From Lama guanicoe (taxonomy: Eukaryota): a stretch of DNA of 64,000 bases. How positions within the stretch are numbered: position 1 is the first letter of the stretch; each line of letters begins with the position of its first letter. A program made the position numbers and the translations under genes. Shown one piece after another: positions 1 through 64,000 of the stretch. The notes under the pieces are model-generated. The model saw only the letters and a program-made list of their open reading frames with translations. It ran no database searches and was not told the DNA's origin. The stretch lies in NCBI GenBank assembly GCA_013239625.1, contig MU053933.1:62001-126000 (forward strand). Direction: 5' to 3'.

Positions 1-1700
1 CCAAATAGGACGCCCGCAGAGGCTGCGGCATCAGCAAGAGAACAGGAGGAGCCCACGAGCAGAGAGACGGTAGCCCCGGTCCTCAGGGCTGCAGTCATGA
101 CATCTTACTTGTGTAGTGTTTGCAAAGGGTTGTGGTCACATGAGCACCACCCTCCCAGGGGCCCGAGGCTCCCACCTCCTTAGCATCCAGGAAAACCCCT
201 GCTCTGAGTTCCACGGTCCACGGCGACCCTCTGGGACCCAGCCTGGCCTCTCGGCAGGTGAGCTTTGGCACGAGGACAGACGCTTAGCCAGCACAGGCCT
301 GCTGGGAAGCGACCTGTACACTCCAAGCCCTTCCAGCTGCCTCTGCAGATGCAGGGAGCCGGTACCAAACACAAATCCGCCATCAGCTGGGCCTGGGATT
401 CTCTGCAGCCTCTTTGTGTTAGTTTAGAAGAAAGGCACTCGGGCTCATTGTCTTGCTCTCCTGCTGCGAAGGAACGGCCCTCAGGTCTTAAGCCTCCAGA
501 GTTTTCGGCCTGGCCTGTAGGGAGGATGGAGCCGTCACCTACTGAGATAAGAAGGGGAAAGTTTGTGGGGAGATGACTGGCTCAGGTTTGGACAAGTTCA
601 ATCCGAGACGCACGCTTGACACCCAGATGGAGACGTCAGAAAGGGAACTGAGAACCTGAGGGGGGCTGGGGCTGGGGACAGAGGGCTTCGCTGGAGGGGA
701 GAGGCGGGAGTCACTCGCACACAGAAGCCGAGATGGAGACGTCTGAAGCCTGCGGCTGGGTGGGCGGAAGCCCGGGAGGAGCCCGGGGGCAGCAGGGAAT
801 CTGCAAAGGGGCAGGAGGAAAGCCCGGCAAGGTGGGGCTGGGGACTGAGTTGTGCCCTCCCCCAAGTTCCCAGGCTGGAAGCCCTAAGCCCCACCCCCCG
901 CCCCCACCCCGCCGTAGATGATTTTATTGGAAGGTAGGGCTTTAGAGAGAAGATTCTGGTAAAAGAGGCCCGCGTCCACCCTGACTGGTGTCCTCACAGG
1001 GAGAGGAGACGTGGCCCTACAGGGCCCCCGGGCTCGTGCGCGGACGGAAGGCCACGCAGGGGCGGAAGCTCGTCCCTTCTTCCCTCCTCAAGTCTTTGGG
1101 CTAATAATTAAATTGACGTAAGGCAGACCGACGGGAGGAGAACATCCACTTTGTATGTGCGGGACTCATGCAACTACGAGGCGCTGGGTCGTGGGGCCGC
1201 GCTCCGCCCCGCGGGTCAGGAAGCGCACCCCGCGCCGCGCCTGCGCGGGGGACCCGCCGGGGCCGCCTGCCCGCCCTCTGCCGCGCGGACGGGGCAGCCT
1301 ACCGGCCGCCGGGCTCCGAGCAGAAGTCGGGAGGAGGGCTTGAGGGAGCGGGAGGCCCTGGGGAAGGGAAGTGTGTTTAAATGCAGATGCCTTTTGTTGC
1401 ATTCGAAGGGGAAAGGCAGCTCCCTGCAGGCTTTCCTGGTGGGGGTGGAAGGACTCCAAGGACCCGGGGAGGGAGACGGGCGCCTGCTTCAGGGGTGATG
1501 GAGAGTCCCTGACGGCTCCTCGGCAAGGTGGCTGCCGAGGCTGTCAGAGTCTAGATCTTCGTCCCCTAAACTGGCTCCTTACTCGAACTGCTCTGTGGAG
1601 AATCAGCTGAATTCCCTGCCCCCTTCCACCTGCTGACTTCGCCCCTCCCCCACGTGCCGAAAGTGGGAGGAGGTGAAGGGTGCAGCTTCCAGCTTGGCTT

Positions 1701-2147
1701 TGTCGACTGAACCGAAAAAACAGCACAACCTAAAAGTTGAGAGTTACGGTTTATTCAGCGGACTTTCTGAGGACGCGAACCAGGGAGGCGGCCTCTCATC
1801 TCGCTCTGAGGGACGGCTCCAAAGAGGCAGGAGAGGAGCCAGGATGTATAGGAGGTTTTCAACAAAGACCAGGTAGTCGGAACATCAAAAGATCTCTGTT
1901 AACTCAAGAAAGCCAGGCCTCTCAAGTGAAGGAATTTAGCGCTTTTCTAGGCGTGGGAAGGTGCGAAAGTCCGGACTCACTGAAATCACTCCTTTGATGT
2001 GCACCTTAGCTGTCCAGGGCCAGTGTCCTGGTCTCTCCCACCCTGAGTCCCCGCAGGGGGCACTGTTGGGAGTGGCTGCAAAGTGATGGCTTAATGGTTA
2101 CAACATCCTTTGTTTACTGACTTGGCAGGTGACATTTTAAATTCACA
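1701..2147 (-). mobile_element. ERV1-type solo LTR (family A, copy 1)
   Basis: TG...CA termini with a perfect 4-bp TSD GCTT (1697-1700, 2148-2151). The reverse complement matches the LTRs at 25239, 43432 and 45493 (shared cagtaaacaaagg...aataaa...aactctcaacttttaggttgtgc). Confidence 0.85.
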
Positions 2148-2490
2148 GCTTTAAACCCGAGCAGATGAGGGACCTGAGTGGGTTGTCAGGCAGAGATCCT
2201 TGAAAGCCTGTTGATCATTATTTAACACTCAGAGGGAGCCCCTCGTGTCTGCCACATGCTGCTAGAGTCCCCACTGACACAGCCCAGGAATCCTCTCAGC
2301 CCCGGGATGGACACCCTGCGGCGCACCCAGCAGGTGAGGAGACCAGGGCAGAGGGGTGTCATGACCTGTCCTGGGTCACACAGCCAGTGAACCTGTGGCA
2401 GAGACAGGAACCTGGCAGCCTCGCTTACATCACATGATTCCGGTCCAGCAGGTGAAAGACGTCAAAGATGAGTGGTGTGTATGTTAATCC

Positions 2491-3128
2491 TGACGCAGGA
2501 AAACAGGCGTGGGGCGTGAGGAGGGTCGTGTCCCAGGCTTTTCTTGAGCCCCTGGGACGTACCCTGCCATGTGTGGGTCCTTGGCTTCATGCAAGAAAGA
2601 ATCCAAGAGCAAGCCACAGTTGAGTGAAGGTAGATTTATTCAGAGAGATACATTGAAAGGCAAAAGAAAGTCCAAGAGGTGTGGGGGTTCGGTGCTCAGA
2701 TTAAAAGTAGGTACACATTCCATAGACAGAGTGTGGGCCATCTCAAGAGGGAGAGAGAGAGAGGCGGCCTCTCGAGGTGCCGCAGTGTTGCTAGTTTTCA
2801 TGGGCTTGGTGGCTTCATATGCTAATAAGTGGAAGGACCAGTCTAAGTAGCCTGGGGAAGGGACTGGGATTCCCAGGAATCTGGCCATTTCCCGCTCTTT
2901 GATCTTTTGTGTCTAGCCTTGGGACTGCCATGGTGCCTGTGGGTGTGTTATTTACCATGTTAATATATTACAATGAGTGCATAATGAAGCTCAAGATCTA
3001 CTAGAAGTTAAATCTCCCATCATCTTGAGCTTCAAGGCCTACTGGGGGTTGAATCTTTCACCATTTTAATGTTAATTGCTGTAGCATTCCTTGAATGGCT
3101 GTGCCCTGCCCCCTTCCATTCTGTCTCA
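2491..3128 (-). mobile_element. ERV solo LTR inserted in an L1 3' end
   Basis: TG...CA ends and near-TSD ATCC/ACCC. The minus-strand AATAAA reads tttatt at ~2636. It interrupts the L1 3'UTR sequence gtgtgtatgttaatcc|...|accccaaactcc. Confidence 0.7.
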
Positions 3129-3815
3129 ACCCCAAACTCCCAATTTATCCTACCCCTTCTCTTTTGGTAACCATGAGTTGTTGTCTATGTCTGTGAGTCT
3201 ATTTCTGGTTTGTAAATAAGTTCAGTTGTATCACACTTAGATTCCACATATAAGTGATATCATATGATATTTGTCTTTATCTGACTTACTTCATTCAGAA
3301 TGATGATCTCCAGATCCATCCATGTTGCTGCAAATGGCATTACTTCATTCTTTTTATGGCTGAGTAGTATTCCATTGTATAAATATACCACATCTTCTTT
3401 ATCCAGTCATCTGTGGATGGGCACTTAGGTTGCGTCCATATCTTGACTATTGTAAATAGTGCTGCTGCAAACACTGGGGTGCATATGTCTTTTTGAATTA
3501 ATGTTTTTTTTTTTCAGATACATACCCAGGAGTGGGATTGCTGGGTCACATGGTAGTTCCACTTTCAGTTTTTTGAGAAAGCGTCATACTGTTTTCCACA
3601 GTGGCTGCACCAATTTACTTTCCCACAAACAGAATATGACGGTTCCCTTGTCTCCATATCCTTGTCAACATTTGTGGGGTTTTGGGTGTTTTTGATGATG
3701 GCCATTCTAGGTGTGAGGTGATAGCTCATTGTGGTTTTGACTTGCATTCCCTGATGATTAGTGATGAGCATCTCTTCATGTGCCTCTTGGCCATTTGCAT
3801 TTCTTTCCAGAGCTA
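3129..3815 (-). mobile_element. L1 3' end fragment (ORF2 C-terminus/3'UTR)
   Basis: Typical antisense L1 text: agattccacatataagtgatatcatatg, gttgctgcaaatggca, cccaggagtgggattgctgg. Confidence 0.9.
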
Positions 3816-4142
3816 TTTTTGACACTCGGTACCCTATGTTGCGGGTAATTTAAAAACTACATTTTCTTCTAAGGAAGCAGGACAGATTAATCCCCAAAGC
3901 TATAAATACATATTGTCAAATTAAAAACAAATAACATCTGGATGTAGAAAGGAGAGACTGTATTTGAAAGGCTATTGCAAAGGAGGGGAAGGGACTTTTC
4001 AATAGGAGAGGGGCTCTGAGCAAAGATTTACAAGCATCTTCACGTCTCAGACTGGTGGGGTTCCTGTCCCGCCCTCTGCCCTCTCTGTTCCCGCACTGGC
4101 CCATCTACTCCCCCAAACTCTCGAAGTTTCTCTCTCCTGGAG

Positions 4143-4544
4143 TGTTATGGAAACGACAGGCCAGTCAAGAAACAAGCACCACTCGGAGGGTTGGAGCACT
4201 CAGATGTATGACGCCGGCGGGCTCAGAGGGGCTTCTGCTCCGAAGCTCTGAGCACCTCCAAGATGTGCGCATGAGGTTTTATAGGGTAAAGTACAAGCTT
4301 GGGGGTATTCGGCCAATAGCTTTAGCAGCAGCAGCATCACAAAAGTGGAGGCGGGAGGCAGCAAACCAACATTCCAAAGCCAGATATGTATCTTTGAAAA
4401 CCCAGCTGGCTAGCAAAAAACATGAACAGCAAACCAACACTAATTAACCTAGATTTACAAGTTAGTCTAGCAGAACTCAGATCAGTATTTCAATACTTAG
4501 ATTTGTGAGTTATCTTGTTAGCCCAGCCCGGTTTTTCCTTCACA
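4143..4544 (-). mobile_element. ERV1-type solo LTR (young)
   Basis: TG...CA termini and a perfect 4-bp TSD GGAG (4139-4142, 4545-4548). A minus-strand TATA reads ttttata at ~4277. Confidence 0.8.
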
Positions 4545-5427
4545 GGAGGACTAACGTGGGCAGAGAGAACAAACCTGTCTGTGGTTCTTACCTGAAAAAG
4601 AGGCCTAATTGCGTTGACTTTGCTTTTTGTGTAAAATAATGGGTGGTTTACTTGTAGCCTATGAAACAAATGGTTAAAGATTACTAAGGTTTTGTAGGTC
4701 CTAGAAGAAAATTAGCAAGTTGCTCATTTACTAAAAATGCAGAAGCCCAGAGTGTCTCCTGCTTCCCTCAAACTCAAGAGGCTGCCCATGTCCTCGGAGA
4801 TAGGGAACACTGGCTGTTAGAGACATTTTCATATGAGAAAATCCAGAAAAGGTTTAATGACCCAGAAGAAATAGCCAAAACTCTACTTAAAATATAAAAT
4901 GTTTTAATTTCATTACACACCATAAAATATCAGACATCATCTGTATAAATTCCAACTGACCATATTGCTGACTTTTCACGCTCCCTTTGGATGAAGCCAT
5001 TTTATTCCAACTTGTGACTTACAAATTTGTCATCCAGTTTCCCCGCCATGGAAGCCACCTCTTTCTAGCTGATAGTTTTCCGGGGTACTCGTGTGGTTTT
5101 CAGTTTGTCTGTCTAATTTCTTTGAGTTACAGCAAGCTGGCTCAGGCAGAGGGCTGTCACTAGAAACTTTATCCCAAACTGAATCTGTTGACAAAACATT
5201 AGAACATTGTTTCTTTTTCATTCCTTTTGTAGGTGACTTTACATAACCTAGATACCCTGCTGTTTTTAATGTGGTCTTTAAAAGGCTTATTTGACACCCT
5301 GGGTCCCTGAGTGTGAGGTCATACCTTCTGGAATAATTCCATCTCTGTTCAATGTCTTTTCTTCTTTATCTTCTGTGAGTGATTCAACCAGGTGACTACT
5401 CCAAGCATCCCAAGCAACCCCTGATCC

Positions 5428-5443
5428 AGGTCATTTCAGGTCA
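5428..5443 (+). promoter_or_regulatory. Perfect DR4 nuclear-receptor motif AGGTCA-tttc-AGGTCA
   Basis: Exact consensus half-sites spaced by 4 bp (TR/RXR or LXR/RXR type). Motif only; no binding data. Confidence 0.35.
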
Positions 5444-6574
5444 TTGCGCTTCCAGGGAGAAGAAACTGGCTTTTTGTAAAAAGAAAAAAAAAAGATCTGG
5501 TGTTATATTTCACAATAACAACATTACTTTAAAAAGCAATTATGAGTGCCTTACAATGTGAGAAACTTAATAAGAACTTAGAAGACAACCTGATCTTTAC
5601 TGGGGGTTGAATTTTTTAGGGAAAACGCTTATTTAGGGATCTGTGCTCTGATGGTGATTACCAGAGGTTTTTATTTCTTGGCATCATTTGTGTTGTGTTG
5701 AGTTGGCAGTTGTTTTCTGTTGCCGCTATCAAGCTGTTACTGTTTTGTTAAGCTTTTTAAGTTATCAATTTAACTTATTTTGAGTTGTTTGGTTATTTAA
5801 AGAGTGGTACAGCCATAGGATTTTTGGTCTAGAATTTTCTGATAACTAAACCCTGTGCCCTGGACTTCATAGGTGTTCCCCAAACCCTTCCCGATGGGCA
5901 GATGTGGATGGAGACCACACGCCCAGGGAGCTCGTTGGGGCCGTAACGATGTGCTGCCTGTGAGTCTGCGCAAATTAAAGTGTCTGCAAAATTTTGATTT
6001 GAGACATCATCTGAAGCTTTATAGAGCGTTGTTAACAATATCAAGCACCATGCAGACGTTGACATCCTTCTCCAGCAAAGGCATAAGTCAATGATTCAGA
6101 TACACTTCTAGGGCAAGTCGAATATTTACCTCTCTCCATTTTTGCTGTTGTTTTCACCAAGTTTTTTCTGCTGCAGAATGAAAGTGGGCAGATGTTGGTA
6201 GACTTCTGGGTCTTTTGCGTTAATTAAATTCAGATTGGGAGCAAAAGAGATTGTGAGATTTGTGATCTTTAAATTCTATTCTCCTTTGGATTTCTAGGCA
6301 CCCGGGAGATATATGCACAGTGGAGAGTGCAGCTGTGTGCACATACACACACAGGAGTTCACACACATGCCCACATGCCAAAGCACATGCACGCTTATGG
6401 GCTCAGGTGTGCACGCCCAGCTGTACATACATATGCATGCATTTGGCTTCATATGTGTACCTGTGCTCAAACCTGATCACACACACACACACACACACAT
6501 CTGTCATCCTTTGTTTTCTTTTCTACAAATCTGTTCTCTAGATCAAGATACCCCCAGGAGAGCGGGTAAAGCTT

Positions 6575-6805
6575 TAAATTTTTGTTTGCTTGTTTCATTG
6601 AAGCATAGTTGATTTACAATGTTATGTTAATTTCAGGTGTACAGCAAAGTGATTCAGTTACACATACATATATATATTCTTTTTCAGATTCTTTTCCATT
6701 AGGGAAAAGCTATTACAGGATATTGAATATAGTGCCCTGTGCTGTACAGTAGGACCTTGTTGTTTATCTTTTTTATATACAGTAGTGTGTATATGTTAAA
6801 TTTTT
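6575..6805 (-). mobile_element. L1 extreme 3' end fragment
   Basis: attgaagcatagttgatttacaatg...gtacagcaaagtgattcagtta...gtaggaccttgttgtttatct, the artiodactyl-type L1 tail. Confidence 0.85.
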
Positions 6806-8989
6806 TAAATTAAGCTTAAGCTTTATTAAATGCATATGCCCCGTATGTAGTCATCTTTTTATTGTTGTATACGATGATCTAAAATGGTTCATGTAACTGC
6901 TCATTTTTCTTCTCACGAAGACAAGTACTTAAGTGATAAATCTGGAAACCAAAATCATCTCAAGGTTCAGTTCCACAGGAAGGACAGAGGGTGTGGTACC
7001 CAACACTCGGCACTCAGGCTGCCTCTGGCCTGTCATAAGCCATCCTCCAAGGCTCTGAACATCGTCCTTGGACTGTTGCCATGGCCGCACCAAGTCAGGG
7101 GGGCCATGCGCAGAGCGGTGCCTGATGGTGGCCGCTGCCTCCCCACCCGGCCTGGATGTCCTCATGAGACATCAGATCATGTTCAGTCTTCAAAGCAACA
7201 CTGTGATATTCATTCTGTTTCAGGGAAGGAGACTAAAGTCATTTTGTGTGTTGGCTGTAGCCTTGGATTTGGGGACCTACGAAGGGTTTAGGAGCCATTA
7301 CTTTCAAGTAAGAGGTATCTCCTGAACCACAAAATTCTGTAGGCTGCAGAGCCACGTGGTCAGGGAGTTGTCATGGAAACACACCCTCAGATTCACCATG
7401 TCCTCCTCTGTCCTCTCCAAACATGGCAGAGAGGACGGTTACCTCCTTGTCACTCATCCCAACCCTGTCGCATTGTAGCAGCAGCCCTACGATTGGCGGG
7501 TGGGTCTCAGAGCTAGAGAATCTAAGCCAATCATAGAAACTCCAACTTCTTCAACAGCAATTGGTCAGAACGACCTTGTCTAAGCCAATCAACACATGGC
7601 ATTTCCCTGGTGGAGAGGGACTGGCTCAGGAACGGACGTGAGCCTGACTACGGCCAGTGAAACATCCAGGGAAGTTGGCTGTTGGCGTCTGGGAAAGATT
7701 CTGTATTGTCTAAAGAGATGGCCTCTTTCTCTCTCACTGGATGTTACCGTGGACTCACAATGACTGCCCGCAACCATCTGACAGCCAACCGCCTTCAGGA
7801 GGGAGCTCATACTCTGGATGGCAGATTGGAGACACAAAAAGGCCCTGATCTCTGGTGACTTTTTTTCAGGCAAGTTCCCAATAGGTGGCATGTTGAAATA
7901 GGAATGATCTGAAGAGAGTTTAATAAAGCAACTGCTTGGAAAAGTGTGGAAGAGTTAAGTTCAGTGCCCCCGTGGAGGTAGTACCAGTGGGGGGTGCTGT
8001 CTCCTCCTGCCTTCTGCCCCTGCCCTCAACTCCGCCAAGTCCTGAAAGAGGGGAGGAGAAGTCTGGAACCTGGAGGCAGAGAGGCTCTGTGGGGATGGCC
8101 TTCTCAGAGGGGTTGGGCCTGTCCGTGGGCTGCAGCCGGCCTGCGGGGGTCCCTGCAGAGGGGGAAGTGGGAGAGGAAATACCGTCCTCACTCCCCTCTC
8201 CTGTTGGGCTCTCCTGCTCATGTTCCTCATTAGCCAGATTTCGCTGGGAGTCTGTCCGGCAGCACAGGGAGGGCTGGGACAGTCTGGAGGGGCAAGTGGA
8301 AACTTCCAGCGCAGTGTAGGGTGACTGGGCAAGAACTGCCGGACGTGCAGCTGCAGGACAAGTAACTTTCCTTGTTTTAAAGTTACTTTAAATTGGGCTT
8401 TCTGTTTCTTGCGCCCCAAAGTATCCTAACAGACATGAAGTATTTTATGTGCACATTTAAAAAAAATGTTATGGGTACAAAACTGAATGAGGAAACTCAA
8501 GAGAAGAGGCAGAAGCTACCAGCCTGTTGGTGTCCAGGCCCAGACACAGGCAGGGCCACCAGGATTTCACGCCCTAAATGGGAAGGGACACCGGAGGCAC
8601 CCAGTGAGCCAGCTCACACTAGGGAAGAAAGAGCAGGAGCAGCGCTTCCTCCCGTGAACAGAAAGCTGGACTGCTTTTGGCAAGGGCTGCTTGCTTGACC
8701 TTGAAAGGTGGTGGAGTTGCAGGTGAGTTAACCATGAGCCTGCCAGCAGTAACAGGATGCCAGGAGGAAGAGGAAGCCAAACAAACAAACCAGCAGGAGC
8801 CGCAAAATCATGTTTCAAAGTGTAGGGGAAAGAAATGCCTTGAAAACATTTCCAGTAAGTGTAACAACAGGAAGGATGCTCTGAGGAAATCCACAGAGTT
8901 CAGCAGTCATCAAAGGACTTTAACATGCTGTGTGTGCCCTTCAATGAGACAGGGGGAAGGACCAAAACAGAGATGACCAAAAATTAGGA

Positions 8990-9650
8990 TTCTGTGAAAT
9001 GACTCAAACAGCTGTCAATCAAGAAGAATTGGATAAAAGAATGGACACTTGGAAACCCTGGAATTTAGAAAATAAAATCAATATTGAGATAAACAACTTA
9101 ATACACAGGATAAACCCTAACGTGGACACAGTTAGACAATTAGTGAAACAGACGATTGTACCAAGGAATGAATGCCAGCGGGACAGAGAGATAAACAGAT
9201 AAAAAATGGGGAAGAGACTTAAATAACATGGCCATGAAATGAGACCCTGCAACACGCATCTGATAGCAGGTCCAGGACTAGAGAATACGGGAAAGAACGG
9301 AGGAGCTCTCCAACTTGTCCTAGAAGGGAATTTTCCAAAGTTGAAGAGAGATATGGGATTCCAAGCAGAAAGATAACACAGAGAAGCAAGTAGGAGAATA
9401 AAATAAGCCGTCAGATGCATCGCAGTAAAAATGAAGAACACAGGAGAAGAGAAAATCTAAAGAGTAGCAGAGAGGAAGAAGGTAGGTGGCCTACACAAAG
9501 GAATGATAGACTAAAAGCTGACACCTCAATATTCAGGATAGAAAACTGAGTGGAAACTTCAAAAGGCAGAGGAAAATGACCTTCAACCTGGAATTCTATC
9601 AACAAGCAAATGGTTATGAAGACTGAGCTCAAAAGAACAACTTCAGACTT
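8990..9650 (+). mobile_element. Old L1/HAL1 ORF1 remnant
   Basis: A-rich, with degenerate ORF1-like motifs (ctgatagcaggtccagga, gaattttccaaagttgaagagag, accttcaacctggaattctatc). Confidence 0.6.
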
Positions 9651-11239
9651 AGTAAGAGTGAAGAGTTTAACGGAGGCTTTTGATGAAGGAACTACAAAGT
9701 CGGTGACTCTCCACCTTGGATACCCACGGAAGCACCTGGGGAAAACCCTAAACTCCAGTGCCCGGGCCACACTCCGGAAGCAGGCGTTGGTAGTTTTCGG
9801 GCTTGCTAGGTCATGCCAACGTTCAGCCAAGACTGAAATCACTGTGCTACCTAGTAACTTCGGGAAGAAGGAAAGCAAACACAGGGGAGGTTAAAACAAG
9901 AGCACGGGACTCAGTAAACTGCATCAGCTAATGCAACTCGCTATTGGCTGGGGGAGATTAGGATTCCTGGCAACGGCTTCGTTGGTTCTGGTGAGGCAGC
10001 TATTGGAGAATCTGAATTTCACCTGGTTCGTTCTATCCCAGGTGAATTTTTCTCATTCATTTGCCAGGGAATTTACATCTGTTTGGGGGAGAAGGCGCAG
10101 TTCAGAGGTGTGATTCTATGACGGGGTGGACTGCAGTCTGGCTGCCCGTTGGGAATACCCGGGGAATGTTTTAAACCTGTTAGTGCTTGGGGTTCACTCC
10201 CTGGGGCGCTGCTTTGATCAATAAGGGGTGAGGCCTCTCTGATAGGAGCTTTCAGATCTTCGCAGGGGCAGCCAAGTTTGGGGATCCCTGAATTAGGGAT
10301 TCTCTGGGCCGAGGACCAAGAAGCACCGAGTCCAGTGAACTGTTCTGAAGCCTCTTAGAAATAATGGGTCGCTGAGCCCTTGAGAAGGTATAAAGATGGC
10401 TCATTTTCACAATTATCTTAGATAAAGAATTCGTGCATGAACCACATTCACATTTTCTGAACTTTGGCACTGTCTAGAGAATTCATGATTAATTTAAATA
10501 ATTGCTCACTCATTTTTTTTTCTGAGCTTACTTCCGGTTTTCCCAACTAGAACGACTGGTAGCTCACTGGAGGCTGATGGTGGCTCAGAACTCTTATCTC
10601 AGCTGTGGTTTTACTGGGGGAACTTTGGACAAATCAGTTTGTTGTCCATTGTTTGGTGAGGTTATTTCCGGGAAGCCCAGCCAATTCCATGTGTACATAT
10701 GTGCGGTTATAAAAGAATTTGATAATGGGTTCTCGAGAAGGCATTGAGTCGTTTCGGAAGATAAGGCGATTATCTGGGGCTTCCACAGATGCCTATGACT
10801 TTTGTCCAAGTGCTTCATTTTAATCGATTTCAGCAAGCATTTACGTGGAGTGTTCCCTGTGCGCAGGCTCTTGCCCTGCCGTAAACAAGCCCAGGAAGGG
10901 TAAGAAAGCATCCGTGGCCTGAAGCCTGGAGTCAGCCTCAGTCACCATTCTTGGAACAAGCACTGCAGACGTGAACACCTAAGGAGTCAGGCGATGACAC
11001 TGGGAACCGGAAGGCAAGCTGATAGGAGAGGGTTTACCTGGGGGCTTAAACCGCCACGCCCGTGGACACGGCTGTCTACGCCCGTGGACACGGCTGTCTA
11101 CACCAAGGGCATTTCTGGGCTGACTTAGGTGAGCATTTTTCACTAAAATAGAATAGAGCTGGCCCACCTGGACGGGTTTGACTTTTATAAGTCAGACTTC
11201 GCTGCCCAACTTGTTGTTTTCACACCTGAACGTGCATGA

Positions 11240-11490
11240 AACCCCCCTAAACCTGTGGTGGTAAAATGCAGATTCCCGGGGGGGTACAGCTCAGTGGTGA
11301 GCACAGGCTTAGCATGCCAGAGGTCCTGGGTTCAATCCCCAGTGCCTCCGTTAAAAAAATAAACAAACCTAATTATCTTCCCCCCCAAGAAAAGCTTAAA
11401 AATGCAGATTGCCTGGTCTGACCCTCTGAGGCTCCGAGTCAGCGGGTTTGGGATGGGGCCCAGGAGTCTGCATTTTAAACCAGCCTCCCA
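11240..11490 (+). mobile_element. MER5A-like hAT DNA transposon relic, interrupted by a SINE
   Basis: aaaatgcagatt...ggggcccaggagtctgcattttaaac core motif. Confidence 0.65.
11278..11398 (+). mobile_element. tRNA-derived SINE (camelid vic-1 type)
   Basis: A box (agctcagtgg), B box (ggttcaatccc) and an aaataaacaaacctaatta tail. Flanked by a ~15-bp TSD aaaatgcagatt(c/g)cc at 11263-11277 and 11399-11413. Confidence 0.85.
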
Positions 11491-14400
11491 GGACAGCTGT
11501 TGCAGGTGGGGCAGCCACACTCTGAGAAACGCCGCACACCACTCCCTGCAGGTTTGGCCACTTCCTCCTGCGGCTCCCCCCTCCCCCCAGCAGCAGGTGC
11601 TTCGGCTGCGTCTCTCCTGATGCTGACATCCTCAGGGTCACTTCCCCGATGCCCTGAAATCCACCGCACACCTGAGTAACTGCTTCAAGAACAGGAAATG
11701 ATGATTTACCACCGGTCCTTTCCCAGAACACTTTACAAGTATCGATGTTGTGTTGCTGGAGACTTGGTGGCCTCGGGTGACAGCTGTCACCATGAAAACT
11801 GTCACCCAGTTGCAGGTCGAGGGGCCCGTGACAGTCGGCGCTGCTCAGGGACCCAGCTAATGGCGTGCTGCTGCAAGAGCTGGGTCATTAGCTTGTGTCC
11901 AAGGAGCATGGACCGCCTTGATTCCTCACTTCACAGGCTTTCAAGACTACTGGTTCCCCAGGTCCCAGCACTGGGGCAGAGCCCAGCCTGCGCTCAGACC
12001 CCTGCTCCATCCCCTCTGTTCCACTCAGCCCCACTCCTTTCTTCCTTGCTTCACCAGATTCTTCCTGGTCCAAATTCTCCCATGATGGGTGACCTTGGAC
12101 AGCCAGCATCCCACATCCTGAGCGCTTCCATCACCACAGAACGTCTCGGGTTGGCTGACTCTCTGGACCAGCAAACTCACACAGTTGGAGTTTGTCCGAA
12201 GCCGAGGTCTGTGGCCACAGCGAGATGGGGAAAGGCCCCTAGACCCCCTGTAGTAGATTGATTCTACCTGGGGCAGAACTGGTCACCTGACTCCAGGCGG
12301 TTTTCCTGAATAGAATCTGGCAGGGCTGCAAACACGACTCTTATCTAAGGGTAAGGAGTGCACAGCGCTGGCTTGCTCCCTCTGTCTCTCCCTGCCCCCC
12401 TTCCCCCCTTCCCCCCCCAACACCTCCTAGATTAGGGGCTTTCAAGGTCAACTCTGGCCAAGATCACAGTAGTTCTGAAGAAGGGACAGGATTGTGTCCC
12501 AGGACAGCCTTAGCCTCGCCCAGCGGTATCCTCATTGCCCCCCAAACCAGGCGGACAGGGAGAGCCAGGGACTAATTGAGGCCCCCACTGTGGTGGCCAG
12601 AATGAGCCTTTGTCCCCTGGGTTCCTAGGGCCCATGGCCAAGGGCACAGACCACTGAAGCCCCAGCAGGATTGACCGTCGCCTTGGGCAGGTGACTCAAC
12701 ACATGGCTCACAGCATTTTGCATTTTAACCAAAATCCAGTGTTTGCACAGTTTGTCTTACAGATAAGAAAGTAAACTTAAAAAAAAAAAAGAACCCAACA
12801 ATCAGCCCATAGGACAGAGAATTATGAACCGTTGCCCTCACTGTAGCTCCTCCCCCACCCGAAACTCCTAAAGGGCTGGGCTTGTTTATGCAACGAAACG
12901 CTGCCTTGGTGGGTCACCAACGCTGGGGCGTGGCACCTACGGCGGCAGATGCTGTCCACTCTGTCCCCTGTGGCCCTGTGTCTGCTGCGTCCACTCTGAC
13001 CTCACTATGGTCTGAATGTCTGTGTCCCCCAAATTTATATGTTAAATCCCCCAAGGCGATGGTGTTGGGGAGGCGGTTGGGGTTAGGTGGTTGGGTGGTG
13101 GTTAGGTCTCCAGAAATTTCCATCGAAGTCTAAATGGACACCTGACGGCTGGACACGGGGGCAGGGGGCTGTGAGAAGCTGTGGGCTTGGGAAGTTTGCC
13201 TGGAAGGCGGGAAAGAGATCCTGCAGGACCTGGAGGGAGCCAGGTCAGGGAAGAGCCCCAGGGGTGGCGCATCCCCAGGTGACTGCGCCTTCCCAGGGGT
13301 GGAATGAGGAAGGGGAAGGAGTAGCACCACCGAGGAGTCAGAGGCAGCGAGGAAGCTGGGAAGGGACAAGGAAAAGAGGCATCCACCTGGGGCTGAGGGG
13401 GAACGTTTTCACTTGGGAATATTTGCAACAGGTGCCTCTGCCTTCTCTCTCCCTCTCTCTCTTTCTCTCCTGAAATGAAAGATTAGGGAAAAGGCAAAAT
13501 TGCCTTTTTCTACTGTGCTTCATTGTACATACCTTCCAGAAAGAAATAGATACTAACATTCTCTTTGATTTTAGACTTGATACATATTTTCAGCTTAAGG
13601 ACCGTGCTTTCCTGGTAAGCGAGCGTTTACAAATTCACATTTAGGTGCATCCTGGATTGACTCACCGTCTCTTTTCGGAGAGAGGCCAGCCAGGAGTGTG
13701 GGGTTTGCAATCAGATCTGAACTCAGCGTGCACCCCAGGTCTGGCCTTTCCAGCGGTGACTCGGGTCCTCTTCACCTCTCCCCAGTCAGTAAATCATTGT
13801 TGCCGTGTCATAGGAAATGCCCAGAATGCACTTACCCCATCCGTGACACCTTTTTGTATTTCTCAAGTGAGTGTAGCAAAATGCGCCGTTTCCAGGGGTG
13901 ACTCATGTGACGTGTGAGTCACTGGTCCATGGAAAGCAGAGCAAAGGGCAGCTCCCCCAATGCCGGGCTGTTTCCTTGTTGCTCATCTGTTGGGTTTTCT
14001 TTTCCTCGGCTTTTTCTTCAAATGGTTTTCGACAGTTTAGTGCAGTGTGACTTCCTCGGGGTGCCCCCTCTCCTTCTCCAAGCCTTCTTCCTTTTGCATG
14101 ACTTATCATCCCCAGTGGCTCCAAGATAACCACCCCTATTTCCTGCTGCTGAAAAACTGCCCTTAACACGCAGCACATTTCCTTTCTCCCCGTCACTCCT
14201 CTCCTTTCCCCAAAATTCTGCTGTGAAGTACATCCCCCAGATAACACAGTTCGTCTGGTGGTATTGTGAGCTGGAGGGTCCCCGTCTGGGAAACATAGGC
14301 AGGTTGCTGTGGGGTGATGTCTCTCGTGGTCTTTCAAACAATTGTCAGCGGGCCTTTCAAATTCCTCCTCCCAAAGGCTGTGTCCAAACCGGGCTGGGTT

Positions 14401-14544
14401 TGGGGATCCCTCTCCAACGACCCAAAGCTCGGTGTGGGGCCCGCTCACTCTAATTCAGTTTTAGATATGACGTTATTTATTAATTTCTTGGTGTAATAAA
14501 AGTGACCACTGTACTCCAATGTAGAAGAATGGAGAAAACACCAA

Positions 14545-15310
14545 TTTTATTTTCTTTCTTTTATCAAAGTGTAGTTGATTTACAATATTGTGTTAGTCTC
14601 TAGTGTACAGCAAAGTGATTCAGTTATACATGTATACATACTCTTTTTCATTATGGTTTATTATAGGATGTGGAGTACATTTCCCTGTGCTGTACAGTGG
14701 GACTTTGTTGTTTGTCAATTTTATATGGAGTGGTTTGTATCTGCTGATCCCAAATTCCAACATATCCCTCCGCGGTTCCCTTTCCCCTTTGGTAACCGTA
14801 AGTTTTTTTCTATGTCTGTGACTCTCTGTTTCATAAGTAAGTTTATTTGTGTCCTATTTTAGATTCCACATATAAGTGATATCACATGATATTTGTCTTT
14901 CTCTGTCTGACTTATTTCACTTAGTATGATAATTTCTAGGTCCATCCATGTTGCTGCAAGTGGCATTATTTCATTCTTTTTAATGGCTGAGTAGTATTCC
15001 ACTGTATATACACCATATCTTTATTCATGCATCTGTTGATGGGCATTTAGGTTGTTTCCACATCTTGGCTATTGTAAATAGTGCTGCTGTAAACATTGGG
15101 TTGCATGTATCTTTTTGAATTAGAGTTTTCATCTTTTCTGGATGTAAGTCCAGGAGTGGGATTGCTGGATAGTAGGATAAGTCTATTTTTAGTTTTTTAA
15201 GGAACCTCCATACTGTTTTCCATAATGGCTGCACCAAACTGCATTCCCACCAGCAGTGTAGGAGGGCTCCCCTTTCCTCCACACCCTCTCCATCATTTGT
15301 TATTTGTAGA
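14545..15310 (-). mobile_element. L1 3' end fragment
   Basis: Antisense L1 3'UTR/ORF2 end. ORF 15025-15282 gives [24 protein letters not shown], the L1 ORF2 C-terminus. Confidence 0.92.
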
Positions 15311-17559
15311 CTGAGAAAATATCGATTTTAGGGTGACATTTAGATTTAATGCAGGCAGTCATATGGGGAAAGAGGAGAAAATGAAGAGACTCTGACGTCT
15401 GAGCATGTCCCCTTCCTGATAAAACCAGTAGTTTAGAACAAGGACAAACCCCCGAAGGAAGCTGCTCCACCCCCCAGCACACGCGCCCTCTCCCTGCTCC
15501 TCCCCTCCCCTCACGCTCACTGCACGCTCCCTCTGGCCTCAGGAGTCCCACACATGCTGTTCCTTCTACCTGGACACTCTTCCCGCTGCTTCACCTCATT
15601 GACACGGCTGAATCAACCTGAGCTCTGGCCTCAAAGCCCTTGTCCCTTGGGGAAACTTTCCCTGACCTCCAGAGGGGCTCACATCTCCAGGGTTAATGCT
15701 TTCACAGCACGCACATCCTTTGTGGGTGGTCCGTGGGGCCAGATGACATCCGTCTGCAGCGTTCTCTCTACACCTGTCCCTGCCCAGGTGAGCAGCATGG
15801 CCACGCAGAGGCCAGACAAAGGACGCACCGTCCCAAGTGCTTGATACGTTTACCACAGTGAGTGTCCACAGCAAACCTTAGGGGCCGCCACCAGCACATT
15901 TTATGAATAAGGAAGCTGAGGCTTAGGGGAAGTAAACACGTTGCCCAAAGGCCAGTGGCTGGTGCGTGGGGGAGCCCGAATTCCAGGAGCTCTTCACCAC
16001 TGAGCTAAAGATCCCCCAGCTTTTCCTTAAATTAGATCTGGCTGTGGCTGAGTTATTCCGATAGCTGCCCTACCGTTGGCTTCCCTCCGAACTCCCTGAA
16101 TCCTGATTTGTAACCTGAACCGCAAAGGGGCAAGGGAGCCCTTCTGGCCTTTTCCTGGGAGGAAAGGACAGCCCTCTAGCTGTCCTCTGTTTTCTACTCA
16201 GTTATCTAAGTGGGGCTCTCTCAGAGCTAGCAGGACCTCAGCCTTGGGAACCCTTGTGGGGGCAGGGGCCCACACAGAGGTAAAGCACGTCCTGGGTCCT
16301 GCCACATAGGGGAGGGGATTTCATCTGCTTCTCCAGTGAAATTAAATGAATGACCGTGGAGGAATGAGTGAGGGCCAATAATAGCCTGGGGCCACTTTTA
16401 GAGATGAGTTTCTCTGTTAAAGGGGATTCTCTTATGACAATCCTTATCAGTCCTTTACACTTGAGTGAGAATTAGTAATAGCTTGCCCTCCTCCTACCCC
16501 ACTGGCTGTATAGAAAAAAGAAGGGTTGGGGGAGAACCTGGGTTCCAAAGGCTGAGGGATTTAAAGTGCCAGGAGGGAATGGAAGGGTCCTGAAGACAAT
16601 CTGTGTTCAATTTGCCATCTTTGCTGGATTGGCCTTGCCTCCCTTGTAAGCCCCAGAGAAGAAATCTGGTACCTAAGAGCCACAGAAACACCTAATTTGG
16701 CTTTAGGATCGACTCTCACCTGCCCAATCCCTCCTCTGGGACGGATGACAGTGAGCTGCTGGCCCATGGGCCACGGTGTGTGTGCAGCAGTCCCTCTGGG
16801 GACCCCAAGAAGCTCCACTTGTGCCCGAGATCGGCCCTCTCTGAGGGCCTCCCCCTGGAGGGAGAAGAGCACACCTGCGGCCAGGGCCCCTCTGGTTCCT
16901 GTGGCCTTGGCCCTGGGTTCCATCTCCTTGGGCCGAGCGGCCAAGGGATCTCAGCAGTTGCTGTTTGGGACCAGGATGTCGCAGTGAACCAAGAAAGTGA
17001 CCTGCCCTGCGGGCTTCTGGGGGCTTGAGCCCCCTCCAGGGAGTGTGTGTTCATTTCAGGATCAGCACAGTGTTGTGCAGAGACCACGCACTGGCGTTTC
17101 CTGGCCCTGCAGGGACCGCCTGTGCGGCCACTGGGGATGGACCTCCACTTCTCTGTGGGGGCTCCCGTGGGGGAGTCTAGTCCCCCAGACTGAGGCCTCC
17201 CTCCTGGGGCCAGCCCAGCCCCAGGTTCTGCCTCCCAGACCTGTCATAGACCCTGCTGCCCACCCACATCCTCCTAAGTTCACTGTCAATTGCCTTGAAC
17301 TCAGCTTCGAGAGCAAACACTACGTGGACATGTTGACCCCATCTTTCTACAGCAGCAGGTCCAGATTTAGGGTACAAACTGTGGTTCTGAACACTCCGGA
17401 GCCATGGGCCCCATAAGTTGTAAATGCTGATGAGACCAGAAAAGCCTGGACGACAGGACAGGACCAGAGGAGACAGAGACTGGTGGGTGGCCTTCTAGGA
17501 GGAGGACAGAACCAGGGCAGGTGGACGGGTGGCCTTCCTCCAGGCAGGTGGGGGGAGGG

Positions 17560-17643
17560 NNNNNNNNNNNNNNNNNNNNNNNNNNNNNNNNNNNNNNNNN
17601 NNNNNNNNNNNNNNNNNNNNNNNNNNNNNNNNNNNNNNNNNNN
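17560..17643. other. Assembly gap (84 N)
   Basis: Run of N flanked by G-rich sequence. Confidence 0.99.
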
Positions 17644-20600
17644 NGAGGGATGGGGGGGCCCTCTGGCCTCAGCCCTCTCTGGGTGGATCCAGCTGACGTT
17701 ACTCTGAACGGCATTTTAATTGTAGTCGGGCTCCAGCATATTTTACAGCGCTTTAAAATGCTGGATTCATTTCACACCGTTCTCGTAAAGTAGATGGGAG
17801 CGCTATTTTCATTTTATGGAATGAACTGAGCAAACACCTCTGGACCTTAACGTCACGGAGCCAGTCAGCACCTGAGCGGAGAGGTTAATTCCAGAGTTGC
17901 TGGTTCCCAGGGTGCAGGCGAAACCCAGGGGACAAGTTCCTCTAGGCGGGCCCTGGGCTGCTCCCTTTCCCCTCCCAGGTGCAGACCCCACCCCTGGGCC
18001 CCACCTGTGATGAGCGAGACTGAACAGAGGGGCCCCAGAAGTGGCGAGAGGAGAGACGCAGGTGGAAAGGGGCCGGGGAGCTGGTGGGGCAGCTGGAGAA
18101 GCGCTCGCTCACAGCTGCGCCCAGGAGGCTCCCGGAGGCGCTGACTGCAGGGAGAACCCCCCTCAGCTCCTCCTTGGTCGTCCTCCTCCTGAGGTCGCCG
18201 CTCGGAGCACAGGTGGGTTACCTGAACACTCTACTCATCACCTCCTCCCAGAGCACCCGGGCGTCATCCCCTCCCCTCTCCTAAATTAAGCCAAATGTTC
18301 ACCGGGACAACAGAGGGGCAGCCAGGTCATTCTGGCCCTGGAGCACATTAATCATAGACACATACCCTGGGGCATCCAAGCCCAGTGGGAGATGGTGTCT
18401 CTCCTGCAGCCCGGGGGACTGTCCTTCCCGGTGGGGATGGGAACTCTCTGTGTTTATGAGCAGGTGGAGCAACGCGGAGCCGGAAGGCAGGAGAGAGAGT
18501 GGCGAGTCCTCCAAGGGGGGAGGCTGTGGGAGGCCTGAGCAGAAGGCTGCTGTCTGGAAAGGCTGTGCCCTCGGGCGCACGAGCAATCCACCCACCGTGG
18601 GAAGGGGACGGCCGGCAAAGTCCCCTGCTGTGGGCTGGTTCTGGGTAGAGGGAAAAATGTCTTTCATGTGAATTCATAACCACTAGGCCATTCTTCATGT
18701 GGACTTTAGGTCGAAGCCCAGCCTCATGTCTCGCTGTAAGAGGAGGTACCTGGGCCTTCTGACATGCCGGGGAGGGAGCGTTCCCCACGCCTGCGCGGCT
18801 GTGCCCCCTGGGAATCCCTGGGAGTCAGGGAGCACGCAGATGTCTGTCCCCTGGCAGCTGGAATCGCACTTCTGAACCCATCAAGGAGCAGCGCCCTGCG
18901 TCTGCGGCAGGCGCTGGGCAGCACGCACAGGAAGGAGGCCGCAAAGCACCTGGTCCACAGGAGGAAGAATACGCTCCCTCTCCTTTCTTTCTGTCTGTGT
19001 GTCTCTCCCCGTCTCTCTGTGTCTATCTCTGTCTGTCTGTCTGTCTGTCCCTTTGCATTTATGATGGTGACCAGAGATGCTGTGTTGGAGAACAAGCCAA
19101 GTAGCTAAGTCACCCAAACACAGAGCCCACAGAAGTGGATGGGAGCAGGACCACACCCCAGGAGATGCGGACCACAGCCCCGCGCAAGTCCTGTCTGGGA
19201 GAACGTGTGTGGGTGCAAACTGGGGACTCGGGGGGCTGCCAAGATCAGTGAGAGCCTCAGTTTCCTCCGGGCTGCAGGCAAGTTGCCCAGTGCAGTGCTG
19301 CGTGTCACCAGGGCTGTGTCAGCATCTGCCAAATTTCACTGTAAGTTTTTAACAACCTGGGATTCAGGTTTCCTCTTCAGGGATAGAATTGGGTCAGGGA
19401 AGTTGGATCCAGGATGTCGTCACTGTGAGGGGCGTGGTTTTCCCACTGACTGTGGTTAAAGCCACAGGGCCTGGTCTGAAATCAGGGTTAACCAGGGTTA
19501 AGCAGGGTGGGACCTGGGCATGTGGGGCAGGGGACCCTGGGGGGCCCTGGGACCCTCTTCCCCATCAAGGGGAACTCACATGCTAAAGAAGCCCCATCTC
19601 TTCCTTTTGCCTTGTAGAGCCTCACGCCCTCCTGTGTCTTCTGTTCCCAGCACCTGGAATTCTCCAGCTGGGCTGGACAGAACCTAATTTTGCCAAAAGA
19701 CACCAGTGTCTGACATTCTCAGTTCTTTAAAGCAAAAGTTCTCTTAACAGTCCCTGAAGAGTGGGAGAGTTTAGCAATTAAGACTATAATTTTTGCAAGA
19801 CACAGAGAAAACAGGGCCGGATGGTACGTGCCAGTCCCGCCCCACAAGGAACTGACAGCTTCTTAAAGCGCACACCTCACCGCCGGGCAGGGATCCTGGT
19901 GTCCTCACTGACCCACAGGGGCAGGCACCATTAGTCGCCAACCCAGTATCCATTTCCCCGCATCCTAACAGGACTCCAATTATGTCTAGGCAGGTAACAC
20001 GTGCCGCAAAAGTACTCACCTTTTCAGACTCACACGAAGCTAAGGGTGGCCACCTGACTCTTCTGGCAAACAAGACATAAACAGAAATCTGCTGGGACTT
20101 CTGAGAAAGTTTTTACTTCCCGGCAACAGGCACCACTCTTCCTTCTCCCATTCTTTCTTCCTCCATGAACTGCAGAAGCAATGCCCGGAGCTGTAGCAGC
20201 CACCATACAATCATGAAGCAATATGCTGGGGGATGAAAGCCAACCTGAAGGAGGGTGGAGCAGAGACGTGGAAAAGGCAAGGGTCCATGATGGCATCACT
20301 GGGTCACTGCCCAAATGGAGGGCCTCCCACGTGACTTCTTAAAACAGGAGACAAAGACATTATGAAACCTGGGTTGGTCAGGGAGCATGTGATTTGCAGG
20401 GGAACGCTCCTAGGATGCACCTGAGTTTACACGGAGGCTTTGTCATCTGATCAGAAGAGACCTGGGCTGAAGGCCCTGCTGTAAAGACACAGGGGGTGAC
20501 CGCTGACCGGCTTCCTGGGCCAGCTTCCCCTGATGAGGCTGAGTGTCTGGGTCGTGTTAGGCGACATAGAGGCAGAAGCTTGGCTTCTCTGGACCCCAGT

Positions 20601-23199
20601 TTTTGTTTGTTTGATTGATTCCCTTTTGTTTTTACTCTAAATTAGGCCTCCCTCCTGATCTATCCTACTCTTTGCCCGGCTGAGGGCGGCAAGATTGCCA
20701 GTACATGGAGGTGGAAAGGGCAGGAAGATTTCACTGGAAAACTTTTCTGACTCTGATGAGATAATCATCTGTTGTTGGAGGTGGGAGCGGGTGTCCTCAC
20801 GTGAAACAGAGCTGGGTTTCACCCGAGAAGTGTTTTGGTTTTCTTCCTGTTTTACAAGAACGCACACCAAGTATCACTGATGTTGGTATGAACTCAGCAC
20901 CCTGAGCACAAATATTTACATTCCAGGTGAGTTAGCCTCGCTCCCAGGTCTGCTGGGTCAGCTCAGGGACCAGCATGTACCCGGGAAAGAACGCCCTGCC
21001 CGGGTCCCCGGAGGCTCCGGACTCCTGAGGGTGGACACGTGAAGCCTTTGACCCGATTTGCTGGGTGAGACTCCTGAGAAGTGAGAACGGTTCCCTCCTC
21101 GTGGCCCTTGCTCTGCAAATCCTCAGCCTGGGGCAGACCCACCCGGCTGCATTCCACCCACTGACCCCGCAGCCGGACACACGACACAGGCCATGCGGGA
21201 CCCTCCCGCCGCCTCCTTCAGGAAGAGCTGCTCCAGAGGGCGGGCCGCCCAGAGAAATCCGAGCCCCACTGGTTGTGTAAGGCTGGGCTCCGGGGGTTTG
21301 GGGGTGGGGGGCCCAACAGAAACCTTTGACTCCCCGCTCTGTCCTCCCCGCCCTGCTCCCCACCCTGGCACCGCAAATCCGGCAGTGAGGAGCCGGCTCG
21401 TCTGCCCCCATAATTGTCAACAATAGAATTCCTGTTGCTACTACCCCTGTAGACAGCGCCGACTGCTCACGCACGTCGCCGGGCTGGGAGATGGAGCCCA
21501 GAGGCCGGGGCTCGCGCCTCTCCAGCGCGGGCTCCTCTGTCCTGACCCGGGCCAGCCCTCCGGCTGCGCGCTCCGGAGGGCTCAGGGCCAGGCTGTTGGT
21601 TGTGTACTCTGTCGCGAGACGTGGTGCTTGTCTATAGTTAGTGCCCAGTGCTTCCTCCTCTGGGATATCCCTTTCCTATTTGACTTCAGGACATGCATTT
21701 GGCTTTGAAGGGCTCGCGCTTGCTTTTGAAACTCAAAAAGTGATCTGATGAGGCTACAGTCGCTTAGGAACCTTCTTTTGCCTGAGGCTTTCAGATAATT
21801 CGCATCACAGGGTGTTTAATGCTCAGGCTGGACCCATTTGGGGCAAAGTACTAAGGAACACGCACACACGTGTGCACACACACAGCCTGGACAGGCCATG
21901 TTTCCTCAAGACTAAAGATCTCACGCACAGTTAGATGCTCTATCATTTTATGAACATCTAAGCAAAAGCAGTGGCTGCCACCTGAACTACGCTACGCCGT
22001 CATCTAGAAAATGCCTCCCCATTTCAGAGATGTTGAAATGTGGCTGTGAGTCCGGGAGGTACAGCAGTTAAGCATCTTGACAGGATGTGTGCTGTCATGT
22101 TAGACAGACCAGATTTCTATACCTGAAATAGATTAAAGACCAAGATAGTCTGTACTTAAGAAGTACACAGTTCGGCCCAGGGGAGACGCTTCATGGGAAT
22201 TCAGAGGAGAGAAACACCAGCTGGGCGGAGGCAGATTGAGGAAGGATTTGAAAGGAAGGTGAAGTTATTTGAGCCTCGAAGAGTGAGGCTCTGAATGCAA
22301 GGAGGGGCCGGGAAGTGGCATCATGGAAAGTCCTCGGAGCTCAGGCGTGGGCAGGGAGGCGAGGGGGGCACGGGCCCGGGCAGGGGCAGCAGTGCCGGGC
22401 AGCCGTCACACTGACTGCAGCTCGGGTGTGGTGGTAGGGGTGCCCGGTCACCTGTACACAGAGCTCTTCGCACACTGTCACGTCGCCATCCTCACGGCCC
22501 GGAGGTGGGCAGGTTCCCCAGGAGCACAAGTCGTGCACTTAGTAAGTGCTTCCAGGAGAGCCTGGTAAGGGACCGGGATGAACAACCAGCTCAGGAACCA
22601 GAAGAAGGCCAAGTCCCAGCCTGATTCCGGGGGGGCACCGAGTGTGTGGACGTCACGTCTCAGAGAACGGAAGCTGGGGTGCACCTGTCAGCCTGGGCTG
22701 GTGGAAGTGGGGCCCGGGAGGATGGAAATCCCCACGCACTGCAGACTTGCTAAGATGTGTGGCAAAGTGACTCCTCCAGGTGGTCCTCCAAGGAGACCTG
22801 CAGGTGAGGGTTGTCCCAGGCAAACCCACATAGAAGCCAGGAGGCGCACGGGTGTGGGGATGGGGTCTGAGAGCATCTGGGCACAGCCCCACGGTGTTGG
22901 CCCAACAGGCATCATTACCCCCTTGTACAGGTGAAGGCAATTGAGATCTCTAAGGTGACACTTGTGGGAACTAGAAACAGGCTCTCCAACTGGAATAAAG
23001 CATTTCATGCTTTTTTCCATTCAGTGAGCATTTATTTTTTCTCTACAGACAACTGCCGAGAACCAGATTTGATTGCACAGTAAAGAAACTTGAATTAAAA
23101 TAGGAGCGACAGAACCATCAGTGAGCTGTGGAATTTCTCAACTATCTTTTGTTCCCTTTGCTCTACATTAAAATAGAAAGATGGTAAGTGATAGATAGA

Positions 23200-24060
23200 T
23201 AGATAGAAAGAATAATGCCATAAGGAAAGTATAAGACAAAAAACAAGTTAGGAAAAGATGTTTACAACTTGTACCACAGAAAATGTGTTTTGTCACTAAT
23301 ATTTAAGAGCTGCCAGAAGTCAGGGAAGGGAAAGACCAGCACATCAAGACTTTAAATGGGCGGGAGACACGAACAGCAATTCACAGAAAAAGACACGCAC
23401 GTGGGCTTGAACATACAAGAAGATGCTCAAACTCATGTTAAGGGGAAGGTAAATATTTTAAAAGCTACAAAAGATACTGTTTCCCAGCTGCCAGAATGAC
23501 AAAAAGTCAAAATCTTGATGACATGTGCAATTGGAAAAACTGGACAAAAAAAAATTGGCCTTCTCACACCCTACAGGAGTGCAAAATGGAGCAACCCAGG
23601 ACACGGGGGAGTTTGACAGGATCAGGGAAAACTACTTCTTGGTCCAGAGATAAACAATAAATAATAAAGCAAATTGTAGAAATTCATCGCAAAGATACAC
23701 CAGCAAAGACAGTAAACGACGTCTGCTCGTAGCTGAGTTATTCAGAACAGCGAAGTACCGGAGGAAAATCAGCTTTCCATCAATAAACCTGTGTTACGTT
23801 CACATACGGAGAGCCACACAGCCTTAAAAAGCAGTGAGGGGGTCTCCGTATACCGCTGCGGAGTGGTCCCCGGGGTACATGGGGAAGGAGAAAGGCAAGG
23901 TGCCGACCAGTGTGTCTAATACGCTGCCTTTTGTGTGAAAAGGGGGAGTAAACACACACAGATTTTTGGTTGCATTAAAGAAGCAAGGGAAGGATAAACC
24001 AAAACAATGAAACTATTACTCATGGAGGAAATTTTTAAAAATTAGGTAGAGGGAACTGCG
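23200..24060 (+). mobile_element. Ancient L1 (L1ME-like) 3' fragment
   Basis: Degenerate ORF2-end motifs (gacacgaacagcaattcacagaaaaagac, gatgctcaaactc, atacggagagccacacagcc). Confidence 0.6.
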
Positions 24061-25238
24061 GCGAAAGGCAGACCTCAGTGAACGAATCTTACAGGGAGTA
24101 GCTGGAAGTGGTTCTTAGGACACAGGTTCCCTCCGGGGAAGTGCCGGACAGCCAGCCAGGTTGCCGCCAGCCACTGTGCTGGAACCGCCCGGAGCTGACC
24201 TGTGCTACGTTGCAGGAGTCAAGCATTGAATGAATGTCTGCAAGCTGGCTGTTACACTGCCCCCAACTTCTCATCAGACATAGTCAAGATGCTGCAGGCG
24301 GAGGACTGGCTCTGGTCCAGGAACTAGGCAAGAGGTCAGATTTCTATCGAGGCGTTTGCCCTCCCCTTCCTGATTGACAAGCTTTTACTTCTGTTATTTT
24401 AGGGTTTGGGAGAAGGTGTTTTGTTTTGTTTTGACAGATTTTGGAGAACATGCAGTGATAGGCTAGGAAACCGGCTTTCCAAAAAAAGGTCGTGGTTTGC
24501 AGTGTTTGCCCATTTCCTTGATGTAAATGCTCCCACCCCAGAAGGAAGACTCCTACAGTCAAGACACGAGTATGTGGTAATAGCCACCGCAGCCCTTCCC
24601 CCCAGGCACTGACTTGTGCAGCAGCTCACTGAGGAAGGGAACTGCCCCAGCATCTCAAGGACTGCTGAGCACAGAGTTCAAGTCCTGAAACATCATTATG
24701 GGCTCCCTGTCAACATGGGACGGAAGGAAGGGAGGTATTTAGTGTAGCCAACACTCAGCCCAGAGTGAGTCCACTGGGCCCACAGACCATCCCAGTGGTC
24801 ATTCCTGTGTCCCTGGATGTATAGTGGGAATGGATGTCCTTGGTGTTTAAAAGACCCCCCACATTGATTTCTAGGCTTTGGAAGGAATGATCATATTAAG
24901 AGAGGTGGAGGTGAAGCCTCTGAATCTGCTTTCCCCCTCCCTCCCCCACCACAGGTCAAGATAGGGACTCAAAATCAGCCTTGCAACCTGGGAATAATGG
25001 CTGAAATTAGTGCTGCTTTAAAGACCAGGAGGATGTGGGGGTGGTTCCCATAACACCTCCTTTCACCAGTGCGGCCCCTGAAACACCCAGACAGATCCTG
25101 AAAATGACGGCAAACTGTTGCAAACTCAGCCAAGGAGCAGCCCAGGTTGCAGCTGCTGTGACAGATGTGCTGTATTTGCTGGAGCAGCCTCACCCAGGAT
25201 TCAGTGCGCAGTAAGCAACTGCCGATTTGGTGAGCGCA

Positions 25239-25711
25239 TGTGCAAATGAGAAATACTGCAGCCGGATCAGTAAACAAAGGATGTGGTGGCCATCAAGTCA
25301 TTAGACACTGCAGCCACCCCTGACTGTGAGTCCGGCCCCTGCAGCCACCCGCAGTGGGGCACCCTGGGGAACTCAGGGTGGAAAAGAACAGGACACTGGC
25401 CCTAGACAGCTAAGGTGCACATCAAAGGAGTGATTTCAGTAAGCCCGGACTTTTGCACCTTCCCACGCCTCGAAAGTGTTAAATTCCTTCACTTGAGATG
25501 TCTGGTTTTCTTTAATTAACAGTTATCTTTTGATGTTCCAACTATTTGGTCTTTGTTGCAAAAACTCTTATACATCCTGGCTCCTCCTTTGCCTCTTTGG
25601 AGCAGTCTATTATAGTGACCTGAGAGGTCAATTTTTGGGCTCTAGTTCTCAGAAAATCTGCTGAATAAAACGTAACTTTCAACTTCTGGTTATGCCTTTT
25701 TTCAGTCGACA
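25239..25711 (+). mobile_element. ERV1-type solo LTR (family A, copy 2) inserted in ERVL pol
   Basis: tgtgcaaatg...cagtaaacaaaggatg...aataaaacgtaac...ttcagtcgaca; homologous to 1701-2147. Confidence 0.85.
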
Positions 25712-25778
25712 TATACTTTTCCATCCCTATCATAGGAGAGGATCATAAAGAGTTCACATCCATATCAAACAAGCGAAG

Positions 25779-25824
25779 GAGACACAACATTGTAAAATGA
25801 TTATAAATCAATAAAAAATAAAAA
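25779..25824 (+). mobile_element. 46-bp 5'-truncated L1 tail with a perfect TSD
   Basis: gagacacaacattgtaaaatgattataaatcaataaaaaataaaa, flanked by aaacaagcgaag at 25767-25778 and 25825-25836. Confidence 0.8.
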
Positions 25825-27034
25825 AAACAAGCGAAGCTGTATATTTGTGGTTTTGTACCATCCTCTGACATAAAATAGTCAAAACAGATCTGAACCATCA
25901 AGACCTCTTTCAAAACGTCACACTGGTCCCCTGGATCGTGACTGTCAGGCTATTGGACCCTCATGAGCAAGAAGTGGCTAGTATGTTGGGAGCTTTGGTA
26001 AGACACATGTGTTCCAGAGTACTGGAGATAAACTCTTCAGAGATTCCGAAAGCAGCCACAGAAGTAAAATGTTCAAGAGTCCAGTATTCTGGGGCATGCT
26101 AAGACATCCCCTTCAAGGTAAAGGATAAATCACCGTGTCTTGTATTTTTCACCTCTAAGAAGGAAGCGCAGTGCCTGACAGGCATCACTGTATGATGAAG
26201 ATAACACATATTCTATACCTGGGAACATGAATTTGACCCACATATAAGGTAATGCAAAGACTGTCAGCTTTGAGTAAAGCCTTAAAAAAAAGGAGTCTGC
26301 AGCAGGTTCAAGTCCAGAGCGAGCTGGCCCTGTTGGGCCAGCAGACTGTATGGTATTGAAACTATGAGTGGTAGGAAAAGATACTATATGGATTCGTGAC
26401 AAGGTCCAGTGGTAAGCTCACAATTCAGGACACTGGGGTTCCAGAGCAAGGCCATGCCACCTGCAGTAGGGGGGAATATACCTTTTGAAAAGCAGGTTCT
26501 CGTCTTTGGTAGAAATAGAATATCTGAGCACCATGCACCAAAACTGCCCATGCTGAGCTGTGTTCTGTCAGACCCACCAAATCATAAGGTTGGGAGGATC
26601 CAGCAGCAACCCACGGTAAGACTGAGGCCAGGGGATCCAAGCAAGTTGCATGAACAGGTAGCTCAGACCCCAGTGGCTCCTACCATTGCTGTGCCAGCAG
26701 CCCTCCCTCAACTGTAATCATATGGAAGGCCTTTTACAATCAGATTTTGGAGATGGCAAAGCACAAGCTCGGTTGATAAATGGTAGGCTTGGCAGGTGGG
26801 GCAGTCCCCTTAAGGCATTGCCTGGAAAGACAGTGATCAGGGAAACGCTCCCGATGAGCAGAACTTTGGGAGGTACAGATGGTCTGAGGGTAGAGTGCAC
26901 TTAGATTAATAGGCAGTGGCAAATGGCTCGGAAGGAGAAAGATGGGAAGATTGGCAGCTAGGAAGTCTTGGGAACAGCCATGTGGATGGACAGGTGGGAG
27001 TGGACACAAGAGTGAAGATCTTTGTATCACCTAC

Positions 27035-27810
27035 TATGTCTGTTCTGTTTTCTGCCTGTGGACCTGTCCATTTTAATGGAACGATGTTGAATCCTCAACT
27101 CTGATAGTGGGTTCATCTATTTCTCTTTGCCATTCTGTCCATTTTTGTCTCACATGTTTTGATGCTCTGTTGCTAGGAGCATACATGTTAATAATTGCTG
27201 TATACACTTGGAGAGATGGCCTTTTTATCATTATGGAATATCCTTCTTTATTTTTGATAGCTTTCCTTACTTTGAAATCTGATTTCTTTGAAGTTATTAT
27301 GGCTAGTCTTGCTTTCTTCTGATTAGCAGTAACATGGTATGTCTTTCTCCATCCATTTACTTTTATTCTATGTGTGGTTTTATACTTAAAATGAGATTCT
27401 GGTGGATAACACAGAGTTGGCTCTTGTTTTTTGCTGCACTCTGACAATTGGTCTTTCAATTGGTGCATTTAGACCACTGATATGCCAAGTGATTTTTGAT
27501 GTAGTTGGATTAATGTCTTATTTGTTAATATTTTCCATTTATTGCCCTTGTTCTTTGATTCTATTTTTATCTTCCACTCTTTTCCTGCCTTTTGTGGTTT
27601 TAACTGAGCATTTTATATGATTCCTTTTTCTCTTCTTTGTTAGCATATTGGTTACACTTCTTCTCCTCCCCCCTTTTCAGTGGTTATCGTAGAGTTTGCA
27701 ATATACATTTATAGTTAATCCAAGTTCACTTTCAAATAACACTACACTAACTCACAGGTAGTGTTAATATCTTATAATAACAAAGTAATTTTAATTCCAC
27801 CCTCCTGTCG
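27035..27810 (-). mobile_element. Old L1 fragment (ORF2 endonuclease region)
   Basis: ORF 27073-27468 gives IKVNGWRKTYH...KEGYSIMIK...INMYAPSNRASK, L1 EN motifs. Confidence 0.9.
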
Positions 27811-27849
27811 ATGTCCTCAAATATGTGCTTGCCAAGAGTGATGTCAGAA

Positions 27850-30800
27850 AAAATACAGGAAATAGAGAAATCTAAGGGCCCACTCTTTCACAGAAACACT
27901 GAGGAAATTAGCAAAACTATTAGAATCATCTTTATCTGAACTCCAGAAAACAGTCAAAAGGTTTACAACAACCAACGAATTCTTCATCAAGAAAAAACAA
28001 ACTGCAGCAAAATAGAAGAACTTAAATGTTTAGAAAAGTCACTATAAATAAATGACAAGCTACAACAATCAGCAACAACAAATGAGAGGGAGAGAGGAGA
28101 ATCTGATATCCAGAATTATTACATTATAATATTCAAAATGTCCATTTTTCAACAAAAATTATGAAACATGCAAGAAGGAAGAAAGTATGACCCATTCACA
28201 GGGTGAAAAAAGCAATTAGTAGAATACGTTTTTGAGGAAACCCAGGAATTGGGCTTACTAGACAAAACTCTCTCAATATAGTCTATGAGTTAAAAAAAAC
28301 TGTGAACAAAGAACTAAGGGAAACCAAGAGAATAATGTCTCACCAAATAAGGAATATCAATAAAGAAAATATAAAAAGGAACCAAATAGAAATTCCAGGG
28401 CTGAAAAGTACAATAAGTAAAATGAAAACTTCTCGAGAGGGGCTCAACAGCACATTTAAGCAGGCAAAAGAGAGAATTAGTGAACGTGAAACTAGGTCAA
28501 TTGAAATATTCCAGCCTGAGGAGTAGATGGGGGAAAAAAGAATGAAGACAAATAAACAGAACTTAAGAGACCTGTGGGACAGAGTCAAGCACACCAGCAT
28601 ACACTTAATAGGAGTTCCAGAAGTAGAGAAGAGAGAGGAAGGAGCAGAAAAAATACATGAAGGACTAATGGCCAAAAGCTTCCCACACTTGAAGAAAGAT
28701 ATGCACCCACACATCCAAGAAGCTCAATGAACTCCAAGTAGAATAAACTTGAAAATATCCACACTGAAACCCATTATAACTAAATTATTCAAAGACAGAA
28801 AGCAGCAAAAGAGAAAGTTAACAGCCACTTTCTCATCAGAAACTGTGAGACCAGAAGGAGTAGGATGACATATTTAAAATGTTGAAAGGAAAAACTGTCA
28901 ACCAAAAATTTGTACCCAACAAATGCATTCTTCAAAAATGAAGGCAAAATTAAGACATTTCCAAATAAATAAAAATTGAAGGAGTTCATTGCTAGTAGAC
29001 CTGCCCTACAAGAAATGATAATTCAGGCTGAAATAAAAAGGCACTAAACAGTAACTTGAAGCCATATGGAGAAGTAACACCAGGAAAGTTGACAGTTTGG
29101 GTAGTTTGTGAATTTACATGTATTTCTCCATTATATCTAGCTTTTCTAATGTTTTGATGTATACTAGTCTCACAGGCAGTTGATCCTTGAACAATGTAGG
29201 CTTGAAGTGCATGGGTCCACTTATACACAGATAGTTTTCAATAGTAAGTAGAACAGTACTACTTGATCCATGGTTGTTTGAATCCACAGATGCAGAGAAA
29301 CCACAGAAATAGAAGGCCATGTGGATTAACCGCTGTGTTGTTCAAGGGTCAACTGTGAGCGTTTTTATTTATGTAAGGTCAACAGAGATGTACCTGTTTT
29401 GTTTCTGATTTTGGTAGTTTTAAGACTTCTCTTTTTTTCTTAGTCAGTCTAGCCAAAGTTTTGTCAATTTTGTAGCTCGTTTCAGGAACCAAATTTTGGT
29501 TCACTGATTGATTTCGAGGGTTTCACTATTGATTTTCTAGTCTCAGTTTCATTAATCTGTTTTCCAATATTTATTTCCTCCTCTTTGTTATCTCTGGCTT
29601 TGGTCTGCTTTCCTTTTTCTGATTCCTTAAGGTGTAAAGTTAGGTTCTCGATTTAAATCTTTTTTCTTTTTAAATTAAGTGTTGATAGTTATACATTTCC
29701 CTGTGAGCATTGTTTTTGCAATGTCTCATAAGCATTGGTCTGCTGTGTTTTCACTTTTATTCATCTCAAAGTATTTTCTAACTTCCCTCGTGATTTATTC
29801 TTTGATCCATTTGTTGTTTAAATGTGTGTTGTTTAACTTCTACCTACTTATGAATTTTCCAGTTTTTCTTTCTTTCTGTTTTTTCAGGCACAGCTCTAAG
29901 TACTTTTTTTTATTTTTAAACTTTTTTATTGAGTTATTTTTCCAGTTTTTGTTGTGTTATTGGTTTCTAGTTTCTTTCCATTGTAATCAGAGAAGATATT
30001 TTCGTATGATTTCAATCTTTTTAAATGGCTTGAGATTTGTTTTGTGGCCTAACATATGATCTAATCTGGAAAATGTCCCATGTGCACTTGAGACAAATGT
30101 GTACTCTGCTGTTGTTGAGTTGAGCATTTCGTATATGCCTGTTAGGTCTAGCTGGTTTGTAGCATTCTTCAAGCCCTCTATGTCATTACTGATCTTTGGT
30201 CTAGTTGTATTACTTCATTTTTTATTAGTGGAGATGACTTTTTAAAGTCTGCAACTGTTATTGTAATATTGCAACTGTCTATTTCTTTCTTCAATCCTGT
30301 AATTTTTGCTTCATATATTTTGAGGGTCTGATGCTAGGTGCATATGTGTTTATAATTGTCATAGCTTCTTGATAAATTGATCTTTTATCAATATTTAGTG
30401 CCCTTATTTGTCTTTTCCAATAATATTTGACTCCAAGTCTATTTTGTCTGATTTTATTATAGCCATCTAGCTTTCTTTCAGCTACTTTTGCACAAAGTAT
30501 ATCTTTTTCATCCTTTCACTTTCAATCTATTTGTATCTTTGGATCTAAAGTGAGTGAACCGACTCAAGAAGAAATAGGTAATTTGAATACATATAAAACA
30601 GGCGATGAGATTACATCAGCAGTCAAAACCCTCCCCCAAAAGAAAAGCCCAGGACCAGGAAGTTTCAAGCTGAATTCTACTGAACATCTATATAACAATT
30701 AGCATCAAGTCTTCCAAAAAAATAGAAGATGAGGGAACACTTTCTAGCTCATTCTGTTAAGTCAACATTATCCTGATATCAAAGCTAGAGACAAAGACAA

Positions 30801-32070
30801 CAAAAGAAAACTATAGACTAATATTCCTTAGAGATGAAGAGTTTTTAAAACCTCAACGAAATACAATCCAACCAGATACAGCAGCAAATTAAAAGGATTA
30901 TACACCACAACCAAGTGGGATTTATCCTAGGAACACAAGAGTAATTCAATATATGAAAACCAATCAGTATAATGTACCACATTAACAGAATTGAAAGGGA
31001 AAAAAACACATGATCATCTCAACTGATGCAGAAAAAGCATTTGACAAAAGCTGACACTATTTTATGATAAAAACACTCAACAAACTAGGACTAGAACAAA
31101 AGTTCTTCAATATAATATAGGGCATTACAAAAAAAAAAGAAAAGAAAAGAAAAGGAAAGAAACCACAGCTAACACCTTATTCAAAAGTGAAAGACTGAAA
31201 ACTTTCCCCTTACAATCAAGAGTAAGACAAGGACGCCTACTTTCACCATTTCTATTAAACATTATGCTAGAAGGTCTTGCCAAAGCAATTAAGCAAGAAA
31301 AAGAAATAAAAGACATCCAAATTGTGAAAGGAAGAAATAAGACTTAGCACAAAGCTACAGTCATCAAAACAGTGGTAGTGGCATCAAGGTAGACATATAG
31401 ATTGATGGAATAAAATTGAGGGTCTAGAAATAAGCCCGCATGTCTTTGGTCAATTGATTTTCAACAAGGGTGTCAAGACCATTCAATGGGAAAAGCATAG
31501 TCTCTTTGATAAGTGACTTTGAGAAAACTGGATAGTCATATGCAAAAGAATGAAGTCAAACCCTACCTCACACCATGTACAAAATTTAACTCAAAATGGA
31601 TCAAAGACCTGACTATAATAGATAAAGCTATAACACTAACACTATTGGAAGAAAACATAGGGGTAAATCTGCGTGACTTTAGATCTGGCAACAATTTTTA
31701 AGATACAAACCCAAAAGGACAAGCAACAACAAAAAAATATAGATAAACTAGAATTCATTAAAACTAAAAAATTCTATGTATCAAAGGACAGTATCAATAG
31801 AGTAAAATGGAAAGCCACAGAATGAGGGGAAATATTTGCAAATCATAATTCTGATAAGGGCCTTGTATCCAGAATACATAAAGAATTCCCGTAATTCATC
31901 AACAAAAAGACAAACAGCCCAATTTAAAATGGACAAAGCACTTCGATAGACATTTCTCCAAAGAAGACATACAAACAGCCAACAAACACATAAAAGGATG
32001 ACTGTACCAGATGTCACTGCACTGAACACTTTCAAATGGTTAAAAGGGTAACTTTAATATTGTACATTAT
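27850..32070 (+). mobile_element. Long old L1 (ORF1 + ORF2 parts) with an internally inverted segment ~29091-30555
   Basis: ORF1 motifs on + (LRDLWDRVK, IGVPE, FPHL...IQEAQ), EN/ORF2 on - (29100-30555), and ORF2 RT/C-terminal parts on + (30556-32000). Confidence 0.85.
29177..29355. mobile_element. Tigger2-type MITE (Tc1/mariner)
   Basis: Terminal inverted repeats cagttgatccttgaacaa / ttgttcaagggtcaactg. Confidence 0.85.
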
Positions 32071-32096
32071 CACACACACACACACACACACACACA
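32071..32096. repeat. (CA)n microsatellite
   Basis: Perfect CA run. Confidence 0.95.
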
Positions 32097-32915
32097 TGCC
32101 TGCTAACGATTTCTAAGAGCAAGACCCCCACTCACAGCAGCACAGGGCGTTACCGGCGCTGAAAACCTTGCTTGGTGTTACAGGTGGAACATTTATGTTT
32201 TAATCTGAGAAGCTTCAATTTTTAATGAAATTGGGTAGCTTTTCATATGCTAATTGGGGATCTGAACGGAGGATGTATTTGATGCTTTTGTATCTCACCC
32301 TGTTTTAAAGACACCTTGATTTTATATTGCAATATTTTCTGGCAGCTCAGTATCTCCAATTTGCACATCAAAAAGATTCCTTTTGGGTTCCGACTGAAAT
32401 CACATCAGTGATGGATCGACCCGGGGGAGTGGAGACTCTACAGCCCTAAGTTTCTTGCCCACAGCTCTCTCGGGTCCCAGCGGACATACGAGGTATGTGT
32501 CTGTTGGTCAGGTTACTATTTTGTTCCAACTTATCTTCTTAACTTTCTTCTTAGGTGCTTTGTAGTGTGGCTGCCACAGCGCTGGGCACCTCTCCCCATC
32601 AGGGTGTCACACGGGCACAGGCGGTGTGAGGGAGGGGCCGCTAGTGTCTGGGAGCTTGTCTCACGCCCAGCCCCTCCGTGAACATGACACTTGGCAGAAA
32701 CTTGCCTCATATATTCTCCACAAGTTTTCTGGAGCCAAAGAAGAGATGGGAAAACAGATCCTTGCAACATACTCACGTGTTGAGTGAGTAAAACCTAATT
32801 GTAGAAAACACACCAGCACTAAAGAGAGTCCCATGCGCCCAGCTCCAAACGTCAACACGGAAGGGAGGGCGTGGGAGCCTCCTCCCGCTGGGGCAACGCG
32901 CACACCCGGGCGGGG

Positions 32916-32922
32916 TATAAAA
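32916..32922 (+). promoter_or_regulatory. TATA box of the KRTAP10-like gene
   Basis: gggTATAAAAgc ~88 bp upstream of the ATG, followed by the CA-rich 5'UTR typical of KRTAP10. Confidence 0.8.
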
Positions 32923-33003
32923 GCTGACAGCCCCAGCACCTCACACTCACACACACACTCACACACTCACGCTCACACCCTCCTCCAGCCTCACACCCCA
33001 ACC

Positions 33004-33651
33004 ATGGCCGCTTCCGCTCTGTCCACCTGCTCCAGCGACCTGAGCTACGGCAGCCGGGTCTGCCTGCCCGGTTCCTGTGACTCCTGCACTGGCTCCTCCT
33101 GGCAGGTGGACGACTGCCCAGAGAGCTGCTGCGAGCCCCGCTGCTGTGAGCCCCTCTGCTGTGAGCCCCGCTGCTGTGAGCCCCTCTGCTGTGAGCCCCG
33201 CTCCTGCGAGCCCCACTGCCTGACCCTCCTCTGCGCCCCAGTGAGCTGTGAGCCCAGCCCCTGCTGCCAGCTGACCTGTGAGCCCAGCATCTGCCAATCA
33301 GGCTGCAGCAGCTCCTGCACAGCCTTGTGCTGCCCGCAGTCTAGCTGCCAGCCCTCCTGCTGCACCTCCTCCCCCTGCCAGCAGGACTGCTGCAGGCCCG
33401 TGTGCTGCAGGCCCGTGTGCTGCACACCTGTCTGCTGCAGGCCCGTGTGCTGTGAGCCCACCCTCTGCCCCTCGTCCTGCTGCAGACCCTCCTCCTCTGT
33501 GTCCCTGCTCTGCCGCCCCGTGTGCAGACCTGCCTGCTGTGCCCCCGCCCCCTCCTGCCAGCCCAGCTGCTGCCGCCCGGCCTCCTGCGTGTCCCTGCTC
33601 TGCCGCCCCAGGTGCTCCCGCTTGGCCTGCTGTGTCTCTGACTCGGCCTAG
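33004..33651 (+). CDS. KRTAP10-like: Keratin-associated protein, KRTAP10 family (high-sulfur, 215 aa, single exon)
   Basis: Diagnostic N-terminus MAASALSTCSSDLSYGSRVCLPGSCDSCTGSSWQVDDCPESCCEP, Cys/Pro/Ser pentapeptide repeats and SLLCRP motifs. Kozak accATGG, upstream TATA, AATAAA at 33925. Confidence 0.93.
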   Translation: MAASALSTCSSDLSYGSRVCLPGSCDSCTGSSWQVDDCPESCCEPRCCEPLCCEPRCCEPLCCEPRSCEPHCLTLLCAPVSCEPSPCCQLTCEPSICQSGCSSSCTALCCPQSSCQPSCCTSSPCQQDCCRPVCCRPVCCTPVCCRPVCCEPTLCPSSCCRPSSSVSLLCRPVCRPACCAPAPSCQPSCCRPASCVSLLCRPRCSRLACCVSDSA

Positions 33652-33924
33652 AAGTCCAGCTGCTGACCGGCTGGACTGCCGGCCTCTCTCCAGCTTCTGT
33701 CTTTGACCCTGAGCCCAGCTGTCCTCTCTCAGGAGCCCCGGAGTCCCTCTGCTGGCACCAGGACCTCCCCTTTCTCGTCGGTGGACACACAGCTGCTGCC
33801 TGGAGGGGACTTGAACATGCCACCCTCAAACCCCCCAGCCGTGGGGGAACTGCCGGCCCTGGGAGCCCTCTTCTGCATGGTTGGGTTCTTATATTCCATG
33901 TGTCAAAGGTCAACTGCCATCATT

Positions 33925-33930
33925 AATAAA
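33925..33930 (+). other. Polyadenylation signal of the KRTAP10-like gene
   Basis: AATAAA ~270 bp after the stop codon. Confidence 0.7.
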
Positions 33931-34845
33931 ATGAGATAAATGAAAGGAAAGAATCAGTCGAGATGACGGTGTCTATACTTTGGAGAGTTTATTTAGCACA
34001 TGTTTGTAACACAAGGACAATTCTAAATGCTGAGACCCTCCAAATCAGGGTCACTGTGACACCTTTGTCATCCACGTGACTGAGATGTGGACAATGGCCA
34101 CTCACAGATGCCGCCCACCAAGGTACCACATGAAACAAGAGTAAACCGTGAAGCCTTCCTCCCATCTGGTGGACAGCGCAGGCAGCTCCTGGGAGTGTCC
34201 GGGAGGGTGTGGGCAAGGCCAGGACATGACATCAAATGGCTTGGCTTGGATACAGGGGACAAAAAAAAAAAAACAGGGCTGGAGAGGAGGTTTGATTTGA
34301 ATTGAATGAAGGATGAGAAAGTGCCAGGCATCGTGGATGCTCTAAGGATTCCCTCTGCACGTCACATCCTGGGGATCACGTGACATCACAATGACATCTT
34401 TCTAGATACGTGCCTTCGCACAGGGCGGCCTCCCTGTGGCGCACCTCTTAGACTATTTCTTGGTCCCCAAACAGCTCCCGCAGGCACCCTGGCGTGGCAG
34501 TGCCTCCTTCTGCCGTGGCTGATGCCTCCTCCCGGCACCCCCGCCCCCGCCCCCGGCCCTGTGCCCACGGTGGCCCAGCGCCCACGCTCTGGAGGGGCCT
34601 GTGTTCACACCACGGGGACTGAGTTGGCACTTCCTAGGGCAGCCCCCCCGGTTTCTGGGCCAGGTTTCCCCTTCCCAGAATAGCGCAGGCATCCCACACA
34701 CAGTGCTCCTGCGATCGCTGTGGTTCCGGATGGGAGTGTGGCCTGCCTCCAACTGGACTCTCCTCGGAACAACGGAAGCCAAGGCACAGCCATGTGGTGT
34801 GCAAAGGAGGGGCCAGACCAGTCTTGCAGCTTCGAGCTGCCCCTG

Positions 34846-35257
34846 TGATGGGCTGAACCGTGTTCCCTGAACAGGACATGCTGGAGCCCTAACCCCAGTA
34901 CCCCTGAACATGACCTTATTTGGAAATGGCATCTTTGCAAATCTGATCAAGTTAAAATGAGGCCTGGAAGGTGGGACCCAATCCAGAGGTCACATGATCG
35001 TGTCCTCATTACAAAAAAGGAAGCTGCACAGAGGGAAGACGGGAGAAGATGCAGGCAGGGATCAGGGTGGTACCTGGAGCCAAGGACACCAGAGATGCCT
35101 GAAAACACGGGGAGCCAGGAGAGGGGATGGAGCGGATTCCCTGCTGCCCTTGGAAGGGACCAGCCTCCCACACCTTGGCCTCCAGACTGTGAGACCATGA
35201 GTTTGTGCGGTTGAAGCCGCCCAGCCTGGGTGCTTTGCGTGATAGCCCAAAGAGGAT
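34846..35257 (+). mobile_element. MaLR LTR (MLT1A/B-like)
   Basis: tgatgggctgaaccgtgttccc...gaccttatttggaaatggcatctttgca...cctccagactgtgaga...gaagccgcccagc. Confidence 0.85.
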
Positions 35258-36995
35258 GCTGCAGCCCCTCCCCAACTCTGGCCCTTGCAGAGGGTGGAGA
35301 GGTCAAGAAGAGGGTGCTTGTGGGTCAGGGACCCAGGCCCTGGGGTGCTGAGCTCTGGAGAGCATTCCTTGGAGAAAGCTGTCCCTGAGGGAGGGAGGAC
35401 TGGGGCCTTTACATCCTCTGCAGGCAAGGGAGGGGGCTCCCAGGGGGTCACCACGAGAGCGGCAGAGTCCCCTGCAGGGAGGACCACCACTGCCCCAGGC
35501 CGTGATGCCCAGAATCTGTGCTGGATGCTCGGGGAGGGGGCACAGGTGTGGGCTAAGAGGAATGCTGCCTGAGAGTCCCCGCGGCCCCGGTGTGGACCCG
35601 TGGGAGAGAGGGCAGTGTGGACTCAGGCTAGGGGAGAGAGCCTGGAGCAGGACAGACCTGGGCAGAAAGACCGTCAGCCTCCAAGTGACTGAGGAGGGAA
35701 GGTCCGGCTGGAGGGGCTCTTCCCCCGGCCGGGGGCACAGGGCAGGAAGAGCCCGCAGGGGGAGAATGGGCTCCGAGACCGGCAGCAGGGCCGGGGAGTC
35801 GGCTCCGCAGCCCCCGCGTGGCTCTCCTTCCTGCCCTTTGTGTCCCCACTTCCACCCACAACCCCGAAGGTCACCACACAGTTGAAGGACCACAGACGGA
35901 GTGTGGAAGGGGGGGCTGTGCCACCGAGAAGCTGGCCGGCCTGTGGCTGCCGTAAAAGTGACCACGAACGTGGCTGAAGCAGCTCAAACGTGCTGCCCCC
36001 CAGCCGTGGAGGCAGAATGGGAAGGAGTCTCCCGGCCACAGTTGGGGTGTGGGCGGGCGGGCTTCCCTGGAGGCTCCAGGGCAGAGTGTGACCCCTGTCC
36101 TTTCAGCTTCTAGAGGCCCTGCATCCTCGGCTCGTGGCCTCGAGTCTTGCTTGCCCCTCCCGTGGCCTCCCCTTCTGTGGCCGTCTCCCCGCCCCCCATC
36201 AGTCCCACCTGGAGGACTCAGAGCATCTCCCATCTCAAGGCCCTCAATTTACTCCCGTCCACAAAGTTGCTTTGCCGTGTAAGGGGACGTATCGCAGGTC
36301 CTGAGGGCAGGACGTGGCATCCCTGGGGAACCACGGAAGTCCCCCCCCCGCCCCCATCAGGCTCTTTCCCACCCATGGGGAGGGGGAGGAGCCCTGCGTA
36401 TCCGCAGAGCATACGGGTTTAATTTAGTGATGTGAGCGCCACCTATCAATGCTGCGCAGAAGGACATTTTACACAAAAGGGGTGAGTTCAGGACCTTAAT
36501 GCCCTCGGTCCACCCAGAGCAGGGTGAGGACTGGCCTCGTAAGGTCAGGGGACAGAGCTGGGTCCCTCACCTGAGCGCTGGGAGTTCACCTTTGGCACGA
36601 GCTTGGTCACCCACATGGTCATCTGGTGACCTGACCTGCTCTGTAAAAGGAATTTTCTAGAATCGGGGGGAACCACCCCCGGAGGAAGCAGTTTAGGGAA
36701 TGGCAGGAGGGGAGAGACACTGCTCCGCGAGCATCGCGCTCTGACGTGTACTGGAACTTCAGTGCGGGAGGCTGCCGAGCCTGGACGCCGCCCCAGCCGG
36801 CGTGGGCGCCGGGCAGGTGACCCCGCCGGGGATGAGGCCCTCAGCCTGGCCGGCTGGGATCGAGCAGCCTCGCTGCGATGCAGTCTCGTTGGGCGCGGAA
36901 GGTGTGGAGAGGACGATGTCTGGGCCGCCCCCTGGGAGTTCAGAGTTGGCTGCTTCTGACCCACACACGGGCAGGGGTCCCGGCAGGGCCTGGGC

Positions 36996-37255
36996 TCAGC
37001 AGCAGGAAGGGACACCACAGGGGATGGGTCTGCAGACCAGGGCGGGGCAGGAGGGCTGGCAGCACCCGGAGGACTGGCGGGAGGGGGCCACACACACAGG
37101 GGCTTGCAGCTCACGGGCAGCCGTGTGGTCAGCTTGCAGCTCACAGGCACGCACACGACAGGCCTGCGGCTCAGTGACACACAGCAAGTCTGCCGGCAGG
37201 GGCCGGGCTCACGGCAGGCCGGCCGGCAGCCCGCAGAGCAGCTAGTGTGGCACCT
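36996..37255 (-). pseudogene. KRTAP12-family pseudogene
   Basis: Reads (AGG)CHTSCSAGCRPAC...VCVPVSCK then VCVAPSRQSSGCCQPSCPALVCRPIPCGVPSCC*. The start codon is ATG>AGG, there is a 1-bp frameshift near 37100, and TATAAA is CATAAA (37357-37362). Confidence 0.88.
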
Positions 37256-38059
37256 GGAGGTGAGGCGCTGAGGTGGGGCCAGGACTGAGGGCTGGGTGCT
37301 TTGCGTGATAGCCCAAAGACTCAGGGCTGGGCTGGAGGCTCCTCCCCTGGGTGACCTTTATGCCCGGGCCATGGCCTCCTGGCCACAAGGCACGCGAGCG
37401 CCCTCCTCCCGGCCGCCTGCTGTTTTTCCTCCTCGTCCCTCCCCACAGTCTCTTCCTGGAGTTCCCGGTGGAAGTGACCCAGTTCGGGAAGCTCCTTCTC
37501 AGCGGGAGGCACCCAGTGACACAGTGGTCCTGCGACTTCTGTGATTGGAGCCTGGGCTGGATAGGGAAGGGCCACCACGTGGGGACGGAAGTCTCGCATC
37601 GTATTTTCAGGGTCCGCCCCAGTTGTAAGGACCCTGTGTCCGTCTGCACAAGCACAGCGTCCCCAACTTTGATGCGGAAACTCGGTGATCCAGGAGGTTC
37701 TTCCGCAGGGTTGGGCTCCTCACTGGGAGCCGCAGCCACATTACTGCCACGATCGCAGCGACGGGGTTCCAGCTTCGTGCCGGGGCTGAGCTAAGCGTTT
37801 CACGTGGACCCCCTTGTAACCGATTAATGACCAGTCCTGCCACCGCCCGGGGGCGGCTGGAGCCCCGTGTGCACAGGCGGTCCCTCAGGGCGATTCAGAA
37901 GGAGCCCATGACGGGCGCACGGTCTCAGCGCTGAGACGGAGAAGCAGGTACTTGGAGGTGTCAGCCCCCTGGGTCCCGGGTCCTCACATTGTGCCGCATG
38001 CGCTGGGGCCCTGGGCGTGTGCTCTGAGATTCCTGCATCTGTCAATTGGAATTTTTTTT

Positions 38060-38400
38060 TAAAAAGTCAAATTTGGGAATTTTATCTGCTATTTCTTCCC
38101 AGTTTTCTTATATATCAGTGTCATTCTCCTCTCCTCCCCAGGCAGAAATCACTTGCACGTTAGCCTCTCTGATGTTGTCTCACAGGCCTCCTCATCTTTC
38201 TTAGCTCCTTGTCCCCCTTCTTCAGGTTGGATGATTTCCACTGACGTGTCCTCAGGTCCACCGAGCCTTTCCTCTATCAGCCCAGGGTGGTGACGCCTGC
38301 TCCTCGGTTCCCACGGTCGGAATCCTCCACCGGCCCCCGCACCCTGTCGGCCCGAGCTGTGGGATTCCCCACTGCCCCTGGAACTGCCCGTTTCTGCAGC
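38060..38400 (-). mobile_element. Old L1 ORF1 fragment
   Basis: aaatttgggaattt...tcctctctcctcc...gttgtctcacagg, antisense ORF1 text. Confidence 0.55.
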
Positions 38401-38714
38401 CGTGTCCTCACAGCCCCCTGGCTGCCTCTGCCTGGAGCGCCGCCCCAACCCCCTCTCTGGACGCAGAGCCAGCTCAGCGTCGCCTCCCCTCCCGAGGCCC
38501 CCAGACCACCCACCAGCTCCCCACTTCTCTCCACCTGCTGAGCCTGCTCTCCTTTCCGGGACTCAGCCCCTCTGGAATCATCTCATGCACGAATGTTTCA
38601 TGCACTCATTTGCTCACTGCCCTGGAAGGCTCAGGCGGCGGGGGCATCTCTCTCGCCAGCACGCAGTGTAATTTGTTGCATGAACGAACCAGCTCTTGTA
38701 CTGATTACTGTGAA

Positions 38715-38900
38715 GCAGGAGCCGGCGAACTTTCTGTAAAGGGCAGAGAGCGAGACTCTCAGGCTCCGCGGTCACGCGGCCTTCCTCAGCACAGCTCAGC
38801 GTGGCCGGGCGAGCGGCCCCGGACGCTAAGCACGCAGGCGGGCGGTGCCCACAGAGCTCCGCTGCCACACAGGCAGCAGGCCAGCGCTGTCCCACAGGCT
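38715..38900 (+). mobile_element. MER58A-like hAT relic
   Basis: gcaggagccggcgaactttctgtaaagggc start motif. Confidence 0.6.
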
Positions 38901-39237
38901 CCCGCTTCGGCGTTTTCCTCTGCAAAAAACCCTCAAAGTACAGTATTGCCTCAAAGTCTTCGTTGACGTCATGAGACCTAAAGGAGTAAGAGGTTACAGC
39001 ACCGAGTCCATGCAAGGGTGCGCTGGGCACAGTGATGGCCGGAGGAACAACACACACCCCACGTAAAGTCAGACCAGAACATCCTGCTTACGGGCGGAGG
39101 AATTGGCCTCAAAGCCAAACTAATTTGTGGTGAAGAACAATACAGGAAAGTGCGTCCCATGATAATAAGGCGTTGGCAACAACCTCGAGGAAGTCAGCAG
39201 GTGAGCTTCTGTGCTGCTGGGACGCCCACGGCCCGGG

Positions 39238-39243
39238 TATAAA
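39238..39243 (+). promoter_or_regulatory. TATA box of the KRTAP12-like gene
   Basis: cccgggTATAAAggc ~75 bp upstream of the ATG. Confidence 0.8.
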
Positions 39244-39312
39244 GGCAGCCCGGGCAGGGAGGCTGCAGACATCACCGCCCTCCTCCCGACGCCAGCCCAG
39301 CCCTAAGCCACC

Positions 39313-39660
39313 ATGTGCCACACCAGCTGCTCCTCCGGCTGCCAGGCTGCCTGCTACGTGCCCAGCTCCGGCCAGGCGTCCTGCTGCACGTCCAGGCCCT
39401 GCCAGGCGTCCTGCTATGTGCCCCTGACCTGTAAGCCAGCTGTGTGCGTGCCCGTGAGCTGCAGGCCCGTGTGCCTGCCCGTGAGCTGCAGGCCCACCGT
39501 GGGTGTGGCCCCCTCCTGCCAGTCCTTTGTGCGTGTGCCCGTGAGCTACAAACAGGTCGTGTACGTGGCCCCCTCCTGCCAGTCCTCCGGGTGCCTCCAG
39601 CCCTCCTGCCCTACCCTGGTCTACAGACCCTCCTCCTGTAGCACTCCCTCGTGCTTTTGA
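39313..39660 (+). CDS. KRTAP12-like: Keratin-associated protein, KRTAP12 family (115 aa, single exon)
   Basis: MCHTSCSSGCQ N-terminus, VCVPVSC(R/K)P repeats and the C-terminus APSCQSSGCLQPSCPTLVYRPSSCSTPSCF. Kozak gccaccATG, TATA, AATAAA at 39917. Confidence 0.92.
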   Translation: MCHTSCSSGCQAACYVPSSGQASCCTSRPCQASCYVPLTCKPAVCVPVSCRPVCLPVSCRPTVGVAPSCQSFVRVPVSYKQVVYVAPSCQSSGCLQPSCPTLVYRPSSCSTPSCF

Positions 39661-39954
39661 CTGTGAGCCTCCTCCCAGCTGCCCCCTGTGCAGATGAGTT
39701 CATACCTGTGCCCCTCCCAGAACGAGTCCTCCATGGGTCTCCAGGTTCTGCACGTGGCAGATGAAAAACGCATGATGAACCAACCCTCTGAACTCTGGGG
39801 CAAGAGCGTGGCAGGACGATCTGGATCTTTCTACGAATCTGCGCATCTCCTCTGGAAGCCCTGGTTCCCAGGGTCCCTCTCTGTCTCCGGCAGGAAGCCA
39901 CATCCCATGTGTGACAAATAAATCATGCATTCTCAATGGAGTGTGTCCCTCCAT

Positions 39955-40355
39955 TTTTTTTAATTCTTATTTTTTTATTGAAGTATTGTCAATTTACAAT
40001 GTTAATTTCAGATAAACAGCAAAGCGATTCAGTGATACATACACATACTTTTTTTTTCTGTTTCTTTTCCATTGAAACTTACTACAAGAAATTGAATAGA
40101 GCTCCCTGTGCTGCACAGTAGGTCCTTGTTGTTTATCTATTTTATATATGGTAATGTATATCTATTAATCCCAAACTTCTGATCTATCCCTGCCCCTCCT
40201 TTTCCCCTCTAGTGACCACAGTTTTTTTCTTTGTCTATGAATTTATGTCTGGTTTATAAATAAAAGTTGTACCTTTTTTTTAGATTCCACATATAAGGGA
40301 CATCATATGACACTTGTCTTTCTCTGTCTGACTTACTTCACTTAGCATGATCATC
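39955..40355 (-). mobile_element. L1 3' end fragment
   Basis: ttttattgaagtattgtcaatttacaatg...agattccacatataag...ttcacttagcatga. Confidence 0.88.
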
Positions 40356-41264
40356 CTCACTTTCTGTCACCACATACTTTGAAGTTTCTTCTTGGAGGTG
40401 TGAACAAACCACAAGCACAGCAGCCCCCTCACAGAGCCTCCTGGTGGCCCAGCTGGGGTGGGGGCCTTGGTGAGTGGAGGGTCAGGAAGATGTGTCCCCA
40501 TGTCCACCCCTCGAGACTCATGCTGTGGGTGGGGGAGGACTTCCCTCCCTCTGAGAGGCGGATGGGAAACAGGCCTGGGTCCCACCTGGTCCCTAAAGGG
40601 TGACTACACAGGGAGGGCCAGAAACACCCACACAAACCCATCACACTTACAGTGGGGAGGCTGGATGTCCCAGGAGAAGAGGCAGGAAGTCTGAGAAAGC
40701 CTCACCCTCCTAGCCCCGGGCACACAGGGCCTGCTAAGGCTGGCCCTGGACCAGGACCAGAGAGCCCTGCTGGCTCCCGACTCCAGCCCGGCCAGCGCAG
40801 CTGCCTGAGCAGTGCTGGTCTCCACCAGGGAACGGCAGTTATGTGTAGAGGTCCCTTCTGTGTGCCAGGCAAGCAGGGCCAGCTGAAAACATAGGGCAGA
40901 GCAAAACATTGCATCCCCCAGCTCTTGTCCTAAGCACAAGACACTGGCATCCCCACTGGAATCTGAAGTTGCTGGTACCCTGAAAGTCCCAAACTGAGGC
41001 CAACACCTGAGCAGGTTGATTCAAACCTCCCTCCAACACGTTGATGCCTTACAGAAGAGACACGGCCATTCCCAGGAGGAAACACTTTATGTCCATTGAA
41101 ATGAACACATGATATCTGAGATTCAACAAAGAAGACATACAAAAAAGCAGGGGGGTGGTGTTGGTAATAAATCCACTGTCAAGAGACAAAGCAATCAACA
41201 CAACTAGACTCCAAGTGACCCAGAGGTTGGAGCTGCCAGGTTGGAATTTTAAAATAACTATGAG

Positions 41265-41475
41265 TATGAAATAAGTCAGACAGAGAAAGACAAATACTGT
41301 ATAATCTCACTTATACATACAGTCTAAGAAGAAAACAAATGCATAGATACAGTGAACAGACTGGTGGTTGTCAGAGGTAGGGGGAGGGGATAGGCAAAGG
41401 GAATCAAAAGGTACAAATATCCAGTTACAAAATAAATATGTCCTGGGGATGTGATGCACAGCACAGTGACTGTCA
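41265..41475 (+). mobile_element. L1 3'UTR fragment within an older L1 ORF1 remnant (~41170-41700)
   Basis: gaaataagtcagacagagaaagacaaatactgt...ggtacaaatatccagttacaaaataaat. Confidence 0.8.
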
Positions 41476-42444
41476 GAGGAAAAAAATCTATTTTTAATTA
41501 TTTATTTTTATTTAAAGAAATAAAAGAGCATTATGAAAACGAAGTGAGAGTCTATTAAAATAAAAGAAAGAAACAGACTTCGGGAGAAACAAACAAAACT
41601 TCTACAAATAAAAAAGTCAAGTATTGGAAATTAAAAACTCAATGGATACGTCAAACAGAATATTAGACACAGCTGAAGACAGAATTAGAAAAATTAGAAG
41701 GCAGGTGTTTGATGTCAGCTGTCATCCCTTTCCAGGAATTGACTCTGAGACAGCTGTGTTCACCAAGGTCAGGCCCCCTTCCCAGGGGACTCACATGTAA
41801 TCACTGATCCAGGGCAATAAAGGCCTGGTCTGGGGCCCCAACTCAGGGCAGCTCTAACAGACACTCCCAACTTGAGATCTCTCTCTGAGGTCACTGAATG
41901 CATCACAGCCCAGCTCTGCCTGAGTTCAATCCTGCTTCCTTCCGCTCCACAGATGTTGATCCCAAGAGAGCTCCCTAATAAACCTAATATCTCAGCACCT
42001 CCGTCTGCAGCAAAGGACCTTGAAGCAATGACAGCCCGTTAGCAGTGAGTGCCCCAGGACCCCAGCTGTGGTTGCTAAATCTCATTTCCCACTGAAAAGG
42101 GCCAGATGCTCCCTGGAGGGATGGCAGGCTTCTGGGGCAAGAGATAAGCACAATGAGTCTGGGCCATCTTGAGCTCCGAAGCAAGGAAGCTATCAAAGAC
42201 TGCTGAGATGGTGTCAAAAGGACACAGGAGTCAGCCTGCAGGGGCTTCCACTGGCGCCCACCAAAGGGGTCATTCCATCCTCCAAACGAGGGTACTACAG
42301 AAGTTACTAAGACTGTTATTCTGAAAACTAATAAAAAGGACAGAATAAATCAGGTATCTGGTCTTTCCTATAAAAAGAGCATTTTAGTGTAAACAAATAG
42401 GCGTTGAAGGAAAGTTCTTTTTTTCTTATCTTTAATACATACAC

Positions 42445-42645
42445 ATTTTTATTGAAGTATAGTCAGTTTACAATGTTGTGGCAGTTTCTGGTGTACAGCA
42501 TAATGCTTCAGTCATACGTGAACATACATACATTTGTTTTCATATTCTTTTTCACCAGAAGTTACTACAAGATATTGAATATATTTCCCTGTGCTATACT
42601 GTATGAACTTGTTTATCTATTTTATGTACATATTAATTAGTATTT
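42445..42645 (-). mobile_element. L1 extreme 3' end fragment
   Basis: tttttattgaagtatagtcagtttacaatgttgtg, a camelid/artiodactyl L1 tail. Confidence 0.85.
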
Positions 42646-42660
42646 TTTAATTAAAAAAAT

Positions 42661-42778
42661 CTGGGGGGTAGGTAATTAGGTATATGTATTTTTTTAATTT
42701 AACGGAGGTACTAGGGGTTGAACCCAGGACCTCGTGCATGCTAGCCATGCATTTTACCACTGAGTTACACCCTCCCCC
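42661..42778 (-). mobile_element. tRNA-derived SINE (camelid vic-1 type)
   Basis: Reverse complement ggggagggtgtaactcagtggtaaaatgcatggctagcatgcacgaggtcctgggttcaacc...cctaattacc; homologous to 11278-11398. Confidence 0.85.
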
Positions 42779-43431
42779 AAAATGCTTCTTTATAGAACTC
42801 CAGCTTCTAAATGTAGAGGAAATGGGCGACAGTTGTATCTTGCAAAGCCCAATGACATAATGGATCTAAACCCAGATTTTCAGTGGCTGCAGAAACTGAG
42901 AAGGTTGACAGCAGTTGCCCCAGGGGTCGACCTCAACAGCACATCCCCCAAACCAAGGCACCCAGACACCACTGGCCTCTCCATGTGACAGGCGCTCTTG
43001 GAAGCACAAAGCTCCTGGGAAGCATCCTCGCCGGAGTTGAACCTGCATTTCAGCCCGTCCGTAGATCTTCTCCCGTTTTACAGGAAATATAGGAGATGGA
43101 GGAATTTTTTTAAAGAACATCTAAAGATTCAAACAACCTGATCCAGAATGCTGAAAAATCCCCCGGACAAATCCCTGGATTTCTTTAACAAGTAGACGCT
43201 GTAAGAATTACTGTAAATCAGAAGGGGCTTCAGAGAAGCATCAGCAGTGTGCTTTATTGGAGCCTCGTTTGAACAAGTAACACATCAAGGCCTTCTTCCC
43301 TCGTCCACACGAATAGAGCTACCCCGCCCTTCTTAATGCCCGAGCAGCAGCTCCTCGCACAGACATGGTGCAATGGCACCTTTCCGCTGTTAACAGTCTT
43401 CATCTAGGCTCCTTTTTGCTGTTGTTGCCAT

Positions 43432-43935
43432 TGTGAATGAAAAATATTGCAGCCACATCAGTAAACAAAGGGCGCTGTGGCCATCAAATCATCAGCCACT
43501 ACTGCCGTCCCCAGTGGTGAGCAGGAGGGGCTCAGGCTGGAGACAGGCAGGCAGCCCGGCCTCTGCAGCCGCCCCCAGCGGCGTCCCCTGAGGGGCTCAG
43601 GATGGGAGAGAACGGGCCACTGGCCCCAGACAGCCAGGTGCACCTCGAAGGAGTGGTCTCAGTGAGCCCAGACTTTTGCATCTTCCCACACACAGAAAAG
43701 CCCTAAACTCCTTCACTTAAGATGCCTGGTTTTCTTTAATTGACAGTAATTTCTTGATGTTCTGACTACCTGGTCTTTGTGGCAAAACGCCTGTATATCC
43801 TGGCTCCTCCTCTACCTCTTTGGAGCCGGCCGTCAGAGCGACCTGAGGGGCTTGTCTGGGCTCAAGTCCTCAGAAATGTCCGCCAAATAAAGCATAACTC
43901 TCAACTTTTATGCTGTGCCTTTTCTTTTTCCCCAA
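43432..43935 (+). mobile_element. ERV1-type solo LTR (family A, copy 3)
   Basis: tgtgaatgaaaaatattgcagccacatcagtaaacaaagg...aataaagcataactctcaac. Near-TSD CCAT/TCAT inside an old L1 fragment. Confidence 0.85.
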
Positions 43936-44149
43936 TCATCACTGTTACAAGCAATGTGATGGTAAACACCCTTTACATGTGTCCTTGTGCAAGCATTCCT
44001 GCTGGGCTGGCTCCTAGGGGAAAATGTCCACTTTTTAAGCAAGAGAACACAGAAAGGCTCCCGCCCAGGGCACTCAGTGTCTACACAGCAGGGCCGGGAT
44101 GGAGTCCAGAGTCTGCTGTGTCCGGCCCCAGGAAAGCTGATCACATCGT

Positions 44150-44700
44150 CCATCTCCCGCACCGCCGTCTGCCCCGCGGACTCTAGACGGCACAGGGGAC
44201 TGAATGTAAACGTCTCGTCGCGCACAGGCTGCGGCAGCATCCCACGCGGCGGGCGGCGCTGCAAGCGCCTGACACCTGTGGCCAGTGAATCTGGGGGTCC
44301 AAGCATCCCCGTGGCTGAGCGATATTTCTCAGCTGGAACCCGGGAAACGGATGGAGCACGGAGCCGCCCACGCTCGGAGAGCGTCCCCGGGTCCGGGCGG
44401 AGGATGAGGCAGCGGGCGCGGCAGAATTCCTCCGGGCATGAGGCTTGGTAACGCACATCCGCCGCTCCCAGGGGCTTCGCGGTCCCGTTCCACTGAATCG
44501 AGGACTCTGGAGAAGGGCGGACAAGGATGCCTCTTGAGTAGGTGGCCCCGAGAGAGGCTCCCTTGTCCTGTCCCCTTCCAGGGGGCAGTGGGGCCGACCT
44601 GGAATAAGAAGGCTTGTTTTCTGGTATCTCCCCCAACCTGTTTTGTCCATCTCCGCAAAGGAGGTGTTGCTTAGCAACCGGAGAGAGGCAATGACGTCCT
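44150..44700. promoter_or_regulatory. CpG-rich promoter/enhancer-like region with an RFX X-box and a CTCF-like motif
   Basis: High CpG density over 44150-44550, GTTGCTTAGCAAC at 44666-44678 and ccttccagggggcagtg at ~44574-44590. Confidence 0.45.
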
Positions 44701-45340
44701 TGGACTATTCGGTTCCACTCCTGTGACACTTAACTCTGGTTGATTATTAGCACACGGACTGAGGTGACAACCTGCCTTAAAGAAAAACGAGTGCTACAAA
44801 GTCACCAAGGGGCAGAAAAGGGACTTCTAGTGTGGCTTTGGGAAGGGGTCTGGCTGGCACAAAATTTTTCAATTCTCAAAAAGAATCTTTCTTCCTAAAC
44901 CTGCAAGATTCCTTGGGCAAGAGGACAATAGGTGTTAAGAAAGCTCTTTGAAATATGAGCCGCTCCATTTACTGTCTAATCTGCAAAGCTGCCATGCGAA
45001 TGTGATCTCTGCTGGCCAGGCTCCCTGACATTTGTAAGCTTTTCTGCTTTGTAAGTATATTAAGCAACCGGAAAATAATATTGTGGAGGTAACTAGGGTA
45101 TACCATTAATGGGCCTTCTGTGTCTTTTTCTGTAAGAATGTGTTAATAATTTACATTTTAACTAAGAGTTACTGTTGATGCGGTGGTAGAAAGACTTTTC
45201 AAAGAGCCATTTCTATCACCAGGTAAATAATCCTAGATAAGCCTTTGCTTTCCCTGAGACTCAGGTGTCTTGGAAACTTTAAGGTATGCCCTTGGGAAAG
45301 TTAGTTTGGCTGCTGTCCTCCCATGGTAAATTGGCAGACA

Positions 45341-45384
45341 AAAAAAAAGGAAAGAAAGAAAGAGAGAGAGAAGGAAAGAAAGAA

Positions 45385-45423
<39 letters not shown>

Positions 45424-45432
45424 GAAGAGAAA
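45341..45432. repeat. (GAAA)n / purine-rich microsatellite
   Basis: Direct reading. Confidence 0.95.
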
Positions 45433-45492
45433 AGCCACCCAATGGTTCACGCAGAGATGTCAGGCACTTTCCCAAACTCACAGTTCTAGGCT

Positions 45493-46049
45493 TGTGGGTG
45501 AAGAATGCTGCCCGCCATCTCAGTAAACAAAGGATGTTGTGGCCATCAAGCCATCAGCCACTGCAGCCACTCCTGACTGTGCACCCAGAGGGGACTCAGG
45601 ATGGAGAACAGCAGGACGCTGGCCCTAGAGAGCTGAGGTGCAGCTCAAAGGAGTGATTTCAGTGATTGCATCTTCTCATACATAGGAAAGCCCTAAATTC
45701 CTTAACTTGAGATGTCTGGTTTTTCTTAATTAACGGTAATCTTTTGATGTTTCAACTAGGTGGTATTTGTTGCAAAAAGCCCCTATATATCCTGGCTCCT
45801 CCCTAATCTCTTTGGAGCAATCCCTCCAGAGCGCCCTTCCACCTACTCAAGAGGCATCCTTGTCCGCCCTTCTCCAGAGTCCTCGATTCAGTGGAATGGG
45901 ACCGCGAAGCCCCTGGGTGCGGCGGATGTGCGTTACCAAGCCTAATGCCCGGAGGAATTCTGAGAGCCTGTCTCCCTGGCTTACGTCCTCAGCCCTCGAA
46001 TAAAACATAATTCTCAGCTTCTAGGTTGTGCGTTTTATTTCGGTTAACA
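45493..46049 (+). mobile_element. ERV1-type solo LTR (family A, copy 4) carrying a ~125-bp foreign insertion
   Basis: Homologous to copies 1-3 except for the extra segment ~45834-45958. Confidence 0.85.
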
Positions 46050-47074
46050 ATTCCCATCAACACGACCTCCTTCAGGGCTTTCTGGCACCGTGCGGGATCC
46101 CTTTGCTCCTGCTTATTGAACCAGAGCAAGAAAAACAGAGAGGAATCTGACTTCTAACAGGGTCATCATTCACCTGCAACGTGCAGATCCCCAGACAGAA
46201 AGAGAGGCCCTCAGACGGAAAAAAGATGCACTGATCTGGGCTTGCAGGCAGGCACTGCCTTCACAGCGGCGTCAGTTCCTGGAAGAGACGAGGTTCTGGC
46301 AAAAAAGGGGTCAGGCCCCTGCAGGACAGGTCACACAGATGCCAGCGCCTTTGTCCCCATCTCTGTGCAGCTGTTTGTCTCGCATTTGTGACTCATCCTG
46401 CCTGTGTGCAAAAGAGCCCAGGGAGAGGTGAATGTCACAGCCCCAGAGATGCCCCACACTGAGGGGACCGCTGGAGGGTTGTCACAGCAGCTGGCTTGTT
46501 CTTCAGTGTTCAGTCACCTGCAAACCCAGGCTGTGGGTCACTTTGCCAAGAGTCAACCCTGGCAGTTTTCCAGAATGTACAAATAGAATCAGCAGCCTGA
46601 GGACATGCCTCTGCCTCCCTCCTCAGCACCAAAAACCTGCAGCCGAGGTCAGGACAACTTAACCTCGGCACTCGGCATTTCCCCTATAAGAACATTCTTC
46701 ATGAAAGTCAGCAGGCCACTGTCCTTGGCCTCCGTCATATTGCACCCACTGCTTCCTCCTCCTCCAGGAAGCCTGCTTAGAGTAAACCACTCAACTCTGA
46801 GAAAGGATGAGTAAGACTGAGCAGCCAGAAGACTGAGCCTAAGCAGCCAGATGGTCTGGGTCAGCACCAAGCTTTGTCCCTCAAAGGGGAAAGTCACTCA
46901 CCTTCTCCAAGTCTCCACGTTGTAGGGCGGGACATCCTGAAGCTGGAGGTAATTAACATACAGCCCTGAGCAAAGGCTGGCACAAAATTAGCAGTTGGTG
47001 AGTGTCCGTCAGTGCTGCTGCTTCCGGCCAGCCCACCTGATGGGCTGGGCTACACCGAGCCGGCGCCAAGACGG

Positions 47075-47597
47075 CCCCCAGCAATAATCGTGCCTCTTGG
47101 CATTCACCTCCTGTGTGATCCCTTCCCCTGTAGTGGGGGCTGGACCTAGTGACTTGCTTCTAAAGGACAAGAAAGTAGCAAGCATGATGGAATGTTTTAA
47201 GACTGACTCCCGTCCTGTGGGACTCTTTGTCTACTGTGCTGCCAGCTTGCCCCCTCCAATGACGCTGCAGCGTCATCAGAGAGGCCCTGGTCCACGTGGC
47301 AAGGAATAGGGCAGCTTCTGTCCAACAGCCAGTGAAGCCCTGAGGCTGACAGCCAGCCCGCGAGGAGCCAGGTCCTGCCCACAAGCGCTGAGAGAGTGCC
47401 CAGGCAGATCCACCCTAGTGGAACTTCAGGTGGCTGGGGCCCCAAATGGGCACCTGGACTGCAAGCTTGGGGGAGGCTCCAAAGAAGAGGGGTTGCCCAC
47501 ACTGTGCCTGGACCCCCCCGGGGAACCTGTGAGATGACAGGTGTTCTGAGCCGCTGTGCCCTGGGCTGACTTGTTAGGCAGCCATAGCTGATGCATA
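47075..47597 (+). mobile_element. MaLR LTR (MLT1E/F-like)
   Basis: ggctggacctagtgacttgcttct...ccacgtggcaaggaa...ctgtgagatgacag...ttgttaggcagccatagctgatgca. Confidence 0.7.
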
Positions 47598-48007
47598 CAG
47601 AGCCTCACCTGCCCTGGGCCTGCAGATTGTATGTGCCACTAGCAGAAACGCTCTTCCCCAACTCAGCACGTCTCTATCAATACCTGCAGAGCACTGGCGC
47701 TGGTCCCGCTCCTTAGAGATGATACGTCCCCCAGGGTCTGTGGAAGGGGCGCTAGGACCACAGAGAGCTGCTCCAGGGGCAGATGTTCACAGACAAATGG
47801 AGCTGAGGATGGAGACAGTGGACAGCAGGACAGCCAGCAGGGCTGGGCCTCTTGTCCCTGAAATACTCCAGGACCTGTCCTTAGGTGGCCCCTGCACCAA
47901 GACCCTCCAAGTGCTCCCCCTGGAGGCCCCCTCTGGGGGCCCTGGGGCTCTGCTCCTGCACCCCGGCCAGTGTCCGTCCACCCGATCAGTGCCCGGTGCC
48001 ATGCAGG

Positions 48008-48432
48008 TGTAGGGGGCGAGCCCTGTCTCTCCCTCTCAGGTCTCTGGCTGGCCTGAGAATGAAATAAGGTGAACTGACAGGAGAAGCACATACACTTTTA
48101 TTCAATGTAATTTTCACCAGGCACAGGACCCTCACAAGGAAGTGAAGGCCCCGAGAAGCAGCAACACCTACATGCGTTCATACCGCAAAGTGACTGAATA
48201 CACGGTGGTGGGGAGGAGCGTGAGCGCCGTTCGAACGAGGCCTGTGCAGAGCCCCCCCCCCGTCCTCCTGGTGCTGGGTGGGCCGCCCTCACAGGGGACC
48301 TCTACCTCCCACTTTGAGGAGGAGGGGGGCACTCAGAGCGCCCTTCCTGCACCTGCTGCCGGCAAGTGCCTTCAGCGGAAACTGATCCTTGCATCAACAG
48401 GGCAGTTCTGGGGGCCTGTTCTGCCCCTTTCA
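48008..48432 (-). mobile_element. Older ERV1-type LTR
   Basis: TG...CA ends, near-TSD CAGG/CAGT and a minus-strand AATAAA (ttttatt ~48096). A related, CpG-rich decayed element lies at ~1060-1620. Confidence 0.5.
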
Positions 48433-49635
48433 CAGTGGAAAGACATTACAAAACCCCTCCTGGCTAACACAGAGGCCACCCCGATGCTGGACAAGAGGGC
48501 ATCTGGAGTATGAAAGGGCCGGGCTACCTTCCCCCGGCTCCACCCACAGTCCTGCCGACGCTTGTGCCAAGCAGGTGAAGACGGCCTTCCCAAGTGCGTG
48601 CCCAGGCCGGGGGCTGATGGAGAAGGGGTGTGGTCTCCCGAGCGGTCACGCCCAGCTTGGTCACACGCTGGCCGCCCAGTCACCGGCCTGGCATCTGACT
48701 GTTAGCTGGTCTGACGCCGGCCAAGCCCTCAGGAGACTGCAAGGAATAGCTGAATGTTTGAAGAAAAAGAAAAAAAATCAACCACCAATTACTCACAAAG
48801 GTGTCTTGGAAAAGTCCCTTGACTTCCCCAGGTGAGTTCCTGCAGCTCTAAAATGAAGAGGGTTAACCCGAGTCACTCCTCAAATTTCTCCACCGGCCCA
48901 CACGCCCCTAACGCTGGGAACATCCTACATGCATCCTGGGCACCTTTGGCCCGGAGGTGCCTCCTCGAAGTTCAAAACGTCTTCTGAGACTTCTATCTTC
49001 AAAGGCTGCAAAATATCGTCATCCTATTACATAGACCATCCATGTTTGTTTTGAAAAATGAAAATAAATCCTCAGCCCTATGAAGCTGCCCCTCTGAGAT
49101 GTCCGGTACGGCCACGTGGTGGTGGAGTAGCCCCCTCGCCAGCTCCAGCCTCTGCCCCAAGGCAGTCCCAGCTCCGCTGTCCCTCCCACAGGGAAGCGAG
49201 GGGAGTGGGGGGCTCAAGGACTCACCAAACCTCCCATTGCCACCCCATGCCAAGCTGAGGGGTCAAGAGGATAACTCCCTGGGTTTGAGTCCCAAGTCTG
49301 TCACTACTGGCTGTGTGACCTTGGGCAAGTCACGCAACCTCTCTGTGCCTCCCTTTGCCAGCAGAGAAAGTGGAGATGATGATAACCACTGGCAGGGCTG
49401 TTGTAAAAGCTAGACCACCGGTTCTGTAACGCTCTCAAACAACGCCCAGCACGCTGAAAGGGCTTCATGTGAAGTCAGCTCCCTTCACCTCCAGAACCTC
49501 CTTCCTGCCCTCACCTCTTGTCACCGTCACTGCTGCCTTCAAACTCATGGACATTTCTCTTCCGTTTTATTTTACCTTTCCCCAGCTTCTTCTCCCCTTA
49601 TCCTCTCTCCCCCTCTTTTTTCATTCTACTTGTGA

Positions 49636-49960
49636 AGAATGACCTTATTTGGAAATAGGATCCACGCAGGTGTAATTAAGTTGAGATGCTGTCAGGCTGG
49701 ATAGGGCCGGCACTAACCCAATGCCTGGTGTCCCTGTGGGAAACGGGAGACACACAGATGCAGAGAAGCAGTGAGGAAGCCACAGCCAAGGATGCTGGCA
49801 GCCCCCAGCATCTGGAAGAGGCAGGAAGGATCCCCCCGGAGCCCTCAGAGGGAGCACGGTCCTGCTGACGCCTTGACTTTGGATTCCGGCCACTAGCTTG
49901 TGAGAGTGGGTTTCTGCTGACTAAGCCCCCAGATTGTGGTGCTTTGCCACAGCAGTCCCA
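49636..49960 (+). mobile_element. MaLR LTR fragment (MLT1-like)
   Basis: gaccttatttggaaatagg...gagccctcagagggagcacggtcctgctgacgccttgactttgga. Confidence 0.8.
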
Positions 49961-50672
49961 GTGGAGCAGTGCTGGTCCTCACAACTGCCCATCGCACAGT
50001 GCCTGCCTGGCCCCTGAGGGACACAGAGGAGCCCGTGAGCCAGGACCGCCCACAGCCTCGGACAAGCCTCACTGCAGGGCACCTGCACCTCACAACCCCC
50101 ACCCCCACCCACCCACACGGAGACGTGCATTTGACAGAGGCATCGGAACACAGCAAGATCAGCAGGAGAGCTCAGAGATGAGGTCAGGGGACGGAGCCCC
50201 CGCAGAGAGCCGCCTGCTCCCTGAGAGGATGAGCAGATGGGCTGGGGGCAGCGGGAATCCGGCCCTCCGTGCACGTGCCTAGGGCACGGTGAGCTCACTG
50301 TTTGGTTGTATCCAGTATGCAGTATCCAAGGATGCTGGAGCCACTCTGCCTTTTGGGCACGGAGGGTGGGGCAGAGCACTTCCGGATGGAGATGCTGCCG
50401 TCTCCTTCCCAGGACAGTGCGGGGACCTTTCCCGGGCACGTGAATACTTCTACTGGACCAAGTGAAGAGGGTAGGGGGTGCAGACTGCCATGCTGGGCAG
50501 GGGCACATGGAGCTTGGGACCCTGGGGGTGCCACTGCAGGGGTCCTGTGCGGCCATCTGGATCACAGCCCAAGAGGCCGGCCTGGGCCAGAGATTTGTCC
50601 TAGAGGAACCGGGAGGTCCACATCAGGTGGAAGGGCCAGAGCCATCTTGGAGACCGGCTGTCCCCCAGCAGG

Positions 50673-50982
50673 TGTTAAATTAATTCAACAAAGAGGCCAT
50701 TAGACGGATAAGACTCCAAGGCTGTGGCAGCTACGGAAGCAAACCCAGATCCAAGCCTGCAAACCCCTCAGGGCTCTGAAGTCTAACCTGAAGGGCAGCC
50801 TGAAGGTCCCAGGGCTGCCGCCACCCGTCACATCCGGTCTGCCTCTCCATTTTGCGTAAATCTTTTCGGCCTCTGTCTGCAAGCACCCCACCTCCTGCTG
50901 GTTTGGCATTGCCCCATTCTAGTTGATTTTTGCTCACATGAACTCTTAAAATGTTCACTATGCCTCGGTTTACCTTTTCACA
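50673..50982 (+). mobile_element. Older ERV1-type LTR
   Basis: tgttaaattaatt...gaggccattag...aactcttaaaatg...ttaccttttcaca. Confidence 0.5.
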
Positions 50983-51880
50983 AGGAGAGAGGCCGTGTCC
51001 ATTGGCTGGAGCAAATGGATGGAGCAGACACTCACCGCTGCCCTGGGGTGGAAGCAGGTCGTGCCAAGCACCTGGAAGGGATGGCCAGGGCCTCTCAATA
51101 TGCAAATGAGGATGATGAAGCCAAGAATAACAGAAGTCACAGCATCATTAGTTGAGATCAGGCCCCGGGCTAGGACACTGGGTTGTTTAAACCTCCTACT
51201 GGCCCACTTTCCAGATGAGGTGACTGACCAGCGCAAGGCGGAGGACCTTCCCGCATTCCCAAGGCTGCAGAGGCACCAAGTGGAAACCTGCCATGAGGTT
51301 GGTGGTGTGGCCTCCCTCTGCCCTAGCTTACCAGTACCCCCTCGAGCTGGGACTAATCTCCTCCCCAGGGAAGGACCTCCAACTCACGAGGTCCTAATGC
51401 CCTTTCCTGGGGAGGAGCCGCTCTCCAGGCCGTGGTCAGGCCCAGCTGTCCCGCTGGGACGAGAGGGCAGAGACCAGTCCCCTGGGCTGTGGGTGACCTG
51501 GGCACAGAGCCTGGAACTCTGTCCTGCTGGCTTTGGGGAGGAGCCCAAGGAAGCTGGAAGCCGCAGGCACACGCGGTGCTGGCAGGGGTTAAAGTGGCGG
51601 CTGAGTTTCTAAGCGTGTTCAAGCCTGACAGGAGATATGGGAGAAGACACCACTAGCTCGGGGCGTTACTCCCGGGTGCTTTTGATTCGAGAGTTCTCGC
51701 TGTCTCAAGTTAAGGAAGTTTGGGGCTCTACATTCTTGAGGTTTCACAACTCTTCCCCCAGGGGCGGTGGCTGGGTTCTCACCACTCCCTGTTCCCTGGG
51801 GAAAGCTTCTTGTTTTTGCACAAAGCTCCAGATGTCTTGAGGGGGCGAAGCTGATGTATGCTTGCCTCGCTGTGTGCAGT

Positions 51881-52190
51881 CTGTGGGTTTAACTGTGCCC
51901 CCCCCAAAAGCAGTGTCCAAGTCCTACCCGCTCCCACCCCGTGCCTGTGGGTGTGAGCTTATGTGGAAATAGGGTCTTTGCAGATGTAACCAAGGTGAGA
52001 TGAGGTCAGACCGGAGTGGGGAGAGGGGTGGTTCCTGAGTCTGGTGTCCTAGAAGAAGAGAGATGCAGACACAGACAAGCTACAATGGGACAGGAATGAT
52101 GCGGCCACAGCCCAGGGCTGTCAGCATGCCAGCTGCTGCGACGAAGGCCAGGAAGCACTCTTCTCTGAGCCTTTGGAGCGAGCATGGCCC
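51881..52190 (+). mobile_element. MaLR LTR fragment (MLT1-like)
   Basis: tgtgggtttaactgtgcccccccaaaag...ggaaatagggtctttgcagatgtaac. Confidence 0.8.
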
Positions 52191-53453
52191 TGCCTCCCCA
52201 CTTATCCCCAGCCAGCGCTGACTGTGGTCCTGACCGTGGTCACTGAGTAGCCTGGCCGAGACCCCACCTCCTGCTACCCTCTCAAGGGAAGCCCTGTCCA
52301 GTCAGAATGATGCCACCTTGCAATCCGTGCCCACCCACCCCCTTTAGCCTGCTCTCAAAGCCTGGAAACCTCCTTTTATATGTTGCCTCCTCCAAGCAGC
52401 CTTCTGGGAAGCCCCTTTGTCGTGGAAGGAGCCCGCCCTCACGCTAGCATGTCCCACACTGTCAAGTTAATCATCGTTCATGCATATGTGTCCTCCCCTG
52501 GACGGCAGCCTCTCTGCGGGTAGGAACTGTGGTCATGCACCTGGAGCCCCTGGTTAGCACGGGGGCTGGTTCTGGTGGGGGCACATTGAAGGTCAGGCGA
52601 GCAGACTGAAGACTCAGCGAGGAGTGATTCAACAAGGGCGAGGGGTTAATTCACTTCCATCGTCGCTGTGTCTTCCCACTGTCCCCGCCGTTTGTCCCCG
52701 AGGCAGCATCTTCTCCTTGGCCCCAGAGCTCCTGTGCCGTGGTTAGTGATGGGGCGTGAGATAACAATGACTAAACACATACATTTATTCAGGTTCTGAC
52801 ACAGAGGCCGGAGGAAAGCAGGCTGGCACCAAAGACTGAACCAAAAAGGGCAAGCAGGGATGCAGGTGGGCCGGAATCGCTGGCGGGGCTGTGCAAGGGG
52901 GTCTGCGGGCAGGGTGCGGGGACGCAGGAAGGGGATGTGGGAGGAGGGGGCGGAGCCAACCAGGCCAGGGGACTCAGGGCGGGTGTCCTTCCACGCTCGT
53001 CCGCTGGGGGCGCAGTCTGGGGCGCACCCGATGGCCTGGGAAGCGCCCCCCACCCCTGCCCCGCCTCCCCGGTCCCACCCTGCAGGCAGTTTTCAGCTCT
53101 GTCAACACACAGCGTCTCCAGAATCCAGTGTCACCGTCCAGCCACTCTGAGCTGCCCACTCGGGCTTGTTATCTGAGAAAGCTTGATACGGTTTCCATCC
53201 TAATTACCACGCTAGCCGCACAGGGACTGCAAACACCTGCAAAGTTCCCAAGTGTCCCAGCTTCTTGGGCGCCAGGGGAGTTGAGCGAGGACACGGCCCC
53301 CTTACCTGCCTCAGGGGTTACTGGGAGATGGGCCTGTGTTTCCAGCCCTCACAGTCGCTGAGGCTTCTCCCTCCTGTCCCCGATCCTAGCCCCACTCACC
53401 AGTCGGCTACAAATTCCCACCGCGGCCACCACTCTGCTCTCAGAGCTTAGAAA

Positions 53454-54352
53454 TGTGTGTGTATGTGTCTGTGTGTGTCTGTGTGTTTGTGTGTGTATGT
53501 GTCTGTGTGTGTGTGTGTCTGTGTGTGTGTCTGTGTGTGTCTGTGTGTGTGTCTGTGTGTGTCTGTGTGTGTGTCTGTGTGTGTCTGTGTGTGTGTCTGT
53601 GTGTGTCTGTGTGTGTGTCTGTGTGTGTCTGTGTGTGTGTCTGTGTGTGTCTGTGTGTGTGTCTGTGTGTGTCTGTGTGTGTGTCTGTGTGTGTCTGTGT
53701 GTGTGTCTGTGTGTGTCTGTGTGTGTGTCTGTGTGTGTCTGTGTGTGTGTCTGTGTGTGTCTGTGTGTGTGTCTGTGTGTGTCTGTGTGTGTGTCTGTGT
53801 GTGTCTGTGTGTGTGTCTGTGTGTGTCTGTGTGTGTGTCTGTGTGTGTCTGTGTGTGTGTCTGTGTGTGTCTGTGTGTGTGTCTGTGTGTGTCTGTGTGT
53901 GTGTCTGTGTGTGTCTGTGTGTGTGTCTGTGTGTGTCTGTGTGTGTGTCTGTGTGTGTCTGTGTGTGTGTCTGTGTGTGTCTGTGTGTGTGTCTGTGTGT
54001 GTCTGTGTGTGTGTCTGTGTGTGTCTGTGTGTGTGTCTGTGTGTGTCTGTGTGTGTGTCTGTGTGTGTCTGTGTGTGTGTCTGTGTGTGTCTGTGTGTGT
54101 GTCTGTGTGTGTCTGTGTGTGTTTGTGTGTGTGTGTGTGTGTGTGTATGTGTCTGTGTGTGTTTGTGTGTGTGTCCGTGTCTGTGTGTGTATGTGTGTGT
54201 TTATGTGTATGTGTGTATGTGTGTGTGTCTGTGTGTGTTTGTGTGTGTGTTTGTGTGTGTATGTGTGTGTTTATGTGTATGTATGTGTGTATGTGTCTGT
54301 GTGTATGTGTGTCTGTGTGTGTGTCTGTGTGTGTGTGTGTATGTGTGTGTGT
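53454..54352. repeat. ~900-bp GT-rich simple repeat with a perfect 22-bp higher-order core
   Basis: The core 53519-54112 is 27 x [CT(GT)5CT(GT)4], with degenerate GT/AT flanks. Confidence 0.97.
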
Positions 54353-54376
54353 ATAAACATATATATGCGGATAGTC

Positions 54377-54820
54377 ATGGGCTGAATTGTGTCCCCTCAA
54401 CATTCATATATTCAAGTCTGACCTCCAGCCCCTCACAACGGGACCTTATTTGGACACAGGGTCACTGCAGGTGTACTTAGCTAGGATGAGGTCAGACTGG
54501 AGTAAGGTGGCCCCCAACCCAGTATGACTGGTGTCCTTATAAAAGGGGAAATTTGGGCACAGACAGGCACACAGGGAGACGCCCTGCAAAGATGAAGGCA
54601 GTGACTGGACTGGTGTGATGCACCTACAAGCCAGGGAACCCCAGATCGTTCACAAAGCCCCAGAAGCTGGGGGGCCTGGAACAGATTCTCCCCCAGAGCC
54701 CTCAGAACCAGCCCTGCACACACTTCCATCTCAGACGTCTGGCCTCCAGAAAGAACAGTGAGACAATAAACTTCTGTTGTTGGAGCCACTCAGTTTGTGG
54801 TGCTTGGTTACAGGAAACAG
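54377..54820 (+). mobile_element. MaLR LTR (MLT1B/C-like)
   Basis: atgggctgaattgtgtcccc...gactggtgtccttataaaagggg...acaataaacttctgttgttggagccactcagtttgtgg. Confidence 0.88.
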
Positions 54821-55995
54821 TATGTACAGATGTACACAAAATACACGTCTGTGAATAAATATGGACGATATAAAAATCATCAAGAAGAAAGCACTATCCC
54901 TAGTTCTAGGGAGAGCACACTTGCTGGTGTGCGCCTTTCCAGGTTTTTGCCCCAGGTGTGTAGGCTTCAAGCTAAGTTCATACCGTGTAGTTTTCCTTTG
55001 AAACATTTTCCTGTATTATTTGTTGAGAAGATTATGTAATATGCCATCAAATAGCTAAGTGATTTTATTTCAGTTATTTTCAATTGTTTGCAATGAAAAA
55101 GAAATGCAAATGAACACCCTCAAGTGGAAATCATTTCCTGCATTTCTGAGCATTTGGGTGGATCTGGGTGGACCTACTCAAGCTGCAGAAATGGTTTCCA
55201 TTGTTTGAACCTAATGAGTGGGTTCATCCTCTCAGCCCAGGGATCAGTTAGAGTGACTTTGGTCCAAGGTTGTCAGTGTGATTTGGGTTCAGAAAAGAGC
55301 CTGCATCCTGCCTCCTGCCATTGAGTCATGGGGCACATGTGTCCTCACGGGAGCTCAGGAACACAAGGCTCTTTGCTCTTCCAAGAGACATTCTGGAAAC
55401 CAGCCTGTTTTCTCTTTCTCCTGGATGCTGAAGACATGATGCTTGGAATCACTGCAGCGTTTTTGTCACCATGAGGGAGACCCATTAGGATAGAGCTGAG
55501 AGACACAGGGTAAGCAGGTTTTCAATGACACTGTTGAGCACATGACTCAAACCAACCCATTCGTAGACTTCCCAGGAGTGAGATCCAATGCTCGTGCCAC
55601 AGAGCCGTGACGAATGCAAACTCTGACGGCTGCCACAAGGGAGGAGAAAAGCAACTAAAATCACGCCAGCCCCTCCGTTCACATCTGGCCCTCCACATCC
55701 TGCTTTGTCAATGCTTGTCTCACCATTCTGCAGAACTTTAACTTGGTGATATTGATAAAATCACTGGGCAGAGCCTCTCGAACATCCGTTCAGCAGACAA
55801 GGCGTCAGGCTCGGGTCATCATGGGTGTCCACGGAGATCCATCCATGCGGGGGAATGGTGGCTCGGGCCAAGCTAGAGAGGCCAGGACAAGCACCCGTGT
55901 TGCTCCAGGGTCCAAGGAAACAGGCTAGAATCAGGTTGTGTGAACAGCAAAATGCTCGTCCCATTCACTTTTCTTGAATATAGGTATTCAGTGGT

Positions 55996-56392
55996 ACAGT
56001 GGGTTGAATGGTGTCCCTCCAGCACCTCATTTGGAAATAGAGTCTTTGCAGGTGTAATTGGTTAAGGACCTGGAGGTGAGAGCATCCTGATTACCCAGAG
56101 GGGTCGGACATCCAACACCTGCTGTCCTTAGTAGAAGAGGAGCCCACACAGAGACAGGCAGTGACGTGAAGCTGAGGGCAGAGATTGGAGTGGTGCGTGG
56201 ACAGTCTAGAGCTTGCCGGCAGCCGCCAGACACCGGGAGAGCCTGGGTCAGATTCTCCCCTGAAGCCTCCGAAGGAACCAACCTTGCCCGCACCCTGCTT
56301 TTAGAATTCTGGCCTCCAGAGCGGTGAAGAGAACAGACCTCTGTAGTCACAGAGTTTGTGGCCACTTGCTGTGGCCGCCCTGGGAAGCTGAC
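55996..56392 (+). mobile_element. MaLR LTR (MLT1-like)
   Basis: gtgggttgaatggtgtccc...tttggaaatagagtctttgcaggtgtaatt...ttctggcctccagagc. Confidence 0.8.
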
Positions 56393-57099
56393 ATCTGGGC
56401 CTTCTGATTCTAATTCAAATCCTCTCCCCCCAGGACAAAGCCCCTGGGATTGTAAAGCGTTAGCAGTCTGCGTATCTGGAGAACTGGTTCAGCGTCCCTC
56501 ATCCTGTGTCCCCTGGCACTAGACACTCTCTGGGAGAAGAGGCGCCGGGCCCCGTGGAGCTGGGGCCCACTGCACACTGCTCCAAAGCTCCCTGCGGCGG
56601 GTGGAGGGGGTAGTCACACCACCTGTCACCAGTTCTGAGATGCCCTGGAGGAGACAGGAAACGTGGAGAATTTTTCCAGGTGGAGTTCCTGTACATAGAC
56701 ACTTTTCTTTCATCTAGTACTTACAGGTTTATCAAAGAAGAGCCACGACACACCAGGGCCCCGGCACTGCTCTGCGCTGTGGCATACTGCCCTCCTGGTG
56801 AGAGGCGGGAACACCCGAATCCCTTGCAGACCGGAGTTAAATTCACAGACCAAGGAAAGTCGCTTATTTCTTTTTTCAGCACAGAGTCGAGCTGAAGGCA
56901 CTGGCATGGAAGGTGGATTTGGGGAGAGGGACATGACTGGGAACACTGCAGCTTTTCCCACCCAGAACTGTGTTTCTGGATGCTGGCTCCTTCCTGGCTG
57001 AGCGGCTGTTCCCAGATCAGGAAGAGGAAATGTGGCCTGGACCACCGCTGTGGACCCAGGCAGTCAGGATGCGGCTGGTCTCACAGACTCGGTGTAAGA

Positions 57100-57280
57100 T
57101 GCACGCAGGTCTCCAAAGACGGTGCAAAGAACGTGAGATGTCTCATCCTTAACGTTTATCTCATTACATGTTGAAAGGATAATATTTTGGATATATGGAG
57201 TTAAAGAAAACATATTGATACAATTGATTTTAACAGGCTGTTTTAACTGTTAACTGGCTTCGGTGCAGCTACCAGAAAGC
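57100..57280. mobile_element. MER3/MER33-like hAT relic
   Basis: cattacatgttgaaaggataatattttggatatat motif. Confidence 0.55.
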
Positions 57281-57874
57281 CCAGCGTTACCGGGCAGCCC
57301 CCCTTCCGGGACTGGAGTTAGGCTCCCACCAGACAGAGCTGCGGAGCAGGGGCTCAGGGATCCCCACCTGCCTGCCTGAGGTGGGGGGAGCTCACCTTGG
57401 CCCCTCCCAGGCCCCCCGGAAGAGCGATTTCAGCTTGCAGAGCCTGGGAGAAGGCTCCCAGGGGTTTCACGTGTTCACTTGGGGCACAGGGTCTAGACTG
57501 GGCCCCTGAGGAGAGGTAACTCACGAATGTCTGTGGTTATGACGGCCTGCGGGGTGGGGGGCCTTCACCGCAGCCAAAAACCGGAATCCCCACTTTTCTT
57601 CTCTTTCCATTCCTTCTCCGCTCGCTCCATTTCATGGAGGGTGGCCTTCGTGGTCCACGAAACATCTGATGGACGACCTGGGGGAAAAGCATGGACTCCG
57701 CTCATTAATCCTCAACCAGCAGAAGCAGGTCTGGGTGTTGCGCTCGGTGGGTGGAAGGTCGTGGAGTCCTTTGTGAGTCCTGGAAAGACCCGGGCTGGAT
57801 CCCGCCGTTCCGGAACCCCACCCGGACAAGCACAGGGCTGAGCGCGTGGCAGGTGGTCTCAGATGCCCGTTGAT

Positions 57875-58135
57875 CGACAGCAGGGGGCGCTGCTGAGTTT
57901 TTGGCCAGTTTTGGTCGCAGCCTGCGCAGCTCACTGGCTGCCCAGAAGGCCTGGAGCTGGGAGCGGGGGAGGTGTTGAAGAGCCCTCTGGGATTATAATC
58001 TAGCCTCTTATGAGTAAAAGACATTTCCTTTAGCTGTCGGAGAGTTAGGCTCCGAGCCTCTCCCGCTAACAGAAGGCAGAGCAGCTACAGAGCGATGGGG
58101 GCGGCCTGGCGCGCTCCGGCCAGCAGGGGGCAGTG
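57875..58135 (+). promoter_or_regulatory. Two co-oriented CTCF consensus motifs
   Basis: cgacagcagggggcgctg (57875-57892) and ggccagcagggggcagtg (58118-58135) match CCASYAGRKGGCRS. Confidence 0.55.
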
Positions 58136-60825
58136 CGGCTCACGTCTGCGCGCCCTGGGCTCTGGCCCTAACGAGAGGACTGGTTGACAGGGTCAACCAG
58201 TTCAGTATAAGGTCCAGATCTGTGGCCATGATCCTTTACTAAGAAAGTTCGGGCAGTACTTGGGGACTTTTGTTGCTGCTTTTTACAGAGGCCACTGTGA
58301 TGGTGGGAAGGGATCCCAAAGACTTGAGATTATTTAAATCCGTTTTCTAAGGAGGACTGAGTCTCTGTCAAGGCCAGAGCCAAGGTCAAACAGTAGGAAT
58401 GCACTAAGACATGTTCATGGAAAGACACTGACAGTATTAATACAGCGCGAGGGGTTATTAGAAAGTTAAGGAGGAGAGACAGGCCCGGAGTGGGGAGGAA
58501 CAACCAGAACGAGGCTCACGCTTTAGGGGGAGGAGGTGTGCGATAAATCAGACATTATACGTGAATAGACTGTGTTTGCACTTCTTCAGGGACTGGGGTC
58601 CTAAGACGCTTTCCACATCGTCAGAAGCTGGCCTGTGGGTTAAGGTGCCAAGGCCCACGGTGGCTCCCGTCGCGTCTGCCAGGACAGGCTTCCTCTGGGA
58701 CGTCCCGAAACTCCTTGAGGCCGTTTTGCGTTTACCTGCGTTGGCTTGTGTGCTTTTCAGCTGCCATGCCGGAGCTGGAAACGCCTGCCTTGGAGGACGG
58801 CTTCCTTCCCTTCCTGGCGTTTCCCCGCGGGTTGGTGGGCAGCCCCAGGGCTGTGGACACCCCACCCCGCACGGAATGCCCCCCTTGGCCACAAAGTTGC
58901 GCATGTCCAGCTCCGGGCCAGGAGAGGTAAAAAAATGGTCAAATTCCTGCTTGCCTTGTGGCTACAATTCTCTCAGGCACAGTCCAGCATCTTTACCTTC
59001 TTTCGTTCTGACGTTCTCCTCCCAAGAGCGTCGCCTCAGAGGCCCCCGGAGCCTCCTCTAGGGGGTTGGAGACCGGCTTCCTTCAGCCCACGGAGTCCCA
59101 GTTTGGCCTGAAACGGGTTAAATCTAAAAGACACTGTGGCTTACTGAACTGTGTTTTATATCACCTGGATTTTCCCACTGCCTCTGATTTTTAGAAGAGA
59201 AGGGAGATTGTAATGAAATGCCTGCGTCCTTGTGCAAGCCCTGCTGGATGGTCAAAGGTGGCGAGCTCCCTCGTGAAGCTGTCAGCAGCAGACGGGGCGC
59301 ACCAGCTCGGCCAGGAGAGGCACATCTGGATCCTGTAGAGAAGGGGTTTGGGGGTCTTGGCGGAAGGCGGAGGTGCAACAGTCCACAGGCCAGAGAGGGA
59401 GCCCTCAGTGCGTCACCAAACGTCAACCCCTCGGGAGCAGGAGTGCAGCCGGCAGCTGGCGTTCCAGCGCACACGTGCCCTGCGTGGACCAGTACATCCT
59501 CTGCCAGGAAGACACACCAAAGGCCGTTCACCTCAGACAGGGAGGGTGGCATCTCTCCGTGATTCCTGTTTGCTGGAGCCCGGCGAAGCCTGAGCAGGAC
59601 AGACACCTGGCTTCAGAGCGGCGGCCGCCAGGTGAGGGCGCCCCATGCCTTGCCTTGGCGGGTGGGCCTACGCCTTGATTGTCCGCACACGTCACTAGCG
59701 ACTGCCCCGCCCCAGGCCCAGAGGGTTTCAGGGTGGGCAGAAGAAATTCCGAAGCCCACCTCACCCCTTTACAAACACCTGCCCTGTATTGGGGAAGGCG
59801 AGGCAGAGGGTCCCTACCCTTGTCTTGTGGACTGCAACAATTAAAGGGGCAATACAATTGGATTTTTTCTTTTCTCTTTTAGCCAGACTGGTCCCTGCTA
59901 AATGCTTGAATTCCGTTGCTCGAGGCCCAGTCCCCCTGTAGCTGCTGAGGGTGGCTGATCACGAACAATGCAAGGGTTTCAGGCTGAGCTCTCTGGGGCC
60001 TGCTCACTTGAGGGGTGTCTGTCTTACTGATCTGCATCCCCCCCCACACACAGCTGACCCACAGCCCCAGCACCCCCGGGCCCTCCATCCCGGGTGGGCC
60101 TCAGCTCGTAAAGGGCATCGTGCAGTGGGTTCAGAACGCGTCCTCCTGGTAAGAAAGGCAGCACCTCCCAGATTCCTTTCCTGCCTCTTGCTGCCAAGAC
60201 AGGCAGGGATATGTGTCCGCCGCCAGCAACTTTAGCTTTAGGACCTGGACGGGCTTTGATCTGGATCCTGTGGGAAGCTTGCAGCTCGCTCCTCGGGCCT
60301 AGGAACAAGCCCGGACATCCCCGCTCCAAGCCTCACCTCTGCCTCGCGCCCTCCCCTGCACCCTCCCCTGCAGGGCTCCCTGGAGGGGGCTGAGGACAGC
60401 CAGAGGTGCCCTGGGAGTGCCAATCTGAAAAGAGGAGGATCCAGAGGTCAGGGTGCAAACTGCCTTCCACTTTCTGGTCCTTAGGGTCTGAGAGATTGCA
60501 TGCATTTCCCTGAGTTCAGGGAGTGGAAGCTCCCTTCACTCCCTCTCCTCATCACTTATTTAAATCAGTTCATGCCCACCAGCCATCCATTCATTAACAA
60601 ATCCTACAAGTTAACCCTGAATCCCTCCTGCACCGCGGGGCTGCGCTTCATGCTGGGATGGAGAATGGACAACTCTGAGGCTCTGGTTGGATGGAGACTC
60701 CAAGCCTCACTCAGAAAACACATGAAGAGTAGAGACTTGAAGAGTGAGACTTTCTAGCCTCTGTAGTTGGTAGATGGGAGCGAGAGAACATCCTTGAGAA
60801 CGGCAATTTAAAAAAAAAATCATGT

Positions 60826-61731
60826 TTTTAGAGCAGTTTTAGGTTTGCAGTAACATTGAGAGGAAGGTACAGAAATTTCCCGTAGACCCGTTGCCGCCAC
60901 TTTTGCACATCTTCCCCCCGCTATCAGCATCACTCACCAGCCTAGTACATTTATAACCAAGGATTGACCTACCCTGTACCTTATAATCTCACCAGAGTCC
61001 ATAGTTTACATTAGGGTTCACTTTTGGTGTCTTACCTTCTGTGGGCTTGGACAAACATACCATGATGTGTCTACCATTAAGGTGTCATATACAGGATTTC
61101 ACGGCCCCAAAGCTCCTCTGTGCTTTGCCTGTTCATCTCACCCAGCCTCCAACAACCACTGATTTTTTTACTATCTCCAAAATTCTGTCTTTTTCAGGAT
61201 GTCATACAGTTGGAATCATACAGTATGCAGTCTTTTCAAATTGGCTTTTTCCGCTTAGTAATATTAAGCATCTAAAGTTCCTTGGTATGTTTCATGACTC
61301 ATTTCCTTTTAGTGCTGAGTGATGTTCCATTGTCTGGATGTACCACAGTTTATCTGTTCACCTACTGAAGGACATCTTGGTTGCTTCCAAGTTTTGGTAA
61401 TTATGAATAAAGATACAATTATGAATACAAATATCCATGTGTAGGTTTTCATGAAGGCATAAATTTTCAGCTCCTTTGGGTATATACCAAGGAGCATAAT
61501 TGCTTGATGATAGGGTAAGAGGATGTTTAGTTTTGTAAGAAACTGACAAACTGTCTTGCAAAGTGGCTGCACCATTTTGGACTCGTGTCAGCAGTAAATG
61601 AGGGTTCCTGTTGTTCCACATCCTCATCGGCATTTGATGTTGTCAGTTCTGGATTTTGGCCATTCTAATAGGTGTGTAGTGGTACATCATTGTTGTTTTA
61701 ATTTGCATTTCCCTGATGACATATGATGTGG
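60826..61731 (-). mobile_element. L1MC/L1MB-type 3' end
   Basis: tttttagagcagttttaggtttgcag.... ORF 61309-61575 gives VQPLCKTVCQFLTKLNILLPY, the L1 ORF2 end. Confidence 0.88.
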
Positions 61732-62279
61732 AGGGGAATGGAAATTTGATTTGCCAGCCACTGGGGTCTGCCAAAGTCATCAAAAAGTTATTCCTTCTTT
61801 CCGTATATATTTGTTGAAAGTCAAGTATTACTCTAGGTTCTATTTAAATAGCAGATGCACATATGTTAAATAAATAGGCTACTAGATATATACAAAATAT
61901 TTTTATAAATACAAAAATATAAAAACAATTAAGAAAAAAGGTTGTACCACTTCTAATAAAAAGATTAGAACAAAACTTTGAACTATCCATTTTTAAAATA
62001 TGCTCTCATTAAACTCTGGATATTCTGGAAAATGTTACAAAGATAAGCATTGCAGTCTGAATAGTAGTATATTAGAAAGCAGAAGTAAATACTTCCAGGA
62101 AGTTTATAAATCTGGAGACGTTTCTGTGGGAAGGTAAAGGGACTCCTGTCCCCACAGTGCACCTGACAGAGGGCTCAGCAGCTCCTGCAGGTGGCGTAAC
62201 TTGAATGTACTTGTCCATCCTTTGTTCCTGATATTAAATTTCTTTTTCTTACTAAGGCAAATAGGACAAATTTACCTTA

Positions 62280-64000
62280 GAGGAGGTAACAGTTTTACTT
62301 CTTCCCTTCCAATTTGGATATCTTTTATTTCTTTTTCTTGTCTGGTTGTTGTAGTTAGGACTTCCAAGTCTGTGTTAAATAGAAGTGGTGAGAGTGAGCA
62401 TTCTTGTCTTATTCGTCATCTTAGAGGACAATAGAGCTGGAGAAATTATGTTTCTTGGCTTCAGACTATACCACAAAGCTACAATAATCAAAACAGTATG
62501 GTACTAGCACAAAAAGACACATAGATCAATGGAACAGAATAGAGAGCCCAGAAATAAACCCACACATGTATGGACAGCTAATCTACAACAAAGGAGGCAA
62601 TAACATACAATGGGGAAAAGACAGTCCCTTCAATATGCAGTGCTGGAAAAACTGGTCAGCTACATGTAAAAGAATGAAATTGGAACATTCTCTAACACCA
62701 TATACAAAAATAAACTCCAAATGGATTAAAGACCTAAATGTAAGAACATAGACCATAAAACTCCTAGAAGAAAACATAGGCAGAACCCTCTTTGACATAC
62801 ATCATAGCAATATTTTTTTTGGATCTGTCTCCTAAAGCAAAGGAAATAAAAACAAAAATACACAAATGGCATAAGACGAGACTCTGTAAACCTCCTAGAA
62901 GAAAACATAGGTAAGACATTTTCTGATACAAATCTTAGCAAAGCTCTCCTAGGGCAGTCTACCCAGGCAATAGAAATAAACAAATGGGAGCTAATTAAAC
63001 TTAAAAGTTTTTGCACAGCAAGGCAACCATCAACAAAGCAAAAAGACAGCCTGCAGAATGGGAGAAAAAAATTGCAAATGATGTGACCAATAAGAGGTTA
63101 ATATCCAAGATGTGTAAATAGCTCATACAATTCAACATCAAAAAAACAAACAACCTGATTTTAAAATGGGCAGAAGACCTGAACAGACGTTTTTCCAAAA
63201 AAGACATACTGTTGGCCAATAGGGATGTGAAAAGACACCCAACATCCCTAATCATCAGGGAAATGCAAATGAAAACCACAGTGAGCTATTACCACACACC
63301 TCTCTGAATGCTGAATGGCTATCATCAAAAAGACCACAAACAAACATTGGCTAGGATGTGGAGAAAAGCGAACCCTGGTATACTGTTGGTGGGAATGTAA
63401 ATTGGTGAAGTTACTATTGAAAATAGTATGGTGGTTTCTCAAAAAATTAAAAAAACAGAACTACCATATGATCTAGCAATTCCACTCTGGGTATTTATCT
63501 GAAGAAGACAAAAATACTACTTCAAAAAGATGCATGTACCCCAATGTTCACAGCAGCATTATTTACAGTAACCAAAATATGGAAACAATGCAAGTATCCA
63601 TCAACAGATGAGTGGATAAAGAAGATGTGGTATATATACATTCAGTGGAATACTACTCGGCCATAATAAAGAATGAATGTTTGTCATTTGTGACATGGAT
63701 GGATCTGGGAGGATATTATGCTTAGTGAAATAAGCCAGAGAAAGACAAATACTGTATGTTTTCACTTATAAATGGAGTCTGAAAAATAAAATAAATGGAT
63801 ACATATAACAAAACAGAAACAGGCTCACAGATACAGAGAACAAAGTTGTGGTTGCCAGTGGGGAGGAGGAAGTGCGGAAAGGCAAAACAGATGGTGGGGA
63901 TTAAGAGGTACGAACTACTAGGTATAAAATAAGTACATTGTTACAAGGATATAATGTACAGCATAGGGAATATAGTCAGTATTTTATAATAATTTTGTAT
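62280..64000 (+). mobile_element. L1 3' portion with an inverted 5' segment (62280-62430), running off the window edge
   Basis: An antisense ORF2 piece is joined to sense ORF2 C-terminus and 3'UTR ([10 protein letters not shown]...[13 protein letters not shown]). Confidence 0.92.

Follow-up and report, generated by a model that had tools for sequence, protein, structure and literature searches.

RGS22 contains four divergent RGS domains that lack the G-alpha-binding residues and is described as a metazoan protein that stabilises radial spokes (PMC13443885). A second study places RGS22 in RS1 and RS2 and describes a bridge to RS3 in sperm (PMC11779644). Its role as a radial-spoke component was shown only recently (PMC13443885; PMC11779644). 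The locus considered here lies within a stretch of 64,000 nt of Lama guanicoe DNA (the window), and was proposed in a preliminary description, judged by eye, to carry the helix pattern of an RGS domain and to be the possible remnant of a paralogue of the RGS22 or RGSL1 type. RGSL1, a relative of RGS22, is a testis protein with several divergent RGS domains. In canonical RGS domains, G-alpha is contacted by a Glu-Asn pair before a conserved FW motif and by an Asn two positions before a loop Asp. Unitary pseudogenes are defined by an intact orthologue at the same locus in other species and by the lack of a functional parent in their own genome; the present locus resembles them in its candidate introns, in its several disablements and in that a close parent was not found.

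RGS22 reference sequences

A short motif retrieved ten metagenome loci, all ten of which encode a sequence of the RGS22 domain-4 type. The 1453-aa reading of locus L004 contains four RGS stretches according to Pfam and matches the bovine RGS22 of PDB entry 9FQR at E 2e-120; a search with this reading returned 8 homologues out of 64 candidates. Positions 1-4359 of L004 encode, in one uninterrupted frame, an RGS22 homologue that probably comes from a soft coral (92% to Dendronephthya across the region searched). Domain 4 is interrupted by introns in the other loci, and L004 may be a transcript or an intronless copy. L011 and L012 were rejected as RGS22 loci, being chance bacterial matches. The profiles of domains 1 to 4 (D1-D4) were built from 7, 8, 11 and 16 sequences, taken from the proteins P0005 and P0007-P0013 and the exons of eight loci, with P0006 and L008 omitted as duplicates. 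They are shallow, D1-D3 are mostly cnidarian, RGSL1 is absent from them, and the motif used to retrieve the domain-4 sequences had been selected in part because it resembles candidate exon C (see below). In these loci, domain 4 is split into phase-0 exons of 162 and 180 nt by an intron that falls seven codons after the FW motif, and a phase-0 intron in the linker of helices 4 and 5 is present in the loci with both flanking exons recovered (5/8 analysed).

Candidate exons and splice sites

The peptides quoted in the preliminary description, the stop codon, the 63-nt intron and the frame slip in the GA repeat are all present on the minus strand of the window, where four candidate exons (A-D) can be delimited. 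Splice strength was estimated with an approximate textbook matrix and is given as rank among the 6926 GT and 9468 AG sites of the window; the spliced status of the exons is presumed from these sites. Candidate exon A (13836..13921, 86 nt, phase 0 to 2) begins with the codon TGA behind a weak acceptor (13921, top 10%) and ends GG/GTAAGT at a strong donor (13835, top 0.5%), from which it joins exon B in phase 2. By eye alone, its LLHSL resembles the start of RGS22 domain 2. Candidate exon B (13533..13611, 79 nt) again follows a weak acceptor (13611, top 10%) and ends AAG/GTATGT, in phase 0 after FWK, at a donor within the top 0.3% (13532). Its RGS frame, which contains one TGA, fits RGS helices 3-4 free of gaps, and a second frame is free of stops. 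The candidate intron that follows (13470..13532, 63 nt, GT-AG) lies in phase 0 of the RGS frame, in the position of the helix 4-5 linker.

Behind a strong acceptor (13469, top 0.8%), candidate exon C (13387..13469) starts with a GA microsatellite (13441..13469), the site of the putative frameshift; the frame reading ERRQRHLLQIF is reached only by a slip within this repeat. Compared with the corresponding part of the RGS22 exon, the repeat part is shorter by about 16 nt, which would correspond to a deletion. The remainder fits helix 5 of RGS22 domain 4 and its PPxxQ(I/V)D loop, with an uncertain 3' end at a weak donor (13386, top 3.7%). Candidate exon D (12712..12775, 64 nt, GC 0.31) lies behind a poly-T acceptor (12775, 10.5 bits), carries a Y..L..W motif and one TAA and ends at a weak donor (12711, top 16%). 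Its match to helices 7-8 is weak, it is not in phase with exon C, and direct splicing of C to D does not yield the LLSYL frame of the preliminary description. The TGA in B, the frameshift in C and the TAA in D would be disabling, provided that the RGS frame is ancestral. In that frame the locus is now unable to make a protein, and a working RGS protein is very improbable here whether or not the pieces are RGS remnants. No internal repeat was found by self-blastn of the exon patches. Seven RNA or RNA-like sequencing runs, two of them labelled reproductive system, share 7-23% of the words of positions 10300-14000, a figure that reflects word sharing only and is not evidence of expression.

Splice sites of comparable strength occur on the plus strand within the same 400 nt (donors 13615 and 13867, top 0.6%; acceptors 13575 and 13786, top 1-2%), and the weak minus-strand acceptor 13611 is the mirror image of a plus-strand donor. 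An AT-rich patch within GC-rich DNA (13470-13611) covers exon B (GC 0.33) and the intron (0.35) alike, and strong exon-like candidates are found throughout the window on both strands. These features fit an explanation in which there is no minus-strand gene at all, the patch producing splice-like sites by chance or the true exons lying on the plus strand (13540 or 13575 to 13614; 13786-13866). Against it, the plus-strand frames match nothing relevant in Pfam or the PDB, the minus-strand donors 13835 and 13532 and acceptors 13469 and 12775 make an ordered set, and the profile match described below falls exactly at the minus-strand sites; we consider such an absence of a minus-strand gene unlikely. 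On the plus strand, 13540-13614 and 13786-13866 form two open phase-0 exon candidates that mirror exons B and A, and a TACTAAC branch-point consensus precedes the alternative acceptor 13575.

Profile comparisons and rival readings

In a splice-constrained test, a helix 3-4 block had to end in phase 0 before an intron and to be followed by a helix 5-6 block after it, and 914 candidate introns of the window were compared. The intron 13532-13470 ranked first of the 914 for RGS22 D4 (8.2 + 17.5 = 25.7 bits; next 14.9) and was also first for D2 (16.7). Neither score was reached by any of 40 shuffled windows. On the real window, 25.7 bits was reached by none of 2000 column-permuted D4 profiles (maximum 22.2) and by none of 876 other block pairs, and the D4 result was unchanged by the slack allowed; the D2 score was reached by 42 of 2000 decoys. 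Taken singly, the exon C block is the best of 128000 positions for domain 4 (17.5 bits), and the exon B blocks rank fourth of the same 128000 for domain 2 (13.4 bits) and fourteenth for domain 4 (8.2 bits). A merged profile, averaged across the domains, again selects B (12.9 bits) and C (13.9 bits), with 0 of 3000 decoys as high and a Gumbel P of 1.4e-4. Exon D fares less well: it reaches 8.7 bits against domain 3 (rank 11) and 4.8 bits with the merged profile (rank 354), whose chain prefers a third block at 10999. The RGS frame of B and C beats the stop-free frame against domains 2 and 4, with 0 and 6 of 500 shuffles as high compared with 288 and 43 of 500. Of the helix pattern originally proposed, the B and C parts thus stand as the best in the window by this test, whereas the third motif, in exon D, is weak. 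The match of B and C is significant within the window and for the RGS22 family (P ~1e-4 to 3e-4), in tests that were designed after the peptides had been seen. Since the RGS family was picked by eye among thousands, a P of ~3e-4 is not significant after allowing for that choice.

Plain profile comparisons gave lower scores. The spliced peptide reached -0.2, 2.8, 1.9 and 1.6 bits against D1-D4 in HMMER (185, 4, 15 and 14 of 500 shuffles as high), and a longer version of it reached 4.0 bits against D4 (0/500 shuffles). Genuine RGS22 domain pieces of the same size scored a median of 23.2, 10.5, 5.0 and 1.2 bits at 0, 30, 45 and 60% further change. The medians at 45% and 60% change (5 and 1 bits) bracket the observed 2.5-4 bits, and plain profile tests therefore cannot decide. 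Comparison of the exon C region with alignment A1 by hhalign gave P 0.067 in the expected register, and another hhalign run against A1 gave P 0.37. In spliced alignment, the region ranked first of 24 segments for D2 (31.5) and D4 (22.5), scores that were reached by 0 and 5 of 250 shuffles. An unrelated L1-rich stretch, however, scored as high (33.0 on D1, 27.1 on D3); the D2 path wandered over 9 kb, and no colinear chain of domains was obtained. Without the splice constraint, the region ranked 1/188 for D4 (0/582 null windows), 7/189 for D2 (through other pieces), 29/174 for D3 and 38/171 for D1. At many unrelated places of the window, single blocks of 20 residues score 14-17 bits, and the minus strand between 4.4 and 14.5 kb shows no enrichment of RGS22-like blocks (8/129 as compared with an expected 10.2; plus strand 11).

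Standard database searches did not bear out the RGS assignment that had been made by eye. The preliminary description had named the lack of an RGS profile or structure match as grounds for refutation, and in form this outcome was obtained, though the Pfam and PDB tests are of low power. Pfam gave no RGS match at E<=1 or 10 (45 minus-strand translations and the B-intron-C read-through; single exons and long frames) and none among 19 alternative or plus-strand translations. The gathering cut-off of the RGS domain PF00615 (23.9 bits) was not reached by the single exons, long frames or read-through that made up these scans. Sub-threshold Pfam matches to DUF4560 (E 0.01), HEM4, Wnt (on an L1 end), MscL and FGGY_C were judged to be chance. 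In the PDB, which contains RGS22, a sequence search with seven window fragments gave nothing below E 0.03; its best match, the IL-17 receptor B (E 0.037), was also attributed to chance. A six-frame HMMER scan with the D1-D4 profiles found nothing below E 0.1, and tblastn with the RGS22 homologue P0005 gave no match in the exon region. The ESM Atlas held no usable match to the exon C frame; queried with RGS22 domain 4, it returned two RGS clusters, among which a separate paralogue cluster was not seen. In a word-seeded search with the exon C part (P0004), which covered proteins of 166-2000 aa, 27 candidates came up but all fell short of E<=10. Because this search with exon C gave no match among proteins of that size, a close copy of RGSL1 is unlikely.

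Compared with bovine RGS22 (PDB 9FQR chain Ha), exon B shares the helix 3-4 register that ends in FW, and exon C shares with domain 4 the F-x11-D spacing, PP and the Q and D of the helix 5-6 loop; the phase-0 candidate intron in the helix 4-5 linker is a further likeness. The candidate intron, however, follows the FW motif after one codon instead of seven, i.e., six codons earlier than in RGS22, 10-12 residues are missing between the helices, and FW is separated from F by about 19 codons compared with 30 in domain 4. Instead of exons of 162 and 180 nt in phase 0/0, A and B add up to 165 nt with an extra intron between them, and C has no matching 3' half. The candidate locus also differs from RGS22 in being broken by a stop and a frameshift and in being flanked by KRTAP10/12 genes; the RGS22 gene itself is presumably located elsewhere in the genome. 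Exon B fits domain 2 best, exon C domain 4 and exon D domain 3, a pattern that would be expected from either a distant paralogue or chance. By hand count against the bovine protein, identity is 4/19 for B with domain 2 and 5/17 for C with domain 4 (21-29%), and the locus is consequently neither RGS22 nor a recent copy of it, both of which were excluded. A copy of RGS22 or RGSL1 exons brought in by segmental duplication is very improbable: the same identity counts speak against it, the word-seeded search would probably have brought up a close parent of 166-2000 aa, and the 162-nt and 180-nt exons are not reproduced. In the order and spacing of the aromatic anchors, the pieces resemble helices 3-8 of the canonical domain (PF00615), from which they differ by V-S and Q at the G-alpha-contact positions. 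A nine-helix RGS bundle with full-length helices 4-7 was not found, helices 6-7 not being recognisable.

The pieces may also be real exons of something else, whether of a non-coding RNA that is spliced or of a gene from another family, dead or unannotated, with the RGS likeness arising by chance. Spliced B and C (162 nt) are open in frame 0 without a frameshift, and this stop-free frame of 54 codons would then be the relevant one, if any; strong minus-strand exon candidates at 6170-6130 and 4700-4592 show no RGS enrichment. Yet the open frame of B has no match in Pfam or the PDB, the part of exon C common to both frames has no relative among proteins of 166-2000 aa, exon A enters the open frame only through a stop, and open frames of such a length are not uncommon (by estimate ~1 in 10). 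Such an origin, which leaves the result of 0/2000 decoys unexplained, is regarded as rather unlikely.

The favoured reading, held at close to an even chance on the strength of the B and C match, takes the pieces for the decayed exons of a gene of the RGS22 type that contained introns and died long ago. The remnant of an RGS22-type paralogue proposed in the preliminary description is accordingly a roughly even bet, carried by the window-level match of B and C and held back by exon D. In such a gene, exon B would have encoded helices 3-4, exon C helix 5 and the following loop and, possibly, exon D helices 7-8; such a protein is not made now, as this frame has the stop in B, the frameshift in the GA repeat and no recognisable helix 6-7. 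If the pieces are homologous, the ancestor lacked the G-alpha-contact residues, as RGS22 does, and most likely would have been a helical scaffold in cilia or sperm flagella like RGS22 and not a G-alpha GTPase activator; the ciliary role is an inference. More tentatively, and with some doubt, a third vertebrate gene of the RGS22/RGSL1 type might have existed within or beside the KRTAP10/12 region and have been lost early in mammals, its exons remaining here on the minus strand between 13.9 and 4.6 kb (~10 kb). Marsupials, monotremes or reptiles may still carry an intact copy of it, so far unrecognised, that serves as an additional radial-spoke scaffold protein. If real, the locus would be a lost paralogue of a known family, whose interest would stay modest unless an intact orthologue came to light. 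A lost RGS22 paralogue would represent an unrecorded gene loss bearing on the divergence of mammalian sperm axonemes and would suggest that non-placental vertebrates have an axonemal protein that is still unstudied. Should the likeness be due to chance, the case would illustrate the ease with which an AT-rich patch can be taken for helical motifs and splice sites. A literature search, with most subscription papers outside its coverage, returned no report of such a locus.

Other features of the window

A possible further remnant lies at 5970..6300 on the minus strand, where one frame of 110 codons with five stops contains a block resembling the end of domain 3, followed by a block resembling helices 5/6 of domain 4. 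These blocks (6300-5970) include the top 20-mer match (16.8 bits) and reach 4.9 and 4.6 bits in HMMER (3 and 5 of 500 shuffles as high). The order of D3 followed by D4 is suggestive but not significant after correction for the number of places tried, and a link to exons A-D is putative. A phmmer search with 5970-6171 against 1.84 billion proteins found no true relative, its sole match being a tandem-repeat artefact. Exon-like candidates with good donors cluster on the minus strand at 6170-6130, 5469-5325, 5184-5023 and 4700-4592, the last of which has a near-perfect donor and one open frame; the frames of these candidates join inconsistently and have no Pfam match above cut-off. Behind the acceptor 10999, the minus-strand stretch 10998-10594 (~133 codons) has two stops near its start, then an open stretch of 115 codons with 48% GC; it begins with a helix-8-like block (7.8 bits, rank 47) and has no database match.

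Two intact-looking keratin-associated protein genes, which we take from their sequences to be of the KRTAP10 (33004-33651) and KRTAP12 (39313-39660) subfamilies, are found on the plus strand, where their Pfam matches are Keratin_B2_2 and PMG. A KRTAP12-like copy without a start codon lies on the minus strand at about 36960-37260; no further KRTAP was seen among the long ORFs of the 64 kb, and an exact look-up of the two proteins in the protein collection gave no identical entry. The TSPEAR gene is presumably the host of the KRTAP10/12 cluster, and no TSPEAR exon was seen among the strict exon candidates of the window. In mammals, the KRTAP10 and KRTAP12 genes belong to a single cluster (PMC4180150). 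Fragments of L1 are present in the window, and the only Rfam match, tRNA-like and probably the head of a SINE, lies at 11280-11350. CpG-rich patches without an assigned gene are located at 1001-1500, 21001-21500 and 44001-44500. An assembly gap of 85 N occupies 17560-17644, and a compound (TG/TC) repeat of 900 nt with a period of 22 and 41 copies spans 53454-54352.
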